Part shown: in pieces, positions 1 through 64,000 of the stretch | Position numbering within the stretch: the first letter of the stretch is position 1 | Layout of the letters: each line of letters begins with the position of its first letter | Assembly (NCBI GenBank): GCA_963754875.1 | Contig: CAVWHO010000010.1 | Location: 192,001-256,000, forward strand | Length of the DNA: 64,000 bases | From: Nitrospirota bacterium | Lineage (GTDB): Bacteria; Nitrospirota; UBA9217 | Direction of reading: 5' to 3' | Made by a program: the position numbers and the translations under genes | The notes under the pieces: model-generated | Told to the model about the DNA's origin: nothing | What the model saw: the letters and a program-made list of their open reading frames with translations, nothing else | Databases searched by the model: none

Positions 1-2
1 CC

Positions 3-236
3 GACATTTATGCACAGGTCACTTTCAGTGTCAGAGAAGAGGAAGCGAAAACGCTTACCGACATCGTCCTTCGCAGGATGCATATCGGTTTGACAGCCTC
101 CCGTGGCGCTAATGAGGCGGAGAAGATCGCAGGGATAGCGGGCGCGGAACTCGGATGGAATGAGGATGAAAAACATCACAACGTAGCGGATTTTATCAAA
201 GCACTTGCCAGAGAAACAGCATGTCTCATTTCATGA
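3..236 (+). CDS. glpD: 3' end of FAD-dependent glycerol-3-phosphate dehydrogenase/oxidase (partial)
   Basis: Manual translation DIYAQVTFSVREEEAKTLTDIVLRRMHIG...IAGAELGWNEDE...* resembles the GlpD C-terminal domain; TGA at 234-236. Confidence 0.75.
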   Translation, partial: DIYAQVTFSVREEEAKTLTDIVLRRMHIGLTASRGANEAEKIAGIAGAELGWNEDEKHHNVADFIKALARETACLIS

Positions 237-294
237 CCCGGTAACCTTACGGGCAAGAATACATGATCCGCTTTAATTGCAATAAGGAGGACGT

Positions 295-774
295 ATGGTA
301 AACTGGGCGCATGTGCATCTTATGATCAATCACTTTCCGGTTGTCGGCGTTCTCGGGGCTATTCTTTTGTTTCTCTACGCTCTTGTCAGAAAGAGCGGGG
401 AAATGACAAAGGTGAGTCTCGGCATCTTTGTGCTGATAGCGCTGATTACCATTCCCGTGTTTTTTACCGGCGAAGCCGCGGAGAACATTGTGAAGAAGCT
501 TCCTGGCGTTACGGAGACCTATATCGGACGACATGAAGAATTTGCTGAGTATGCAATCACGGTGATTGAAATTCTCGGTGCGGTAAGTCTTTTAGGCCTT
601 TATTTTATTTTCAGGTCGGGTGCTGTTCCGAAATGGCTGCTCTCGATCGTTCTGCTGTTGTCACTGCTTGCCGCCACCGTCGTCGGGTTTACGGCAAACC
701 TCGGCGGACAGATCCGGCACACGGAAATACGGGAAGGGGCCGGTTACGCGCCTGACTTGCCGCCTGGCAAGTGA
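295..774 (+). CDS. DUF2231-like four-TM membrane protein
   Basis: HxHLMINHFP, TGEAAE, HEEFA and ANLGGQIRH motifs; SD AAGGAGG upstream. Confidence 0.7.
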   Translation: MVNWAHVHLMINHFPVVGVLGAILLFLYALVRKSGEMTKVSLGIFVLIALITIPVFFTGEAAENIVKKLPGVTETYIGRHEEFAEYAITVIEILGAVSLLGLYFIFRSGAVPKWLLSIVLLLSLLAATVVGFTANLGGQIRHTEIREGAGYAPDLPPGK

Positions 775-863
775 CTCTGAGTAGGGAAAAGAATTGCTGC
801 AGGTTCAGGCTAAAACCAATCGAAGATTATGATCTCAGATCGGCAGGGCGGGAAAATACTGAA

Positions 864-902
864 GTCAGAGGACAGAAAATCATTCCCAGTCTGTCCTCTG
901 AC
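864..902. terminator. 13-bp perfect inverted repeat between convergent genes (possible bidirectional terminator; arms built from heptamer units)
   Basis: GTCAGAGGACAGA (864-876) / TCTGTCCTCTGAC (890-902). Confidence 0.55.
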
Positions 903-914
903 CCAAAAGCAGCG

Positions 915-2093
915 CTATTTGGGCGTAACCTGAAGCTCAAGCGCATTGGCGGTTGAGCCGGTCACTTCCACGGTAAAAGAACCGAAATCCTTCAGCACAA
1001 GCTCATCGGAAAGGGTCTGGGCGCTGTTTTTCGAGTCCACGGAGATTTTTGCCACTGTCCCGTTAAAGCTCCGCTCGTGCAGGTCTTTGATTCCCCGTAC
1101 CTGGTTCCTGAGCACGTCTTTGAACTTGACGAACTGGGTCTTATTCAAACCCGAGATGGTGATATTGACCGATCGTGTGCTGCCGGCCTCTTTTGAATAG
1201 ACAGCCAGTATTTTTTCCATCATCTGGTCTGCTGCGGACGAGGCGGCCTTCCTGAGCGCTTCGATCCCGGCAGTTTCCGGCGTGATGTGCACGGCCGCTG
1301 CGTGCGTCGTGACCGCCGCAATGACCTGGCCGGTATCTGTGCGGATCGCTTTTGCTGAAAGGTCCGCCTGTACCGACTTCATGCCTCCGCCGATGTCGCC
1401 GTACAGTTTGGCAAGCGCCTTGCCCGTTATGACAACCTCGGCATCCACCTGGCTTCCCAGAGTTTTTGCCTGAGTGGCGGTCAGGTCCTGTACCTTGTAT
1501 GCAGATGTCACCCGGAATTCTTTCGCGGCCGTTGCATGGTCGATGAATTCAAATCCTTTTTGTGTAAAAACATCGATGAAGGTGTTTTCCACGACACCTA
1601 TGTCGGTTTGCTCCCCCTGATAACCCCACCACCAGGCATACCATTCGTGCCCGATGTTCTGCTCGGCGATCATGACGATCGTCCGTGGTTTGTGCATCTG
1701 GCCGAGCAGGATCCCGATTCCCGAGAGGTCGTCGGTAAGTTGTCCCAGGGAGACCTCGGCGTTAATCGTTACGCGAAGCAGTCCGCTGTCCACGGTCTCG
1801 CCCGCGACGTTATACCGTTTGATGTATCCCTTGGTCTGCGAAAGGATCTTGTCGCTGATGAGCTGGTAGTTTTCCACCTGGGTCTGCGAGTCGATCAGGA
1901 TGCCGATTGCCTGTTCCACTGCCCGTTTCTGAGCATCTTCAATCGCCGCGTCCCGGGCGATATCGCGCGCATTGCCCTGGATGGCTGCCACGCCTTCGGC
2001 AGTGACCATTTTGGAGTCCTGTGCCCAGGTTGAAAAAGCCGAAACTGTCACGAGGAGAAATGCCAAGCTGAATATTCTCAGGGGACGAACCAT
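915..2093 (-). CDS. Exported FlgT N-terminal-domain-like protein
   Basis: Signal peptide; VTAEGVAAI...ARDAAIEDAQKRAVEQAIG..IDSQT.VENY pattern typical of FlgT_N/LPP20-like proteins. Confidence 0.65.
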   Translation of the reverse strand: MVRPLRIFSLAFLLVTVSAFSTWAQDSKMVTAEGVAAIQGNARDIARDAAIEDAQKRAVEQAIGILIDSQTQVENYQLISDKILSQTKGYIKRYNVAGETVDSGLLRVTINAEVSLGQLTDDLSGIGILLGQMHKPRTIVMIAEQNIGHEWYAWWWGYQGEQTDIGVVENTFIDVFTQKGFEFIDHATAAKEFRVTSAYKVQDLTATQAKTLGSQVDAEVVITGKALAKLYGDIGGGMKSVQADLSAKAIRTDTGQVIAAVTTHAAAVHITPETAGIEALRKAASSAADQMMEKILAVYSKEAGSTRSVNITISGLNKTQFVKFKDVLRNQVRGIKDLHERSFNGTVAKISVDSKNSAQTLSDELVLKDFGSFTVEVTGSTANALELQVTPK

Positions 2094-2389
2094 GTTTCCA
2101 CCTCCGCGAAGAATGTAAGAACGATGGAGAAATAATACCAGAGGTCGCGACGTTGGTCAACCGAGAAACACAGTCGTCGTAAAACCCTCCGGACCGCAAT
2201 GATGAGGGGGGTGACAACGTTACCCTTCTTCAGCGGAGGGAAATGCCGCGCCTACGTTCCCGGTAATACCGGAGCTCCCGCAGTTTGAGAGTTGGTATGA
2301 ACCTCGGGGATAAATTTTCTGGATATTTTGACGGATAGATGATAGAATTTAATTCACCATTAAACGAGAACGTGAGGAGGAATAGCTGC

Positions 2390-3108
2390 GTGCCGAAGTT
2401 GTCCGTGAACATTGACCATATCGCAACGATACGACAGGCAAGACAGGGAACAGAACCTGATCCGGTTGCTGCTGCCGTTCTCGCTGAATTGGCTGGTGCA
2501 GAGGGGATCATTGCCCATCTTCGGGAAGACCGCAGGCATGTGCAGGACCGCGACCTGCGCCTGCTGCGCAAGATTGTTCAGACCAAATTGAACATGGAGA
2601 TGGCCGCGACCGAAGAGATGCAGCGGATAGCCCTCGAAGTCAAGCCGGATTTTTCCACGCTGGTGCCGGAAAAACGTGAAGAACTGACGACCGAAGGAGG
2701 TCTTGAGGTCGCGTTGCGCATCGATTTTCTGAAATCCTACGTTGCACGGCTGCAGCAGGGAGGGATCATCGTCAGCCTCTTCGTCGACCCCGATGAAAAG
2801 CAGATCGCAGCCTCCAAAAAAACCGGCGCCGACTGGGTGGAACTGCATACGGGGACCTACGCGAACGCGAAGACCGAGAAAGACCGTCATCGCGAGTTCG
2901 TCAAAATCGACCGAGGCCGCAAAACTGGCAGCAAGTCTGGGGCTTCGCGTCGGGGCGGGACATGGACTGAATTACGTGAACGTCGGGAACATAGCGCCGC
3001 ATTCCGGAGGTGTCGGAGTTGAACATCGGTCACAGCATCATCTCACGGGCGGCGCTCGTGGGTATGGACCGTGCGGTCAGGGAAATGAATCGATTGGTTA
3101 AGGCATAG
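2390..3108 (+). CDS. pdxJ: Pyridoxine 5'-phosphate synthase (two apparent frameshifts, ~2910 and ~3010)
   Basis: [28 protein letters not shown] and AGHGLNY motifs across frames; GTG start after GAGGAGG. Confidence 0.93.
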
Positions 3109-3148
3109 GATTGTATTCTTATTCGTGGTGAACCGGGCGGGGAAAGGC

Positions 3149-3553
3149 ATGATCGTTGGTATCGGTGTTGATCTGGTCAAGATCGATCGGATCGACAAGG
3201 CGGGAAAAAACCATGAAGGATTTTTGGAACGTTTGTTCACGGACCGTGAACGCGAATACTGCTCTCGCCAAAAATTCCCAGCGCAGCATTACGCTGCCAG
3301 GTTCGCCGCAAAAGAGGCCGTGCTCAAGGCCATCGGAACCGGCTGGAGCGCCGGCGTCAAATGGACGGACATGGAAGTGCTCCACGGCGAAGGAGGGGGG
3401 CCGATCGTGAACCTCACCGGCAGGGTCAAGGACCTCATCGACCTTAAAGGAGTCAAACAGATTTTTCTCAGTTATTCCCACGACGATGGATACGCTGTAG
3501 CACAGGTGGTACTCGAAGGAAAACCGCTGATGAGCGGCGCAGACAGTGTTTAG
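3149..3553 (+). CDS. acpS: Holo-ACP synthase
   Basis: IVGIGVDLV, AARFAAKEA, LSYSHD motifs; follows pdxJ. Confidence 0.95.
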   Translation: MIVGIGVDLVKIDRIDKAGKNHEGFLERLFTDREREYCSRQKFPAQHYAARFAAKEAVLKAIGTGWSAGVKWTDMEVLHGEGGGPIVNLTGRVKDLIDLKGVKQIFLSYSHDDGYAVAQVVLEGKPLMSGADSV

Positions 3554-3570
3554 GCCGGCCCGGTAATGCC

Positions 3571-5118
3571 ATGAAAATTGCTACTGTTCAACAAATAAGA
3601 AATATCGACCGCAGGGCGATCAGGGAATTCGAAATTCCCGGTCCGGTCCTGATGGAGAATGCCGCGTCCTCCGTCCTGGCGGAAATGGAAAAATTCTTTG
3701 ACGGACTGGCCGGCGTGCGGGTCGGCATTATCTGCGGCAAGGGAAACAACGGCGGCGACGGGTTCGCTCTTGCGAGAAGGCTCAGGATACGCGGAGTACC
3801 GGTGCGCGTGGCGTTGCTTGCATCGTTCACTGCCGTATCCGGTGAGGCAAAAGTCAACCTCTCCATCCTTCGCAGGATGGATGTGGAAATCACTCAAAAT
3901 GCTTCTGCCCGTTTTGTCGCCGAGGTTTCCACGTGGTCGGATGTCATTGTCGACGCCCTGCTGGGAGTGGGATTGTCGTCGCCGCTCAAAGGCCTCTATG
4001 CGCAGGCCGTGGATACGATCAACGCGTCGGGCAGGCCGGTCGTTGCAATAGATGTCCCGACCGGCATCGATGCAGACACCGGTGCTGTCATGGGAACGGC
4101 GGTCAATGCCGATCTGACCGTGACCATGGCGCTTCTGAAACGTGGACTCGTGCTTTTCCCCGGCGCCCGCCATGCGGGAACGGTGAGGATTGCTGATATC
4201 GGAATTCCTTCAGAAGTCATCGAGAAAGAAAAGATCAACGTAGGCTTGCTGAATAAAGGCGCGCTCCTGGGAATGCTGGGACAGAGAAACCGGGACGCAC
4301 ATAAAGGCGACTTCGGACATCTTCTGGTTGTTGCAGGATCGCCGGGCAAGGCCGGTGCTGCAGCCATGACTGCCAAAAGCGCTCTCCGGACAGGAACAGG
4401 GCTCGTGAGTGTGGGAACGCCGAACGGCCTGGTCCCGATCATCCAGCAGCAGGTGTTTGAATCCATGTGCATTCCTTCGGCGGAGAGCATCGACGGCACG
4501 ATCGGACTCGGGGCTGAAAACGAACTGCTCAAGGTCGCAGCAAAGATGAGCGCATGCGCGATCGGGCCCGGTCTCTCGACACACTATGAAACAGTCCAGA
4601 TGGTGAGGAGCTTTCTGCAGCAAATAACGATCCCCGTTGTTATCGATGCCGATGGTTTGAATGCACTGGCCGGATCTCTTGAGGTGCTCAGGAAGACCAG
4701 GGGGCCGGTCATTATGACGCCTCACCCCGGCGAGATGGCCAGACTGTCGGGCATATCAATATCGGATGTCCAGAAGGACAGGATCGGCATTGCCACGGTT
4801 TTTGCTGCGAAGTACAAGGTAACGCTGGCGCTCAAGGGCGCAGGCACGGTGATCGCGACTCCTGACGGCTTGGTATACATCAATACGACGGGAAACCCCG
4901 GGATGGCCACAGGCGGCACCGGTGACGCGCTTACGGGAATGATCGGCAGCCTCCTTGCCCAGGGGCATGCTTCTCTGCAGGCTGTGTGTCTCGGCGTGTA
5001 TCTTCATGGCCTTGCAGGAGATCTTGCAGCAAAGGAAAAGGGCGAAGCAGGAATGATCGCCGGTGACTTAATCGAAAAGATCCCACAGGCTCTGCGAGAA
5101 ACGATCGAATCATCATAG
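3571..5118 (+). CDS. nnr: Bifunctional NAD(P)H-hydrate epimerase/dehydratase (YjeF)
   Basis: LMENAA, GKGNNGGDG, HKGDFG, TPHPGE, GGTGDAL motifs. Confidence 0.95.
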   Translation: MKIATVQQIRNIDRRAIREFEIPGPVLMENAASSVLAEMEKFFDGLAGVRVGIICGKGNNGGDGFALARRLRIRGVPVRVALLASFTAVSGEAKVNLSILRRMDVEITQNASARFVAEVSTWSDVIVDALLGVGLSSPLKGLYAQAVDTINASGRPVVAIDVPTGIDADTGAVMGTAVNADLTVTMALLKRGLVLFPGARHAGTVRIADIGIPSEVIEKEKINVGLLNKGALLGMLGQRNRDAHKGDFGHLLVVAGSPGKAGAAAMTAKSALRTGTGLVSVGTPNGLVPIIQQQVFESMCIPSAESIDGTIGLGAENELLKVAAKMSACAIGPGLSTHYETVQMVRSFLQQITIPVVIDADGLNALAGSLEVLRKTRGPVIMTPHPGEMARLSGISISDVQKDRIGIATVFAAKYKVTLALKGAGTVIATPDGLVYINTTGNPGMATGGTGDALTGMIGSLLAQGHASLQAVCLGVYLHGLAGDLAAKEKGEAGMIAGDLIEKIPQALRETIESS

Positions 5119-5205
5119 ATATAGACGCTTCTATCAACGTTCTGAAATTCCGTGGCGTTTACCGTGAACATCGGTAGTTAAATTTAATTTATTTGAGAGG
5201 TCCTT

Positions 5206-5664
5206 ATGTTGACCGCGAAAGACATCATGACAAAAAAGGTAATAACCGTTACACCCGACACTACGTTGAAGACGCTCGCCTCCTTACTAGTCAAGAACGA
5301 AATAAGCGGCGTACCTGTCGTCGATGATTCAGGAATGCTTTACGGCATCGTTACCGAGAACGACCTCATCTCGCAGAATAAACGGCTTCATATTCCCACG
5401 GTCGTGAGTTTTCTTGATGCAGCCATCTATCTCGAAAGCTCAAAGAAGTTCGAAGAGCAGGTGAAGCGGTTAACGGCAACAACAGTCAAAGAGATCTGCA
5501 TTCGCAAGGTCACAACGATATCTGAAGATGTATCAGTCGTGGATATCGCCACGATCATGGCCGAGAAGAAAGTTCATCTGCTTCCGGTGGTCAAAGCCGG
5601 CAAAGTCATCGGCATCGTGGGGAAACGCGATATGGTCAAGGCAGTAGCACGACAGGCCGAATAG
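5206..5664 (+). CDS. CBS-domain protein
   Basis: Two CBS repeats (DIMTKKVITV..ISGVPVVD..GIVT; LLPVV..GIVG). Confidence 0.9.
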   Translation: MLTAKDIMTKKVITVTPDTTLKTLASLLVKNEISGVPVVDDSGMLYGIVTENDLISQNKRLHIPTVVSFLDAAIYLESSKKFEEQVKRLTATTVKEICIRKVTTISEDVSVVDIATIMAEKKVHLLPVVKAGKVIGIVGKRDMVKAVARQAE

Positions 5665-6164
5665 TGTTCAGCGTCATCACCACAAACCAGGAACAAACCT
5701 GGAAGATCGGGGAAATGCTGGGCGCACGTCTCGCTGCCGGCGACACCGTCTGCCTCTATGGAGACCTGGGAGCGGGTAAAACGAGCTTTTCTTACGGTAT
5801 CGCACAGGGACTCGAAGTGGAAGAGCAATACATCACCAGCCCGACGTTCACCTTCGTGAATGAATACCAGGGCAGGGTCCCGTTTTACCACATTGATCTT
5901 TACCGCCTGTCGGATCCCGACGAGCTGCACAACATCGGTTTCGAAGAGTATCTTGATTCCGACGGGGTAACGGTGATCGAGTGGGCTGAGCGGGCAGAGG
6001 ACGAACTCCCGGCAGAATGCTTAAGCGTCTATCTTTCTTATGTGAATGATCACAGCCGGGAGATAGGCTTCTTGGCGGAAGGCGAGCGGTACCAGAAACT
6101 ACTGGATGCTTTGAGCAAAGAACTGAAGACAGATAAGCCTGATTCCGTGAAACTCAATAGATAA
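5664..6164 (+). CDS. tsaE: tRNA threonylcarbamoyladenosine biosynthesis ATPase
   Basis: GDLGAGKT, SPTF, HIDLYRL, IEWAE motifs. Confidence 0.95.
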   Translation: MFSVITTNQEQTWKIGEMLGARLAAGDTVCLYGDLGAGKTSFSYGIAQGLEVEEQYITSPTFTFVNEYQGRVPFYHIDLYRLSDPDELHNIGFEEYLDSDGVTVIEWAERAEDELPAECLSVYLSYVNDHSREIGFLAEGERYQKLLDALSKELKTDKPDSVKLNR

Positions 6165-6223
6165 GGGAGATATTTTACCCGGGTCTGGGACCGAGTTCGG
6201 TCAGCATTAAATAATTCCGGTGA

Positions 6224-7084
6224 ATGTGCGAAATGAAAAAGATCGGCATCATAGCAAAGGACATCCCGGCGGCCTTGAAGGCCGCGAAGAAGTTAACAGT
6301 TTGGCTTGAATCGCGGGGCAAAAAAGTTTATATCGACAACGAGACCGCCGCGTCTTTAAAAAAGCATGGACATGACCGTGCCGAGCTACCTTCGCTTGTC
6401 GAAATGCTGATCGTGCTCGGCGGTGACGGTACGCTTTTGTCCGCGGCACGGCATGTAGCAGACGCCCATACGAACGTGCCCATATTCGGAGTGAACCTGG
6501 GGAGCCTCGGTTTCATGGCAGAAGTATCTCATGAAGAACTTTACGACAATCTCGAAAAAGCCATGGCCGGAAAGCTCGAAACAGAGGAACGGATGATGCT
6601 CGCCACAACCGTCATCCGGGACGGGAAACGCATAGCGCGATACCGGGTGCTGAACGATGCTGTAATCAACAAAGGCGCTCTTGCGCGAATGATGCAGCTG
6701 AAAATTACGGTAAGCGACGGATACCTGACCACGCTCAGGGCAGACGGTCTTATCGTAGCAACCCCGACCGGGTCTACTGCGTATTCGCTTTCCGCAGGCG
6801 GGCCCATCATCCATCCGATGATCCACTGTTTCGTCGTAACGCCTATTTGTCCCCATACGCTCTCGAACCGGCCTATTGCCTTGCCCGATACCGTCGTTGT
6901 CAGCGTATGCCTTACTTCCCAGAGCGAAGACGTATCCCTCACCTTGGACGGCCAGATCAGCTTTCCGCTCAAGATGAATGATGTCGTGGAGATCAGGCGG
7001 TCCCGGTTCAAGATGAGACTTATTAAACATCCCGCAAAAAGTTATTACGAAATCCTCAGGACAAAGCTTAAGTGGGGGAATTGA
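6224..7084 (+). CDS. nadK: NAD kinase
   Basis: GGDGT, NLGSLGF, DGLIVATPTGSTAYSLSAGGP. Confidence 0.95.
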   Translation: MCEMKKIGIIAKDIPAALKAAKKLTVWLESRGKKVYIDNETAASLKKHGHDRAELPSLVEMLIVLGGDGTLLSAARHVADAHTNVPIFGVNLGSLGFMAEVSHEELYDNLEKAMAGKLETEERMMLATTVIRDGKRIARYRVLNDAVINKGALARMMQLKITVSDGYLTTLRADGLIVATPTGSTAYSLSAGGPIIHPMIHCFVVTPICPHTLSNRPIALPDTVVVSVCLTSQSEDVSLTLDGQISFPLKMNDVVEIRRSRFKMRLIKHPAKSYYEILRTKLKWGN

Positions 7085-7121
7085 TTTCAGGTTCGTAGTG
7101 CGAAGATTGGGTGTGGATCTC

Positions 7122-7923
7122 ATGGATGAAAATCAGCAGGAGCTTCTGGAAATTGTTACGCAGGTCAGGGGGCATCTTGAATATCAGAAAGCTCTTGGCG
7201 TGAAAGCGATCGCAGTACCTTCACTAAAAGTAGACCATAAAATCAGACAGCGCAGCGAAGAACGATGTAATTCCACCTCTGTCACGGTTTGCCGGGGCAG
7301 GAGGTTCAGTAAAACAAGTCCCTTCGTTCGAGACGGGAGGCGAAGGGAAAATCGTAAAGGTTCAACCGTCCCTTGCCTCGATACGCGCGGAACTGGGAGA
7401 TTGTACCCGGTGCAAGCTTTATAAGTGCAGAAAAACCATCGTCTTTGGCGAGGGCAACGAGGGGGCCGACCTCGTTTTCGTAGGAGAAGGTCCTGGCTAC
7501 GAAGAAGACCAGCAGGGAAGGCCTTTTGTCGGGGAAGCCGGACAGTTATTGACCGACATCATCATCAAGGGGATGAAGCTCAAGCGGGAAGATGTGTATA
7601 TCTGCAACGTTGTAAAATGTCGACCACCGGACAATCGTACGCCGGAGCCGGACGAAATATCTTCCTGCGAAACGTTTCTCCGAGAGCAAATCCAGGCGAT
7701 CAAACCAAAGGTGATCGTTACGTTGGGGAACGTCCCTACCCATACACTTCTTAAAACAAAGGACGGGATCACGAAGCTTCGCGGCAAGTGGCGGTCCTTC
7801 GAGGGAATACCGCTCATGCCGACTTTTCACCCCGCTTATCTCCTCAGGAATCCGAAGGACAAAGGACTCGTCTGGGAAGACATTCAGAAGGTCATGACGA
7901 AGCTGGGTATGAACGTGAGGTAG
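7122..7923 (+). CDS. Family-4 uracil-DNA glycosylase (frameshifted)
   Basis: CTRCKL, FVGEGPG, PFVGEAG, NVVKCRPP and TFHPAYLLRNP motifs spread over frames. Confidence 0.88.
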
Positions 7924-7956
7924 GAGTCAGGAGCCGGAAGTCAGGAGTCAGGAACA
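7922..7956 (+). repeat. Heptamer tandem array (AGGAGTC-type) upstream of four-helix-bundle gene
   Basis: AGGAGTC AGGAGCC GGAAGTC AGGAGTC AGGAACA. Confidence 0.85.
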
Positions 7957-7983
7957 GACAAAAGAATGAAAAGCTGGAGGGGC

Positions 7984-8352
7984 ATGAAGAGAACGCCCGC
8001 AAAGTGTTTTGAAGACCTGATTGTCTGGCAGAAGGCACACCAGTTTGTCTTGTCTGTTTACCGCATCAGTAACGAACTCCCACGCGATGAGATTTACGGT
8101 TTGACCTCGCAGCTCAGGCGTGCTGCAGTCTCTATTCCGGCCAACATAGCAGAAGGTTTAAAAAAAAGGAGCAAAGCGGATAAGGCGAGATTTATGAATA
8201 TTTCTCAAGGCTCCCTTGAAGAATGTCGCTACTATTTGATTTTGATTAAAGACTTGCAATATGGTGATAGTTCCGAACTTTTGACCCGACTTGAAGAAGT
8301 AAGTAAAATATTGGACGCGTACACTTCTTCCATTCTGAATCCTGGCTCCTGA
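7984..8352 (+). CDS. Four helix bundle protein (23S rRNA IVP / Avd-like family)
   Basis: FEDLIVWQKA..P.DEIYGLTSQLRRAAVSIPANIAEG..F..ISQGSLEEC signature; SD GGAGG before ATG 7984. Confidence 0.92.
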   Translation: MKRTPAKCFEDLIVWQKAHQFVLSVYRISNELPRDEIYGLTSQLRRAAVSIPANIAEGLKKRSKADKARFMNISQGSLEECRYYLILIKDLQYGDSSELLTRLEEVSKILDAYTSSILNPGS

Positions 8353-8357
8353 CCCCT
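8337..8357 (-). repeat. Inverted heptamer array overlapping the stop codon of the four-helix-bundle gene
   Basis: GAATCCT GGCTCCT GACCCCT are reverse complements of AGGAGTC-type units. Confidence 0.8.
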
Positions 8358-8368
8358 GCACATAAACT

Positions 8369-11049
8369 ATGTCCGACCTAACACCCCTCATGAAACAGTA
8401 CCGCGAGATCAAGCGCCAGCACCTCGATGCGATCCTGCTCTTTCGCATGGGTGACTTCTACGAGATGTTCGATCAGGACGCGGTGACAGCCTCGAAGGTG
8501 CTCGAAATCACGCTTACGGCACGGAACAAGTCCAAAGGCATCGAGACGCCGCTCTGCGGTTTCCCCTATCACGCGGCGGAAGGCTACATTGCGAAGCTCA
8601 TCCGCCGCGGGTTCAAGGTCGCCGTGTGCGAACAGGTCGAGGACCCCAAGCTCGCGAAGGGGATCGTAAAACGTGAGGTCATCCGCGTGGTCACACCGGG
8701 AACGGTGCTGGACTCGAACCTGCTCGACGCAAAGGACAACAACTACCTGGCGGCTCTCTATCCGGCGAAAGAAGGTTTCGGCCTGTCCTTTCTCGATATA
8801 TCAACCGGCGACTTTTCTCTCGCCGAAGTTCAGGGCGCTCATAATTTCGCTGAACTGGATACCATGCTGGCACGGTTCACACCGCGTGAGATTGTCATGC
8901 CGAGAGGATATCAATTGTCACGACGGCCTCTCAACAGTACTTCGCCAATATACGCAGGCGATCAACGCCTATGATGACTGGAATTTTGACCGGCAAACGG
9001 CAATGCGCGCCCTGCTCGACCATTTCAAGACAGCATCTCTTGAAGGTTTCGGCTGCAACGGCATGAAGACCGGCATTTCGGCGGCCGGTGCAGCGCTTCG
9101 GTACATCGAAGAAACGCAGAAGACGGCCCTCACGAACATTCGCACGATCCGCCCGTTCCTGGTCCGCGAATACATGGTCCTCGACGCTCCCTGCCAGCGC
9201 AATCTGGAATTGGCAAAAAATATCTACGACGGGTCGAACCGGGGAACGCTTCTTGCTGTTCTGGATTTCACCGTCACTTCCATGGGAGGCAGAAAACTGC
9301 GCGAATGGCTTTTGAATCCGCTCATGGACGCACGGGAAATAGAGCGGCGGTTCGATGTCGTCGCTGAATTCAAGGACAGCCATCAGCTCCGTTCAGATCT
9401 CAGGACGTCACTGGGCGCTGTGTACGATCTGGAGCGTCTTATCAGCCGTGTATCCCTGAGTGCGTCGAATGCCCGCGATCTGATCGCTCTCAAACAGTCT
9501 TTTCACGCGTTGCCGGCCATCAAAGAGCTGCTTGCCGGTTGTTCTGCCCGGCTTATCTATGATCTGGCAGAGGGATGGGACGATCTCAGGGATGTATCAC
9601 CAGATGATCGATACGGCAATTTACGACGACCCTCCCTATACGCTCCGTGAAGGTAAACTGATCAAAAAAGGATTTAACGCAGAACTCGACGACCTGCGCT
9701 CCATCAGTTCCGAAGGCAAGGGATGGATCGCGGGAATCGAGCTGCGTGAGCGCGAACGCACGGGCATCGGCTCGCTCAAAGTGAGCTATAACAGGGTCTT
9801 CGGATATTACATCGAAATCACCAAGGCGAACCTGGAGAACGTGCCGCTGGATTATATCCGGAAACAGACGCTCGCGAATGCAGAACGGTTCATCACTCCC
9901 GAACTGAAAGAATACGAGGACAAAGTACTTGGAGCCGAGGAAAAGATCCTCGATATGGAGTACCGGCTCTTTCAACAGGTGCGCGAAACAGTCTCCGGCC
10001 AGACCGTTCGCATCCAGGACATGGCGAGAAGGCTTGCTGTCCTGGATTGCCTCTTATCTCTTGCCGAAGCAGCGGCAAAGAACGCCTATACCCGGCCGAC
10101 GGTCCTCGACGACGATACGCTCCGGATCGTCGATGGAAGGCATCCGGTCATCGAGCAGCTCTTTGCCGAAGAACGCTTCATCCCGAATGACACGGTCCTC
10201 GACTGCGAGGAAAACCAGCTCTTGATCATTACGGGCCCGAACATGGCGGGCAAGTCGACCTACATGCGCCAGGTGGCGGTGATCACGCTCATGGCGCAGA
10301 TGGGAAGCTTCGTCCCTGCCAAGGAAGCGCAGATCGGGCTTGTGGACCGTATTTTTACGCGTGTCGGAGCATCGGATTTCATCACCCGCGGACAAAGCAC
10401 GTTCATGGTCGAGATGAACGAAACTGCGAACATCCTGAACAACGCCACGGACAGGAGCCTCATCATCCTTGATGAGATCGGCAGGGGAACGAGCACCTTT
10501 GACGGGATCAGCATTGCCTGGGCAGTGGCGGAATATATCCATACCAAGCTCAGGGCCCGGACGTTGTTCGCCACACACTACCACGAGCTCACCGAACTTG
10601 CCCTGACCATGGACCGGGTGAAAAACTACACCGTGGCCATCAGGGAGTGGAACGACCAGATCATCTTCCTGCGCAAAGTGATCGAGGGTGGAGCGGACAA
10701 ATCCTACGGTATCCAGGTGGCCCGTCTGGCCGGTTTGCCGCAGGCCGTTATCAACCGTGCCAAGGAAGTGCTTGCGAACCTCGAAAAAGCAGAGTTTAAC
10801 GAGATGGGAGAACCCGTAGCCGGATCGAAAATCGAAACACGGGAGCAGGCGACGGGGAGACGGGGGGATAAAAACAAAAACGCCGAAAAAGCTGGCGGCG
10901 CTGAAGCGATCGAGCCCGAGCTCGGGCTCTTTGCGAGCGAAGCAGGCCTGCTCTTCAAGGAGCTTCAGGACCTGAACCTCGACACCATGACGCCGCTCGA
11001 CGCTATGAACAAATTGCACGAGATTAAGAAGAAAGTGAGCGGCGCCTGA
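8369..11049 (+). CDS. mutS: DNA mismatch repair protein MutS (frameshifts ~8920 and ~9600)
   Basis: [42 protein letters not shown] motifs. Confidence 0.96.
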
Positions 11050-11179
11050 CCATACCGGCCGTACAGGAAAAAAGTCTATCAGAGGTTTTTCATGTCAACC
11101 GACCTTTTCATTTTCCCCGTCGAATAAGTCTGAGATTTTGCGGAGCGGGAGACCGCGAGCCTGGATAAACAGTCCGCGC

Positions 11180-11308
11180 AGCCTCGGCGTGACCAGCCTT
11201 TACGAGAGTGATCGCGATATCGACGAAATGATAAAGAGGGCGGATGAAGCTTTATACAAGGCAAAGAATGCTGGTCGGGACCGGGTAGAGGGTAACCCAA
11301 GTCGGTAA
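11180..11308 (+). pseudogene. Relic C-terminus of a GGDEF diguanylate cyclase
   Basis: Manual translation SLGVTSLYESDRDIDEMIKRADEALYKAKNAGRDRVEGNPSR*; no GG(D/E)EF motif or start upstream. Confidence 0.8.
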
Positions 11309-11348
11309 GACGGCCAGTTCTTTGCAAAGTGCCTCGCGCACTTCTTTG

Positions 11349-11378
11349 TTGACACTTTGCCCCTGTTTCTGGTAGTAT
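11349..11378 (+). promoter_or_regulatory. sigma70-type promoter for rplI
   Basis: TTGACA-N18-TAGTAT. Confidence 0.5.
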
Positions 11379-11413
11379 CGACAATCATTCACTCGAAAGG
11401 AGCAGTATCGTCA

Positions 11414-11861
11414 ATGCAGGTTATATTACGCGAAGATATCGACAAATTGGGGAAAATAGGCGACCTCGTCAAGGTTGCCGACGGCTATGCACGGAATTTT
11501 CTGGTCCCGAGGAAAAAGGCCATAGAAGCCACGCCAAAAAACCTTCATGCCATGGAGCATGCGAAAAAGATGGTGTCCGACCGCATCCGCAAGATGAAGA
11601 AGGAAGCGGCCGTGGAAGCCGACCGGATCAAGGGCATTGCGGTAACGATCAAAGCCAAGGTCGGTGAAGAAGGGAAAGCTCTTCGGTTCCGTTACGTCCA
11701 TGGACATTGCCGAAGCGGTAAAAGCCCAGGGTGTTGAACTGGACAAACGCAAGATCGTGCTCGACGAACCTATCAAGCGGCTGGGAGAATATACTATTGC
11801 GGTGAAACTGCATGCGGACGTGCAGACAGACCTCAAGGTCACCGTGATCGCCGAAGAGTAA
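11414..11861 (+). CDS. rplI: 50S ribosomal protein L9 (frameshift ~11675)
   Basis: [27 protein letters not shown] and GKLFGSVT motifs. Confidence 0.95.
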
Positions 11862-11876
11862 CCCGCAAAATCCAAC

Positions 11877-11946
11877 CGGATTCAGGAGCCAGGAGTCAGA
11901 AGTCAGAAGATACACGCTGGTTTCGGGCTTCTGGCTTCTTTTTTTG
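11877..11946 (+). repeat. Gene-less inverted heptamer arrays followed by a T-tract (terminator-like)
   Basis: CGGATTC AGGAGCC AGGAGTC AGAAGTC AGAAGAT ... GGCTTCT GGCTTCT TTTTTT. Confidence 0.75.
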
Positions 11947-11971
11947 TTTATGCCGTATTTGAGGTAGAACC

Positions 11972-13424
11972 ATGTCCATGCAGACCGAAGTTTCCCTTCA
12001 AAAACTCCCCCCTCAGAACATCGAAGCCGAACAGATGGTCCTCGGCGCCGTTCTGATCGAAAACGATTCCATCAATAAAGTCATAGAAACGCTGTCTGCC
12101 GAGGATTTCTACAAAGACACGCACCGCAGGATCTATTCCGTCATGCTCGACATGTTCGAGACCGGTGAGGCAATCGACCTGGTGACCCTGACCGATGCGC
12201 TTCGCGGAAAGGTCGGACTTGATGCGGTGGGAGGGGCATCGTACCTTGCCTACCTCGTCAGCCTCGTACCTACTGCTGCGAACATCAAGAACCACGCCAG
12301 GATCGTGCGCGAGAAATCGGTCCTGCGCCAGCTTATCCACTCATCGACGGACATCATCACCCAAAGCTACGAGGACACGAGGTCCGTCAACAGCATCGAT
12401 GAACTGCTCGACCGGGCCGAGGAATCGATCTTTAAAATATCGCAGCAAAAGATGCGGGACACGTTTGTCGCAGTGAAGGACATCGTCAAGAGCAGCTTCG
12501 AGACCATTGAGCGGCTTTACGAACGCAAGGAAATGATGACCGGCCTTCCTACGGGTTTCCTTGACCTCGATAAGATGACCTCCGGCCTTCAGCCGAGCGA
12601 CCTCATCATCGTGGCAGGCAGGCCGTCCATGGGGAAGACGGCGTTCGCGTTAAACATCGCAGCCCACGCGGCGATGGACCATCACAAATCCGTTGCCGTC
12701 TTCAGCCTGGAAATGTCCAAGGAACAGCTGGTTCTCCGCATGCTTTGCTCCGAGGCGCGCGTGGACGCCCACAAGCTGCGCTCGGGCTTCCTGTCCGAAT
12801 CGGACTGGCCAAAACTGACCATGGCCGCGGGACGGCTGTCCGATGCGCCTATCTTCATAGATGATACCGCTGCAATCTCGGTGCTTGAAATGCGCGCCAA
12901 GGCGAGACGGCTCCAGGCGGATCACGGACTCGATCTCATCATCGTTGATTATCTGCAGCTCATGCGCGGCCGCAGCGATTCCGACAACCGCGAGCAGGAA
13001 ATATCGAACATCTCCGCGTTCGCTCAAGGCGCTTGCCAAGGAACTCAAAGTCCCGGTAATAGCGCTCTCCCAGCTCAACCGCGCCGTGGAAACGAGAGGC
13101 AAGGACAAACGGCCGATGCTTGCCGATCTTCGCGAATCCGGCGCAATCGAGCAGGATGCGGACGTGATCATGTTCATCTACCGCGACGAGGTGTACAATA
13201 AATGTGAGTGCCCTTACGACGGCGAATGCCTCTGCGGCAGGCGGGGTGTTGCCGAGGCGATCATCGGAAAGCAGAGAAACGGTCCGGTCGGTATCGTGAA
13301 CATGACGTTTATGCACAAATATACGCGCTTCGAAAACTCTGATAAAGCGGAGCTATTAGCGCTTGCACTGCCGACAAGTGGACATTATCAGACGCTATGC
13401 CGTCATAGAAAATTACGAACTTGA
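11972..13424 (+). CDS. dnaB: Replicative DNA helicase (frameshift ~13018; true 3' end uncertain, may be ~13359)
   Basis: [49 protein letters not shown] motifs. Confidence 0.95.
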
Positions 13425-13439
13425 CCAGGGAGGTAACCA

Positions 13440-14223
13440 GTGGCTTCTGAAAAAGCGGCAATTGCTGACAAAGTGCAAAAATTCCTCGGCAAATCGGACT
13501 GGAAATCAGCCATTGCAGAGATGGAGAAGCTCTTTGCCATTGACCAGGACCCCATCATCCGGGTGAGAATCGGTGACGCGTACCAAAAGCTGAACCAGAA
13601 AGTCAGACGCGGTGAAGGAATATATCGGGGCCGCAGACCTCTACGCAGAGAAAGGGTTCGTGGTCAAGGCCCTGGCACAATACAAACTGGCACTCCGGCT
13701 TGATCCGGCGAACAAACAGGCGCAGGCCCAGATGGAACTGCTCCATTCCAACAAAACGGTCTCCGAACTCAAGCTCGAACCGATCGAAGACGGAGCGGAG
13801 GTGTCGACGCGGAGCGTTATTCCGCTCTTCTCCGATTTTACGCAGGACGAATTCAACGAATTCACCAAACGGATGATCATCCATACTCTGCCGCCCGGCA
13901 AGCCCATTATTAAAGAGGGCGATACAGGCAGCTCGGTCTTCATCCTGACCCGGGGCGCCGTTCGCGTGTATGCGACCGTCACGGGAAAGAAAGTCGAACT
14001 CGCCACGCTCCACTCCAGCGATTTCTTCGGCGAAATAGCATTTCTCACCGGCAGGCCCAGGACAGCCACCGTTGAAACAACTGAGGAGACCGACGTGCTC
14101 GAGATCGCCGAAGAGGACCTTAACGAGATGATCAACAAGAGTCCCCGTATCCGCGAAGTTCTGCACAATTACCACGAGACGAGGGCCAAGAGCACACTGG
14201 AAAAAGTACGAGAGGCGATTTAA
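13440..14223 (+). CDS. TPR + cyclic-nucleotide-binding domain protein (frameshift ~13605)
   Basis: TPR-like RVRIGDAYQKL..AADLY..KALAQYK followed by CNB motif FFGEIAFLTGRPRTATV. Confidence 0.85.
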
Positions 14224-14271
14224 CGCGGAGTACCTTCCTATTTCTCTGCTCAAGAACGGAGACCCGTCCAC

Positions 14272-16027
14272 ATGGCATCCGAAAAAGCGCAGTTGATCGA
14301 TACGATTCAAAAAAATCTGGGCAAGTCCAACTGGAAAGCCGCCATTGCCGATATGGAGAAGCTGTTCGATCTTGACTCCGGATCCTATTATCCGGGTCAG
14401 GATCGGAGATGCGTATCAGAAGCTGAACCAGGTGCTCGAGGCCGTGCGCGAGTATGTTTATGCAGCAGACCTCTATGCGATCAAAGGTGTGATCGTCAAG
14501 GCGCTTGCCCAGTACAAACTTGCGCTCCGGTTGGACCCCAAGAACAAGCAGGCTCAGGACAAGATGTCGTCGCTGCATTCGAATAGGGCGATGACGGAAA
14601 AGAAGCCGGAGACGACTGAAGAGGGCGTCCAGAAGCCCGTCCGGAGCGTCATTCCGCTGTTCGCGGGATTTACCCAGGAGGAATTCGAAGACTTCACTAA
14701 AATGATGGCCGTTCATACCCTGCAGCAGGGCCACATCATCGTGAAGCAGGGTGACACGGGCAAGTCCGTCTATATCGTTGCGAGCGGCACTGTCAAAGGT
14801 CCATACTGTGGTGCCGAACGGCGAACGGCTGGATCTGGCCGTGCTCTACCCCAATGAGTTCTTCGGCGAAATGTCCTTTCTGACCGGCAAATCAAGGACT
14901 GCCACGGTCGAAACAGCGGAAGAAGCCGTCATTCTGGAAGTGACCGAGGACCAGCTTCGCGACCTGATCAATCGCAGGCCGCGGGTCCTGCAGGTGCTGC
15001 AGCAGTATTCCGATGCCCGCGAAAAGGGAACGAGCAAGAAGATGCAGTCAACACAGAAACCTGCAGAGCAGCCGGCTGCGTACCCCGGGAACAGCGCAAA
15101 CATCCAGGGAAAACACTGGAGGCGGCCGCACCGGTTTCTCCAGAGAAAGCGCTGCCTACGCAAAAGCCCCTTGATACCCCGGCGCCGGCTATTGCTCAAC
15201 CAGCGTACAAAGGCCCGGCAATCAGTCCTTCGGACAAGCCGAAACTCATCGATGCGATCCAGAAATTAGTAAGCAAATCGGACTGGAAGTCAGTCATCAC
15301 GGAGATGGAAAAACTGTATACCATTGATCCCGATCCGATCATCCGAGTCCGCATCGGCGATGCATACCAGAAACTGAACCAAAAGCCCAGTGCGGTGCGT
15401 GAATATATGACGGCAGCGGACCTGTATGCGGACAAAGGGGCCGTGGTCAAGGCCCTTGCCCAGTATAAGCTGGCCTTGCGCGTCGAGCCGGGAAATAAAC
15501 AAGCGGAAGAACGGATCGCAGCGCTCCATTCGAACAGGACGGTGAAGGAAAACCGTGGAGAGCCCGTTGAGAAGGAAACCGTAGAGAAGGAAGCCCCAAA
15601 ACGCGCGAGCAGTGTTATCCCGCTCTTTGCCGGCTTCTCGCAGGAGGAATTCAACGATTTCACGAAGGTGATGAACGTCCACCCGCTTCCGGGAGGCATG
15701 CCGATCGTCGAACAAAATGACCAGGGGAAATCGGTCTATTTAATCGCAAGCGGATCAGTCAATGTCTTTACGATGCTGCTCTCCGGAGAACGAGTGGACC
15801 TTGCCGTGCTCCGGTCAGGCGATTTTTTCGGAGAAATGTCCTTTCTTACCGGAAAACCCCGGACGGCCACGGTCGAGACGGCAGAAGACGCTGTTCTTCT
15901 GGAAATCACGGAAGACAAACTCCGCGAAATCACTTCCCAGCGGCCCCATATCCTCAGCGTGCTGCAGCAATTTTCCGACATGCGGTCAAAAGGTACGACC
16001 GAGAAAATTCTCGGTTCGAACAAGTAA
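14272..16027 (+). CDS. Tandem (TPR+cNMP-binding)x2 protein with Pro/Ala-rich linker (several frameshifts)
   Basis: Two copies of the same module; the second continues upstream in frame as PVSPEKALPTQKPLDTPAPAIAQP...KPKLIDAIQK without its own start. Confidence 0.75.
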
Positions 16028-16059
16028 TCCATCCCGTTAGCGATACCTCGGAGGTCCCC

Positions 16060-16932
16060 ATGCTTCGTTCACCGGCAGTCGCAGGGCACTTCTATAAAGC
16101 CTCCCCGGAAGCTCTCAGAAAACAGGTCGAAGGCTTCCTCATATCGGGAGCAATAAAAAGGAGAGCCATCGGCATCGTTGTTCCCCACGCCGGATTGATC
16201 TATTCCGGGGCAGTAGCAGGTGCGGTGTATTCTTCCATAGAGATCCCGGATACGCTTGTCCTCATCGGACCCAACCATACCGGCCTCGGTGCGGCCGTTT
16301 CCCTCATGGCCAAGGGCAGCTGGGAAACGCCGCTCGGCACCGTGGAAATAGACGAAGCATTGGCCGCTTCCATCCTCTCGCAATCGCGCCTCATTCATGA
16401 AGACGCGCTTGCCCATCTCCAGGAACATTCCCTCGAAGTACAGCTGCCGTTCATCCAATATTTCAAAAAAAAGTTCAAAATTGTCCCGATCCAGATGCTC
16501 GACACCCGGCTTGAAACCTGTCTAGAGGTGGGCAGGGCGGTGGCAGAAGCTATTAAAAAACGCAAAGAGCAGGGGGAAAAAGGCAAGCTTAAAACTGAGG
16601 ATGAATCGGCAATCGGCAATCCGAAATCCGAAATTCAAGACGTTCTTATCGTGGCAAGCTCGGATATGACTCATTACGAACCGGCGGCCAAGGCAAAGGA
16701 AAAAGATTCAAAAGCCATCCATTCCATCCTTAACCTTGACCCCGAGGGCCTGTACCGCGTGGTCCGAGATTATGAGATCACGATGTGCGGCTACGGTCCG
16801 ACGGTTGCCATGCTGGAAGCCGGTAAAATCCTCGGGGCCTCCAAAGCAGAACTGATCAAGTACTCCAACTCCGGAGAGACGAGCGGAGATTACGACAAGG
16901 TCGTAGGGTATGCAGGAATCGTAGTTATGTAA
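16060..16932 (+). CDS. amrB: AmmeMemoRadiSam system protein B (MEMO1 family)
   Basis: PAVAGHFY, PHAGLIYSG, GPNH, EHSLEVQLPF, SSDMTH, MCG, VVGYAG motifs. Confidence 0.93.
   Translation: MLRSPAVAGHFYKASPEALRKQVEGFLISGAIKRRAIGIVVPHAGLIYSGAVAGAVYSSIEIPDTLVLIGPNHTGLGAAVSLMAKGSWETPLGTVEIDEALAASILSQSRLIHEDALAHLQEHSLEVQLPFIQYFKKKFKIVPIQMLDTRLETCLEVGRAVAEAIKKRKEQGEKGKLKTEDESAIGNPKSEIQDVLIVASSDMTHYEPAAKAKEKDSKAIHSILNLDPEGLYRVVRDYEITMCGYGPTVAMLEAGKILGASKAELIKYSNSGETSGDYDKVVGYAGIVVM
16604..16638 (+). repeat. In-frame heptamer array inside amrB
   Basis: AATCGGC AATCGGC AATCCGA AATCCGA AATTCAA, read as SAIGNPKSEIQ. Confidence 0.8.
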
Positions 16933-17013
16933 TACATTACCTACCTAAGGAAGTACTGAGAATTATCTTATCCTCTCCTCCCGCGTAACCTGCTAATAAA
17001 TAAAACATTTAGA

Positions 17014-17030
17014 TTGGTATCTGTATTGCA
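17014..17030 (+). promoter_or_regulatory. sigma54 (-24/-12) promoter of the minor pilin operon
   Basis: TTGGTATCTGTATTGCA with GG-N10-GC spacing, AT-rich upstream. Confidence 0.7.
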
Positions 17031-17097
17031 AGAGAATGTGTGGGCAAGTAAAGAACTATGGTAGAGTCAATCATTCTCATTGAAAAGGGGCTGAACC

Positions 17098-17541
17098 ATG
17101 GCTGCGGATACACGGGATAACAATAACAAACAAAGCGGTTTTACCCTTATAGAATTACTCATAGCAATTGTGATTCTCGCAATAGGATTATCTGCTGCAG
17201 CCGCAATGCAGGCCGTTGCGCTGAATTCCAATTCCGTGGCCAACAGAATATCGGTTAACAGTTTTCTCGCTCAACAAGTCGCAGAAGAGATCAGTTCGCG
17301 CAATATATCTGATCCGATCCTGAACTCCGACTCAGGGGGCTGGAAGACCTATCAGTTTGCCGACTGGTCGACAGGCGCTCCACAGCTGGTAAGCAGCTTG
17401 AGCATCACCGGTGCAGGTAAATTAACAGCATCCTATAAAATACAAGCGAATACATTTAATGGCGCATTCTTATTAGGGATGACCGAAATACAAGTGACGG
17501 TGGGAAATACCACCTACACGACATACAAGATGGTGCTCTAG
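17098..17541 (+). CDS. pilV: Type IV minor pilin, PilV-like
   Basis: Prepilin cleavage motif G|FTLIELLIA; first gene of a V-W-X-Y1 order. Confidence 0.75.
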   Translation: MAADTRDNNNKQSGFTLIELLIAIVILAIGLSAAAAMQAVALNSNSVANRISVNSFLAQQVAEEISSRNISDPILNSDSGGWKTYQFADWSTGAPQLVSSLSITGAGKLTASYKIQANTFNGAFLLGMTEIQVTVGNTTYTTYKMVL

Positions 17542-18444
17542 ATGAAAAAACAGACTGTTCATGGCGAACGCGGATTTACATTGATTGAACTGCTGATGGT
17601 TGCAGCCATGCTCGGCATCGTGCTGGGGGCCATGTATTCTCTCTTCATTTCTCATCAGCGGACAGCACATGTTTCGGACGAAACAGTGGAAGTGCAGCAG
17701 AACCTTCGAATTGCGATGGACAGCATATCCAGGGATATCAGGATTGCCGGTTTACTTCTCCCGGGAGGCAATACGCCGATCAGCAGTATCGGGTCTTCGA
17801 TGACGATTACCCTCAGTTCGGGGTGTCCCTCGGGGATTATCACGAGAATAACACCATCCCCGTCGCCGCAAACAGGAGCTGCGTCGTCGAATACGTTCCC
17901 TGTTGACAATGACGGTTCAGCGAGTGCATTCAGCAATCAAGATTACGTAAGAATCATCCGCCCCGTTGACAAGACCGAGCCGGGAGGGACAGACATAATT
18001 TATCAAGTTGCAGGGACTCCAGGCGCCTCAATCACCCTTAACAGGGTAAGCGGTGGTAGTCCGCTTGGTGTCAGTTTTAACTCGGGGGATGTCATCTGCA
18101 AACTTACTTCTTCAACAGCTCCAGCGCCTCCTAATACTATCCAATATTTTCTAGGGAACGGCGGAACCTGTCCGTCGGGTCAGCAGTGTTTGGTGAGGAT
18201 TGATGAAACCAACACCACAAATGTGGTCGCTCAAAACATGGCGAACAATGGTCTTCAATTCCAATACCTCCTGGATGGATATCCGCTCCCGAATGAAACA
18301 AATGCGCCGACAGTTACTAATCTTAAACTGATACGTGCTGTTCGGGTAACAATTACCGGCCAGACGGCACAGACGGTCGCCCTTTCCGGCAATGTACCAA
18401 AACAAAGGCAAATGGAATCGATTATCCAGATCAGGAACCGCTAG
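17542..18444 (+). CDS. pilW: Type IV minor pilin, PilW-like
   Basis: G|FTLIEL; QQNLRIAMDSISRDIRIAG; C-terminal IRAVRVTI..IQIRN. Confidence 0.85.
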   Translation: MKKQTVHGERGFTLIELLMVAAMLGIVLGAMYSLFISHQRTAHVSDETVEVQQNLRIAMDSISRDIRIAGLLLPGGNTPISSIGSSMTITLSSGCPSGIITRITPSPSPQTGAASSNTFPVDNDGSASAFSNQDYVRIIRPVDKTEPGGTDIIYQVAGTPGASITLNRVSGGSPLGVSFNSGDVICKLTSSTAPAPPNTIQYFLGNGGTCPSGQQCLVRIDETNTTNVVAQNMANNGLQFQYLLDGYPLPNETNAPTVTNLKLIRAVRVTITGQTAQTVALSGNVPKQRQMESIIQIRNR

Positions 18445-18520
18445 CGGCATAACGGGAAGCCCACAGTGAAGCGATGAAGAGTTTAAAAAAAATATTTGAA
18501 AACGGAAGGAAGCTCATCCG

Positions 18521-19000
18521 ATGATCATGCGGAATGAACGCGGCATAGCTTTGATTATGGCCCTTGTGCTGCTTGCACTATTAACCATGTTGGGAGTATG
18601 GGCGCTGGATACGTCTTCAACGGACCTGAAAATCGCCGGTAATTACAAGAATGCGGAAACGGCTTTCTCCATGGCGGACACGGGAGCGACATATGCAACG
18701 AACCCGGCGAACCTTACAACGGCCTGTTTGACGATATCGGCATGTACCAATTCTACGGGTTCTACCACCAGTTGGCCCTCCCCCTTGATTTCTTTGAGCA
18801 GTACCAATACGGCCACAGTGAGGGTGGAATATCTGAATAAAGGCCCGCTGCCGGCCGGATCAATATATGATGCCGATATGGATGCGAACGGCAAGCCAAA
18901 ATTCAGCGGGGTCTATTTTACGGTAACCGCTTATGGAAATGGGCCGAATAACGCCAAGTCACAGATTGAGACGAACGTTGTCCAGGTGGTCAGCAATTAA
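18521..19000 (+). CDS. pilX: Type IV minor pilin, PilX-like
   Basis: ERG|IALIMALVLL lacking Glu5; IAGNYK..AF..A pattern. Confidence 0.85.
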   Translation: MIMRNERGIALIMALVLLALLTMLGVWALDTSSTDLKIAGNYKNAETAFSMADTGATYATNPANLTTACLTISACTNSTGSTTSWPSPLISLSSTNTATVRVEYLNKGPLPAGSIYDADMDANGKPKFSGVYFTVTAYGNGPNNAKSQIETNVVQVVSN

Positions 19001-19077
19001 TAATTGGCCGGTGAGAATGGCTCACTGAAATTGAGCGGGCTGCAATCAATGAACAGAGAAAAGCGTGGAGGTTTTTT

Positions 19078-19452
19078 ATGAAAAATTACTCATTGGTACT
19101 TGTCGCGATGTTCGTTCTTGCGTTTTCCCCCGGGAGTAGCATTGCGCAGCAGAATAATCAGGCGGTAATTGGGAGCCGCTACAACCCGCAGGTCCAATAT
19201 CCGGGAGAAAATAAAACGAACCTGCTTTTTTTTAGATATACGAAAAACGATGCCTGGCGGCGCTTGCTGCATATGGATCGCCTGCGTTATGTATCCTGTC
19301 AGGACGCATTGAATCATCTGAACAGCGAAGGCAAATGGCAAGGGAGTCTGAATCCAAACGGCTCATGCGGAAGGAACAGTGTGGAATCACCGGAGTGGAT
19401 CACTGGCAACCGGCTGAATTATGATGAGTCAACCGGGCAAACTGAGAATTAG
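19078..19452 (+). CDS. Small secreted protein resembling the PilY1 N-terminal variable insert
   Basis: Signal peptide, SD GGAGG, two Cys, C-terminal GNRLNY. Confidence 0.7.
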   Translation: MKNYSLVLVAMFVLAFSPGSSIAQQNNQAVIGSRYNPQVQYPGENKTNLLFFRYTKNDAWRRLLHMDRLRYVSCQDALNHLNSEGKWQGSLNPNGSCGRNSVESPEWITGNRLNYDESTGQTEN

Positions 19453-19626
19453 TGCCAAAGAGCTTTTAAGAGATAAGAAAAGAACATTTTAAAGCATCGA
19501 TTTTTTTACCGGTTATTGGCCGGGCTTTTCTTTTGTCGAAGAGGGGGCTGCAGGAAGTCAAAAAGAAATGTCGAGGGACACACGGGAGAAACCACCTAAA
19601 CACTCCCCATTGTGAAAGGAACCGAT

Positions 19627-22600
19627 ATGAGTAAATTAGCCACTTCCATGCTACTTTGCGTTGCACTCGTTGCAATAGTATTACCGACCGCGGTAATGGC
19701 CGGCCCGGATTTATACTCGGGAGACACCAGAATTTATGGCGGTTCACCGGTCGTACTTCAGCCGAACGTTCTCGTCATCATAGACGATTCGGGCAGTATG
19801 GCCACTTCGATCCCAGGTGGCGGTGGCACCCTTTACGACAATGCAGTTACCTATGGAACAACTTATAACTGCACGGACAGTACCGGGCTCGATGGAAGCT
19901 CATGCGATGCCAATACTGTCTATGATAAAAATTATAATTATCTCACAAGCCCGGTGACCAGCCTCCCCACTTGTACTTTTTCTGTCAATTCTTCGAACGA
20001 TACGGTCATAAACTATAGCAGCCTGCTGCAGCAGTATGGAACCATGGCACAACCGAAACTTAACTTTACTAGCGGCGTCGCAAGCTGTTGTTATCAGAGC
20101 AAAAAAATATGCACAGGCGGTTATAGTCATGGCAGTTGCCTCGGTTACACAACATATGCAAATGGTAAATGTAGCAGTGCGACGTATGAACTCGGGAACT
20201 ATATAAACTGGCTCTATGACGTGTCGGGCTCAAGCATGTCAAAAATCAACATTGCCAAATCTGTGATGTCCTCACTTGTGCAGTCGACCTCAGGAGTGAG
20301 GTTCGGGCTCATGACGTACTATTACTCCGGGAGCAACGGCCAAGGCGCAACGTTCCTGAACGCAGTGCCTGTGTCGGGGTTGCCGGATTATACTTCGACG
20401 GTTAAAAGTATGGACGATATTTTCAGCGGCACGGTAACGAATCGTGAAGCACTGGCTGATACCATTCAATCACTGACTGCCCTTGACGATACACCGCTTG
20501 GGGAGGCGCTTTTTGAGGCCTTGCGATATTATCAGGGTGGCCAACCAGCATTCGGCGCTACGATTGGGACAACGGTTTCAACCGGCGGGACCGGGACGGG
20601 CTATATATCACCTATTCAATATGGTTGCCAAAAAAACTATGTCATTCTTGTGACTGATGGTTTGTCGAATGCCGACGATAGCTCTCCCTTGAATTTGATA
20701 ACGACGACATATGGTTCTAATCATTGGGATGGCCGCTTCTGTACCGGCTATGGAAATCCTCTTTATACTACATGTGATGGGACCAATGAATACCACTCAA
20801 TAGCAGGCGTTGCGAGATATCTGTATGAACATGATCTAAGCTCCGATATAAGCGGAACTCAAAATGTGACCACCTTTACCGTTGGGTTTGGCGACGTCGG
20901 TGCAACTACTGAAGCGTATGACCTTTTGAGATTGGCTGCAGATAACAACCATGGCCGCGGCCACTACTATGCCGCAACGAGCGCGCAAGGATTGGCCAAG
21001 GCATTAACCAGCATCATAGGCCAGATTTTTAGCGTGAATACTTCCTTTGTTGCGCCCGTGGTCCCGGTGAGCCCGGAAAACAAGACCTATGCGGGGTCCC
21101 GGGTATATATGGGTTTTTTCAGGCCGGAGACTGCAGCCGTATGGAGCGGCAACTTGAAAAAGTTTGGTCTCGGTGTGTATACCAGTCCGACGACCAGCAT
21201 TGTGCTTGACTCGTCGGCCGTCTATGATGTGGACGGAAATCTCGCGACTTACGTAGACAACAATAATGACGGATTAGATGACCGGGACGGAGCAACGCTG
21301 CCTGTTGAAACGCAAAATGGAGGGTTCCGATCCGGCGCTAAATCTTATTGGAGCACTTTGGCAGACGGGGGTGATGTCGAAACCGGCGGAGTGGGAGCTC
21401 TTCTGCTGTCCAGGGATTATTCCATCACTTGTCCATCCTGCGACATCACCGGCACGCAGCCGCGTAATATCTACACCTATCTGGGTACCAACACGGACTT
21501 GACTCAATCGGTCAATGCCTTCAGCACAACAAATACCAATTTGACAGCTTCGGTTTTGGGGTTGCCGGGAGCTGTTATATTGTCAGCAACAACCTCAGAC
21601 GTGAAGACGCTCATTAATTACGTATCAGGATTCGATACCTATGATGACAATTTGAACCTGAATTTTACGGAAAAGAGGTCTTGGGTTCTCGGGGACATCC
21701 TCCATTCCAAACCCTTAATACTCAATTACACAACATTTGATTATGTGGCTAATCCGACGAGCGAAACAAACTGCTCCGTCAACAAAAGCGTAATTTACGC
21801 GGGGGCCAATGACGGGATGCTGCATGCTTTCAAAGACTGTGACGGCACCGAAGCCTGGGCGTTCATACCGTCGGATGTCCTGCCCACTCTCCAGTACCTT
21901 CATGGCAATGCACATGCCTATTTTGTTGACAGCACCGTGACGTCGTATATCTATCAGACAGATCCAAATGCAGCGAGCATAAGTGCGGCCGCAGGCGACA
22001 GGGTGGTTCTTGTAGTCGGCCTGAGAAGGGGTGGTGGTCTCGACAGTGAGCCGACAGCGGGGTACTACTACGCCCTTGATGTGACTGACCCGACGACTCC
22101 CAAATTTCTGTGGAGCATTAGCAATAGTACGAGATGGTCAGGAACCACTAAAACGACAACAACGGATTTCAGCAACATGGGGGAAGCGTGGAGCGAACCG
22201 AAGATCGTTAAAATTAAAGTCGGCTCGCTGGACAAGATCGCGGTCTTTATCGGCGGCGGGTATGACAACTGTAATGAAGATGCGCGATTCGGCGCGACCC
22301 AGACGTTCAGCGGTTCCTGCGTCGGAGCTGTCACGACCCCAGACAGCGGACTGGATGGAAGCGGAAATCCGATGACCAGCGCGGGGTCGACAACGGTTTC
22401 GAGTTTTACCTCGTCGTTATACAAAGGGAGGGCAATTTACGCGGTGGAATTGGCGACTCTGAATTCCGCCGGCGTTCCCAATTTGGGCAATGGAGGAGGG
22501 AAGATATGGGGCTATACTGTTGCGGATTCTCCGCTGCTTTATTCAATGGTCAGCGAGCTGACAGCCATAGATTCTAATTTTGACGGCTACGTGGACCGGC

Positions 22601-23472
22601 TTTATGCAGGAGATTCGGGTGGCAATCTTTGGCGTATAAATGTCCAGGACACGGACACGGATAATTGGACCGTTACGAAGATATTCAGTTCTAACCCGGG
22701 TTATACCGGTGATCCCGGCGCGGGTGTTTCTCCGGCAACCGATAGTACAACGGGCAGGAAGATATTTTACAAACCCTCTGTTACTATAGATAAAAACAAT
22801 TTAATCCGGATTTTCTTCGGCACTGGGGACCGGGAACATCCATTGAATCAGGCAGTGGTTGACCGTTTCTACGGATTGATAGACAAACCGACATTGACAA
22901 CGACGCTGACGGAGGCGAAGTTACTGGACGTTTCAACGGACCTGATCCAAAACGGTACCCAGACTCAGGTTACTACCATGCAGAGTCTTCTTGACCAGGC
23001 ATCAAGTGCGTCTGACAGCACCTATTACGGGTGGTATATGCGCATTTACGGAGCCGAACATAACGATGCCACCCAGTACCAAGGGGAGAAAATCCTTGCA
23101 CCGCCTACGCTTATGAATGGCGTCGTCTATTTTACTACTTATGCGCCGAGTACTGCCGTAACTGTCACCGATCCTTGCCAAACCGGGAATCTCGGGACAG
23201 CGCGTTTATACGCCCTGGATTACTATTCAGGCATGGCTGCCTTGAATCTGGATACAAGCAATGATACATTAACTCCTCTGTGGGATAAAAATACTCATGC
23301 TCGCGATGCAAAGGGAAATCTGCTGCAGAGGACTGACCGGACGATTAACCTCGGCACCGGTATCCCGTCGGGCGTCCAGCCGAGCGGTCTGGTGGGATGT
23401 GGCGGCGGTCTTTGTAAACAGACGCTGGCGCCGGGCGGTCAGGTGTTGCCGCTTTATTGGCGACAGAAATAG
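19627..23472 (+). CDS. pilY1: PilY1/PilC pilus tip adhesin (vWA + beta-propeller)
   Basis: MIDAS DDSGSM, TPLGEAL, VILVTDG; LGDILHSKP, GANDGMLHAF, DSNFDGYVDRLY, FGTGD motifs. Confidence 0.93.
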   Translation: MSKLATSMLLCVALVAIVLPTAVMAGPDLYSGDTRIYGGSPVVLQPNVLVIIDDSGSMATSIPGGGGTLYDNAVTYGTTYNCTDSTGLDGSSCDANTVYDKNYNYLTSPVTSLPTCTFSVNSSNDTVINYSSLLQQYGTMAQPKLNFTSGVASCCYQSKKICTGGYSHGSCLGYTTYANGKCSSATYELGNYINWLYDVSGSSMSKINIAKSVMSSLVQSTSGVRFGLMTYYYSGSNGQGATFLNAVPVSGLPDYTSTVKSMDDIFSGTVTNREALADTIQSLTALDDTPLGEALFEALRYYQGGQPAFGATIGTTVSTGGTGTGYISPIQYGCQKNYVILVTDGLSNADDSSPLNLITTTYGSNHWDGRFCTGYGNPLYTTCDGTNEYHSIAGVARYLYEHDLSSDISGTQNVTTFTVGFGDVGATTEAYDLLRLAADNNHGRGHYYAATSAQGLAKALTSIIGQIFSVNTSFVAPVVPVSPENKTYAGSRVYMGFFRPETAAVWSGNLKKFGLGVYTSPTTSIVLDSSAVYDVDGNLATYVDNNNDGLDDRDGATLPVETQNGGFRSGAKSYWSTLADGGDVETGGVGALLLSRDYSITCPSCDITGTQPRNIYTYLGTNTDLTQSVNAFSTTNTNLTASVLGLPGAVILSATTSDVKTLINYVSGFDTYDDNLNLNFTEKRSWVLGDILHSKPLILNYTTFDYVANPTSETNCSVNKSVIYAGANDGMLHAFKDCDGTEAWAFIPSDVLPTLQYLHGNAHAYFVDSTVTSYIYQTDPNAASISAAAGDRVVLVVGLRRGGGLDSEPTAGYYYALDVTDPTTPKFLWSISNSTRWSGTTKTTTTDFSNMGEAWSEPKIVKIKVGSLDKIAVFIGGGYDNCNEDARFGATQTFSGSCVGAVTTPDSGLDGSGNPMTSAGSTTVSSFTSSLYKGRAIYAVELATLNSAGVPNLGNGGGKIWGYTVADSPLLYSMVSELTAIDSNFDGYVDRLYAGDSGGNLWRINVQDTDTDNWTVTKIFSSNPGYTGDPGAGVSPATDSTTGRKIFYKPSVTIDKNNLIRIFFGTGDREHPLNQAVVDRFYGLIDKPTLTTTLTEAKLLDVSTDLIQNGTQTQVTTMQSLLDQASSASDSTYYGWYMRIYGAEHNDATQYQGEKILAPPTLMNGVVYFTTYAPSTAVTVTDPCQTGNLGTARLYALDYYSGMAALNLDTSNDTLTPLWDKNTHARDAKGNLLQRTDRTINLGTGIPSGVQPSGLVGCGGGLCKQTLAPGGQVLPLYWRQK

Positions 23473-23530
23473 GTAACTTAAAGATGAAAAAACATGTACG
23501 CTACTTTTGGGGGGATTGCACATTCGACTA

Positions 23531-24469
23531 ATGGTGAAAAAAATTAATATGCTGGGTGTTGTGATCGCTGTCCTGAGCATCTTCGCCTGCACGAAGCAGG
23601 AGTCGAATCAGGCAATCGGCACTTCCCCTGGGCAGACAACTTCGACGGCAGCTGCAAAACCTTTGCAAAAATCAACGGGCAGCGTTCCGGTGAAAATATT
23701 GCCTGAATCGCCGACCGTCATGACGGACCTCCAGGTCGTTTTTTCCTGTGCAGGAAACGACGTTACCTATGAATGGCGCACGAACAATCAGATCATCGTC
23801 GGTGAAACCACGGGTTGGCTCTTAAAAAAACAGTTTGTGAAAGGCGATGAGGTTGCAGTAACCGTTAAGTGCGGTAGTTCGGAAGGTACGGCATCGGTCA
23901 CGATCGGCAACAGCCCGCCGAGCGTTTTGTCTGTTCCGTTCAGTCCAGATGATATCCATGCCGGGGTGGACATCACCGTCAAGCCGGTAGGATACGATCC
24001 CGACGGCGACGCCGTAGGGTTCACTTATAAATGGTCGGTGAACGGCAATGAAATTGCGGATGACTCCTCGATGCTCACGGGTGACCATTTTAAACGCGGC
24101 GATAAAGTTGCCTTGACAGTCATCCCCTATGACCGCGATGGGACAGGGGCCCCATTTGCTTCCCAGAATCTGGTAATTCCAAATGGAGCGCCGCGGATCC
24201 TTTCCAGCCCGCCCCAGGAAATTCATGGCGATGTCTATATCTATCGGGTCGTTGCCGAAGACCCGGATGGAGACCCTATCACGTTCTCACTGGTTGCGGC
24301 ACCTGACGGCATGACGATTGACAGCCGCACCGGGGAAATCAAATGGCCGATAACCGAAAAGTCATCAGGCGACCATGTCGTCGAAATCGCTGCACAGGAC
24401 CCGGGGGGCATGAAGACCACTCAAAAATATACAGTTACCATAGGACTCTCCGGGGGAGGAACGAAATGA
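23531..24469 (+). CDS. Ig/cadherin-like domain lipoprotein
   Basis: Lipobox IFAC; repeated DPDGD motifs; P.GMTID..TG.I.W putative Ig domain. Confidence 0.75.
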   Translation: MVKKINMLGVVIAVLSIFACTKQESNQAIGTSPGQTTSTAAAKPLQKSTGSVPVKILPESPTVMTDLQVVFSCAGNDVTYEWRTNNQIIVGETTGWLLKKQFVKGDEVAVTVKCGSSEGTASVTIGNSPPSVLSVPFSPDDIHAGVDITVKPVGYDPDGDAVGFTYKWSVNGNEIADDSSMLTGDHFKRGDKVALTVIPYDRDGTGAPFASQNLVIPNGAPRILSSPPQEIHGDVYIYRVVAEDPDGDPITFSLVAAPDGMTIDSRTGEIKWPITEKSSGDHVVEIAAQDPGGMKTTQKYTVTIGLSGGGTK

Positions 24470-24933
24470 GGCAGATTGCCAGGCCGGCATCCATGCAGTC
24501 ATCAATGGGCTTTACGCTCGTTGAGTTGGTCGTGGTCGTCGGCATTATCGTTATTTTATCCGCCCTGGCGCTGCCGTCCTACAATCAATGGCGGCAAAAC
24601 CTTGCGTACCGGGATGCAGCTCGAAATGTCATGTCCGAACTCAGACAGGCGAAAAGCCAGGCGATCGAGAGCAATGTATCACAGTGTGTTCGCATTGATA
24701 CTGTGAATAAACAATACGGCTTTAATAATGACTGCAGTGCCATATCAAACTGGACCAAGCTTAACCTCGCATCTCAGGTCACGATATCCACGGCCAATGA
24801 TATCACGTTTAGTCCCACAGGGGTCGTGAGTCCTGGGGCAAGCACTGTCTCTATACTCGATTCAACAGGCAAACAAAGGTTCTATGTGCAGGTTGAACAA
24901 ACTGGTCGTATCTTTATAAAGGGCCCGCTTTAG
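24466..24933 (+). CDS. FimT/FimU (GspH)-like pilin
   Basis: G|FTLVELVVVV; LRQAKSQAI; C-terminal TGRI. Confidence 0.85.
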   Translation: MRQIARPASMQSSMGFTLVELVVVVGIIVILSALALPSYNQWRQNLAYRDAARNVMSELRQAKSQAIESNVSQCVRIDTVNKQYGFNNDCSAISNWTKLNLASQVTISTANDITFSPTGVVSPGASTVSILDSTGKQRFYVQVEQTGRIFIKGPL

Positions 24934-25216
24934 GATTCGTTTGCTTGAAGGTGATTTTCTCTTTCTTCATCGCCCCTGTAAACTACCTGCCTTTTCACCA
25001 TGTCCTTCTTTTATCACCAGATCATTCAAAAAGCAGTAAATGATAGATTCAGATCATGAGAAATTTGCTTTTCTTAAAGACCATCAAAAACAAATAGAAA
25101 GATAAATAATTTTGTCGGTCACAAAATAACCTGAATTCTGAAATGTCCTGAATACCCTCCTGTGCTAAGTATTGTCCATGAAACGGACTACATTCCACCG
25201 ATGCAGGAGGTCTCAA

Positions 25217-25696
25217 ATGGACAATGAAGACAGTAAAAAGATGCAGGGAGTATGCGGTTTTACGCTCCTGGAACTGCTGGTCGTCATAGCGCTCGTGCTC
25301 ATTATTTCTGCGGTATCCGTCCCTGTGTACAGTCAATGGGTCAACAATCTGGAATATCGCACCACGGCCAGAAGTGTGTTTCATGCTTTACGTGAAGCGC
25401 GCAGCATGGCTGTCGCAACCTGTTTGGAACATAGAGTAGAATTTGACCCGCTGAACAGACGATATCGTGTAATCAGGGGAAACCGGGGATTCAATAGTAA
25501 CGACTGGAACACCGTAATCTATGACTGGAGGCAGTGTCCTCCAGGGGTCAACTTTGGCGCTAATATTCCGGCCATTCATCTTAATCCGAATGGGACTGCC
25601 AACGCGGGTACAATCAGTATTCAAGATGGTACGCACAAGACACGCTATGAAGTGCGGGTGGGGCGAACCGGCCGTATTCGGATCCCGACATTTTAG
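25217..25696 (+). CDS. Second FimT/GspH-like pilin
   Basis: G|FTLLELLVV; LREARSMAV; PNGTA..GTI; TGRIRI; SD AGGAGG. Confidence 0.85.
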   Translation: MDNEDSKKMQGVCGFTLLELLVVIALVLIISAVSVPVYSQWVNNLEYRTTARSVFHALREARSMAVATCLEHRVEFDPLNRRYRVIRGNRGFNSNDWNTVIYDWRQCPPGVNFGANIPAIHLNPNGTANAGTISIQDGTHKTRYEVRVGRTGRIRIPTF

Positions 25697-25845
25697 TGGT
25701 TTTCCTACTGGATAAAAAAGGACGGGAAAGTGCTGAAACTAATTAATCTTCAAAAATCTTCAATAGTCTTTACTTCTTTGCCGATGACATGTTATTATCT
25801 ATTTATATGTTCTCCTGTTTTTCAGTCATCTCCTCCGGCAAAGTT

Positions 25846-27645
25846 ATGCAGAAGCCGTTTAATGGCGCATTGAAAACTTATATTTTTTCTCTCTTCCTGG
25901 TCGTCCTCTCTTCACCCGTTTTCGCAGCAGATATTAATTTTTCGCTGCAGCAACAGAGCGAAGGCAACCGTGTAACCGTTACTGTTCAGAACAACTCTGC
26001 CTCGGAAGCAGTTGTATCGGCTGTCGAGGTACAGCTCGATGACCGGAAGTATATAGCCGCGGGCTTCCCCATCCCGATCAGCTCTCATGCAGAAAAAAAG
26101 GTAGCCTTTACCGTAGCCTTTCCGAACCTTCCCGGATCCTATCCCCTGGTCGTCACGCTCAGATATCTAAACGACGGTACGCAACTTTCCCTGAATCATG
26201 TCGGCTTATTTCATTTTCAGCAGCAGGCGCTTCTTTCCGAATCGTGCGTTGCCGAGGATGCCGTCATAGCGCAAGAAGGGGAGATCATCATTCGATCATC
26301 GAATCCCTCCATCTGGAAACCGGTGCTGCCCGATGAGGTGGCCATCCTCTCCGAATCAACCGGCCTTGACCGTAAAATCGTACACGTCAAAAACATGCTG
26401 AAGGGCTTTAACAACAACTATCCGTTCTATGCCGTTGCCGCCCAGGTACGGCAGGGGATTCATTATGCCGCTGTCTGCTCGGGCGCCCTGCGGACACGAA
26501 CCGGGAGCCCTGCCGACGAACCGGGGAATGGAAGGATTTCTGAGTGGGTCCTGCTCGCCGCCGCCGCTATTTTTATCATAGCATTTATCGCGACCGTGAA
26601 CAGGGCGCAGGAGCAGGGAAGGCTGCTTACTGCGGTCAACAAATATGCCAGCAGACTGTTTCTGATCACGATCGGCTATCTCGTATTAAAGAGCATCGAC
26701 GACCTGCTGACCCGGATGGGGCTGAGTCAAGACAGGGGCTTGCTCTCTTCCCTGGCTGCCACCTACGAGGTCTATAAAAGGAACGACTTCAGCTACTTTT
26801 TCCATTACTTCGTTGACGCCTACTGGATAGCGACCCTCGTGCTGGTTTTTCCCTTTCTGTACTATTTTGATTCACAGAGGACTGTTGAACAGGACAAGTA
26901 TTCGAATCTGGTCAAAAGCATTTTGTCCTTCGTCACGGGACGGCCCTTTTGGAACAAAACCGCTCGACTCGGCATGCTTACCCTGTTTGTTAAATTTTTT
27001 TACATCCCCCTCCTCGTAACATGGGTGATCAATAATACAATGCACCAGCTCTATCTCACGCATACCTTCCATGCGGACCTCGCGACCGTCAACGCTTATC
27101 TGGTCGCCCTGTTTATCTATATTGATACGGCGATTTATTGTTTTGGTTACCTCTTTGAATTCAATTTTCTGAAAAACACGATTAAGACCGTTGAGCCGAC
27201 CGTGCTCGGCTGGGTAGTCTGTCTCTGGTGTTATCCGCCCTTTAATATTTTTTCATTCAGAATATTCGACCACGAGTTCGTTCGTTTGACCCACAGTTAT
27301 CCTCCCTGGGTCAACGCCCTTGTGCTTTGCCTGATCACGGTTTTATGGGGAATATTCGCGTGGGCCTCCCTGTCCCTGGGATGGAAGGCCTCCAACCTCA
27401 CCAACAGAGGCATCGTGCGGCATGGCCCCTATCGTTTCGTCCGGCATCCTGCGTATGCCGCGAAGCTGTTTCTCTGGTATCTGCAGGGGATATTCTTCGG
27501 CCAGTATTTTATCGGGATCATGTTCGGCTTTACCTTAATCTATATTTTGAGGGCGTGGACTGAAGAACGGCATCTCTCACTCGACCCTGATTACCGGGAA
27601 TATCGGAAAACCGTCAAATGGAGGTTCATCCCGGGTCTTGTATAG
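25846..27645 (+). CDS. Membrane protein: exported N-terminal domain fused to an ICMT/PEMT-family methyltransferase domain
   Basis: C-terminal SNLTNRGIV.HGPYRFVRHPAY, EERHL..DPDYREY...V.WRFIPG; N-terminal signal peptide and beta-rich region. Confidence 0.75.
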   Translation: MQKPFNGALKTYIFSLFLVVLSSPVFAADINFSLQQQSEGNRVTVTVQNNSASEAVVSAVEVQLDDRKYIAAGFPIPISSHAEKKVAFTVAFPNLPGSYPLVVTLRYLNDGTQLSLNHVGLFHFQQQALLSESCVAEDAVIAQEGEIIIRSSNPSIWKPVLPDEVAILSESTGLDRKIVHVKNMLKGFNNNYPFYAVAAQVRQGIHYAAVCSGALRTRTGSPADEPGNGRISEWVLLAAAAIFIIAFIATVNRAQEQGRLLTAVNKYASRLFLITIGYLVLKSIDDLLTRMGLSQDRGLLSSLAATYEVYKRNDFSYFFHYFVDAYWIATLVLVFPFLYYFDSQRTVEQDKYSNLVKSILSFVTGRPFWNKTARLGMLTLFVKFFYIPLLVTWVINNTMHQLYLTHTFHADLATVNAYLVALFIYIDTAIYCFGYLFEFNFLKNTIKTVEPTVLGWVVCLWCYPPFNIFSFRIFDHEFVRLTHSYPPWVNALVLCLITVLWGIFAWASLSLGWKASNLTNRGIVRHGPYRFVRHPAYAAKLFLWYLQGIFFGQYFIGIMFGFTLIYILRAWTEERHLSLDPDYREYRKTVKWRFIPGLV

Positions 27646-27681
27646 GTTGCACGATGGCCCTCCATTCGGTAGGGATACAAT

Positions 27682-28394
27682 ATGAATTTGCTGCTTGAAG
27701 GATTCTCAAAAGCGTTTTCCCTTATCCTGCACGGTGATGCGGAACTGTTCGGCATTATTCTGTTGTCCCTGAAAATATCCTGTCTCGCGCTTTGCATCGC
27801 TTCAATTGCGGGCATTCCCCTCGGCGCGATTCTTGGCCTGAAGCGGTTGCCGGCAAAGGGGGTCCTCATCAGTCTCTTAAACACGTTCATGGGGCTTCCC
27901 CCGGTGGTCGTCGGGCTGTTCCTCTATCTTCTGCTTTCCCGAAGCGGTCCTCTCGGCGTGCTCGGGCTGCTCTATACACCCACGGCCATGTTATCGCCCA
28001 GATCATCCTTGCGCTTCCCATTGTCGCTATCGCTTTCGCATTCGGCAATCATCGGCGTCGACCCGATCATACGCCAGGCGGCCATGACGCTCGGCGCATC
28101 GCCTTTTCAGGTCACGTGGACCGTAATCCGGGAAGCGCGGTACGGGATTCTGTCCGGTGTTATTGCAGCCTTGGGCGGGTCATGGCGGAAGTAGGGGCGA
28201 TTCTGATCGTGGGCGGGAACATCGCCGGACTCACGCGGGTGATGACGACGGCGATCGCGCTCGAGACCGATAAGGGAAATTTCGAACTTGCGCTCGCCCT
28301 CGGCATCATTCTTCTGGCCCTGTCGTTGCTCATAAATTCACTGCTCCATATCATCCAGAGAAAGGGGCTGTTGCAGACGGAACGATGGGTCTGA
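27682..28394 (+). CDS. tupB: Tungstate ABC transporter permease (two frameshifts)
   Basis: [45 protein letters not shown]. Confidence 0.85.
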
Positions 28395-29062
28395 ACCTGA
28401 CAGTTTCTCATGTCGTTAAACAGTATCAGGGCAAGGCCGCGCTTGACCACTGTTCCGTCGCGTTCACTCACGGTGTCGTTTACGTGCTTATGGGACCGAA
28501 TGGGAGCGGGAAATCCACTCTCTTGAGGGCGTGTTCTCTTATCGAGACTGTTGACAGCGGAGAGATTAAGTATTTCAATCAGGACAATGATGCGGTCCTC
28601 CTCCATGATCTTTCCCTCAGGCGGAGAATATGCCTCGTGCTGCCCAAGGTCGGCGTTTTTAATACGACGGTTTTCAGGAATGTAGCATACGGCCTTTCCC
28701 TGCGGGGAATGGACAAGAAGGGCATTGCCCAACAGGCACAGGAAGCCCTCGATGCCGTGGGCTTGGCCCATAAAAGCAAACAGAACGCCCTGACGCTTTC
28801 GAGCGGAGAGACCCAGCGGCTCGGTATTGCCCGGGCTATGGCCATTCGACCGGAAATTCTCTTTCTCGATGAGCCAACGGCATCCATTGATGAGGAAAAT
28901 ACGCGCATTGTCGAGGACATCATCAAGAGACTGAAACGATCGGGCCGTACGACGATCATTATGACGACCCACGATCGCGATCAGGCCCTGCGTTTGGCAG
29001 ACAGCGTGGTCTCGATGCGAAGCGGAAAAATATCGGACCAGAGCCAAAGTACGTTAGTATGA
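28385..29062 (+). CDS. tupC: Tungstate ABC transporter ATP-binding subunit
   Basis: [21 protein letters not shown]; adjacent to tupB. Confidence 0.75.
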
Positions 29063-29121
29063 TTCCCGGATCATTGTAAGGAGCATCAGGTCCGTTAAAG
29101 TGATCTTGTATAGCTCACCCT

Positions 29122-29712
29122 ATGTCTGAAAACCCAGCCCCAGTCATCATTCTTGCATCAAACTCGCCGAGGCGCCGCGAACTTCTGCGCCAGATCGGGC
29201 TTTCATTTGCTACTGATCCGTCAGACGTAGATGAAAAGGTGCTTGCCGGGGAGCCACCGGAAAGCTATGTTGTCCGGGTCGCCCTCGATAAAGCACGGGC
29301 TGCGGCTGCGCGGGCAGGAAGCGGAATCATCATCGCGGCTGATACGATCGTTGTGCTGGATGACGGTATTTTGGGGAAACCAGTGGATAGGCCTGACGCC
29401 GAGCGCATGCTTTCGCTCTTGTCAGGCAGAATGCACGTTGTCATTACCGGGCTGGCTATTATTGATGCTGCGAAAGGAAAAACGGTGACCGGAACATCGC
29501 TTACTCGTGTCTGGTTTCGCGACCTTTCACGGGATGAAATTGCCTCTTATGTAAAGAGCGGCGAGCCGCTTGATAAAGCAGGGGCCTATGGCATACAGGG
29601 AAAAGGAGCTCTCCTGGTTAAACAGATCGAAGGCTGTTATTTCAACGTGGTAGGTCTTCCCTTGTCACTTCTCGGAGAATTGCTGCTGAATTTCAGCATC
29701 AGGCTTTTTTGA
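29122..29712 (+). CDS. maf: Maf family nucleoside triphosphate pyrophosphatase
   Basis: LASNSPRRRELL, ADTIV, DKAGAYGIQ, NVVGLP. Confidence 0.95.
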   Translation: MSENPAPVIILASNSPRRRELLRQIGLSFATDPSDVDEKVLAGEPPESYVVRVALDKARAAAARAGSGIIIAADTIVVLDDGILGKPVDRPDAERMLSLLSGRMHVVITGLAIIDAAKGKTVTGTSLTRVWFRDLSRDEIASYVKSGEPLDKAGAYGIQGKGALLVKQIEGCYFNVVGLPLSLLGELLLNFSIRLF

Positions 29713-29778
29713 CTGAAATGCAACTCCGACCTTGAAAAAGTGTTAATATACCATCCAAACAAAAAAACCGCCCTATCC

Positions 29779-29807
29779 TTGACATCGCCCGCTATACCTC
29801 CTAAAAT
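29779..29807 (+). promoter_or_regulatory. sigma70-type promoter of LuxR regulator
   Basis: TTGACA-N17-TAAAAT. Confidence 0.6.
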
Positions 29808-29856
29808 ATAAGTATTAGGAACAAGATGCAGATCGCATAGTACGGAGGTATCTAAG

Positions 29857-30502
29857 GTGTCAACCATTCAAATAATGATTGCGGATAATGATCAAGCGCA
29901 AATTGACGCGATTTCGGCGCAATTGACAAAGCTAGGGGGCTTCGAAGTAATTTCAACCGTTACGGCCCGGGAAACCGCAATAAAGCAGCTATCAGCCGCT
30001 CCTGACGTCATGCTTTTAAATCCCGAGATCCTGAAAGGGCACACACTTTCGCGTTTTATCCATTCGATTCAGGCGAAGTCTCCCCACACAAGAGTTATCT
30101 ATCTCTTGAGGAATCCGGTGCCCGATGATGCCATCATCGCAGATATGAAAACTGGCATCCGGGGGTATGTAAAAGCTACCGATTCTCCGGCGATCCTCGC
30201 GAGGGCCATCCAGTCGGTTCAGAGCGGAGAGATATGGGCTGAACGGAGAATCCTCGAAAAGGCTATAGCCAATCCAATGCTTTTGCCTGAAACGCTGCAG
30301 TCCCATATCCCGGGACTTCCTCCGCTGACGAACAGGGAGATGGAAGTGCTTACCATGGTCCTCCAGGGGGCTTCCAATAGGGAAATAGCCGACAGGAGCA
30401 GCATCAGCGAACGTACGGTAAAGACCCATCTTGTACCGGGTTTATCGAAAACTGAACGTGAAAAGCAGGACCAAAGCTATTGCGCTTTTGTCACATTCAT
30501 AA
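29857..30502 (+). CDS. NarL/LuxR-family regulator with atypical receiver domain (frameshift ~30432)
   Basis: LTNREMEVL..GASNREIA..ISERTVKTH then YRVYRKLNVKSRT in the shifted frame. Confidence 0.85.
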
Positions 30503-30539
30503 ATTAAATGCAATTCCAGCAAATGAGACTTTAGGTTGA

Positions 30540-30568
30540 TTGACAAACGTCTTATTTGCTGGTAAGCT
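30540..30568 (+). promoter_or_regulatory. Strong sigma70-type promoter with no adjacent ORF
   Basis: TTGACA-N17-TAAGCT. Confidence 0.65.
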
Positions 30569-30574
30569 CAGAAA

Positions 30575-30811
30575 TAGTACTGCGCTGTTTGTCAGTTCCC
30601 GGACGACTTGGCGGCAATGCAACGCGACTTACTTCTTCCCCCCCAGGAAACATGTTTAGTCGCATGAGATTACCACCACGATGCCCCGGTCTTCAGGGAA
30701 GATGCACGAGACATCTGGGACAATTCATCCGACGAACAGCGCAGTTCTGAAGGCGTCTCGATGATGCAGCCACGAGAGATTTCCTCCATGGCATCGGGAC
30801 GCCATTTTTTT
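30575..30811 (+). ncRNA. Candidate structured non-coding RNA (family unidentified)
   Basis: Promoter, long-range pairing of 30579-30595 with 30729-30745 plus nested stems, and a terminator; no credible ORF. Confidence 0.5.
30752..30811 (+). terminator. Intrinsic terminator
   Basis: GGCGTCTCGATG / CATCGGGACGCC stem followed by ATTTTTTT. Confidence 0.65.
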
Positions 30812-30878
30812 GTCCACTTAACTCAGGTTTTTCCTGCTGCTCCTTGACGGCACTTGCGAATACCGGTATGATGGACCC

Positions 30879-32123
30879 ATGTTTATATTGCTGCTCTTGG
30901 TATATATTGCTGTTCTCTCCATTCGCTACTGGCTCAGCTCGCTGAATCGCGCATACCTGAAAAAGCACGGTCATACCGTCCCTCCCGAGTTTCAGGGAAT
31001 AATAGATCCGGACCATCTTCAAAAAATCACAAATTATACATTAGAAAACAGCAGATTCGCGACGATAGAGTCCATTCTCTCCAACATCCTCGTGGTTGTT
31101 TTCCTCTTTGGCGGGCTGCTGGGGTACTATGACCACTGGGTGAGTTCCCTAACAGGTTCTTTTATCGGCAATGGGATCATTTTTGCCCTGGTCCTTTTTT
31201 ATATCGAAACGATCATCGACATTCCGTTCAGCCTGTACCGGAACTTTCAGATCGAAAACCGCTACGGCTTTAATACCATGACTCTGCGTCTCTGGGTCAC
31301 GGACCTTCTTAAATCCGTGGCCATAGCAACGGTCCTGAGCTCCCTTGTCGTTTTCATCGCCCTCGCTATTATCCAGGCGAGCCCTTACTGGTGGTGGCTC
31401 TGGGTATGGGCGTTTCTCCTGGTCTTCGGCATTTTTATCATGTACCTGTCGCCGACGCTCATTGAACCGCTTTTTTTTAAATTCGAGCCCGTAAAAGCGG
31501 AAGGCCTGGAAGAGCGGATTCGGTCGCTCATGGAGAGGGCCGGGCTTAAAGTCAGCCGTGTCTTTCAGGTTGACGCTTCGCGCAGGAGCCGGCACTCGAA
31601 CGCCTACTTTACCGGCATTGGCCGGGTGAAGCGCATTGTCCTCTTCGATACTCTCATTGAACAGATGTCGCAGGACGAAATTCTGGCTGTCCTGGCCCAT
31701 GAAGTAGGCCACTGGAAGAAGCGGCATGTGCTGAAGAGCATAATTTTGAGCGAGACCATGGCATTCTGCGGCCTCTTTCTGGCATTTCATCTCATTTCGT
31801 GGGACGGACTTCCGGGCCTGATCAATCTTCCCCAGGCTTCTTTTTACGCACGGGTGATCATCATTGGGTTCATCGGTTCTCTTGTCATGTTCCCGGTGAC
31901 GCCTTTTTTCAGCTACTTATCCCGGAGAAATGAACGTGAGGCGGACCGGTTTGCCTCCGAGCTGACCCATCAGCCGGAATATCTCGCATCCTCACTTGTA
32001 AAACTCTCACGGGAGAATCTGGCTAACCTGCATCCCCACCCGCTGTATGCCAAGATTTATTACTCCCATCCTCCGGTCGTGGAAAGGGTGCGGGGGCTGA
32101 AGACAGAAGTCAGGAGCCAGTAG
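30879..32123 (+). CDS. M48 family (Ste24-like) membrane metalloprotease
   Basis: NAYFTG, AHEVGH, EREAD, YSHPP motifs. Confidence 0.93.
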   Translation: MFILLLLVYIAVLSIRYWLSSLNRAYLKKHGHTVPPEFQGIIDPDHLQKITNYTLENSRFATIESILSNILVVVFLFGGLLGYYDHWVSSLTGSFIGNGIIFALVLFYIETIIDIPFSLYRNFQIENRYGFNTMTLRLWVTDLLKSVAIATVLSSLVVFIALAIIQASPYWWWLWVWAFLLVFGIFIMYLSPTLIEPLFFKFEPVKAEGLEERIRSLMERAGLKVSRVFQVDASRRSRHSNAYFTGIGRVKRIVLFDTLIEQMSQDEILAVLAHEVGHWKKRHVLKSIILSETMAFCGLFLAFHLISWDGLPGLINLPQASFYARVIIIGFIGSLVMFPVTPFFSYLSRRNEREADRFASELTHQPEYLASSLVKLSRENLANLHPHPLYAKIYYSHPPVVERVRGLKTEVRSQ

Positions 32124-32206
32124 TCTGGAGTCAGGAGATTGGAGTTGTTTGCCCTCGCGGTTCTCTCTTCCTTTTGCCGGCTTCTGAATTCTGACTCCCG
32201 GCTCCT
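32098..32206. repeat. Gene-less inverted heptamer arrays
   Basis: TGAAGAC AGAAGTC AGGAGCC AGTAGTC TGGAGTC AGGAGAT TGGAGTT ... GGCTTCT GAATTCT GACTCCC GGCTCCT. Confidence 0.85.
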
Positions 32207-32260
32207 TTCCTCTCCACTTTCTCATTGACCGTTGTTGTCTTCTTGTGCTATTTTTAACCC

Positions 32261-33547
32261 ATGAAGAAGCTTTCTGAAAAAGCGCGGCTCGACGCAAAAG
32301 GTTAAACGGCTTTCCACGCTCATCGAAGTGAACGCTCTGATAAGCTCCTCGCTCAATCTTGACCAGATCCTCGAAAACGTAATGTTAATTTCCAAAAAAG
32401 TGATGAATGCAGATGCATCGAGCCTCATGTTGATCGACGAAAAGACGAATGAACTCGTTTACGAAGTGGCCCTCGGGAAAGTCGGGTGAAAAGCTTAAAC
32501 AAGCAGTTCAGGCTCAAGATGGGGCAGGGGATCGCAGGAACGGTCGCGCAGGAAGGGAAACCGCTCCTTTTGGAGGATGTCTATACCCACCCGAAATTCC
32601 ATCGAGCCCACGACGACGCCACGGGGTATCGCACAAAGTCGATGATCACGGTCCCGCTCAAGGTAGGGGAACGCATTACCGGAGTGGCGCAGGTGATCAA
32701 CAGGCTTGACAATAGTCCCTTTGATGCCGACGATTTGGAGCTCTTTATCGCACTCTGCAGCCTGGCGGCCATTGCCATCGACAACGCCAAGATGCATAAG
32801 AGCCTGATGGAAAAGCAGCGCCTGGTGAAGGACATGGAGTTCGCCCGGACGGTGCAGGAAAGTTTCCTCCCGCAGAAAACACCGGATATCAGCAGCTACA
32901 AATTCAGCGCCCACTATACGCCTGCCCAGGAAGTAGGCGGTGATTTCTATGATTTTATCTATTTCGACCGGGAGCGTACGGGGGTCGTGATAGGTGATGT
33001 TTCGGGTAAGGGCGTACCTGCGGCGCTCTATATGGCGAAGCTCGGGAGTGATCTCCGGACGCTCGCTTTTACCGAAAAAGACCCCGCATCAACGCTTGGG
33101 AAATTGAACGATCTTCTTACCGAGCGGAGCAGGCGAGGTATGTTCGCCACGCTTCTCTACCTCGAGCTTGAATCGGGGAGCCGGAAACTCACGATTTCGA
33201 ATGCAGGCCATCTTCCCCCGCTTATCAAAAAATCTGACAATACGGTGACAAAGCTTGCTACCGCAGGCGGGTCTCCTCTCGGGATCCTGCCAGGAATGGA
33301 GTTCGGGCAGGAAACGGCGACTCTCGAACCCGGCGATACCGTGGTCCTGTATACCGACGGCATCATCGAAGCGATGAACGCCAAAGAGGAGCTGTACGGA
33401 TATGAACGGTTTGAAGCACTGGTCAGGAAAAGTGCTTCTGATCCGGATTCTCTCAAGTCAGCCATTATCGATGATGTAAACCGGTTTACCGGCCTGAGTC
33501 CCCAGCACGACGATATGACCCTGGTCTGTTTCGGAGCAATGAAATAA
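32261..33547 (+). CDS. GAF + SpoIIE/PP2C phosphatase, RsbU-like (frameshift ~32485)
   Basis: GAF region; VGGDFYD, GDVSGKG, NAGH, YTDG, DDMT motifs. Confidence 0.9.
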
Positions 33548-33566
33548 AAAAGATGCCTGACAACAG

Positions 33567-34016
33567 ATGACGGAAAACAAAGAAAAGACGACTGCCGAGG
33601 AAGGGCGGGCGAAAGAAGTGGTGTCGCTCGTTGTGCCGAGCCATCCGAAGTATTTGTATGTTGTCCGAAGTGCGATCTATCCTCTGGTGATGGAAGCGGG
33701 TTTCCCCAAACGGGATGCACGGAGAGTTGTTCTGGCCGTAGACGAGGCCTGTTCGAATATCATTAAATATGCCTATGAAGGCGACTATACCAAGTCCTAT
33801 TCATTGAATGTCACGATAGAGCAGGGAAGACTGGCCATCGAGCTCACAGACTCCGGTAAAAAACCCGACGTTTCAAAGATCGCACCGAGGAAACTCGATG
33901 ACGTGAGGCCGGGGGGGTTGGGTACGCACTTTATTGCCTCGGTGTTTGATTCGGTGACGTATGATACGAGCCGCGCGGCCTGCACCGTGCTGACCCTGGT
34001 GAAAGAGAAACAATAG
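33567..34016 (+). CDS. Anti-sigma factor / Ser kinase, RsbW-like
   Basis: LAVDEACSNIIKYAY, D.G and GGLG motifs. Confidence 0.9.
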   Translation: MTENKEKTTAEEGRAKEVVSLVVPSHPKYLYVVRSAIYPLVMEAGFPKRDARRVVLAVDEACSNIIKYAYEGDYTKSYSLNVTIEQGRLAIELTDSGKKPDVSKIAPRKLDDVRPGGLGTHFIASVFDSVTYDTSRAACTVLTLVKEKQ

Positions 34017-34034
34017 GCCGGCTATGAGGTCCCC

Positions 34035-34382
34035 ATGAAGGTAGAGATTGCATTGGAAAAGATCAACGCCGGTTTTCTGCTGAAGTTGAAAGGCGACGTG
34101 GATATGAACACCTCTTCGGACGTGAGAAATGCCATGGGTGAAGTATTTAAACAGGGACCGTCCGGCATGAAGGCTCTCCTCATCGACCTTTCGCAGGTGC
34201 GGTACATGGACAGCTCAGGCATCGCGACCCTCGTCGAAGGCCTGCAGAACTGCATGAAACAGGGGGCACGGCTCAGGTTGTGCGAGTTGAGCCCCCCTGT
34301 CCGTGATGTCTTTGAATTGGCCCGGCTGGCGAGTGTGTTCGAAATTTATCCAACGATCACCGAGGCAACGGCGGGACTATGA
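34035..34382 (+). CDS. STAS anti-sigma factor antagonist, RsbV/SpoIIAA-like
   Basis: DLSQVRYMDSSG phospho-Ser motif. Confidence 0.9.
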   Translation: MKVEIALEKINAGFLLKLKGDVDMNTSSDVRNAMGEVFKQGPSGMKALLIDLSQVRYMDSSGIATLVEGLQNCMKQGARLRLCELSPPVRDVFELARLASVFEIYPTITEATAGL

Positions 34383-34410
34383 CGGAGCGCGGAATGCGGA
34401 GTACGGACTC
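34383..34410 (+). repeat. Heptamer array (CGGAATG-type)
   Basis: CGGAGCG CGGAATG CGGAGTA CGGACTC. Confidence 0.6.
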
Positions 34411-34492
34411 ATGTATCATGAGGAGAAGCTGGAAAGGGCAGCGTTTCCAACCCTTGATCGTGAAACTCCGAACCAATATTCAGGGGTAAGGC

Positions 34493-35282
34493 GTGAAAAA
34501 TTTCGTCGGTTATCTCGGCAGGACGTTCATTAGGTTCCTCCAGGACCTTTCGAGCCTCTATTACCTTTTTCGCGAGACTGTCCTTCAAGCCTTCATCCTC
34601 CTAACAGACCGCAAGAAGCTTAAACAGGCAAGACTGCTGACGCAGGTGGATGAGATCGGGACGCAGTCGCTGCCGCTCGTCCTTGCAGTCGCCGCTCTAT
34701 TGGGCATTGCAATGACGGTGTTGATATCGTTCCAACTGAAGGAAGTCGGCGGTTACAACTATATCCCGGGATTCGTCGCTGTGGCAATCTTCCGGGAAAT
34801 AGGTCCGCTTATCACGGCGCTCATTGTCGCGGGACGGGTCGGCGCGTCATTCACTGCCCGCATCGGGACCATGAAGGTCTCCGAGGAAATCCTGGCGCTC
34901 GAAACCATGGCAATCAACCCCGTGCGGTTCCTCGTGGTTCAGCGTTTCATGGGACTTCTGTTTTCACTCCCGGCGCTGACCATGCTTGCGGGCTTTACCT
35001 CGGTGTTCGGCGGTTTTCTGTACGGTTCAACACGGCTCGGCATCCGACCCGACACGTACGTGCGTGAGACTCTCGATGTGCTCACGTTTACCGACATCTT
35101 CTCAGGCATTGCGAAAGCTCTGGTCTTTGCCGTGGTCATCGTGATGATCGGCTGTTATCGTGGTCTTGTTGTCGAGGGAGGGGCCGAAGAAGTCGGCAAA
35201 GGCGACAATGCTCTCCGTGGTCTCTTCGACGCTCACGATCATCGTGCTCGACACGATCATGACCGGGGCGTTTTACGGTTAA
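34493..35282 (+). CDS. mlaE: MlaE-family ABC permease (frameshift ~35200)
   Basis: REIGPLITALIVAGRVGA, GTMKVSEEI, GGAEEVG; shifted tail ATMLSVV...FYG*. Confidence 0.9.
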
Positions 35283-35294
35283 TAACGGCGAGAT

Positions 35295-36080
35295 ATGATC
35301 AAGGCGCATGGCATAAAAAAGAACTTCGGCAAACGTGTCGTGCTGAACGGCACGGATTTTACGGCCGAGCGAAAAAAAATCACTTATATATTGGGTACGA
35401 GCGGCGGCGGGAAGAGCACCTTATTGAAGATACTTATCGGCGCTCTCAAGCCGGATGCCGGGCAGGTTCTCTTCGGAGAGACGGACATTACGCAACTCGT
35501 CGAGAGGGAGCTGGATCCTTTCCGGAAAAAGATCGGCATGTTGTTCCAGCAAGGTGCGCTGCTGAACTCGCTCACCGTCGGAGAAAATATATCGCTCCCG
35601 ATCCGGGAACATACGCCCCTGGATGAGAACATTATCAAAATCATGGTGAAGATGAAGCTGGAACTGGTGGGGCTCCGCGATTTTGAAGACCTCTATCCCG
35701 GACAGCTGTCCGGAGGGATGCAGAAACGCGTTGCTCTTGCCCGGGCCCTTGCCCTCGATCCCGAAGTAGTTTTTTTCGACGAGCCTACTTCTGGCCTCGA
35801 TCCTATCGTTGCTGCGGTCATTACGAAGCTCATAGCGGACCTGAACCGGGTCCTTGGTATCACCTGCGTTGTCGTGACCCATGCTGTTGAAGAAGCCATG
35901 AAGATAGCCGACAAGATTGTCATACTGTATTTAGGCAAAGTGCTTGCCCAGGGGACGCCGCAGGAGATCAAGTCGAGCGCGGATCCGCTCGTCCAACAGT
36001 TCATAACCGGCAGCCCTGACGGGCCGATTTCGTTCCGTGCCTCAAGCAAGGACTTCCGGGAAGATCTTCTGACGCAGTGA
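35295..36080 (+). CDS. mlaF: MlaF-family ABC ATPase
   Basis: GTSGGGKS, LFQQGAL, LSGGMQKRVALARA, DEPTSGLDP. Confidence 0.9.
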   Translation: MIKAHGIKKNFGKRVVLNGTDFTAERKKITYILGTSGGGKSTLLKILIGALKPDAGQVLFGETDITQLVERELDPFRKKIGMLFQQGALLNSLTVGENISLPIREHTPLDENIIKIMVKMKLELVGLRDFEDLYPGQLSGGMQKRVALARALALDPEVVFFDEPTSGLDPIVAAVITKLIADLNRVLGITCVVVTHAVEEAMKIADKIVILYLGKVLAQGTPQEIKSSADPLVQQFITGSPDGPISFRASSKDFREDLLTQ

Positions 36081-36139
36081 GATCCGTGCGGATTCAGGAA
36101 TGCGGAATATAATACTGATAACAATTATGAGGGTTTAAA

Positions 36140-36940
36140 ATGGAATACCGTCGCAATGAAATCAGGGCAGGTGTTTTTCTCCTGCTCTCGTTCGTGATCT
36201 TGGCGGTGATGATTTTCGCCGTGAGCGATATCCAGAGCCTTTTCAAGAAAAAGAAGGAAATCAAAGTGCTGTTTCAGTACAGCGACGGGATCGAAAAGAA
36301 CGCGCCGGTCCGTCTTTCGGGTATTAAGGTCGGCAAGGTAACGAACGTCCGTGTACTGCCCGAGAAGGGCGATAAAATCGAGCTTACCTTGAGCATTTTC
36401 AGCGACACGGTCATCAGGCATGATACGAAGGCCGCGATCAAGACGCAGGGACTCATCGGGGGGAAATATGTGGAATTGACGGGTGGCTCGTCGCAGTCGC
36501 CTCTGCTTGAGCCGGGCGGCCTGATCATCGGAGAAGAATCGTTAAAAGTGGAAGATTTGACCAAGATGGCGTTAGACGTGGTCGTGAAACTCAAGAACAT
36601 CGCGAATAATCTCAACAGGGTGCTCGGAGATCCGGCTCTTGCGAAGTCCCTTAAAACAACGATCGCGAATCTCCAGGATGTCTCGTCAAATGTCAAAGTT
36701 ATGACGTCAAGTAAAGAAGAGGTAGCGCAAGGTCTTAAGAACCTGCCCGAGATCTTGAAAAAACTCGACGCGAGCGCGGACAACCTTAAAGCAATCACGG
36801 AAAAGAGTGATACAATCGTTGGCGAAAATAAAAAGAATATTGATGCGGCAATGGAAAGTTTCAGGGAAATGGCGAAGAACCTGAAGGAGACAACGGACGA
36901 CGTAAAGAGCCATCCGTGGAAACTGCTGAGAAAACCGTGA
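36140..36940 (+). CDS. mlaD: MlaD/MCE-domain protein
   Basis: TM anchor; V.LSGIKVGKV, GLIGGKYVEL; coiled-coil tail. Confidence 0.9.
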   Translation: MEYRRNEIRAGVFLLLSFVILAVMIFAVSDIQSLFKKKKEIKVLFQYSDGIEKNAPVRLSGIKVGKVTNVRVLPEKGDKIELTLSIFSDTVIRHDTKAAIKTQGLIGGKYVELTGGSSQSPLLEPGGLIIGEESLKVEDLTKMALDVVVKLKNIANNLNRVLGDPALAKSLKTTIANLQDVSSNVKVMTSSKEEVAQGLKNLPEILKKLDASADNLKAITEKSDTIVGENKKNIDAAMESFREMAKNLKETTDDVKSHPWKLLRKP

Positions 36941-36954
36941 ACTTATTTGGGATT

Positions 36955-37027
36955 GAGTCACGGATTGTGGACTGAAATTCAAAAATACACTCGTGACTGG
37001 AAATCCGCAATTCGCATTCCTGCATCT
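36955..37027. repeat. Inverted heptamer-type arrays upstream of hisS
   Basis: AGTCACG GATTGTG GACTG ... CGTGACT GG AAATCCG CAATTCG CATTCCT. Confidence 0.5.
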
Positions 37028-37048
37028 AAGAGTAAGTGAGGAGTTTGC

Positions 37049-38302
37049 ATGGCAATTCAGGCAATTAAAGGCGTAAAAGACGTACTCCCGGTTGATATTC
37101 CGATGTGGCAGCACCTTGAGGCAACGGCTCGAAAGCTGTTTGAGGATTACGGTTTTTCGGAAATCCGGGTCCCTGTTTTCGAATATACAGAACTCTTTGC
37201 CCGGAGCATCGGCACGTCGACGGACATAGTGGAAAAAGAGATGTATACATTTGGGGACCGCGACGGCAAGAAGATCACCTTGCGTCCCGAAGGCACTGCA
37301 GGCGTGGTCCGCGCCTTTGTCGAGCATAAGATGTACGCGGACAACCAGATAACCCGCCTCTATTATATGGGGCCGATGTTCAGGCACGAGCGTCCGCAAA
37401 AGGGGAGATATCGCCAATTTTACCAGATCGGCGTAGAGGCCCTGGGGCTCGATCACCCTCACGTGGACATTGAAGTTCTGGTCATGCTGCACGCATTGTT
37501 CACGCGGATCGGCATCAACGGCCTCACGCTCCAGATCAACTCTTTAGGAGACAGCGCATGCAGGGGCGCATATCGGGATGCGCTGAAGTCGTATCTGAAA
37601 GAAAAACTGCCGACCTTATGCGCAGACTGCCAGCGACGTTACGAGACCAACCCGCTTCGCGTGCTTGATTGCAAGGTGGACGCGGATAAATTCAACGACT
37701 CCCCGGTCATGCTCGATTACCTCTGTGGCCCCTGTAAGGACCACTTTCACACCGTCGAAGCGAGCCTGCGGAAGCTGAATGTTCCTTTCGAAGTGAACCC
37801 TCGTCTCGTGCGCGGGCTGGACTACTATACCAGAACCACGTTCGAGCTGGTTATGGGCCACCTGGGGGCCCAGAACACCGTGGCGGCAGGGGGCAGGTAC
37901 GACGGACTCGTGCAGGAGATTGGCGGCCCTGCAACGCCGGGGATCGGCTTCGCGCTCGGTGTTGAACGGGCAATCTCGCTCATGGATCCCCACGTCGTTG
38001 AAACTCCTTGCCCCGCGCTCTTCCTTTCTGCACTGGGCGCCGAAGCAGTGGCGTTCGCACTGCCGATCATTCACACGCTCCGGTCCTCGGGGATCCGCGT
38101 TGATACGGACTATACCGGCAGCAGCCTTAAGAGCCAAATGAAGAAAGCCGACAAGTCCCGTGCCGGCCACACCCTGATCATCGGAGAACAGGAAATAAAG
38201 AACGGAAAAGCGATACTCCGCAACATGCATACCAAGGAACAATCAGAACTGGCATTGACAACTCTTATCGAAGATCTGAAGAAAACATTCACATTGGCAT
38301 GA
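37049..38302 (+). CDS. hisS: Histidine--tRNA ligase
   Basis: LRPEGTA, RHERPQKGRYRQF, LVRGLDYY, GGRYD. Confidence 0.97.
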   Translation: MAIQAIKGVKDVLPVDIPMWQHLEATARKLFEDYGFSEIRVPVFEYTELFARSIGTSTDIVEKEMYTFGDRDGKKITLRPEGTAGVVRAFVEHKMYADNQITRLYYMGPMFRHERPQKGRYRQFYQIGVEALGLDHPHVDIEVLVMLHALFTRIGINGLTLQINSLGDSACRGAYRDALKSYLKEKLPTLCADCQRRYETNPLRVLDCKVDADKFNDSPVMLDYLCGPCKDHFHTVEASLRKLNVPFEVNPRLVRGLDYYTRTTFELVMGHLGAQNTVAAGGRYDGLVQEIGGPATPGIGFALGVERAISLMDPHVVETPCPALFLSALGAEAVAFALPIIHTLRSSGIRVDTDYTGSSLKSQMKKADKSRAGHTLIIGEQEIKNGKAILRNMHTKEQSELALTTLIEDLKKTFTLA

Positions 38303-38778
38303 AAATCGGCGTACTATCCGATACGCATGTGCCTTCCATCGTGCCGGCGCTGCCTCCGGTCATCTATGATATTTTTCAGGGGGTCGATCTGATTCTCCAC
38401 GCAGGGGACATCGTTGAACTCTCCGTGCTCGATGACCTGAGGGCCATTGCGCCCGTGGAAGCGGTTGCCGGAAACGTGGACAGCGCTGAAGTGCAGGCGC
38501 GCCTTCCTTCCAAGAAAGTCATCCCGATCGGCAACTTCACGGTCGGCCTCATCCACGGGAAATACAAATTGAATGTTCAACAAGAGATGATCAGAAAAGA
38601 GTTTGGCAATGTGGACCTCATCGTCTATGGCCATTCTCACCATCCTTTCTGGGGTGTGAGAGAGGGCGTTTATTTTTTGAATCCCGGAAGCCCGACGGAC
38701 AAACGGCATGCGCCCTACAATTCAGTCGCTCTGCTGGAAGTAGGAGATGATTTGCGGGCCGAGATCATTCGAATTTAA
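38299..38778 (+). CDS. YfcE-family metallophosphoesterase
   Basis: SDTH, HAGD, GN, HG, GHSH, NPGS motifs. Confidence 0.9.
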   Translation: MKIGVLSDTHVPSIVPALPPVIYDIFQGVDLILHAGDIVELSVLDDLRAIAPVEAVAGNVDSAEVQARLPSKKVIPIGNFTVGLIHGKYKLNVQQEMIRKEFGNVDLIVYGHSHHPFWGVREGVYFLNPGSPTDKRHAPYNSVALLEVGDDLRAEIIRI

Positions 38779-38858
38779 AAATGATCTTGTACACACCGAT
38801 CGAGAGAATTCTTTTCAAGTTGCAAAGGTCCCGGCTTTATGATAAATTCTGAACACTC

Positions 38859-40289
38859 ATGGCTATCGAAAAAATAAAATTCGGGACTTCAGGATGGCGA
38901 GGGGTGATCGCCGACGATTTTACGGTCGGACGGGTCCGTGTCGTGACGCAGGCAATAGCAGACCACATCGCAGCGCAGGGACTCAAGGACAAAGGCGTGA
39001 TCGTGGGATACGATACGCGCTTCATGTCCGAACGGTTTGCCGAAGAGGCCGTCAAAGTCCTGGCAGCAAACGGCATCCGCTGCTATCTCTCGAACCGCGA
39101 CGTCCCTACGCCGGCGGTCTCGTTTGAGATCATCCGGAAAAAGGCGGCCGGCGGCATCAACTTTACGGCGAGCCACAATCCGCCGCAGTACAATGGCCTC
39201 AAGTTCTCTCCTGCCTGGGGCGGCCCCGCGCTTCCTGAAGAGACAAAAGACATCGAGTCCCGGGCAAATGTCCTTCTCGAAAAGAACTCCGTTGCTGTCA
39301 TTTCCCTTGCTGAGGCAAAGCAGAAGGGCATGGTTGACGATGCCGATCTCCGCAAGGCCTACCTCGACGATCTCAAGAAAAAGATCGATTTCGATCCGAT
39401 AAAAAAGTCAAAACTCAAAATTGCCGTTGATCTGCTGTACGGGACAGGCAGGGATTATCTTGACAGTGCGCTCAAGGACGCGGGATGCGCTGTCACCGTG
39501 GTGCATGGCCATCGCGACGTTTTGTTCGGCGGCAATTCGCCGGAGCCCTCGGAAGCGAACCTGGCCGATCTTGCGACAGTATTGAAAAAAGGTAAATTCG
39601 ACATCGGCCTTGCGGTCGACGGTGATGCGGACCGTTTCGGCGTCATGGACCCGGACGGCACGTATATCAACCCCAACCAGATCCTTGCGCTGGTCCTCGA
39701 TTATCTGTGCCGCACCCGGGGCTGGAAAGGCGGCGCTGCACGCTCTATCGCAACATCACACCTGATCGATGCGGTAGCGAAAAAACACGGCATCGAGGTC
39801 TATGAAACGGGCGTGGGATTCAAGTTCATCGGAGACCTGCTCGTACAGGGCAAGATCATCTTCGGGGGCGAGGAAAGCGCAGGCATGACCATTAAAGACC
39901 ATGTGCCGGAGAAAGACGGAATCCTTGCTTGCCTTCTGGTTGCAGAAATGGTATCAAGCGAAAAGAAGTCCATTAAGGAACTGCTGAAGCGGCTCTATAA
40001 AGAAGTCGGCGTTATTCTGAACGACCGGATCAACATACGTATCACGGAAACCAATCGTAAGGCAGTTGAAGAGCGGTTGAGCCAGCCTTTGAGCGAACTC
40101 GGCGGGCTCCGCGTCAAGGGCAAGAAAACTACTGCCGACGGGACCAAGTACATGCTGGACGACGACAGCTGGGTGCTGATGCGCGCATCAGGCACCGAGC
40201 CGGTGGTACGAGTGTACGTCGAATCCTCGTCGGACGAAAAAATTAAAGAACTGATCGATGCAGGCAGGAAATTCATTCTGGGACAGTAG
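38859..40289 (+). CDS. Phosphoglucomutase/phosphomannomutase
   Basis: FGTSGWRG, TASHNP, DGDADR, GEES, RASGTEP. Confidence 0.93.
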   Translation: MAIEKIKFGTSGWRGVIADDFTVGRVRVVTQAIADHIAAQGLKDKGVIVGYDTRFMSERFAEEAVKVLAANGIRCYLSNRDVPTPAVSFEIIRKKAAGGINFTASHNPPQYNGLKFSPAWGGPALPEETKDIESRANVLLEKNSVAVISLAEAKQKGMVDDADLRKAYLDDLKKKIDFDPIKKSKLKIAVDLLYGTGRDYLDSALKDAGCAVTVVHGHRDVLFGGNSPEPSEANLADLATVLKKGKFDIGLAVDGDADRFGVMDPDGTYINPNQILALVLDYLCRTRGWKGGAARSIATSHLIDAVAKKHGIEVYETGVGFKFIGDLLVQGKIIFGGEESAGMTIKDHVPEKDGILACLLVAEMVSSEKKSIKELLKRLYKEVGVILNDRINIRITETNRKAVEERLSQPLSELGGLRVKGKKTTADGTKYMLDDDSWVLMRASGTEPVVRVYVESSSDEKIKELIDAGRKFILGQ

Positions 40290-41597
<1,308 letters not shown>

Positions 41598-41606
41598 TGA
41601 GCACTT

Positions 41607-41640
41607 AAAGCCGGAGATAAATGATCTCAGGCTTTTTTTT
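41607..41640 (+). terminator. Intrinsic terminator after eno
   Basis: AAAGCCGGAGAT / ATCTCAGGCTTT stem plus T-tract. Confidence 0.8.
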
Positions 41641-42076
41641 ATACGCAAAGACATGTAGAATACATCCTGTCGCTGTTGAGTTTCACTGATTTACGAATCG
41701 ACGACTTCTTCCTGAAGTCCGCGGGAGTTGCCTTATTTTGAAATTACGAACTTCATTTCGTATTCGTTAGCACGTTAGCCATAATATCATGAAATAAAAT
41801 TCTTCCCCTTTTGTCCTTTCGTCTAAATCACGAGCTTCATTTATTACAAACCTTCAATAAGAAAATATCGCGGTCTTTCCATTCTACGCAAGACACATGC
41901 TCCACGTCGATCACAAACGATGCATAATTCACTCTGAATTTACGTCCACAACTAAGTCCAAAGTTGCATATGCACATAGGCACAATTTTCAATTGCCAAT
42001 CCACCGCTGCAAAAAAGCCGCGCAATCGCTATAATGTAAATAGACTTGATTTCCTGAAGAAGGGTTGGTGATAGAA

Positions 42077-42550
42077 ATGAAAACATCTGCAAACGTAGTA
42101 CCGTTGAAGAAAACGACAAATGAGGTTGAAGAACACCTGAACACTTTCGACGAACTGGACTACGATGTGTTCAGCAACCGGAATTGGACGAGGCTGCATG
42201 AGAGCCATTCAAAGGATGTGAAGGTCAACTGGCCCGACGGGCATTCTACCGTGGGCATTGAAAAGCATATTGAGGATCTCGATGCGATGTTCGTATATGC
42301 TCCCGACACGAGCATAAAGGTCCATCCAGTCAAGTTCGGGTCAGGAGACTATACCTCGGTCATAGGTGTGATGACGGGGACTTTTACCAAGCCCATGCCA
42401 ATCGGAGACGGGAAGTTTATTCAGCCCACAGGCAAGAAGTTCTCAATCCCCATGTGCACCATTGGGCATTGGAAGGATGGGGTGATGAACGAAGAGTGGC
42501 TATTCTGGGACAATGCGACATACATGAAGCAACTCGGAATTGGGAATTAA
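42077..42550 (+). CDS. SnoaL-like ester/polyketide cyclase family protein
   Basis: FDELDYDVFS..W.RLHESH, GTFTKPM..G..I.PTGKKF pattern. Confidence 0.8.
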   Translation: MKTSANVVPLKKTTNEVEEHLNTFDELDYDVFSNRNWTRLHESHSKDVKVNWPDGHSTVGIEKHIEDLDAMFVYAPDTSIKVHPVKFGSGDYTSVIGVMTGTFTKPMPIGDGKFIQPTGKKFSIPMCTIGHWKDGVMNEEWLFWDNATYMKQLGIGN

Positions 42551-42791
42551 GATCATCATGATAAACTCTGCGATATGCTGCTTTTGATAGAGCAGCTGAC
42601 GTTGTTAGTCGTAAGAAAAGATGTCCAACAGACAGGCGGATAGAGATGTGGGAGCTGTTCGCCTGTTGGTGAGGACCTTTTTGATCTTTACTTTCTTCCT
42701 GTAACATTGGAGTTTTCTCTCCGTGCAACAATCAATACTTCATTCGGAATTAAATAACTCATGATACCCTGAAAATGCCCCTCTCCGGTGA

Positions 42792-42820
42792 TTGACAACT
42801 GCATCGATCAGGAATATATT
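42792..42820 (+). promoter_or_regulatory. sigma70-type promoter
   Basis: TTGACA-N17-TATATT, ~180 nt before the lactonase-like gene. Confidence 0.5.
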
Positions 42821-42999
42821 CTTCTGAATAAACTAGTACGGCATGATCATTGCTAAACTGGATAACAACGGAAATCCGGTATTATCTAGGGGGGATGACT
42901 AATAACGGATTTTCGTACTTATCGAGGGGGGCTAGTGATCCCCTTGTTGAATCGTCACAAAATTACTGATGCCATATTAGAAATGAGGAGAATTATATT

Positions 43000-44100
43000 A
43001 TGAAAAGAATCTATCTTCTGGTCGCAGTGTTTGGTTCCTTGTTCTTTATTCTAACAGCCTGTAAAGGGGGCGACAATAATTCAACTTCAACACTAGTTCC
43101 GCGGTTTGCTTATGTCGTCAATCAGACGGATGCCACTGTTTCGCAATACACGATTGAAGCTAATGGTGGCCTATTGCCAATGAGTTTGCCCACTGTTTCG
43201 ACCGGAGCAGTCCCAATCTCCATAACAGTTGACCCGGCGGGCAAGTATGCATATGTCGTTAATTGGGGTAACAACAGCATCTCGCAATATACAATCAGTT
43301 CTGACGGAAGTCTTGCGCCCATGAGTTCTCCCTCAGTATCGACCGGAATGAGTCCTCATTCCATGACCATTGATTCCTCCGGAAAATATGCTTTCGTAGC
43401 AAATAGGAACGATAATAGCATATCACAATACGGAATCGGCACACACGGAAGGCTCATATCAATGAGTACTCCTACTATTCAGACAATCGAAGGTCCTATT
43501 TCCGTCACTGTTGACCCGTTTGGTAAGTACGCATACGTCGTAAATGACAGCAATACAGGTTCAAGCATTGCACAGTATACGATCAGTGTTGACGGCAGTC
43601 TCACCCCAATGAGCGTTGCCACAGTTCCGGCTGGTGTAAATTCCATGTCCATCGCCGCTCACCCCTCCGGAAAGTATGTTTACGCGGTTAATGCCAGTAG
43701 CAATAACATTTCGCAATACACGATCGGCGTAGATGGCAGCCTGTCGCCGATGAGCGCCGCCACAGTTACAACTGGGCAAGAACCTTTGTCAATCAGTATC
43801 GATCCCTCCGGTAAGTACGCATATGTGACCAATTGGAGCGACAACGGCATATCTCAATTTTCGATTGATGCAAATGGAAACCTCACTCCGCTGGCTGTTA
43901 CTACTATTGCTGCGGGTCAAAGTCCCATATTCATCGCCGTCGATGTCTCGGGAAAGTACGCATATTCGGCTAACTTCGGTGATGGCACCATATCTCAGTT
44001 TATGAGCCGATCTGACGGCAGCCTCTCCTCGATGAGTACAGCAACGATCTCGACAGGATGGTGCCCGACCTTTATAACAACCGTGGGGCGGTATCAGTAA
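43000..44100 (+). CDS. Lactonase-family 7-bladed beta-propeller lipoprotein
   Basis: Lipobox LTAC; repeated P.SI.VDP.GKYAYV.N..ISQY.I..DGSL.P blades. Confidence 0.85.
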   Translation: MKRIYLLVAVFGSLFFILTACKGGDNNSTSTLVPRFAYVVNQTDATVSQYTIEANGGLLPMSLPTVSTGAVPISITVDPAGKYAYVVNWGNNSISQYTISSDGSLAPMSSPSVSTGMSPHSMTIDSSGKYAFVANRNDNSISQYGIGTHGRLISMSTPTIQTIEGPISVTVDPFGKYAYVVNDSNTGSSIAQYTISVDGSLTPMSVATVPAGVNSMSIAAHPSGKYVYAVNASSNNISQYTIGVDGSLSPMSAATVTTGQEPLSISIDPSGKYAYVTNWSDNGISQFSIDANGNLTPLAVTTIAAGQSPIFIAVDVSGKYAYSANFGDGTISQFMSRSDGSLSSMSTATISTGWCPTFITTVGRYQ

Positions 44101-44202
44101 TAAATACACTTATATCATACTCTGAAACCGTGGATGAGTCGAAGTTGCCATGAGTGAGCGGTGAACACGAGGTGCCGAAGGATCAAATTAACAAGCGGGT
44201 CC

Positions 44203-46340
44203 TTGCGTCAAGGTAAGCCCGAGACAGTGGGAATCCCGCCGTGAGGCGCGATGAAATCTGTCATTGTTGTCCAGTGGGTGAGAGCGCCGATTGCTCAAGT
44301 CCCATCCGACTAAAGCCTAGCCGGCAGGTCGGTAGCGAAGCCCGCGTGCGTTTCCGTGAGGAAAGGTGCGAAGCCGGGCGGAGCAAGTTTGCAGGCCGTG
44401 TTATTGAATCCCGAAATATGTATAGTTGTGGACAGTAGGATAACCTTCAAAGCATCGGAGGGAAAGCCAACGTATGGACCCAACGGAAGGCAGCAGTCCC
44501 CGGAGCGCTACGGCGAGCGAAAGGGACACCACCGGGATCTTAGAGCGGGGCACGCACACAAAGGGATAACTCGGGAACTTGAGAGAGCCTGATGTTTCCA
44601 TGCTGAACAGCCGGACGGACACCGGCGGAACAAAGTCCATGGCGTCGGTAACGCGCTCTCTAATGCCGACGATCGAAACCAGAGAGCAAGCATGGTATCG
44701 TAGCGCCACCTAAAGCGAAGTGCTGCGAGACGGGCGTCAGGCAGTCTTAGCCGATCATAGTACCGATGGTCCCAAAGCATCCGGGACCGGGAAGGTGGGG
44801 AACCGAGGTCCAAGGGACCCACTCAAGGGAAGGAAAGGCCGGGCATAACGTCTTCTGGAAGGAACTATGAGAGATACTCCGGGATCGCCAATCATATCAC
44901 CGAAACTCCAGAAGGTTGCGGAACAGGCACGGAAGTATCCGGAGATGGTGTTCAACAATCTGTATCACCTGATCGATCATGAACTTCTCTTGGAAGCCTA
45001 CCACCGGACGAGCAAAGACAGTGCGCCAGGGGTGGATAAGGTCACGGCACAAGAATACGCCGAAGCCTTGTACGGAAACCTCCACGACCTGCACGAACGG
45101 CTCAAATCAAGCCGTTACGTGGCTCCGCCCGTCGAACGGGTATGGATCAAGAAGGAAGACGGCAAGCTGAGACCGATAGGCAAACCCTGCTACGGAGACA
45201 AGATCGTCCAACGAGCGGTGGTCATGATCCTGGAAGTCATCTTCGAGCCGATATTCCAATCGTTCTCCCATGGCTTCAGAAAAGGTCATAGTCAGCATCA
45301 GGCGATACGGGAACTACGAGAACAGTGCATCAAACTGAACATCAACTGGATAGTGGATGCGGATGTAAGCGGATTTTTCGATACCATCAATCACGAAATG
45401 CTCAGAAGCTTCATCGAGAAGAAAGTGAAGGATGGAGGAATACTGAGGCTCATCGGCAAATGGCTCAATGCCGGAGTGCTCGACGGCGGGAGCATGATAT
45501 ATCCCGACAACGGCACCCCACAGGGCGGAGTAGCATCGCCGATGCTCGCCAACATATTCCTGCACTATGTGCTGGATGAATGGTATGTACAGGACGTACA
45601 GCCACGCCTCAAGGGAAAGAGCTTTCTGATTCGGTATGCCGATGATTTTATCATCGGTTTCGAGCACGAAGCCGACGCCCGCCGGGTCATGGAAGTCCTG
45701 CCGAAACGGTTCAGCCGCTTCAAGCTGACCATTCATCCCGAAAAGACGAAGCTGGTGCGGTTCATCCAGCCGTCCCCGAAAGAGGAGACGGAAAAGGAAA
45801 ATGGGACATTCGATTTTCTCGGATTCACCCATTACTGGGCCAAATCGCTTCACGGTTACTGGTTCATCAAGCGAAAGACAATCGGCAAGCGGCTCCGAAG
45901 GTTCATGAAAGCTATATGGGAATGGTGCCGGGAGAATATGCACGAACCCATTGAGGAACAGCACAAAGCGCTGCGTTCCAAGCTGCGCGGCTACTACCAG
46001 TACTACGGGATTCGCGGAAACTACAAGATGCTTGAAGTGGTATTTGAGCATACTGAGCGAGCCTGGCGGCGCTGGCTAGGGAGGCGCTGCAGCAAAGGCT
46101 ACGTGACCGTCGAGGAGTTTGACAGCTTCCACCGGAGGGTCTTTCCGCTGCCGAAACCCAGGATCATCCACAACGTCTGACCGGGCCAAGGGACAGCAAA
46201 AGTTATGCGCCAAACGGGGACGCGTCACCTGTTTGGTTAGCCGCGGGCTAAGGCCTGCGGTGACTGACGAACCGGATGCCTTAATCGGGCACGTCCGGGT
46301 CTGTGGGGGGAGCGGCGGGCAACCGCTGCTCCTACCCGGA
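44203..46340 (+). mobile_element. Group II intron (class E-like, no En domain)
   Basis: 5' TTGCG; EBS1 GGACCC (44476-44481) complementary to the exon end GGGTCC (44197-44202); DV/DVI at ~46269-46340; RT/maturase ORF. Confidence 0.9.
44867..46180 (+). CDS. ltrA: Group II intron reverse transcriptase/maturase
   Basis: APGVD, RPIG, GTPQGG, YADD, FDFLGFTH, LP.PRIIH; no HNH domain. Confidence 0.95.
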   Translation: MRDTPGSPIISPKLQKVAEQARKYPEMVFNNLYHLIDHELLLEAYHRTSKDSAPGVDKVTAQEYAEALYGNLHDLHERLKSSRYVAPPVERVWIKKEDGKLRPIGKPCYGDKIVQRAVVMILEVIFEPIFQSFSHGFRKGHSQHQAIRELREQCIKLNINWIVDADVSGFFDTINHEMLRSFIEKKVKDGGILRLIGKWLNAGVLDGGSMIYPDNGTPQGGVASPMLANIFLHYVLDEWYVQDVQPRLKGKSFLIRYADDFIIGFEHEADARRVMEVLPKRFSRFKLTIHPEKTKLVRFIQPSPKEETEKENGTFDFLGFTHYWAKSLHGYWFIKRKTIGKRLRRFMKAIWEWCRENMHEPIEEQHKALRSKLRGYYQYYGIRGNYKMLEVVFEHTERAWRRWLGRRCSKGYVTVEEFDSFHRRVFPLPKPRIIHNV

Positions 46341-46409
46341 ACAGCGACGCGCCAAAGGCGGCGCGTGACCCGCGAGTTAGGCCACATCCGAACATGCGAG
46401 AGGAGAATC

Positions 46410-47040
46410 ATGAGCAAAGTATTCGTCAACATTGGACTTAGCCTCGATGGCTACATGGCACCGGAAGGAATGACCATGGAGCAAGCCTGAGTACAAGAAC
46501 TGGGGCGCGAAGTGGGGTGCGCTGATGGCCTGGATCATCAATCAACAGTACTTCCGCGAGAACCTCAAGCTCGGACCAGGGGGAGAGACCGGCCCGGTCA
46601 ATGACCTGGTTCGCAGCACCACGGAGCGCATCGGTGCCAACATTATGGGCAAGCGAATGTTCGACCAAGGCGAGGTCGCCTGGCCAGAGGAGGCTCCGTT
46701 TCACACACCGGTATACGTTCTTACCCATGAGAAACGCGAACCCTGGGTGCGCCCCGGCGGGACGACCTTTTACTTCATCAATGACGGGCCGGAGCGTGCC
46801 CTAGAGCTGGCTCGGGAATCCGCAGGCAGTCGTGATATTCGTATCGCGGGTGGAGCGGATGTGATCCAGCAGTACCTGAACCTGGGTGTCATCGACGAGC
46901 TGGAAATCGCCTTGGCACCCGTGTTGTTCGGCGGCGGGCGGCGTCTCTTCGAGAACCTACGCGAGCCCGGGCCGCAGTTTCGCATTGACAAGGTTCTTGA
47001 TGGTCCAGCCGCCACACACTTGCGCTATGTGCGTCAGTGA
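46410..47040 (+). CDS. RibD-C/dihydrofolate reductase family protein in a gene cassette (frameshift ~46482)
   Basis: SLDGYMA, IMGKRMF, PVYVLTH, IAGGA, PVLFGGGRRLF. Confidence 0.88.
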
Positions 47041-47045
47041 GGGCG

Positions 47046-47109
47046 GCCTAACAACCGGTTGCAGCGGACGGTCCGCTGCACGGCCCGCCGTTGAACCGGA
47101 GCGTTCACA
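47046..47109 (+). other. Integron attC site
   Basis: R'' GCCTAAC, ACCGGTTGCAGCGG / CCGTTGAACCGG arms, R' GTTCACA; R'' is complementary to the upstream core GTTAGGC. Confidence 0.85.
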
Positions 47110-47253
47110 TGTAAGTTTCATCTGGAATTCTTCACCCGTGTTATATTTCTGTCATCCCATGGTTGTAGGTGTCAACGTCGGTCGAGCCGGATTCGCGTCT
47201 TAACATATTCCAATCGAAGTAAATAAGCTCACGCCAAAATACTACCGAAACAG

Positions 47254-47283
47254 TTGACAAAAAATGCAAAATATACATATAAT
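47254..47283 (+). promoter_or_regulatory. Consensus sigma70 promoter
   Basis: TTGACA-N18-TATAAT. Confidence 0.65.
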
Positions 47284-47309
47284 AAACTCGGACTTCAATA
47301 AGTCATTCT

Positions 47310-48431
47310 TTGATTAGCTTTGTTATGATGACGCTGACTAAACATAACCTGCCTGTCCTTGCCAAGCCGTCATATGTGCTTGCGACGTACAGCATAGGGC
47401 ACATGATTGTTGATGGAGCATGCGCACTTTCAATTTTGTCGTTATATTGGCTTGCACCTCTGAACTGGGAGGCTATTTATCGGCTCATTATTCTGTATAA
47501 TGTAATTGCCTTTGGCCTTCAACCGTTATTTGGACATTTGCTTGACGCTTATAAAGCGCATCATTACGGCGCCACTGCTGGACTTTTCATTACTGCGGCG
47601 GGGGCCGTCATCGCACCTGCTGCACCATCAGCTGCGGTTGTAATTTTCGGTTTGGGCAATGCTCTTTTTCACACAGGAGCAGGCGCACAGGTCTTCGCGA
47701 ACTCCGGTGGTAGTGCGACAGCTTCCGGTATATTTATTGCGCCGGGCGCAATTGGTCTTTTTCTAGGTGGAATTTTAGCAAAAGGCCACATTCATCCTTT
47801 CTTTTCGTTGCCAGCACTTTGTGTGTCAGCATTACTTTTGCTTCTGTGTCCTTCAATAAAATCTCTTAAAAAGCCGGCAGACATGACAGCTCCCGCTCGT
47901 TATGACTGGCGCTTAGTCATAGTTATGTTCCTGATGTTTATAGTGCTATCTCGTTCGGCAGCAGGGTTCGTATTGCCCCTGATGTTGCAGGGAACGCAAA
48001 AGCCGATACTGCTTTTTGTCATAGCAGCTTTTGCTGGCAAGTTTTTCGGCGGAGTTCTGGCAGACCGCTTCGGATGGCTTTCCACCACCTTCATCTTCCT
48101 TTGTGCAGCAGGTGGCATGGCGGCAATGCATCAAGAGTCCCTTTTTGTGGCATTTTTCGCCATGTTATTTGTTCAGGCGACTACTGGGGTTACTTTGGCG
48201 GCCACTCAATCTGTATTTCCTAATCGCCCTGGCTTTGCTTTTGGGCTGCCTTGTATAGCAATCTTGGCTGCAGCATATCCCTTTTCATTGCGATACCCTC
48301 TTATAACGCCTCCTGCGGGGTTAGTTGCGTCATTATGCTTTACATCAGCGTTAGTAATAATGGGGATCAAGTTGTTTCCGAAGAGCGAAACCAAAGTGTT
48401 TGGACGAAGAAGTGCGACGCAGGCTCGTTGA
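47310..48431 (+). CDS. MFS-like 12-TM membrane protein
   Basis: HMIVDGAC, AFGLQP, GNALFH.G, GGVLADRFGW; hydrophobic periodicity. Confidence 0.75.
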   Translation: MISFVMMTLTKHNLPVLAKPSYVLATYSIGHMIVDGACALSILSLYWLAPLNWEAIYRLIILYNVIAFGLQPLFGHLLDAYKAHHYGATAGLFITAAGAVIAPAAPSAAVVIFGLGNALFHTGAGAQVFANSGGSATASGIFIAPGAIGLFLGGILAKGHIHPFFSLPALCVSALLLLLCPSIKSLKKPADMTAPARYDWRLVIVMFLMFIVLSRSAAGFVLPLMLQGTQKPILLFVIAAFAGKFFGGVLADRFGWLSTTFIFLCAAGGMAAMHQESLFVAFFAMLFVQATTGVTLAATQSVFPNRPGFAFGLPCIAILAAAYPFSLRYPLITPPAGLVASLCFTSALVIMGIKLFPKSETKVFGRRSATQAR

Positions 48432-48504
48432 TGTATCCTCATGGGTAAAGATTGAAAATTACTTAGGGGAATAAGAAACTCTATAAACTCGGGAGGTGAT
48501 TCCA

Positions 48505-48660
48505 TTGAAGAACACTTTACTTTTATTTCTTATCGTGACTTTGTTAAGTATGCTTTCCTGCTCACCGCACACACATCAAGACATTTCTAATACTCCAAAT
48601 TACTATAACCAGCCGCTCGATGCTAACAACGTAACAATTTCTCTTCAAATCATTCAATAG
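48505..48660 (+). CDS. Small putative lipoprotein (51 aa, not in ORF track)
   Basis: SD GGAGGTG, TTG start, MKNTLLLFLIVTLLSMLSC lipobox-like. Confidence 0.5.
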   Translation: MKNTLLLFLIVTLLSMLSCSPHTHQDISNTPNYYNQPLDANNVTISLQIIQ

Positions 48661-48672
48661 GGGGTTAGCAAG

Positions 48673-49170
48673 ATGAGAAAAACCTTTGTTGCTGTCATTC
48701 TTTTAACTTTCTTTCTGCCTTTAGCCGGGAGCGCTGATATAATACAACCCGGCTATCATACACTTCAGAGAGAAGTTGTCATAACGAATATCAGTTCCTA
48801 CCCGGACATAGCAATAATAGCTTATCAGACCGGGCCTATGATCCAAACTTATGCAGCCCAGCAGGTCCAAGAAAATGCTGCCCTCAATGTCAGCTATAAG
48901 TTCAACGCTCTTAATATTCTTGCAGTTAAACAAGCTTATATTAACGCCGCAGGCGGTATAAACAATATTGACTTCAGCACAATGACACAAAAGCTGAATC
49001 TCGACTTCCTCGGGCCATGTATTGCGACAGTGCCTGATAGTATCCCTGTCATCTACGAGAAGATAACCTATGAGTTGCGGAGTGAGACGAGTACCACGCT
49101 TACGCTGCATGTTACCCAACGACTACTTCGTTTTAATGACGGATCCCCGGATCGAACAGAAACATACTAA
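48673..49170 (+). CDS. Secreted hypothetical protein
   Basis: Signal peptide ending GSA|DIIQPG. Confidence 0.7.
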   Translation: MRKTFVAVILLTFFLPLAGSADIIQPGYHTLQREVVITNISSYPDIAIIAYQTGPMIQTYAAQQVQENAALNVSYKFNALNILAVKQAYINAAGGINNIDFSTMTQKLNLDFLGPCIATVPDSIPVIYEKITYELRSETSTTLTLHVTQRLLRFNDGSPDRTETY

Positions 49171-49184
49171 TAACCCAAGCAAGC

Positions 49185-49541
49185 ATGTACGAATATCAAT
49201 TTCTCAAATCGCTTTGCTTGACGATAGCCGTCGAAACTGCTGTCTTATTCATTATAATCCGCTACTCGTTTTTACTCTCCAAGACGGTTATTTCAAGCGG
49301 ACTTATTTTCTTTTCAGGGGTCATCTCCTCTGGGTTTACTTTGCCTTATTTATGGTTTGTGCTGCCGGCTTTTATAGGACAGCGTAAACTCTATATCGTT
49401 GTTGGCGAAGTATCTGCAGTACTCGTGGAGATGATAATATACTGGTTTGTACTCAAATTAAATCTCAGGAGATGCAGCATTTTATCTATAGCGTCCAATT
49501 TATGTTCTTACTTGATTGGGGCGTTTCTTTTTGGATTCTAA
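49185..49541 (+). CDS. Small 4-TM membrane protein
   Basis: L.LTIAVET, TLPYLWF, GE..AVLVE, SN..SY..G pattern. Confidence 0.7.
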   Translation: MYEYQFLKSLCLTIAVETAVLFIIIRYSFLLSKTVISSGLIFFSGVISSGFTLPYLWFVLPAFIGQRKLYIVVGEVSAVLVEMIIYWFVLKLNLRRCSILSIASNLCSYLIGAFLFGF

Positions 49542-49842
49542 TTTGCAAAGCAGTTATTAAATTGTCCGTTCGAGACGCCTTGAACGAGCGTCCCATAAAG
49601 AAGCTTTCCTTGTGAATTACTGCCGGAAATTCGCAGACTAACCGCCGAAGTGGATCTGAAGTTTTGTAGGTGAACCTCTCAGCGATCCTAATTAGATTGA
49701 GGTGAAGAATCTTGTTATTATGTTATAAAGAATTATTGCTATAATATTTTACAGCTGCGAAGGTATCGAATTTGCGGCGTGAACGAATTGCAACAATATA
49801 GAGGACCCGGGTAATTTTCGTGAAAGTTTCACAGGAGCGTTC

Positions 49843-52800
49843 ATGATACTTCAGTTATTGAATCCAGACAACTATCATTTCACTGTTCATGCGCTCCCGA
49901 TGCTCATTGTAGGTGTGGCAATCCTCATCCTTGGGTTCTTTGTCATCATCCGGGAGCGTATGTCCCCTGTCGGGGCATCATTTCTTTTCATGTGCCTGTC
50001 CGTCAGCCTTTACCTGATCCCAGCTGCTTTGAACAGTGCAAGCCAGGACATCAGCCTGTCGCTTGTGTGGATCAAAATTGAGAATCTGGGCGCCATTTTT
50101 ATTCCGAGCAGCCTCCTAGTCTTGACGACGGCACTCTTCGGACTTACGCATCGTTATCGATCAGTCATCGCGGCCAGCATCGTTCTATCCATCCTGTTCG
50201 CTTTTGGACTTTTCTTTACGGATCTGCACGTCCGACGGGTCCAACACTTCTCCTGGGGCAACTATGGTCGGTACGGCCCTTTCGGATATGCTTTCATATG
50301 TTATTTCTTCGCAATAATGGTTTTTATCCTGCGACTCTACTGGCAAGAGTATCGTCGCTGCACAACGGAGCGGCAGATGAAGCGATACCGGGGGCTGTTG
50401 ACGGCCATCAGCGGCGGGTTCCTCGGCTCCGTTGACTTTCTTGCTGCCATCGGTATCCCCGTCTATCCATTCGGCTATGTATTCGTGGGATTCGTCGTTG
50501 CGGTATGCACGTACGTCATTCTGCGCTACCGACTTGTGGACATCACGCCGGAGCTGGCTGCCGGCCAAATCCTCGAGACCATGCAGGGCGCAGTCATTGT
50601 CACCAGCACGGATGGCAGAATCAGGGTCATCAACGACGTGGCACTCAAGATGCTTGGGTATCCCAGATCCGAGCTGATCGGCAGGGACCTCAGGAGCGTT
50701 CTTCCCGTTCCCCCAGATTTCAGCGCTTCCGTCCAGGCCGGAGAGAGCGCCGCCTCCCGCGAAATGGTCTGGCAGGGTAGAAACAGTAAGTATGAAGTGA
50801 ACATGTCGGTGTCTCTGCTCTCCGACCCTCAGGATGGCGAGCCGGCAGGGATCGTCTATGTAGCCTCCGACATCACCGAGCGCAAACATGCTGAAAAAAA
50901 ACTGCGAGAAAGCGAAGAAAAGTATCGTTTGATATTTCATAATAGTCCCATTGGGATATTCAATTATGATACCCAACTCCACATTACCGATTGCAATGAC
51001 AGTTTCATAGACATCCTGCGATCAAGTCGAAAGAATCTGATAGGACTTGATATGAATATATTAAGCGATCAGAGAGTGTTGCCTGCCATACGCGAAGCAA
51101 TAGAAGGAAAAGAAGGAATTTATGAGGGTTATTATCAAGCCACAACAAGCCTGGCAGAAATCCATATAGCAATGCACACTGCCCCCATCGTTGGCCAGGA
51201 TGGTAAAATTAAAGGTGGCGTAGGGCTAGTAGAAGACATCACAGAACAAGCGCGGATGAAAGAGTCTTTACAGGAACAAAAATGGTTCGCCGAGAATTTG
51301 ATTGAAAATTCAGCAGTTGCGACCTTTGTTTTGGACGCTCAGCACAAAATAGTTCTTTGGAATAAGGCATGTGAAGAGCTTACCGGCTTATCATCCGCTG
51401 CTATGATAGGAACCGATAACCAGTGGAAGCCTTTTTATGAAAACAAACGGCCGACCATTGCGGACGTCGTTATTGGCGGTGATTTTGATGAACTTCCTGC
51501 CCTCTATTCAAATCATGCGAAGTCTACACTCTCACCGGATGCATTGCATGCAGAAGGCTGGCGATCTAACCTACACGGTAAGGACAGATATATTCTTTTC
51601 GATGCCGCACCTCTCTACGACAGCAACGGGGTTTTAATTGCAGCCATCCAGACGCTGCAAGATATCACGGAGCGAAAGCACGCTGAAGAGGAAATTAACC
51701 GGAACTATGATACCCAGGCGGTAATCAATTCACTATTGCGCCTCTCTCTGGAAAAGGTCCCTCTCGAGGATATTCTCAATCGCGCCCTGGACCTTGTCCT
51801 CTCAATACCCTGGCTTGTCTCTCAATCGAGAGGCGCTATATTTCTTTCTGAAAATGAACATGGGTTGTTAACTTTAAAAGCGCAAAGAAATCTCGACGAA
51901 CGGATTCAAAAAATGTGTGCGGGTGTTCCTACGGGTAAATGCATCTGCGGACAAGCTGCATTAACACAAAAAATCATGTTTGTCGATAGCGTTGATGAGC
52001 GTCATGAAATCTCTTACGACGGCATCTATCCGCACGGTCATTACTGCGTCCCCATAATTTTCGCCGAGAGAACATTGGGGGTGGTAAATGTCTATGTGAA
52101 GAGTGGGCATAAAAGCAATGAACGAGAGCAGGAATTGCTCGTAACAATTGCAAACACACTAGCAGGCATCATCGTTCGCAGGCAGGCGGAAGACTCGCTC
52201 GTAGAAAGCGAACAAAAATTGCAGGCCATCACCGATACGGCCGCCGATGCCATTATCTTGATCGACCATGAAGAAAAGATCATATACTGGAATTCGTCCG
52301 CAAGCAGCATGCTCGGATATTCCCCGGAAGAGATCATGGGGAAAAACATCATGGTCATCATACCTCTCCGATATAGAAAAACACATGCACTGGCATTTAA
52401 GATATTTACAGAAACCGGCCAGGGTGCGTTGTTGGGGAAAACATACCAAGTTTTTGCAGTTAAAAAAGACGGCACTGAAATTCCAATAGAGTTGGCCGTT
52501 TCCGGTATCCCCCTCAAAGGCCAGTGGCATGCCGCGGGGATCATCCGTGATATCTCTGAGCGGAAAAAACTTGAAAGTCAGCTGATGCAAGCTCAAAAAA
52601 TGGAGGCGGTCGGCCAGCTGTCAGGAGGCATCGCCCATGATTTCAACAATATTCTTTCGGCAATCGTCGGATACGGCAATATCCTGCAAATGAAAATGCG
52701 GACAGATGACCCGTTAAGAGAATATTTGAGCCAGATACTTGCCTCTGCTGAGCGTGCCGCAAGCCTGACCCAGAGCCTTCTTGCATTCAGCAGGAAGCAA

Positions 52801-53718
52801 GTCATCAGTCCCAAAAACATTGACCTGAACGAGAGTATACGCAAGGTTGAAATGTTCCTTATAAGGACGATTGGAGAAGATATTGTTCTGTCGACCTCGT
52901 TAAGTGAAGAGGCACTGACGATATTCTTCGATCCCACGCAAATCGAACAAGTGTTGATGAACCTGGCCACCAACGCGCGGGACGCCATGCCAAAGGGCGG
53001 AAAACTCATAATTGAAACGAGACGGGTAATGCTCGATGATGAGTATATACGGTCTCATGGTTTTGGATTGCCCGGCTACTACGCATTGCTAACGGTGAGC
53101 GACACTGGTGAGGGTATGGATGAACAGACGCAGAAAAAAATATTTGAACCCTTCTTCACGACCAAGGAACTCGGTAGAGGGACAGGACTTGGACTTGCCA
53201 TCGTATACGGAATCGTAAAACAGAATAACGGCTATATTAACGTGTACAGCGAGGTAGGTTCAGGAACGACGTTCAAGTTATACCTCCCGTTCGTCAATGC
53301 CCAATCGGAAAAAGAGCAGCATCCTGAGGTCCAGCAGCCGCTTCGGGGAGGAACGGAGACCATCTTGTTCGCCGAAGACAATGAGACTGTAAGACAGTTG
53401 AACAGAGATCTGCTAAAGGAATTCGGCTATACCGTAATCGAGGCTACGGATGGGGAAGAGGCACTGCAGAAGTTCCGGGAGCACCGGGACCGGATCAGCC
53501 TGATCATCCTGGACGTTATCATGCCTAAGAAGAACGGTAGGGAGGTCTACGAAGAGGTAAGTCGAAGCAAGTCGAACGTAAAGGTGATCTTCACGAGCGG
53601 GTATCCAGCGGACTTGATTCAGAAAGAAAATGTACTCGAAAAAGGACTGCATTTTCTCTCGAAACCGTTTTCACCTCAGGCTCTACTGCGGACGGTCAGG
53701 GGTGTGCTTGATCAATAG
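49843..53718 (+). CDS. Hybrid sensor histidine kinase (7TM, 4 PAS, GAF, HisKA, HATPase, REC)
   Basis: [36 protein letters not shown] motifs; repeated PAS-closing DITE/DISER. Confidence 0.93.
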
Positions 53719-54003
53719 CGAGTTGCTACATGAAGCTTTACAGATGCGGGCCTCAAAGGAGCATGGGGAGTAGATAACAAATTCAAAGATCAGGACGAGT
53801 TGCATGCACTCTGACACAAATGATCTCAACCAGCGGTCGAGAGGGACAATACACGTCGCGCCCTATACTCATACGTTGATGCATGTTTCAAACGGAATAT
53901 GGCAGTATTTATAGATGACCGCGAGTGCGGACTTGTAGGTGAAAACATAAAACTGACTCTAATGACTCCTTGAAGATTCCCACCAATCGTTTATAATAGC
54001 TTC

Positions 54004-54393
54004 ATGGATCGTTCTTCCTTCGAAAAAATTGTAACACGGTCGCTGCAACGACTTCCTGGAAAGTTCAGAAAAAAGCTGCGCAATATCATCATCGACATAG
54101 AAGACCAACCCCCGCAGACGCTCCTGGACGACATGGGTATATCGCACGGAACGCTCTTTGGGCTCTACCAGGGAGTGCCGCTGCCGGAACGGGAATGGAA
54201 TTACGGGAATGCGCTTCCGGACAGGATTGTCATCTATCAAAAAGTCATTGAACGCTCTGCGACCTCTGACTCCGATATTGAAGAGATCGTCCTGGACACG
54301 GTAGTCCATGAGATCGGACATTATTTCGGGTTCGACGACGCTACGCTTCGTTCGATAGAAGACGAGAAGAGAAGGGAAAAGGGAGGAAAGTAA
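54004..54393 (+). CDS. Zincin-like (Zincin_1) metallopeptidase
   Basis: LFGLYQGVPL, PDRIVIYQ, HEIGHYFG. Confidence 0.9.
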   Translation: MDRSSFEKIVTRSLQRLPGKFRKKLRNIIIDIEDQPPQTLLDDMGISHGTLFGLYQGVPLPEREWNYGNALPDRIVIYQKVIERSATSDSDIEEIVLDTVVHEIGHYFGFDDATLRSIEDEKRREKGGK

Positions 54394-54410
54394 CACTCTC
54401 TGATATTTAC

Positions 54411-54890
54411 TCAACGATAGGTTTTTAAAATCTTTTCTATGATCCCTGTTGTAGATGCACCTTCCACGTAGGGAACATTAATGACACGCCCGCCTCGGGC
54501 TTGAACCACATCTCTGCCGATGATTTTTTCGATAGGCCAATCTCCACCCTTGACCAGCACATCCGGCTGCAATTCTGAAATGATCCGATAGGGGTCCGGC
54601 TCGTCGAAGACAGTCACAAAATCAACCATTTCCAGGGCGGCCAAGGTCTCCATGCGGTCTGTCTGTGGGTTTATTGGTCTTTTTTCGCCCTTAATTTTTC
54701 TGACCGAAGCATCGCTGTTGACTGCTACAACGAGCAGATCTCCATAAGCTTTTGCCTGAGCAAGATATCGCGTATGGCCGGTATGAATGATGTCGAAGCA
54801 TCCATTCGTAAAAACAATTTTTTTACCGGCGCTGCGCAGGATCTCCAGGAGGGGACGCAATTCTGCTACTGTTTTAATTTTTTTGTGCAT
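54411..54890 (-). CDS. rfaE2: D-glycero-beta-D-manno-heptose 1-phosphate adenylyltransferase
   Basis: FTNGCFDIIHTGH, NSDASV, KGGDW, STT motifs. Confidence 0.92.
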   Translation of the reverse strand: MHKKIKTVAELRPLLEILRSAGKKIVFTNGCFDIIHTGHTRYLAQAKAYGDLLVVAVNSDASVRKIKGEKRPINPQTDRMETLAALEMVDFVTVFDEPDPYRIISELQPDVLVKGGDWPIEKIIGRDVVQARGGRVINVPYVEGASTTGIIEKILKTYR

Positions 54891-55018
54891 GGGGAACTAT
54901 AATATAAAACCGATGAGAAATCAAGCAGTCGGTGAAAAGCGGATTTCTGTCGTTTTGACGCATTAACAAGCGTTTCATCTTCCTTGACAACGGCAAAAGT
55001 TCCGATATACTTAGTACC

Positions 55019-55426
55019 ATGCAAGTCACACGAGAAGGTGATTACGGGATCCGCAGCGTTTTGTATCTTGCTCGCCAGCCATTTAAAAAAGTCAGTTTCA
55101 TTAATGAAATCGCGGAGGAGTATAAAATCCCCCGAAGTTTTCTCGCCAAGATTCTGCAAAAACTCGTCAAAGCGAAGATCGTACGTTCCTACCGCGGAGT
55201 GAAGGGCGGCTTTTCTCTCGCCAAACAGTCTCGAGAGATTACGGTACTCGAAGTCCTTGAAGCAATCGAAGGGAAGCTCTATATCAATCTCTGTCTCATG
55301 GACAAAAAGAAATGTAACTTCTCTAAACACTGCCCCACAATGACGCTGTGGGCAAACGTCCAGACCAAGGTGGCCGATACTCTAAAAAAAGCGAATTTCG
55401 AAGACCTTTCCAAACAAAAAGTCTAA
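55019..55426 (+). CDS. Rrf2-family transcriptional regulator (3 Cys)
   Basis: DYGIR, S.RG.KGGF.LA, C-x6-C-x5-C. Confidence 0.92.
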   Translation: MQVTREGDYGIRSVLYLARQPFKKVSFINEIAEEYKIPRSFLAKILQKLVKAKIVRSYRGVKGGFSLAKQSREITVLEVLEAIEGKLYINLCLMDKKKCNFSKHCPTMTLWANVQTKVADTLKKANFEDLSKQKV

Positions 55427-55462
55427 GTTGTCAGCGTTTCTTCCATACGACTGGAGCGCCAT

Positions 55463-56860
55463 ATGACACCGGATAACCAGTATGACTATCGTGCAATTAA
55501 AGGGTTCGCGATTTCATCTCTGTTTTGGGCGGTTGTAGGGCTCCTCGTCGGTATCCTCATCTCCCTGCAGCTCGTTTACCCCTCGCTCAATTTTACGCCT
55601 TGGCTCACCTACGGAAGACTCCGTCCTGTCCACACAAACGCGGTCATCTACGGATTCACCGTGCCGGCCGCTTTCTCCCTGTTCTTCTATCTGGTGCAGA
55701 GGTTAGGCAGGACACGGCTCGCATTCCCGGGACTTGCACAAGCCACGCTGTACGTTTTCAACGTGGCCATTGTGCTCGCCGCACTCTCGCTCTTTGCCGG
55801 CATGAACCAAAGCAAGGAATATTCCGAACTCGAATGGCCGCTCGACATCGGGGTAGTGATCCTGTGGGTGATGTTCTCAATCAACATTATCGGCACGATC
55901 ATGAAACGGAAAGAGGAGCAGATGTATGTTTCGCTCTGGTACATTCTCGCTACGGTCGTTGGCGTAGCTATCGTGTATATCGGGAACAATATTTCGGTCC
56001 CCGTTTCCTGGTTCAAATCCTATTCCATCTATGCGGGCGCGAACGATGCGAACGTCCAGTGGTGGTTCGGACACAATGCAGTTGCCTTCGTCTTCACCAC
56101 GCTGCCCCTCGCTGTCTTTTACTACATCCTTCCCAAGGCGACCAATGCACCGCTGTACAGCCACCGGCTTTCGATCATCGGTTTCTGGGCGCTGGTCTTT
56201 GCGTATCTCTGGACCGGGGCTCATCACCTGATCTATACGCCGCTTCCCGACTGGATCCAGACCGTGGCCATCGCATTCAGCTTTTTCTTGATTGCTCCGT
56301 CATGGGCGTCGGTCATCAACGGCTATGGCACGATGAACGGCCAATGGCAACAGATGCGGTCCAACTATCTGGTTAAGTTTATCGTCATGGGAATCACGTT
56401 TTACGGTCTGCAGACCATTCAGGGACCGAGCCAGGCAATCCGTTCCTTCAGTGCTTTAATCCACTACACTGACTGGGTGCCCGGTCATGTTCACATGGGC
56501 ACGATGGGATGGGTAACGATGACGATTTCGGCAGGCTTCTATTATATGATCCCCCGCATTTATAATACGGAAGTATACAGCGTCAAGCTCGCGAATCTGC
56601 ACTTCTGGCTCGTGCTCGTGGGACAGCTTATTTATTCTGTCACCATGTGGATAACGGGCATTCGACAAGGGGCGATGTGGCAGGCCATGGACAAGGACGG
56701 CAGCCTGGTTTATGCCAATTTCGTGCAGACTCTGGCGCCGAATTATCCCTTCTGGAATATGCGTACCGCCGGGGGGATTATTTTCTTTACGGGGTTCCTT
56801 GTGTTCGTTTACAATCTTTACAAGACGATCAGGACTGCGCCGGTGCCACAGAAGGCATGA
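55463..56860 (+). CDS. ccoN: cbb3-type cytochrome c oxidase subunit I
   Basis: GRLRPVHTN, EYSELEW, WWFGHN, YLWTGAHH (Tyr present), HVH. Confidence 0.95.
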   Translation: MTPDNQYDYRAIKGFAISSLFWAVVGLLVGILISLQLVYPSLNFTPWLTYGRLRPVHTNAVIYGFTVPAAFSLFFYLVQRLGRTRLAFPGLAQATLYVFNVAIVLAALSLFAGMNQSKEYSELEWPLDIGVVILWVMFSINIIGTIMKRKEEQMYVSLWYILATVVGVAIVYIGNNISVPVSWFKSYSIYAGANDANVQWWFGHNAVAFVFTTLPLAVFYYILPKATNAPLYSHRLSIIGFWALVFAYLWTGAHHLIYTPLPDWIQTVAIAFSFFLIAPSWASVINGYGTMNGQWQQMRSNYLVKFIVMGITFYGLQTIQGPSQAIRSFSALIHYTDWVPGHVHMGTMGWVTMTISAGFYYMIPRIYNTEVYSVKLANLHFWLVLVGQLIYSVTMWITGIRQGAMWQAMDKDGSLVYANFVQTLAPNYPFWNMRTAGGIIFFTGFLVFVYNLYKTIRTAPVPQKA

Positions 56861-56959
56861 GAACGAGGTGTACCTCCGAGAGCGTGGAGAAAACCATGAA
56901 TTAGGGATTATCGCCGCGACATGCGTTTTGCTCGATGCCGCACTACAAAGGAGCCGCGA

Positions 56960-57532
56960 ATGAACGTCGATAAAAGACCGGTAATCTTTATTATCCTGGC
57001 GACGCTGACGATCCTGGTGGGAACGCTGTTGACGACGTTCATTCCTTTGTTTGTCGGGACTGCGACGCCGTCCATTGAAAAAGTTATTCCTTACAAACCG
57101 CTGGAAGTGGAGGGCAGGGACATCTATATTCGCGAAGGTTGCAACAATTGCCACACCCAGACGGTCCGTCCGCTTCCCTTTGAAACGGCCCGTTACGGCG
57201 CACCGTCAAAACTTGAGGAGTCTGCCATCGATCGGCCCCATCTGTGGGGGTCCAAGCGGACCGGGCCTGATCTTGCCCGCGTAGGCACAAAATATCCTGC
57301 AGCCTGGCATTACCTGCATTTGAAAGATCCGCGGAGCATGTATCGTGATTCGAACATGCCGGCCTACGCATGGCTCAGCGACAGAAAACTGGACACCCAG
57401 TATACGGAGAAAAAAATGCACGTTCTTGGTTATCCCTATGCGGCCGAGGATGTGCAAGCCCTGGCAGATAAAACGGAAATGGACGCCCTCGTGGCATATC
57501 TCATGCGGCTGGGAAGGGAGTTAAAACAGTAG
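56960..57532 (+). CDS. ccoO: cbb3-type oxidase subunit II
   Basis: GRDIYIREGCNNCHTQ, WGSKRTGPDLAR, S.MPAY. Confidence 0.95.
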   Translation: MNVDKRPVIFIILATLTILVGTLLTTFIPLFVGTATPSIEKVIPYKPLEVEGRDIYIREGCNNCHTQTVRPLPFETARYGAPSKLEESAIDRPHLWGSKRTGPDLARVGTKYPAAWHYLHLKDPRSMYRDSNMPAYAWLSDRKLDTQYTEKKMHVLGYPYAAEDVQALADKTEMDALVAYLMRLGRELKQ

Positions 57533-57534
57533 TG

Positions 57535-57675
57535 ATGGAATGGAAAGCATGGCTTTATTTCGGTTTCACTATTTTGCTCACCGTGGTCTTGATGAGCATT
57601 GCGGTGTATTATTATCGCGATAAGCGGAAGAAGACAGTTGAAGAGCCGAAGTACCGAATGCTCGATGAGGATTGA
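57535..57675 (+). CDS. ccoQ: cbb3-type oxidase subunit CcoQ (46 aa, not in ORF track)
   Basis: MEWKAWLYFGFTILLTVVLMSIAVYYYRDKRKKTVEEPKYRMLDED; position between ccoO and ccoP. Confidence 0.75.
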   Translation: MEWKAWLYFGFTILLTVVLMSIAVYYYRDKRKKTVEEPKYRMLDED

Positions 57676-57756
57676 CCGGTGGAAATATTTTTTTTATTGA
57701 TTGCTGATACGCTTCGGGGTGCCACATAAACTGCTGCCGAGCATCAGGAGAAGACT

Positions 57757-58237
57757 ATGAGCGAATATGACGGGATAGAAGAACGAAAAGAGGGGAAGTC
57801 AAGGATGCCTCTTGGCATGACGATATCTGTTTGTCGGACTCATTATCTTCGGGCTGTGCTATTTGTATCTCTATTCTCCGCAGACCACCGGCTGGACCCA
57901 GGCAAAACAATATGAGCAGCGAATGGAAGCCTTCAAGCAGCAAGTCGTGACCCATGAAACGAAAGAGGTGGAATCCGGCCGTTCGGAGAGCATATCAACT
58001 GGACAAGGGCCGGAAATATATAAATCGACCTGCGCGATGTGTCACGGCGAAAATCTTGAAGGAGGAATCGGCCCGGTGCTCCTGGGGCCGAAATTCAAAT
58101 ATGGCGGAACTCTTGCCGACCATGTTCGCGTTATCACGAACGGCACTCCGAACGGCATGCCGGCGTATGGAAAACAACTCGGTCCCGACAAGGTACGCGC
58201 AGTTGCGCACTATGTCTTTTTCCGACATACGAAGTAG
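57757..58237 (+). CDS. ccoP: Monoheme CcoP-like cytochrome c (frameshift ~57826)
   Basis: N-terminal EYDGIEE..MP; single CAMCH; GMPAY. Confidence 0.8.
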
Positions 58238-58243
58238 CCAGGC

Positions 58244-59500
58244 ATGAAAAAGCTATCTTTTCGCGACTACGGCGCAGGCATTGCTGCATGGGTGCAGGCA
58301 GCGCTTCTGCTCGCGCTGCCATTCCTTCGGGTGAACGGAGAAAGCGCCCTTCGCTTTGACGTTCCTTCCCTTAAATTATATTTTTTCGGTTCCGTCATCT
58401 GGATCAGCGAAGCTTATTTCTTCCTGCTCGTCTTCCTTCTCTTTTTTCTCGGCATCATGCTTGATAACGGTCCTCTACGGCCGCATCTGGTGCGGCTGGA
58501 TGTGCCCCCAGTCGGTCCTGTCCGATTTCGCGAGACGGTTGATTGCCGTCACGGCATGGTTCAGCCGTCATCGGTACGTCAGGCGGGACGGTTTCGCAGG
58601 TTGTCCTCTTCTGTTTCTCGGCAACTCGTCGCGGCCGACTTGATCTGGTATTTCGTTTCGCCCTATGACATGATCAGGGACTCGTTCACGGGTCGCTCGG
58701 CCCCTGGACATCAGGCTCTTGGTTATTTTTTACCATGTTACTCTATCTGGACCTGGCCTTTGTTAGACAACGTTTCTGCGGGTCCGTTTGTCCGTATGCG
58801 AGATTCCAAAGCGCATTTTTTGATGACAGAACGCTGACGATCGCTTTCGACCGGGAACATGCAGACGAATGCCTCGGGTGCGAAGCATGTGTGCGCTCCT
58901 GCCCATCAGGGATAGACATTCGCAAGGGTCTTCAGGTTGAATGCATCAACTGTGCTGAATGCATCGATGCTTGCCGCGCACAGGCGCTGAAAACCGGAAA
59001 AAGGCTGCTCGTGCGGTATTTCAAGGGAGCGTCCGGTGAGACGATGCCGATGGGGATGAGGGGCCGGGTGATAGGGCTTTCCATTGCCTTTGCCAGTATC
59101 GCCGTGCTGCTTGCATATCAAGTTTATGTTAGAGTGCCTGTTGATTTCTGGGTTTTTCGCGACGAGCCCCAATCGGTTCAACAGGGGGACAATCCTGCCG
59201 GCATGATGAATTCCTATTCAGTAACAATTGAAAACCGCGGTCTTAAACCGGCCGTCTACCAGCTCAGTGTTGCCGGAATAAAAGATGCAGAACTGGAAAT
59301 TTCACAGAATCCTTTTATCGTTCCCTCCCAATGCCGGGATGAAGGTACGAGTTAACGTCTATGTCAAGAGAAAAAACCTCACTTACCGGCTCACACAACT
59401 GCGTTTTATTCTTGAAAATCTCATGACACGGGAGATAAAAGTGGAACAGGAAGCCCCCTTTATCTACCCGGACCAGACCGAAGAGGGAAAAGAGATTTAA
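58244..59500 (+). CDS. ccoG: CcoG/FixG polyferredoxin accessory protein (several frameshifts)
   Basis: GRIWCGWMCPQ, FCGSVCPY, CLGCEACVRSCP, ECINCAECIDAC. Confidence 0.85.
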
Positions 59501-59566
59501 CGTGCTGCACGTTGCTCAGAGAAAAAGATCAGTAGCGAGTTGCGAAATAGGGGATATAATTATACT

Positions 59567-59710
59567 ATGCTCTGGACAGTTATTGCGCTCATCGTTCTCA
59601 TGTTTTTCCTTGGCCTTGCTGCCTGGTTCATTTTTATCTGGGCCGTAAAGACGGGACAGTTCGATGATATCGAACGGCCGAAACACAGGATGCTGGATGA
59701 TGACAGTTGA
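59567..59710 (+). CDS. ccoS: cbb3 oxidase assembly protein CcoS (47 aa, not in ORF track)
   Basis: FIWAVKTGQFDDIERP..RML.DD signature. Confidence 0.88.
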   Translation: MLWTVIALIVLMFFLGLAAWFIFIWAVKTGQFDDIERPKHRMLDDDS

Positions 59711-59846
59711 TTACGTTGTGGAATAAATAGTCCAGCTCCCGTGATCCGTTATTCTTTCGTGAAATCCTCCCTGGTCTCTGCCTGCCTCAAATCGCTCGAA
59801 AAACAGCTTGACACTTCGCCGGGACTTGGTGTATCCTCCCTTCTGA

Positions 59847-59870
59847 ATTTAATTAACCGATTAGTTAAAT
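59847..59870. promoter_or_regulatory. Palindromic TetR operator candidate
   Basis: ATTTAATTAACCGATTAGTTAAAT, imperfect palindrome between a TTGACA-N18-TATCCT promoter and the tetR ATG. Confidence 0.65.
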
Positions 59871-59874
59871 TATT

Positions 59875-60531
59875 ATGAAGCAACCCCGCTCACAAAAACA
59901 TTCTGCAGGCCGCCGTCCCAAATCGGGCCGGTCCGAGGGCGATACGCGCGTTGAAATTCTCGCTGCCGCACGCCGGGTGTTCGCGCAGCACGGTCTCGAC
60001 GGGACTTCGGTCCGCGAGGTTGCCGATGCGGCAAAAGTCAATAACGCGATGATCTATTACCATTTTAAGGACAAAGATGCTCTTTATCGCGCCGTTCTGA
60101 GCGACTCTTTCTCTGCCCTGGCTGATATCTGGTCCGACCCTGTTTTCTCATCAGAAACGTCGGTACGCAGGAAAATCGAGAAGTACGTCGAGAGCTTCAT
60201 CAGATTCCAGATTGGCAATGAAGACCTGCGCAGGATTATGGCCATGGAATTTGCGGGAAGCAGCGGAAACATCGCGTGGATCTGCGAACGGTATTTCGCC
60301 GACAATTATGCCCGCCTGGTTAAAATGTTCAGGGACGGGATGAAGAGCGGCGAACTGAGAAAATTCGATCCCTCTCTGGCAGTTGCCTCTCTGATCGGGG
60401 TCATTATCCACAATTTTATTTTGCAACCCATGGCGGAGCAGGTGCATGGAAAATGCGTGAACCTCTCTCCGAAAAAATTCGGTGCTTTTGTAACAGATCT
60501 CTTCTTTAACGGACTGGCTTTGATTAAATAA
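59875..60531 (+). CDS. TetR/AcrR-family regulator
   Basis: ILAAARRVF..G..GTSVREVA..A.V....IYYHF..K HTH. Confidence 0.93.
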   Translation: MKQPRSQKHSAGRRPKSGRSEGDTRVEILAAARRVFAQHGLDGTSVREVADAAKVNNAMIYYHFKDKDALYRAVLSDSFSALADIWSDPVFSSETSVRRKIEKYVESFIRFQIGNEDLRRIMAMEFAGSSGNIAWICERYFADNYARLVKMFRDGMKSGELRKFDPSLAVASLIGVIIHNFILQPMAEQVHGKCVNLSPKKFGAFVTDLFFNGLALIK

Positions 60532-60570
60532 ACAGGCAAAGCTCACAACTTACAATGAGGTCCCATGACC

Positions 60571-61866
60571 ATGAGAATATTGTACGCATTTGTTTTTACT
60601 CTGGCTTGTATTGTATCGGCCGTTCAGGCACAGGCAGGGGACAGGGTCTATACTCTCGAAGATGCCTATAAAGCGGCCCTCGGTACGAATGAAATGGTCA
60701 AGATCGCCGAGGAAGACGTGGCGCAGTCGGACGATCGGGTTGACCAGGCATGGACCTATCTGTATCCGCGCCTCATTGCACAGGGGGCGTATACGCATTT
60801 CAATGAAGAACTTCCTCCCGGCGGCGGCCTATTTCTATTTCAACCTCTCGACCAATATCAGGCGGCACTGGTCCTGACCCAGCCGCTCTACACAGGCGGC
60901 AGAACGTTGGCAGCTCTCCGTACGGCCAAAAAAATGCGCGAGAGCAGCAACAGCAGCCTGCTCCTGGTAAGACAGGACATGATGCTGAACGTTGCCGAGG
61001 CTTATTACGGCGTGCTCAAGGCCCAGAAGACAGTGGATATCAGCAAACGGTCACTGGAGCGGATGGAGCACCATCGAGAAACCACTGAGCGTGAGGCCGC
61101 AACGCGAAAAACCAAAGCCAACCAGTCTGCTTTACTTCGTGCGAATTCGCTGGTAAGCCAGGCGCGTATCGCCTTAGTGCGGGCACAGGATGGTCTGAAT
61201 ATTGGGCGGGATAAACTGAGTCTGTTGACCAAGCTTCCTGCGGATCTGCAGGTAATGGAGCCACCTCAGGTCGATCAGCCGTCAGGGAGTCTTGAAGATC
61301 TCCAGAAGATCGCTCTTGCCAACCGTGATGATTACATGAACGCGAAAATGAATAAAAACATTTCAGAGGAAAACGTCACCATCGTTCGGGGCGGACATTA
61401 CCCCCAGCTTGCTGCAGTAGCGGGAGCTCAATACCAGGATTCGCGGCCGGCGATTTTCACGGACTCGACGACCTACTATGCGGGGCTTCGGCTCACGATC
61501 CCGATCTTCGAAGGCGGCCTGATGAATGCCGAGGTAGCGGAAGCCAAATCAAAGGTCAGACAGGCGGAATTATTCAGCAATTTTCTTCGCCAGTCCATTG
61601 ATTCCGACGTTCACGCAGCGTATGTGAACCTCCAGACCGTAACGTCGGTACTGGAGACTGCAAAGCTTGAGATGGACGATGCTAAGGGCAACTATGATGC
61701 AGTGGAAAGTCTGTTTTCGGAAGGGCTCCTTGCCAGCCTTTCTCTCATTGATGCGGAGCAGACCTTGACCATGGCGGAGAGCGAACTGATGAACGCAACC
61801 TATGACCGCCAGATCGCCATCCTGCGCCTCAGAAAAAGCATAGGATTGCTAGGGAAAGAATCATAA
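60571..61866 (+). CDS. TolC-family outer membrane efflux protein
   Basis: Signal peptide; QPLYTGG and IPIFEGG repeats. Confidence 0.9.
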   Translation: MRILYAFVFTLACIVSAVQAQAGDRVYTLEDAYKAALGTNEMVKIAEEDVAQSDDRVDQAWTYLYPRLIAQGAYTHFNEELPPGGGLFLFQPLDQYQAALVLTQPLYTGGRTLAALRTAKKMRESSNSSLLLVRQDMMLNVAEAYYGVLKAQKTVDISKRSLERMEHHRETTEREAATRKTKANQSALLRANSLVSQARIALVRAQDGLNIGRDKLSLLTKLPADLQVMEPPQVDQPSGSLEDLQKIALANRDDYMNAKMNKNISEENVTIVRGGHYPQLAAVAGAQYQDSRPAIFTDSTTYYAGLRLTIPIFEGGLMNAEVAEAKSKVRQAELFSNFLRQSIDSDVHAAYVNLQTVTSVLETAKLEMDDAKGNYDAVESLFSEGLLASLSLIDAEQTLTMAESELMNATYDRQIAILRLRKSIGLLGKES

Positions 61867-61902
61867 GTGCATTTCTTACGTTCAATAAACTGAGGTCTTG
61901 CC

Positions 61903-64000
61903 ATGCGTTTGCCTGAAATATCAATAAAAAGGCCGGTATTCATCACGATGATCGGCCTTGCACTCATCGTCTTCGGTATAGTTTCCTTCCCCCGTCTGGC
62001 TCTCGACCTTTTTCCCAAGGTCGACTTCCCGATCGTGAACATCACGACGAAACTGGTGGGCGCGTCGCCTGAGATTATGGAGGCGGACGTCACGAATACG
62101 ATCGAAGAGGCCGTGAACACGATCAACGGCGTCAAGTCTATTACCTCCCAAAGCATGGAGGAGTATTCCATTGTGACGGTGGAGTTTCAGCTCGAACGCA
62201 ATGTCGAGCAGGCGGCCCAGGACGTGCGCGACAAGGTCGCCGCGATCAGAAACCAGCTGCCTCGGGACTCCGAGCCGCCGGTGATCGAGAAGATCAGCCC
62301 CGAGGACCAGCCCATCGTCTGGATCGCGGTCTGGGGAGACCGCTCTATCCGGGACCTGACGCACTACGCGGATAAGATCCTGAAGCGTGACATTGAGAAG
62401 ATCCCGGGTGTGGGATCGGTGACCATGAGCGGCGGCAGGACCCGTCAGGTGCGCATCTGGATCGACCGGAAGAAGATGGACGCTGCGTCCCTGACCGCCG
62501 ATGACATCAAGCAGGCGCTGGGACGGGAACACCGAGAAGTACCGGGCGGACGGGTCGAGAATGTCCGCACGGAATATATCGTCAAGACCAAGGGCGAGTA
62601 CGAAACGCCTGAGGCGTTCAACGACCTGATTATCGCCTATCGGCATGGCAGACTGATCAAGCTCAAGGACATCGGGTCCGCCGAGGACGGGCTCGAAGAC
62701 GAGCGGTCGATCACCCGGTTCGACGGGAAAATGGCCGTCGGCCTTTCGGTCAAACGCCAGTCAGGCGAGAACACTGTTGCTGTGGCAGAGCGCGTCAAAG
62801 CGGCCGTAGCGGCCATCAAACCGCCACAGGGCATGCATCTTGACATCACGTTCGACCAGTCCAAGTTCATCCGGCGCTCGATCGAGGACGTCCAGATATC
62901 GCTCTGGCTTGGGGCCGTGCTTGCAGTACTCATCATCTTCGTTTTTCTCCGGAGCGTCAGGAGCACGCTGATCAGCGCCGTAGCCCTGCCGACCTCGGTG
63001 ATCGCGACCTTCGCCTTCATCCACGCCTTCGGGTTCACCCTGAACATGATGACCATGCTCGGCCTGTCGCTCTCCATCGGCATCCTGATCGACGACTCCA
63101 TCGTGGTGCTTGAGAACATCTACCGACGAATGGAAGAGGGGGAGCCGCCGATGCAGGCGGCCCTCGAAGGATCGTCGGAGATCGGCCTGGCAGTCATGGC
63201 GACAACCTTGTCCATCGTTGCCGTGTTCGTTCCTGTAGCGTTCATGAAGGGGATCGTCGGCAAGTTCTTCTTCGAATTCGGCATTACCGTCACCGTCGCG
63301 GTACTCATCTCCCTCTTCGTGTCACTGACGCTGACGCCCATGCTCACCTCGCGCTTCCTGAGCCACACCAAGAAACACGGCAAGGTCTACCTGTTCCTGG
63401 AGAAGGGCTTCGACAAGATGTACGACGTGTACAAGCCCCTCCTCGCCTGGGCGCTCAAGCACCGCTGGTCGGTCATCGCGATAGCGGGCGCAAGTATCGT
63501 CATAGGTCTCGTGTTCTTCGGGATCCTGGGTAAGGAGTTCATGCCGAATGAGGACCAGGGCAGATACATGGTCAGGCTGGAAACGCCGATCGACTATTCG
63601 CTGCCCCGCGCGGACGGGGTCATGCGTAAAATCGACGAAGAGCTTCGCAAAAGACCGGAGGTCCAGAGCACGTTTTACGTGACCGGGTCCGACTTGACGC
63701 CGGATGTGAACAAAAGCCGGATCTATGTGAATTTGAAGGAACGGAAGGATCGGAACATTGCCCAGCTGGATTCCATGAAACAGGTACGTGACTTCCTGGC
63801 GGGCAAATCCGACATCAAGTCCTCGGTGGAAATGATCGCGATGGTGGGAGGCGGCATGCGGTCCGTTCCGATCCAGCTTATGGTGCAGGGAAGAAACCTC
63901 GACGATCTGAACATGCGGACCCTGGCCATCAAGAACGAGTTTGCGAAACTGCCTGGCGTGGTGGATGCCGATACTTCCATCGAAACCGGCAAACCCGAGG
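61903..64000 (+). CDS. RND (AcrB/AcrD/AcrF) permease, truncated by window end
   Basis: Manual translation [25 protein letters not shown]..; [14 protein letters not shown] in TM4; open to the window end. Confidence 0.93.

What the first reader, a model, noticed from the sequence alone, without database searches (positions are those of the whole stretch)
7922..8357. Avd/IVP-like four-helix-bundle gene packaged between inverted heptamer arrays: candidate unrecognised mobile or RNA-processing unit
Seen: the gene interrupts an otherwise housekeeping udg-mutS run. It is bracketed by five AGGAGTC-type heptamers (7922-7956) and three reverse-complement units (8337-8357); the right array supplies its last codons and stop. 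On the transcript the arrays could pair and loop out the whole ORF. Known: this protein family was first described inside excised 23S rRNA intervening-sequence stems and is related to the RNA-binding DGR Avd proteins. Inference: an mRNA-level intervening sequence, or a REP/RAYT-like system in which the protein recognises, propagates or processes the heptamer hairpins.
Basis: partly seen in the sequence, partly recalled or inferred. Interest (0 to 1): 0.8.

Follow-up and report, generated by a model that had tools for sequence, protein, structure and literature searches.

The report
Gene cassette with its own repeat-word
A small gene of the 'rRNA intervening-sequence protein' family sits between two mirror-image runs of a 7-base word just before mutS; each branch of this gene family carries its own word into unrelated operon gaps and leaves gene-less hairpins when it decays, so it is likely a little-known mobile cassette and a likely source of bacteria's unexplained 7-base repeats.

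Summary
Observation confirmed. A PF05635/TIGR02436 four-helix-bundle gene fills the udg-mutS gap between five AGGAGTC-type units and three inverted ones. All five such genes in this genome, and 113 of 121 in its family, have inverted short-word arms. The word follows the protein clade, not the host genome. Close homologues precede 35 different gene families in many phyla. At the mutS junction, 59 loci show a full decay series (4 intact, 4 broken, remnants, gene-less hairpins, empty), other words at the same spot, and at least one lateral exchange. The protein is under purifying selection and folds like the Xcc0516 pentamer and Avd. Best reading: an IVS-type mobile cassette outside rRNA whose protein likely recognises its own word; gene-less hairpins are its relics. 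No mobilising enzyme was found. mRNA-level excision is untested and weakly supported: no G·U bias, and the stem here is weak. The scan noted this class before on other DNA (186 findings). Nine paper searches did not find the gene-plus-word link outside 23S rRNA.

The parts
7549..7923 (+). 3' part of udg (family-4-type uracil-DNA glycosylase; upstream part in other frames, probably assembly indels); its stop codon overlaps the first array unit
   Evidence: PF03167 83 bits; sequence
7922..7956 (+). Left arm: five heptamers of the AGGAGTC class, purine-rich strand 5' of the gene
   Evidence: purine-rich 5' arm in 60 of 60 homologue loci with stem score >=15
7957..7986 (+). Leader with GGAGG-like ribosome-binding motif before the ATG at 7987 (an in-frame upstream ATG at 7966 is not conserved)
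   Evidence: sequence; homologues align from residue 5-9 onward
7987..8352 (+). Four-helix-bundle IVP gene (PF05635 / TIGR02436), 121 aa; near-invariant Q49, R52, S56, N60, E63, E86 (numbering from the 7966 ATG)
8337..8357 (-). Right arm: three inverted heptamers; encodes the last codons and the stop of the IVP gene
8358..8368 (+). 11-nt mutS leader; a similar leader follows the right arm in filled, truncated and gene-less alleles of relatives
   Evidence: read by eye
8369..11049 (+). mutS (host gene, split over three frames here, probably assembly indels)
   Evidence: PF01624, PF05188; PF00488, PF05190, PF05192
11876..11940 (+). Gene-less hairpin of the same word class between rplI and dnaB, followed by a T run; putative relic used as a terminator
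32105..32190 (+). Gene-less hairpin of the same word class at the end of an M48 peptidase gene; relatives carry other words at the same point

Best explanation
This is a gene-plus-inverted-repeat cassette of the same build as the ORF-bearing 23S rRNA intervening sequences, lodged in an operon gap, and its protein, predicted to form an Avd-like ring, likely recognises its own repeat word and so likely helps the cassette spread, while the many gene-less hairpins are likely its relics. Shown here: (1) the unit is gene plus two inverted arms of a 7-9-base word, each protein clade with its own word; (2) it occupies dozens of unrelated gene junctions in many phyla, almost always right after the stop codon of a co-directional gene; (3) at the mutS junction of this family it is an old insertion that decays stepwise and has been exchanged laterally at least once; (4) the protein sequence is under purifying selection. 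Inferred: the host operon transcribes it; the protein is a pentamer (by likeness to 2GSC and Avd); it binds the word on RNA or single-stranded DNA, as Avd binds a stem-loop with all five protomers; and that binding promotes insertion or re-filling at junctions. Not identified: the enzyme that makes the DNA joint. No transposase, reverse transcriptase or target-site duplication accompanies the unit, so the step is either borrowed from the host (recombination) or done by the protein's invariant polar residues.
For: Arms: 5 of 5 IVP genes over the Pfam cut-off in this genome lie inside inverted pairs; 113 of 121 family IVPs; 64 of 78 close homologues against 4 of 69 controls. Word follows the protein: for pairs at different sites, word similarity >0.3 in 43% of 344 pairs at 70-80% protein identity against about 1% of 12,828 pairs under 50%; IVPs in the same genome share words in only 3 of 132 pairs. 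The word persists although synonymous sites are saturated (dN 0.10-0.18; dS >=1.3 or saturated). Many sites: 42 of 54 downstream genes tested had a Pfam match, in 35 different families, none an RT or transposase; 113 family loci fall into 55 neighbourhoods. Position: upstream gene co-directional in 134 of 162 loci, its stop within -15..+30 nt of the array start in 89 of 134; gene-less hairpins lie in 48 co-directional, 10 convergent and 0 divergent junctions (p 3e-4, crude gene calls). Decay series among 59 mutS junctions of 58 genomes: 4 open frames, 4 broken, 2 3'-remnants, 6 right-arm remnants, 1 clean gene-less hairpin of the same word, 2 with no arms. Lateral exchange: the G013 filled allele has a mutS start 1 mismatch in 87 nt from a gene-less allele in the same assembly, yet its IVP is 86% identical to G009's while their mutS genes are 76% identical; a G009+G013 mutS clade is rejected (p-AU 0.0003). 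Relics: the top word of 39 of 59 gene-less 7-mer hairpins here is in the library of IVP-flank words, against a mean of 6 (max 15) for letter-permuted words. Genomes with a close IVP homologue have more matches to this word (median 20.9 vs 3.2 per Mb; n 10 vs 54). Fold: TM 0.94 to 2GSC, 0.80 to Avd 4DWL; Avd binds a stem-loop with all five protomers (10.1101/2023.10.23.563531, section 8 read).
Against: Binding, oligomer state and mobility were not tested. Gene and arms are physically linked, so co-inheritance alone gives some word-clade match. The gene-array association is not significant after correcting for kinship (3.4 pairs same way, 0 opposite, of 8; p 0.25), and G038, G040 and G039 have many arrays without a close homologue found. 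At two gene-less hairpin sites no IVP-sized insert was seen among 60 and 57 family genomes with a match, so those hairpins are not shown to be relics of a filled allele. Most history at the mutS site can be vertical: 7 of 8 alleles form one clade (97/97) and G055+G052 agree with mutS. A re-gain in this genome is not proven: G000+G013 is not rejected in the IVP tree (p-AU 0.054), and the gene-less allele of its sisters could have arisen more than once by deletion. G013 is a binned assembly and its cassette ends at a contig edge. The modal arm has 4 units, not 5. Word swaps at one junction could also be local concerted drift.
Confidence: 0.5

Rival explanations
1. mRNA-level intervening sequence: the arms pair on the operon transcript and RNase III cuts the stem, removing the IVP reading frame and splitting the udg and mutS messages, as shown for the Coxiella 23S element.
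For: In Coxiella the S23p IVS has tandem heptamers before the ORF and a 28-bp terminal stem, and RNase III cuts at the first repeat (PMC4990558, passages). The arms pair in the MFE and centroid folds. An RNase III gene is present. Across 31 loci of this word class, arms of one locus are more complementary than arms of different loci (24.3 vs 19.3; 24 of 31). No hairpin lies in a divergent junction.
Against: No G·U over A·C excess on the sense strand (71 vs 62 in 60 filled loci; 43 vs 47 in 41 gene-less hairpins). Overall folding z -1.38. This locus's own stem scores 15, below all six non-cognate pairings of its left arm (19-25). In 73 of 134 loci the upstream gene's stop lies inside or after the array start, so a cut would risk stop-less messages (inference). 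Single-arm remnants persist. Arm concordance also follows from DNA-level copying or shared host base composition. This reading does not by itself explain the spread.
Confidence: 0.2
2. A useful host accessory gene (for example an RNA chaperone or stress factor) that moves by ordinary gene transfer; the arrays are its autoregulatory binding sites or terminators, not mobility signals.
For: Strong purifying selection; long residence at the mutS site; the rplI-dnaB hairpin is kept in 23 of 30 loci with a T run, and a classic terminator stands in its place in 5, so the arrays can serve the host.
Against: 4 of 8 near-full alleles at the mutS site are broken (some breaks may be assembly errors) and most relatives have lost the gene. 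19 of 64 family genomes have no PF05635 match at E<=1e-15. 35 unrelated downstream families give no functional theme. Paralogues in one genome use different words. Selection between transfers also explains low dN in selfish elements (established for homing endonucleases; recalled).
Confidence: 0.13
3. The arrays arise locally by slippage and template switching at any short gap, and IVP genes merely sit in, or drop into, such hairpins.
For: Gene-less hairpins outnumber filled ones (61 vs 5 here); the word changes at a fixed junction in relatives; genomes with many arrays can lack the matching gene; GxxExxY genes here also have inverted 9-10-base arms (2 of 2), so the design is not unique to IVP.
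Against: Words follow protein clade across phyla and not the host genome. Words of gene-less hairpins match IVP-flank words far above permuted controls. Genomes with no IVP match mostly lack fresh arrays of this word (15 of 19 have <=5 matches). The purine-rich arm is always 5' in filled loci (60 of 60), a polarity that random slippage does not predict.
Confidence: 0.1
4. A detached DGR-like accessory: the protein recruits a reverse transcriptase in trans, which copies the cassette or hairpin RNA back into DNA at transcribed junctions.
For: Fold shared with Avd, whose role is to hold RNA for an RT; insertion only downstream of transcribed genes; the genome has RT genes (7 matches).
Against: Avd models are below cut-off. 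No RT among 54 downstream genes tested. The two RTs inspected look like group II intron proteins by their sequence (my reading), and the one near an IVP paralogue lies about 0.7 kb downstream, interrupting a cas3-like gene. No template/variable repeat pair was seen near the locus (one search covers 7600-8700 only).
Confidence: 0.07

Closest known systems
ORF-bearing intervening sequence of 23S rRNA (S23p; Coxiella burnetii helix 45, Leptospira) - PMC4990558, abstract and passages read
   Same: Same protein family; tandem heptamers just before the ORF; terminal inverted repeats; patchy distribution, horizontal origin and gene decay.
   Different: Here it lies between protein-coding genes, at dozens of unrelated sites. 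Excision is not shown. The paper does not describe clade-specific words or gene-less hairpins elsewhere in genomes.
Paired tandem-repeat sites of Geobacter metallireducens, class 3 (five heptamers, consensus MTYCTGA, on opposite strands) - PMC2700814, passages read; supplement search covered 12 of 19 files and did not find the class-3 table entries
   Same: The consensus is the complement of this element's word class; paired, inverted, intergenic; the orthologous gap in a sister species holds a different sequence.
   Different: Read there as binding sites of an unknown global regulator (IHF/HU suggested). The main text does not link them to four-helix-bundle genes (0 hits for 'four helix' or 'S23').
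Heptamer repeats of Xanthomonas and Nostoc (PMC4692102, passages) and TAACTGA repeats of Beggiatoaceae (PMC4679880, passages); cyanobacterial STRR (recalled)
   Same: 7-base units, about four per arm, 70-75 convergent inverted pairs per Xanthomonas genome, close to stop codons, rare between divergent genes.
   Different: Explained there by G-quadruplex formation or translational control; no cognate gene or mechanism of spread given.
Avd of diversity-generating retroelements (PDB 4DWL, 8UBB; bioRxiv 10.1101/2023.10.23.563531, section 8 and passages read; PMC10053308, passages)
   Same: Same four-helix fold (TM 0.78-0.80); pentamer; binds an RNA stem-loop encoded next to its gene.
   Different: 12-14% identity; no RT, template repeat or variable repeat here.
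REP/BIME elements with RAYT transposases (recalled; not read here)
   Same: Many gene-less intergenic hairpins plus rare genes flanked by the same repeat, with repeat and protein co-varying; absent from divergent gaps.
   Different: The gene is not a Y1/HUH transposase; the arms are tandem words without a GTAG-type foot; Y1 genes in this genome showed no such word arrays in the 130 nt upstream (6 inspected).
Xcc0516 (PDB 2GSC) and BT_0352 (PDB 2RLD)
   Same: Sequence and fold homologues (E 1e-18 and 2e-4; TM 0.94 and 0.89); five chains per entry.
   Different: Function unknown; no ligand.

Membership tests
PF05635 / TIGR02436 four-helix-bundle (IVP, S23p) | HMM score over the curated cut-off | tested here: met
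   128 bits vs 33.8; 122 vs 24
PF05635 / TIGR02436 four-helix-bundle (IVP, S23p) | Four-helix fold of 2GSC | tested here: met
   pLDDT 93.5, four helices; TM 0.94
PF05635 / TIGR02436 four-helix-bundle (IVP, S23p) | Homopentamer | not testable with these tools
   complex tool takes at most 4 copies; inferred from 2GSC/2RLD
23S rRNA intervening sequence | Located inside an rRNA gene | tested here: not met
   flanked by udg and mutS; no Rfam match in 7000-13000
23S rRNA intervening sequence | Terminal inverted repeats able to pair around an S23p ORF | tested here: met
   the stem is imperfect (83%)
23S rRNA intervening sequence | Excision by RNase III without religation | not testable with these tools
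   no RNA run listed; RNase III gene present
Diversity-generating retroelement | Avd family score over cut-off | tested here: not met
   21/40 and 28/80 bits
Diversity-generating retroelement | Adjacent RT and template/variable repeat pair | tested here: not met
   neighbours are udg and mutS; the only RT match in the window is 36 kb away; none among 54 homologue neighbours
REP-RAYT system | Y1/HUH transposase between the repeats | tested here: not met
   only PF05635 and bAvd match
REP-RAYT system | Dispersed gene-less hairpins cognate to the gene's flanks, avoiding divergent gaps | tested here: met
REP-RAYT system | Protein binds and cuts the repeat | not testable with these tools
   needs biochemistry
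Insertion sequence / MITE | Target-site duplication and fixed terminal inverted repeats | tested here: inconclusive
   no duplication seen by eye at 59 junctions, but no near-identical empty/filled pair covering both ends was available
Homing element (intron/intein-like allele) | Site-bound clade with lateral transfer between hosts at the same site | tested here: inconclusive
   7 of 8 alleles monophyletic, one clear incongruence; no co-conversion tract in udg or mutS; no nuclease shown

The most novel reading that the evidence does not exclude
PF05635 proteins are the sequence-specific engine of a new class of mobile element: each pentamer reads its own 7-9-base word and, through its invariant Q/R/S/N/E/E residues or a borrowed host enzyme, writes or re-fills word-armed hairpins just after stop codons, with or without its gene. 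This would give one origin for STRR-type, Xanthomonas, Geobacter and Beggiatoa heptamer repeats and for ORF-bearing rRNA intervening sequences, make Avd a domesticated member, and make GxxExxY genes a parallel family with longer words.
Probability: 0.3. Interest if true: 0.87.

Novelty: new variant of a known kind. Interest (0 to 1): 0.64.

Why it matters
It ties three long-open items together: a very large protein family with solved structures but no function, the unexplained excess of 7-base repeats in bacterial gene gaps, and the origin of ORF-bearing rRNA intervening sequences. The clade-to-word table gives ready cognate and non-cognate substrates, so protein specificity can be tested directly. 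If the protein reads words, it is a natural family of small repeat-binding rings with many specificities. The decay series and the terminator-like relic at rplI-dnaB show how such inserts may become host signals.

Tried and rejected
RNA evidence: no RNA holder listed; no evidence either way, so no reads were laid. G·U strand bias as a sign of RNA-level selection: none. 'Five units for five protomers': the modal arm has 4 units (49 of 134 5' arms, 42 of 127 3' arms). Re-gain in this genome: first suspected because G000 nests among three genomes sharing one gene-less allele (mutS 100/99, p-AU 0.03 for the alternative; udg 95/86). Those three spacers are homologous (scores 80-94 vs controls 24-54), but their link to the G002/G004/G012 spacers is no higher than controls (40-62), and they resemble the udg-HIT gap hairpin, so repeated deletion remains possible; left open. 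Co-conversion tracts in udg or mutS: none seen. Other cargo inside 7-mer pairs in this genome: of 13 long pairs, 5 held IVP genes; those of the rest that I inspected were host genes between neighbouring hairpins or arms inside coding sequence. Filled alleles at two gene-less sites: none. Phage carriage: only 3 distant matches in viral contigs. Rfam: nothing at E<=1 in 7000-13000. Promoter/terminator scan: one sigma-70-like site (8281-8309) against 0.4 expected; not used. Kinship-corrected test of gene versus array load: not significant. Literature: nine searches found the Coxiella IVS, the repeat papers and the Avd papers, and none describing IVP genes with cognate inverted word arrays in mRNA operons; most subscription papers are not searched, and PMC1895974 was not held. 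Complex prediction was not run (a pentamer exceeds the copy limit; a pass would follow 2GSC). Rows dropped: 2 of 80 homologue loci lacked full flanks; 17 of 138 family loci had no hit, short flanks or duplicate protein; 22 of 76 downstream ORFs (opposite-strand calls, the two mutS loci and one short ORF) were not sent to Pfam; L034 and L035 gave the same junctions as two handles and were counted once.

Full report
The observation. The udg stop overlaps the first unit and mutS starts 11 nt after the last, so the unit fills the gap exactly. The protein matches PF05635 and TIGR02436 far above cut-off and Avd models only below it. Its model (pLDDT 93.5) matches Xcc0516 at TM 0.94 and Avd at 0.80. 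GC3 is 47% against 67-73% in the neighbours. The host family appears to belong to Nitrospirota, judged from named records at the same site. Many genes in the window are frameshifted, probably by assembly errors (inference).

The unit recurs. All five IVP genes over the cut-off in this genome lie inside inverted arrays, of four other words besides this one, two of them 9-mers. The genome also has 61 short-loop, gene-less pairs and 157 period-7 arrays against 0 in a shuffle. Among 80 close homologues (53-78% identity, many phyla), 64 of 78 with full flanks have inverted arms against 4 of 69 controls. Of 54 downstream genes tested, 42 had a Pfam match, in 35 families, none an RT or transposase. 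In the family, 113 of 121 IVP genes have arms, mostly period 7, with clades at period 8 and 9; the 113 loci with a word profile fall into 55 neighbourhoods.

The word belongs to the protein clade. At different sites, pairs with 70-80% protein identity share their word in 43% of 344 cases, pairs under 50% in about 1% of 12,828. Paralogues in one genome share it in 3 of 132 pairs. Synonymous sites among the mutS-site alleles are saturated while dN is 0.10-0.18, so a short word outlasts neutral sequence. Linkage explains part of this, so it is not proof of recognition. Six polar residues are near-invariant in 121 proteins (Q49, R52, S56, N60, E63, E86). The top word of 39 of 59 gene-less heptamer hairpins here occurs among IVP-flank words, against 6 for permuted words. 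Genomes with a close homologue have more matches to this word (20.9 vs 3.2 per Mb), and 15 of 19 genomes without any IVP match have five or fewer; but the kinship-corrected test is not significant and three genomes have many arrays without a close homologue.

History of this site. Of 64 family genomes searched, 59 mutS junctions from 58 genomes were read. Four carry an open IVP frame (G000, G009, G055, G071). Four carry a broken one (G052, G062, G075, G013; frameshifts may be assembly errors). Two keep only the gene's 3' end with the right arm, six keep only a right arm, G007 keeps both arms as a clean hairpin, and G008 and G072 have no arms. About a dozen carry hairpins of other, longer words like those around the two GxxExxY genes of this genome (read by eye). 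The filled alleles are scattered over the mutS tree (a clade of the five then known is rejected, p-AU 3e-41), yet 7 of 8 of their IVP genes form one clade (97/97). This fits one old insertion with many losses. One pair is congruent (G055+G052). One is not: the G013 IVP is 86% identical to G009's while mutS is 76%, and G009+G013 is rejected for mutS (p-AU 0.0003); its mutS start differs by 1 of 87 nt from a gene-less allele in the same assembly. This points to lateral exchange with a breakpoint close to the mutS start, with the caveat of a binned assembly and a contig edge. Whether this genome re-acquired its copy stays open. No co-conversion tract was seen.

Where the units sit. The upstream gene is co-directional in 134 of 162 loci, and its stop lies within -15 to +30 nt of the array start in 89 of 134. 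Gene-less hairpins occupy 48 co-directional, 10 convergent and no divergent junctions (p 3e-4 with crude gene calls). Short operon gaps explain the closeness to stops, but not the avoidance of divergent gaps. Two other junctions show different words at the same point in different relatives: after the M48 peptidase gene at about 32,100 (19 loci read, five word types) and between udg and the HIT gene; most of these words also flank an IVP clade (by eye). At rplI-dnaB the hairpin is kept in 23 of 30 loci with a T run, and five have a classic terminator instead, which suggests use as a terminator. No IVP-sized insert was seen at the rplI-dnaB or M48 sites.

RNA or DNA. Arms of one locus are more complementary than arms of different loci of the same class (24.3 vs 19.3, 24 of 31), so something keeps them alike. 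But there is no G·U excess on the sense strand, the stretch folds no better than shuffles (z -1.38), and this locus's stem is weaker than non-cognate pairings. RNase III is encoded; no RNA run was listed. Excision from mRNA is therefore possible but unsupported.

Mechanism. I commit, at 0.5, to a mobile cassette whose protein recognises its own word and thereby promotes insertion or re-filling at transcribed junctions, with gene-less hairpins as relics. The architecture, spread and decay are shown. Pentamer, binding and a role in spread are inferred, the binding by analogy to Avd, which holds a stem-loop with all five protomers (10.1101/2023.10.23.563531). The joining enzyme is unknown. Rivals: mRNA-level IVS (0.2), useful host gene (0.13), local repeat dynamics (0.1), RT-assisted copying (0.07).

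What is known. The S23p IVS of Coxiella has heptamers, terminal inverted repeats and RNase III excision (PMC4990558). Gene-less paired heptamer arrays are in print for Geobacter, with this very word class (PMC2700814), and for Xanthomonas and Nostoc (PMC4692102); direct heptamer repeats are in print for Beggiatoaceae (PMC4679880). My nine searches found no paper linking them to this gene family in protein-coding operons; subscription papers and 7 of 19 Geobacter supplements were not searched. The scan itself has noted the class 186 times on other DNA; those notes are not independent evidence. What this locus adds is the decay series, the clade-versus-genome test and the tree incongruence.

Verdict. 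Real; a new variant of a known kind (an IVS-type cassette outside rRNA); interest 0.64. The boldest reading not excluded, a new class of mobile element driven by word-reading pentamers, has probability 0.3 and would merit 0.87.

Noticed in passing
window 11876-11940 (rplI-dnaB): Gene-less hairpin of the same word with a T run, kept in 23 of 30 family loci; 5 have a classic intrinsic terminator instead, which suggests domestication as a terminator.
   Followed up: yes
window 32105-32190 and loci L338-L357: The same junction after an M48 peptidase gene carries hairpins of at least five different words (7- and 8-mers) in relatives, starting at the same point in the last codons.
   Followed up: partly
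G000:C11:6381-6725 and C13:90892-91216 (L197, L198): Both GxxExxY (TIGR04256) genes are flanked by inverted 9-10-base word arms, a parallel cassette family; similar gene-less hairpins occupy the mutS junction in about a dozen relatives.
   Followed up: partly
window 44867-46180: Reverse transcriptase ORF (PF00078) that looks like a group II intron protein; the genome has 7 RT matches, one interrupting a cas3-like gene on C8 next to an IVP paralogue.
   Followed up: partly
window 16601-16640; G000:C7:187300-187620; C16:22863 and 23521; C16:378490: Single word arrays inside coding sequences, in frame (Memo-like gene, P-type ATPase, response regulator and sensor kinase, Fe-S oxidoreductase), recalling Rickettsia palindromic elements (recalled).
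   Followed up: no
L006 / L148 (G013:C188, near 6940-7071): The IVP gene is cut off 5' by a roughly 140-nt palindromic REP/MITE-like element at the contig edge.
   Followed up: no
L056, L068, L069, L081, L099: Acidobacterial homologues lack the left array but keep the right one; in three of them a different conserved palindromic element follows.
   Followed up: no
family udg-HIT-mutS loci (L143-L191): A HIT-family gene lies between udg and mutS in many family genomes and is absent from all loci read in this genus; HIT and mutS starts share a short microhomology that could drive repeated deletion.
   Followed up: partly
window 8281-8309: Sigma-70-like site (10 of 12) inside the IVP 3' end pointing into mutS; 1 found against 0.4 expected.
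   Followed up: no
window 2339-13424: pdxJ, udg, mutS, rplI and dnaB are all split by frameshifts, most likely long-read assembly indels.
   Followed up: no
G000:C7:43875-44459: A small antitoxin-toxin-like gene pair (RelE/ParE-like by eye) lies between two direct heptamer arrays.
   Followed up: no
L020 and L032: Close IVP homologues sit directly upstream of a gene identified as cas1 in L032 (PF01867); L020's downstream start looks alike.
   Followed up: no

Follow-up and report, generated by a model that had tools for sequence, protein, structure and literature searches.

A class E group II intron in the top strand of an integron attC site of a Nitrospirota bacterium

Which group II introns can settle in the recombination sites of integrons, and by what means do they recognise them? 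Reviews credit bacterial group II introns with three target specificities and assign the attC site to class C alone (PMC4424553); the class C introns that use it, known as IIC-attC, enter the bottom strand and run counter to the cassettes (PMC3001079). Statements on published work in this article refer to the available portions of the papers cited. The question is raised again by a locus of a Nitrospirota bacterium, located in a window of 64 kb (the whole stretch of DNA that was analysed, 64,000 nt), where an initial annotation had described a class E-like intron in an attC's top strand, co-oriented with the cassettes, and had proposed a second, independent route of integron parasitism. We consider it probable that this is an intact, recently mobile class E intron (En-minus, IIB-like), belonging to a lineage that has specialised on integron attC sites and uses their top strand.

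The interrupted attC site and its intron

When the intron is removed, a site of 59 nt is recovered; folded as DNA, either strand of it pairs the R'' box with the R' box. It shows the order R''-spacer-L''...L'-spacer-R', with GTTRRRY, pairing arms and an extrahelical base, and the rejoined sequence 44186-46382 passed our own attC heuristic, which is not the IntegronFinder model. The 59-bp attC expected by the initial annotation is thus restored and, by fold and heuristic, looks like an attC, and both the junction and the fold bear out the orientation that had been given for the intron. From the L''/L' pairing, the insertion point is read after the fifth base of L'', in the top strand, at the extrahelical base, an element whose importance for attC has been reported (PMC2727003). 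The coordinates of all features are collected in Table 1.

Table 1. Features of the interrupted attC site, the intron and the neighbouring genes (positions in the window)
Feature	Position	Strand	Details
Lactonase-family beta-propeller gene, upstream	43000-44100	+	built of 141-bp repeats
attC, left part	44186-44202	+	R'' 44186-44192 (AAC 44190-44192); 5-nt spacer 44193-44197; first 5 nt of L'' 44198-44202
IBS1	44197-44202	+	
IBS2	44190-44195	+	
Complete class E group II intron	44203-46340	+	2138 nt; starts TTGCG, ends CCGGA; no target duplication
Putative alpha	44266-44271	+	complementary to alpha' 44439-44444; inferred from an alignment read by eye
Putative EBS2, TATGTA	44417-44422	+	6 nt directly after the kappa GAAA
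EBS1, GGACCC	44476-44481	+	in the d3 hairpin loop, 44466-44491
Putative gamma U	44747	+	pairs with the terminal A46340
Intron-encoded RT/maturase ORF	44867-46180	+	437 aa; frame open; YADD at 45635-45646
Domain V and domain VI	46269-46340	+	DV with AAC triad and 5-nt terminal loop; DVI with bulged A46334
attC, right part	46341-46382	+	remaining L'', terminal hairpin, L' 46365-46370, R' GTTAGGC 46376-46382
Next cassette gene, RibD_C/dihydrofolate-reductase-like	46410-47040	+	frameshifted near 46481
Second attC, uninterrupted	47046-47109	+	same orientation; R' degenerate after GTT

The flanking letters differ, which leaves no room to shift the junction by even one base, and EBS1 pairs 6/6 with the last six bases of the 5' exon. 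Three further observations fix the junction independently. A second copy of the intron on another contig of the same genome (C22), 99.8% identical (5 differences in 2138 nt) and with other flanks, is inserted at the same base of another attC-like site, a solitary one between a Mg-chelatase-family (ComM-like) gene and RNase J; an uninterrupted attC of the same family is present in the IntI-linked array of contig C13 (about 78042); and intron-free contigs from the DNA runs X1 (3 contigs) and X2 (10 contigs) carry the R''-spacer-GGGTCC arm continuing straight into position 46341. The exact match of EBS1 to the attC left arm, proposed at the outset as the mark of the 5' junction, is confirmed by this pairing, the second copy and the empty sites. 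The presence of two near-identical copies with different flanks at the same attC base suggests recent homing.

The element has a DI-DVI ribozyme with domain V and a bulged-A domain VI, a YADD RT ORF in domain IV and a precise insertion, as befits a group II intron. Domain I was matched by the Rfam family group-II-D1D4-6 at 44296-44547 (106 bits), and the bulged A of domain VI lies 7 nt from the intron 3' end. The 437-aa protein shows RVT_1 plus a GIIM match slightly below the cut-off, with no further family and no endonuclease domain. The unusual terminal A is backed by covariation of the gamma-gamma' pair, which is T/A in 50 loci and G/C in 2 outgroup introns. The location of EBS2 was set by four relatives (L083, L109, L110 and L064), where 5-6 of 6 positions pair with the exon from -13 to -8, and in the query its central TGT is complementary to the ACA that ends R''. 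EBS3 was sought in the intron and not located.

An earlier EBS2 candidate, GTTG, which lies 3' of the true position, was dropped once the outgroup introns had fixed the place of EBS2; its complementarity to YAAC persists. The hexamer that follows EBS2, TAGTTG (44423-44428), is near-invariant in the attC subclades described below and also complementary to YAAC, and in one relative (L015) it changes together with the exon. It may possibly be a second or alternative contact with R''.

The intron stands in a remnant with two attC sites. No integrase was found in the 64-kb window or on its contig, and the intI and attI that accompany the array of a complete integron are missing beside this one. By consensus matching, a promoter-like site (42792-42820, 11/12) precedes the lactonase-family gene and no plus-strand terminator-like site occurs between it and the intron, so read-through into the intron is plausible. 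The lactonase-family gene itself gave a weak VasX_N match in Pfam, below the cut-off. At the frameshift of the following cassette gene, relatives in runs X2 and X6 have 8 extra bases, pointing to either a pseudogene or an assembly error. The spliced junction 44202|46341 was absent from the contigs of RNA run X16, which is no evidence against splicing because these contigs covered only short conserved pieces. In a search of reads, no run contained half of the sequence words of the locus. In runs X2 and X16, contig joints across 44851-46228 leave out most of the ORF, which suggests that other samples contain ORF-less derivatives.

Elsewhere in the host genome, the only TIGR02249 match over the cut-off is on C13, where a complete chromosomal integron (78000-83910; L108) combines an IntI over the cut-off with at least five attC on the opposite strand. 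Its cassettes include an amidase, an HNH protein and an Mrr_N protein, and its attC sites at about 82092 and about 78038 are empty potential targets of the intron. Other attC clusters or solitary sites lie away from the integrase (C1 32448-36876, C16 444708-447538, C20 about 175443-177114, C8 about 277068 and C16 about 289724), many of them with an R' degenerate straight after GTT, as expected of cassettes dropped at secondary sites; the genome scan behind these figures gave 29 candidates, some of them clearly false. The genome's other RTs belong to class C introns behind terminator-like hairpins, present as three copies of one intron (C18, C20 and C17; L002-L004), two of them interrupted, and to an intron of one more, unrelated type on C8 (L005). 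The closest named RTs to the query are from Nitrospirota, with 85-91% identity.

RT class and previously described introns of integrons

In a class tree of 25 rows, the query clusters with all three class E references in a clade of 12 rows (support 100/99; reference labels from Table 3 of PMC8919778, Miura). The types g1, g6 and CL2 were absent from the reference set, a length/E-value filter removed the ML rows, and three B. cereus reference records were replaced by others. A forced grouping of this clade with class C costs 107 log-likelihood units and is rejected (p-AU 9e-62), and a quick tree of 73 rows agrees with the class E placement. The impression that the RT looked like class E was therefore well founded. 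Within the class, the query belongs to a subclade (100/100) with TYGYG-like starts and GGA ends. The intron also shows the further traits of class E, namely the lack of an endonuclease domain, the 5-nt terminal loop of domain V (PMC3753933), a 6-bp EBS1-IBS1 pairing and an EBS2-IBS2 pairing, the latter with a position taken from relatives and weak in the query itself.

The IIC-attC introns (S.ma.I2, Ge.s.I1; PMC3001079, PMC7923331, PMC4424553) resemble the query in being En-minus and in inserting inside attC near R'', and their bottom-strand IBS1, TTGT, is the top-strand ACAA, that is, the stretch paired by the query EBS2. However, they combine a class C RT with bottom-strand insertion in R'' opposite to the cassettes, a 3-4 bp EBS1, no EBS2 and dependence on the hairpin, whereas the query is a class E intron of the top strand, inserted in L'' 10-11 nt after R'' and equipped with a 6-bp EBS1 plus EBS2.

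Introns outside class C have already been reported around cassettes. Sonbol & Siam (2021; PMC7923331) described H.ha.F1 and H.ha.F2, two 5'-truncated class E introns in CALIN, and UHB.I2 (CL1/IIB1), just downstream of an attC; like the query, these are non-C introns co-oriented with the cassettes, and the former have a class E RT in CALIN. In H.ha.F1/F2, by contrast, attC-like structures are placed upstream of the fragments, which have no defined EBS or insertion site because of the 5' truncation, and their proteins look like another class E branch in a comparison made by eye only. In its available portions, that work describes no targeting rule at the level of a lineage for these systems, and it cites (as ref. 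31) an unusual top-strand IIC intron in an attC of Enterobacter cloacae, co-oriented with the cassettes. This intron differs from the query in being of class C. It reportedly targets the R' core.

Bacterial class E (IIE) introns (PMC3552965, Toro & Martinez-Abarca 2013; PMC3753933, Nagy et al. 2013; PMC8919778, Miura et al. 2022) share with the query the RT clade, the lack of an En domain, EBS1 plus EBS2 and the 5-nt DV loop. The available portions of these three papers do not mention attC specificity, and the class E relatives retrieved for comparison are located in IS elements or other DNA. The accessible text of a 2022 review (PMC8876359) mentions IIC-attC only, and that of PMC12584367 and PMC5737381 contains nothing on class E attC introns. 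A full-text literature search, with most subscription papers outside its reach, turned up no account of a lineage of class E introns with insertions in the L'' top strand. The earlier proposal of a second, independent route holds in that the intron is of class E and not C, but "second" overstates the case, given the top-strand IIC intron, the CL1 intron beside an attC and the class E fragments of PMC7923331; the intron is not simply the second route of integron invasion.

Target position and pairing in the relatives

Relatives were taken as loci from genome and metagenome scans (RTs 53-100% identical), the held-out set coming mostly from 401 genomes of another class. Distinct 5' exons or insertion sites were the counting unit (n=57; 29 in the first set, 28 held out); the counts include kin and same-genome copies, which are not independent. 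Removed were duplicates (L060, L062, L068, L094, L095, L039), loci without a 5' boundary (L019, L031-L033, L038, L043, L045, L047, L050, L061, L112, L119, L129, L130), one with an unreliable boundary (L124), distant or truncated loci (L020-L022, L051-L058) and class E outgroups below 53%. Viral contigs gave 0 loci, and the best relative in the plasmid collection was 58%.

The AAC of R'' occurs 10-11 nt upstream of the insertion in 45/57 distinct sites, against a background of 3.0%. It is at -13 in 36 sites and at -14 in 9, and it was recovered in 24/29 sites of the first set, 21/28 of the held-out set and 29/33 of the genome-derived loci, as well as in three copies read later (L140, L147, L148). 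All 45 cases come from the 50 sites of two subclades, hereafter the attC subclades, versus 0/7 in sister subclades; a single origin of these two is neither shown nor rejected (p-AU 0.215, an open fork).

Own EBS1/IBS1 pairs match at 5.1 of 6 bp and permuted pairs at 3.27 +/- 0.15 (35 distinct hairpins, identical register range for both kinds of pair), and 0/10000 permutations reached the observed value. This covariation follows an IBS1 that takes 44 different hexamers among the 57 sites. EBS2 is WATGTA in 40/49 sites where it is readable, with compensatory changes of EBS2 and exon in L015, L121 and L123. RTs that are only 55-60% alike still share this EBS2, whereas EBS1 follows the variation of L''; sister lineages have other EBS2 sequences, matched to non-attC exons. 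In the attC group the EBS2-IBS2 pairing is weak, mostly 3-4 of 6. Some EBS1 sequences also pair poorly, with just 4/6 in L025/L026 and unequal values for copies within single genomes (6.0/3.5/4.0 in G659; 5/6/5 in G424). Two exon positions are near-invariant, T at -3 (34/36) and A at +1 (36/38), and the 3' exon matches the L'' consensus A-G/C-x-G/C-G-A/G-C. EBS1 alone does not account for the targeting, given its wide variation and frequent mismatches; what stays constant is EBS2/R'', together with T at -3 and A at +1.

For whole attC sites in the relatives the evidence is weaker than for the position of R''. A strict fold heuristic was passed by 10/38 rejoined sites, versus 3/1500 genomic controls and 86/1406 cross-paired flanks. 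With L-box thresholds scanned after these strict results were known, a score >=15 was reached by 13/38 sites, versus 0.13% of 1520 shuffles and 0/1500 genomic YAAC, and a lenient score >=12 by 23/38, versus 7% in controls. The failing sites (15/38 on the lenient score) include sites that look decayed or reduced to the left arm, as well as probable chimeras from metagenomes; a 3' flank shared by two loci (L029/L030) is an example of metagenome flanks that may be chimeric. Two checks proposed together with the initial annotation, attC flanks and covarying EBS1/IBS1 in homologues, both came out in its favour, with an R'' box at a fixed distance in most relatives and many whole attC, and none of the three outcomes that had been named as refuting it was observed, with our own heuristic in place of the attC model. 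On this sequence evidence, the intron is intact and appears representative of a cross-phylum class E lineage aimed at the attC left arm.

Other attC-like sites within 20 kb of 20 genome copies shared the strand of the intron in 21 cases and lay on the opposite one in 8, and an IntI occurred in 2/20 regions; one region (L144) picked up another copy at its edge. The intron is on the G-rich strand in 18/20 regions and also on the query contig (C10), a skew confounded with the coding strand and ambiguous near the C22 copy. This location agrees with the strand preference of sedentary integrons, in 25/30 of which the leading template carries the bottom strand of attC (PMC5371416).

Several relatives show signs of decay or nesting. 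Intron 5' fragments of about 300 and about 25 nt are still joined to attC left arms in one genome (L099 and L106; G239), the former continuing into an attC-like right arm, which suggests decay by deletion. Related class E introns interrupted or flanked by other group II introns were observed at L036/L039, L045/L047 and L084.

Proposed recognition of attC and its consequences

Does this distribution reflect specialisation, or a simpler process? Ordinary class E retrohoming could be directed to a loose motif, YAAC-N7-T-N2|A, of which attC left arms would be the commonest harmless match; with other insertions purged, the enrichment would come from host selection. The 15/38 rejoined sites below even the lenient attC score fit such a scenario, and so do the non-attC targets of sister subclades with other EBS2 sequences and the existence of 8 perfect AAC+IBS1+A matches outside attC in the host genome. 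All eight are empty, though, and both host copies are in attC, a hint of further determinants or of selection (the numbers are small and selection confounds them). The scenario is also at odds with the constancy of EBS2 between distant RTs, the tracking of L'' by EBS1 and the fit of the 3' exon to the L'' consensus, and we regard it as unlikely. Targeting could instead be guided by structure, as in IIC-attC, the RT recognising the folded top-strand attC hairpin and base pairing only setting the register. Such a role was speculated on in PMC7923331, and it would accommodate the EBS1 mismatches tolerated inside one genome and the weak EBS2 pairing. Yet IBS1 and IBS2 lie within paired stretches of the folded hairpin, which would need opening, the right arm is missing from many targets, and the covariation of EBS1 extends over 6 bp, compared with 3-4 bp in IIC, all of which makes this very improbable.

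A misread IIC-attC intron or an assembly artefact has scarcely any credibility left: the host does have class C introns and its assembly is incomplete, but the class C grouping is rejected, the second copy has other flanks, empty sites exist and dozens of relatives occupy the same position, which together refute it.

Under the preferred reading, a class E lineage specialised on the attC top strand, the intron would be transcribed by read-through from the upstream gene and then spliced out. The target of reverse splicing by its RNA-RT particle would be the top strand in single-stranded form, probably as lagging-strand template at the replication fork, where En-minus introns prime (PMC4424553); in most sedentary integrons the bottom strand of attC is on the leading template (PMC5371416), which would expose the top strand there as single-stranded DNA. 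The near-frozen EBS2 would read the end of the conserved R'' box, and EBS1 the spacer end plus the first half of L'', drifting along with each attC family as the covariation indicates. EBS1/EBS3 and the RT probably recognise three fixed bases, T(-3), A(+1) and the first A of AAC. With L'' split at the extrahelical base by 2.1 kb, the attC should not fold into an IntI substrate, and the flanking cassettes would be locked, while splicing would leave downstream transcription intact. Co-orientation makes transcription from cassette or neighbouring promoters possible, serving both splicing and spread.

A more ambitious proposal, which we put forward tentatively and at less than even confidence, is that the intron acts as an attC reader at the family level. 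The frozen EBS2 and the RT contacts would lock onto the invariant R'' and locate the extrahelical base by its distance of 10-11 nt, leaving EBS1 as a free, retargetable module. It would then be a natural broad-range integron-freezing retroelement, inactivating recombination without cassette silencing, shaping CALIN decay in at least two phyla and mirroring IIC-attC, with the same four bases read on the opposite strand.

A lineage of class E introns homing to attC sense strands through EBS pairing would represent a convergent specialisation on integrons, achieved by a different mechanism. It allows one to test directly how a ribozyme that reads sequence deals with a family of targets in which structure, rather than sequence, is conserved, and it lends support to the view that homing is the reason why EBS2 is retained (PMC3753933). 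The intron could become the starting point of an attC-directed targetron, and its lineage may provide a cause for the locking of cassettes and the formation of CALIN.
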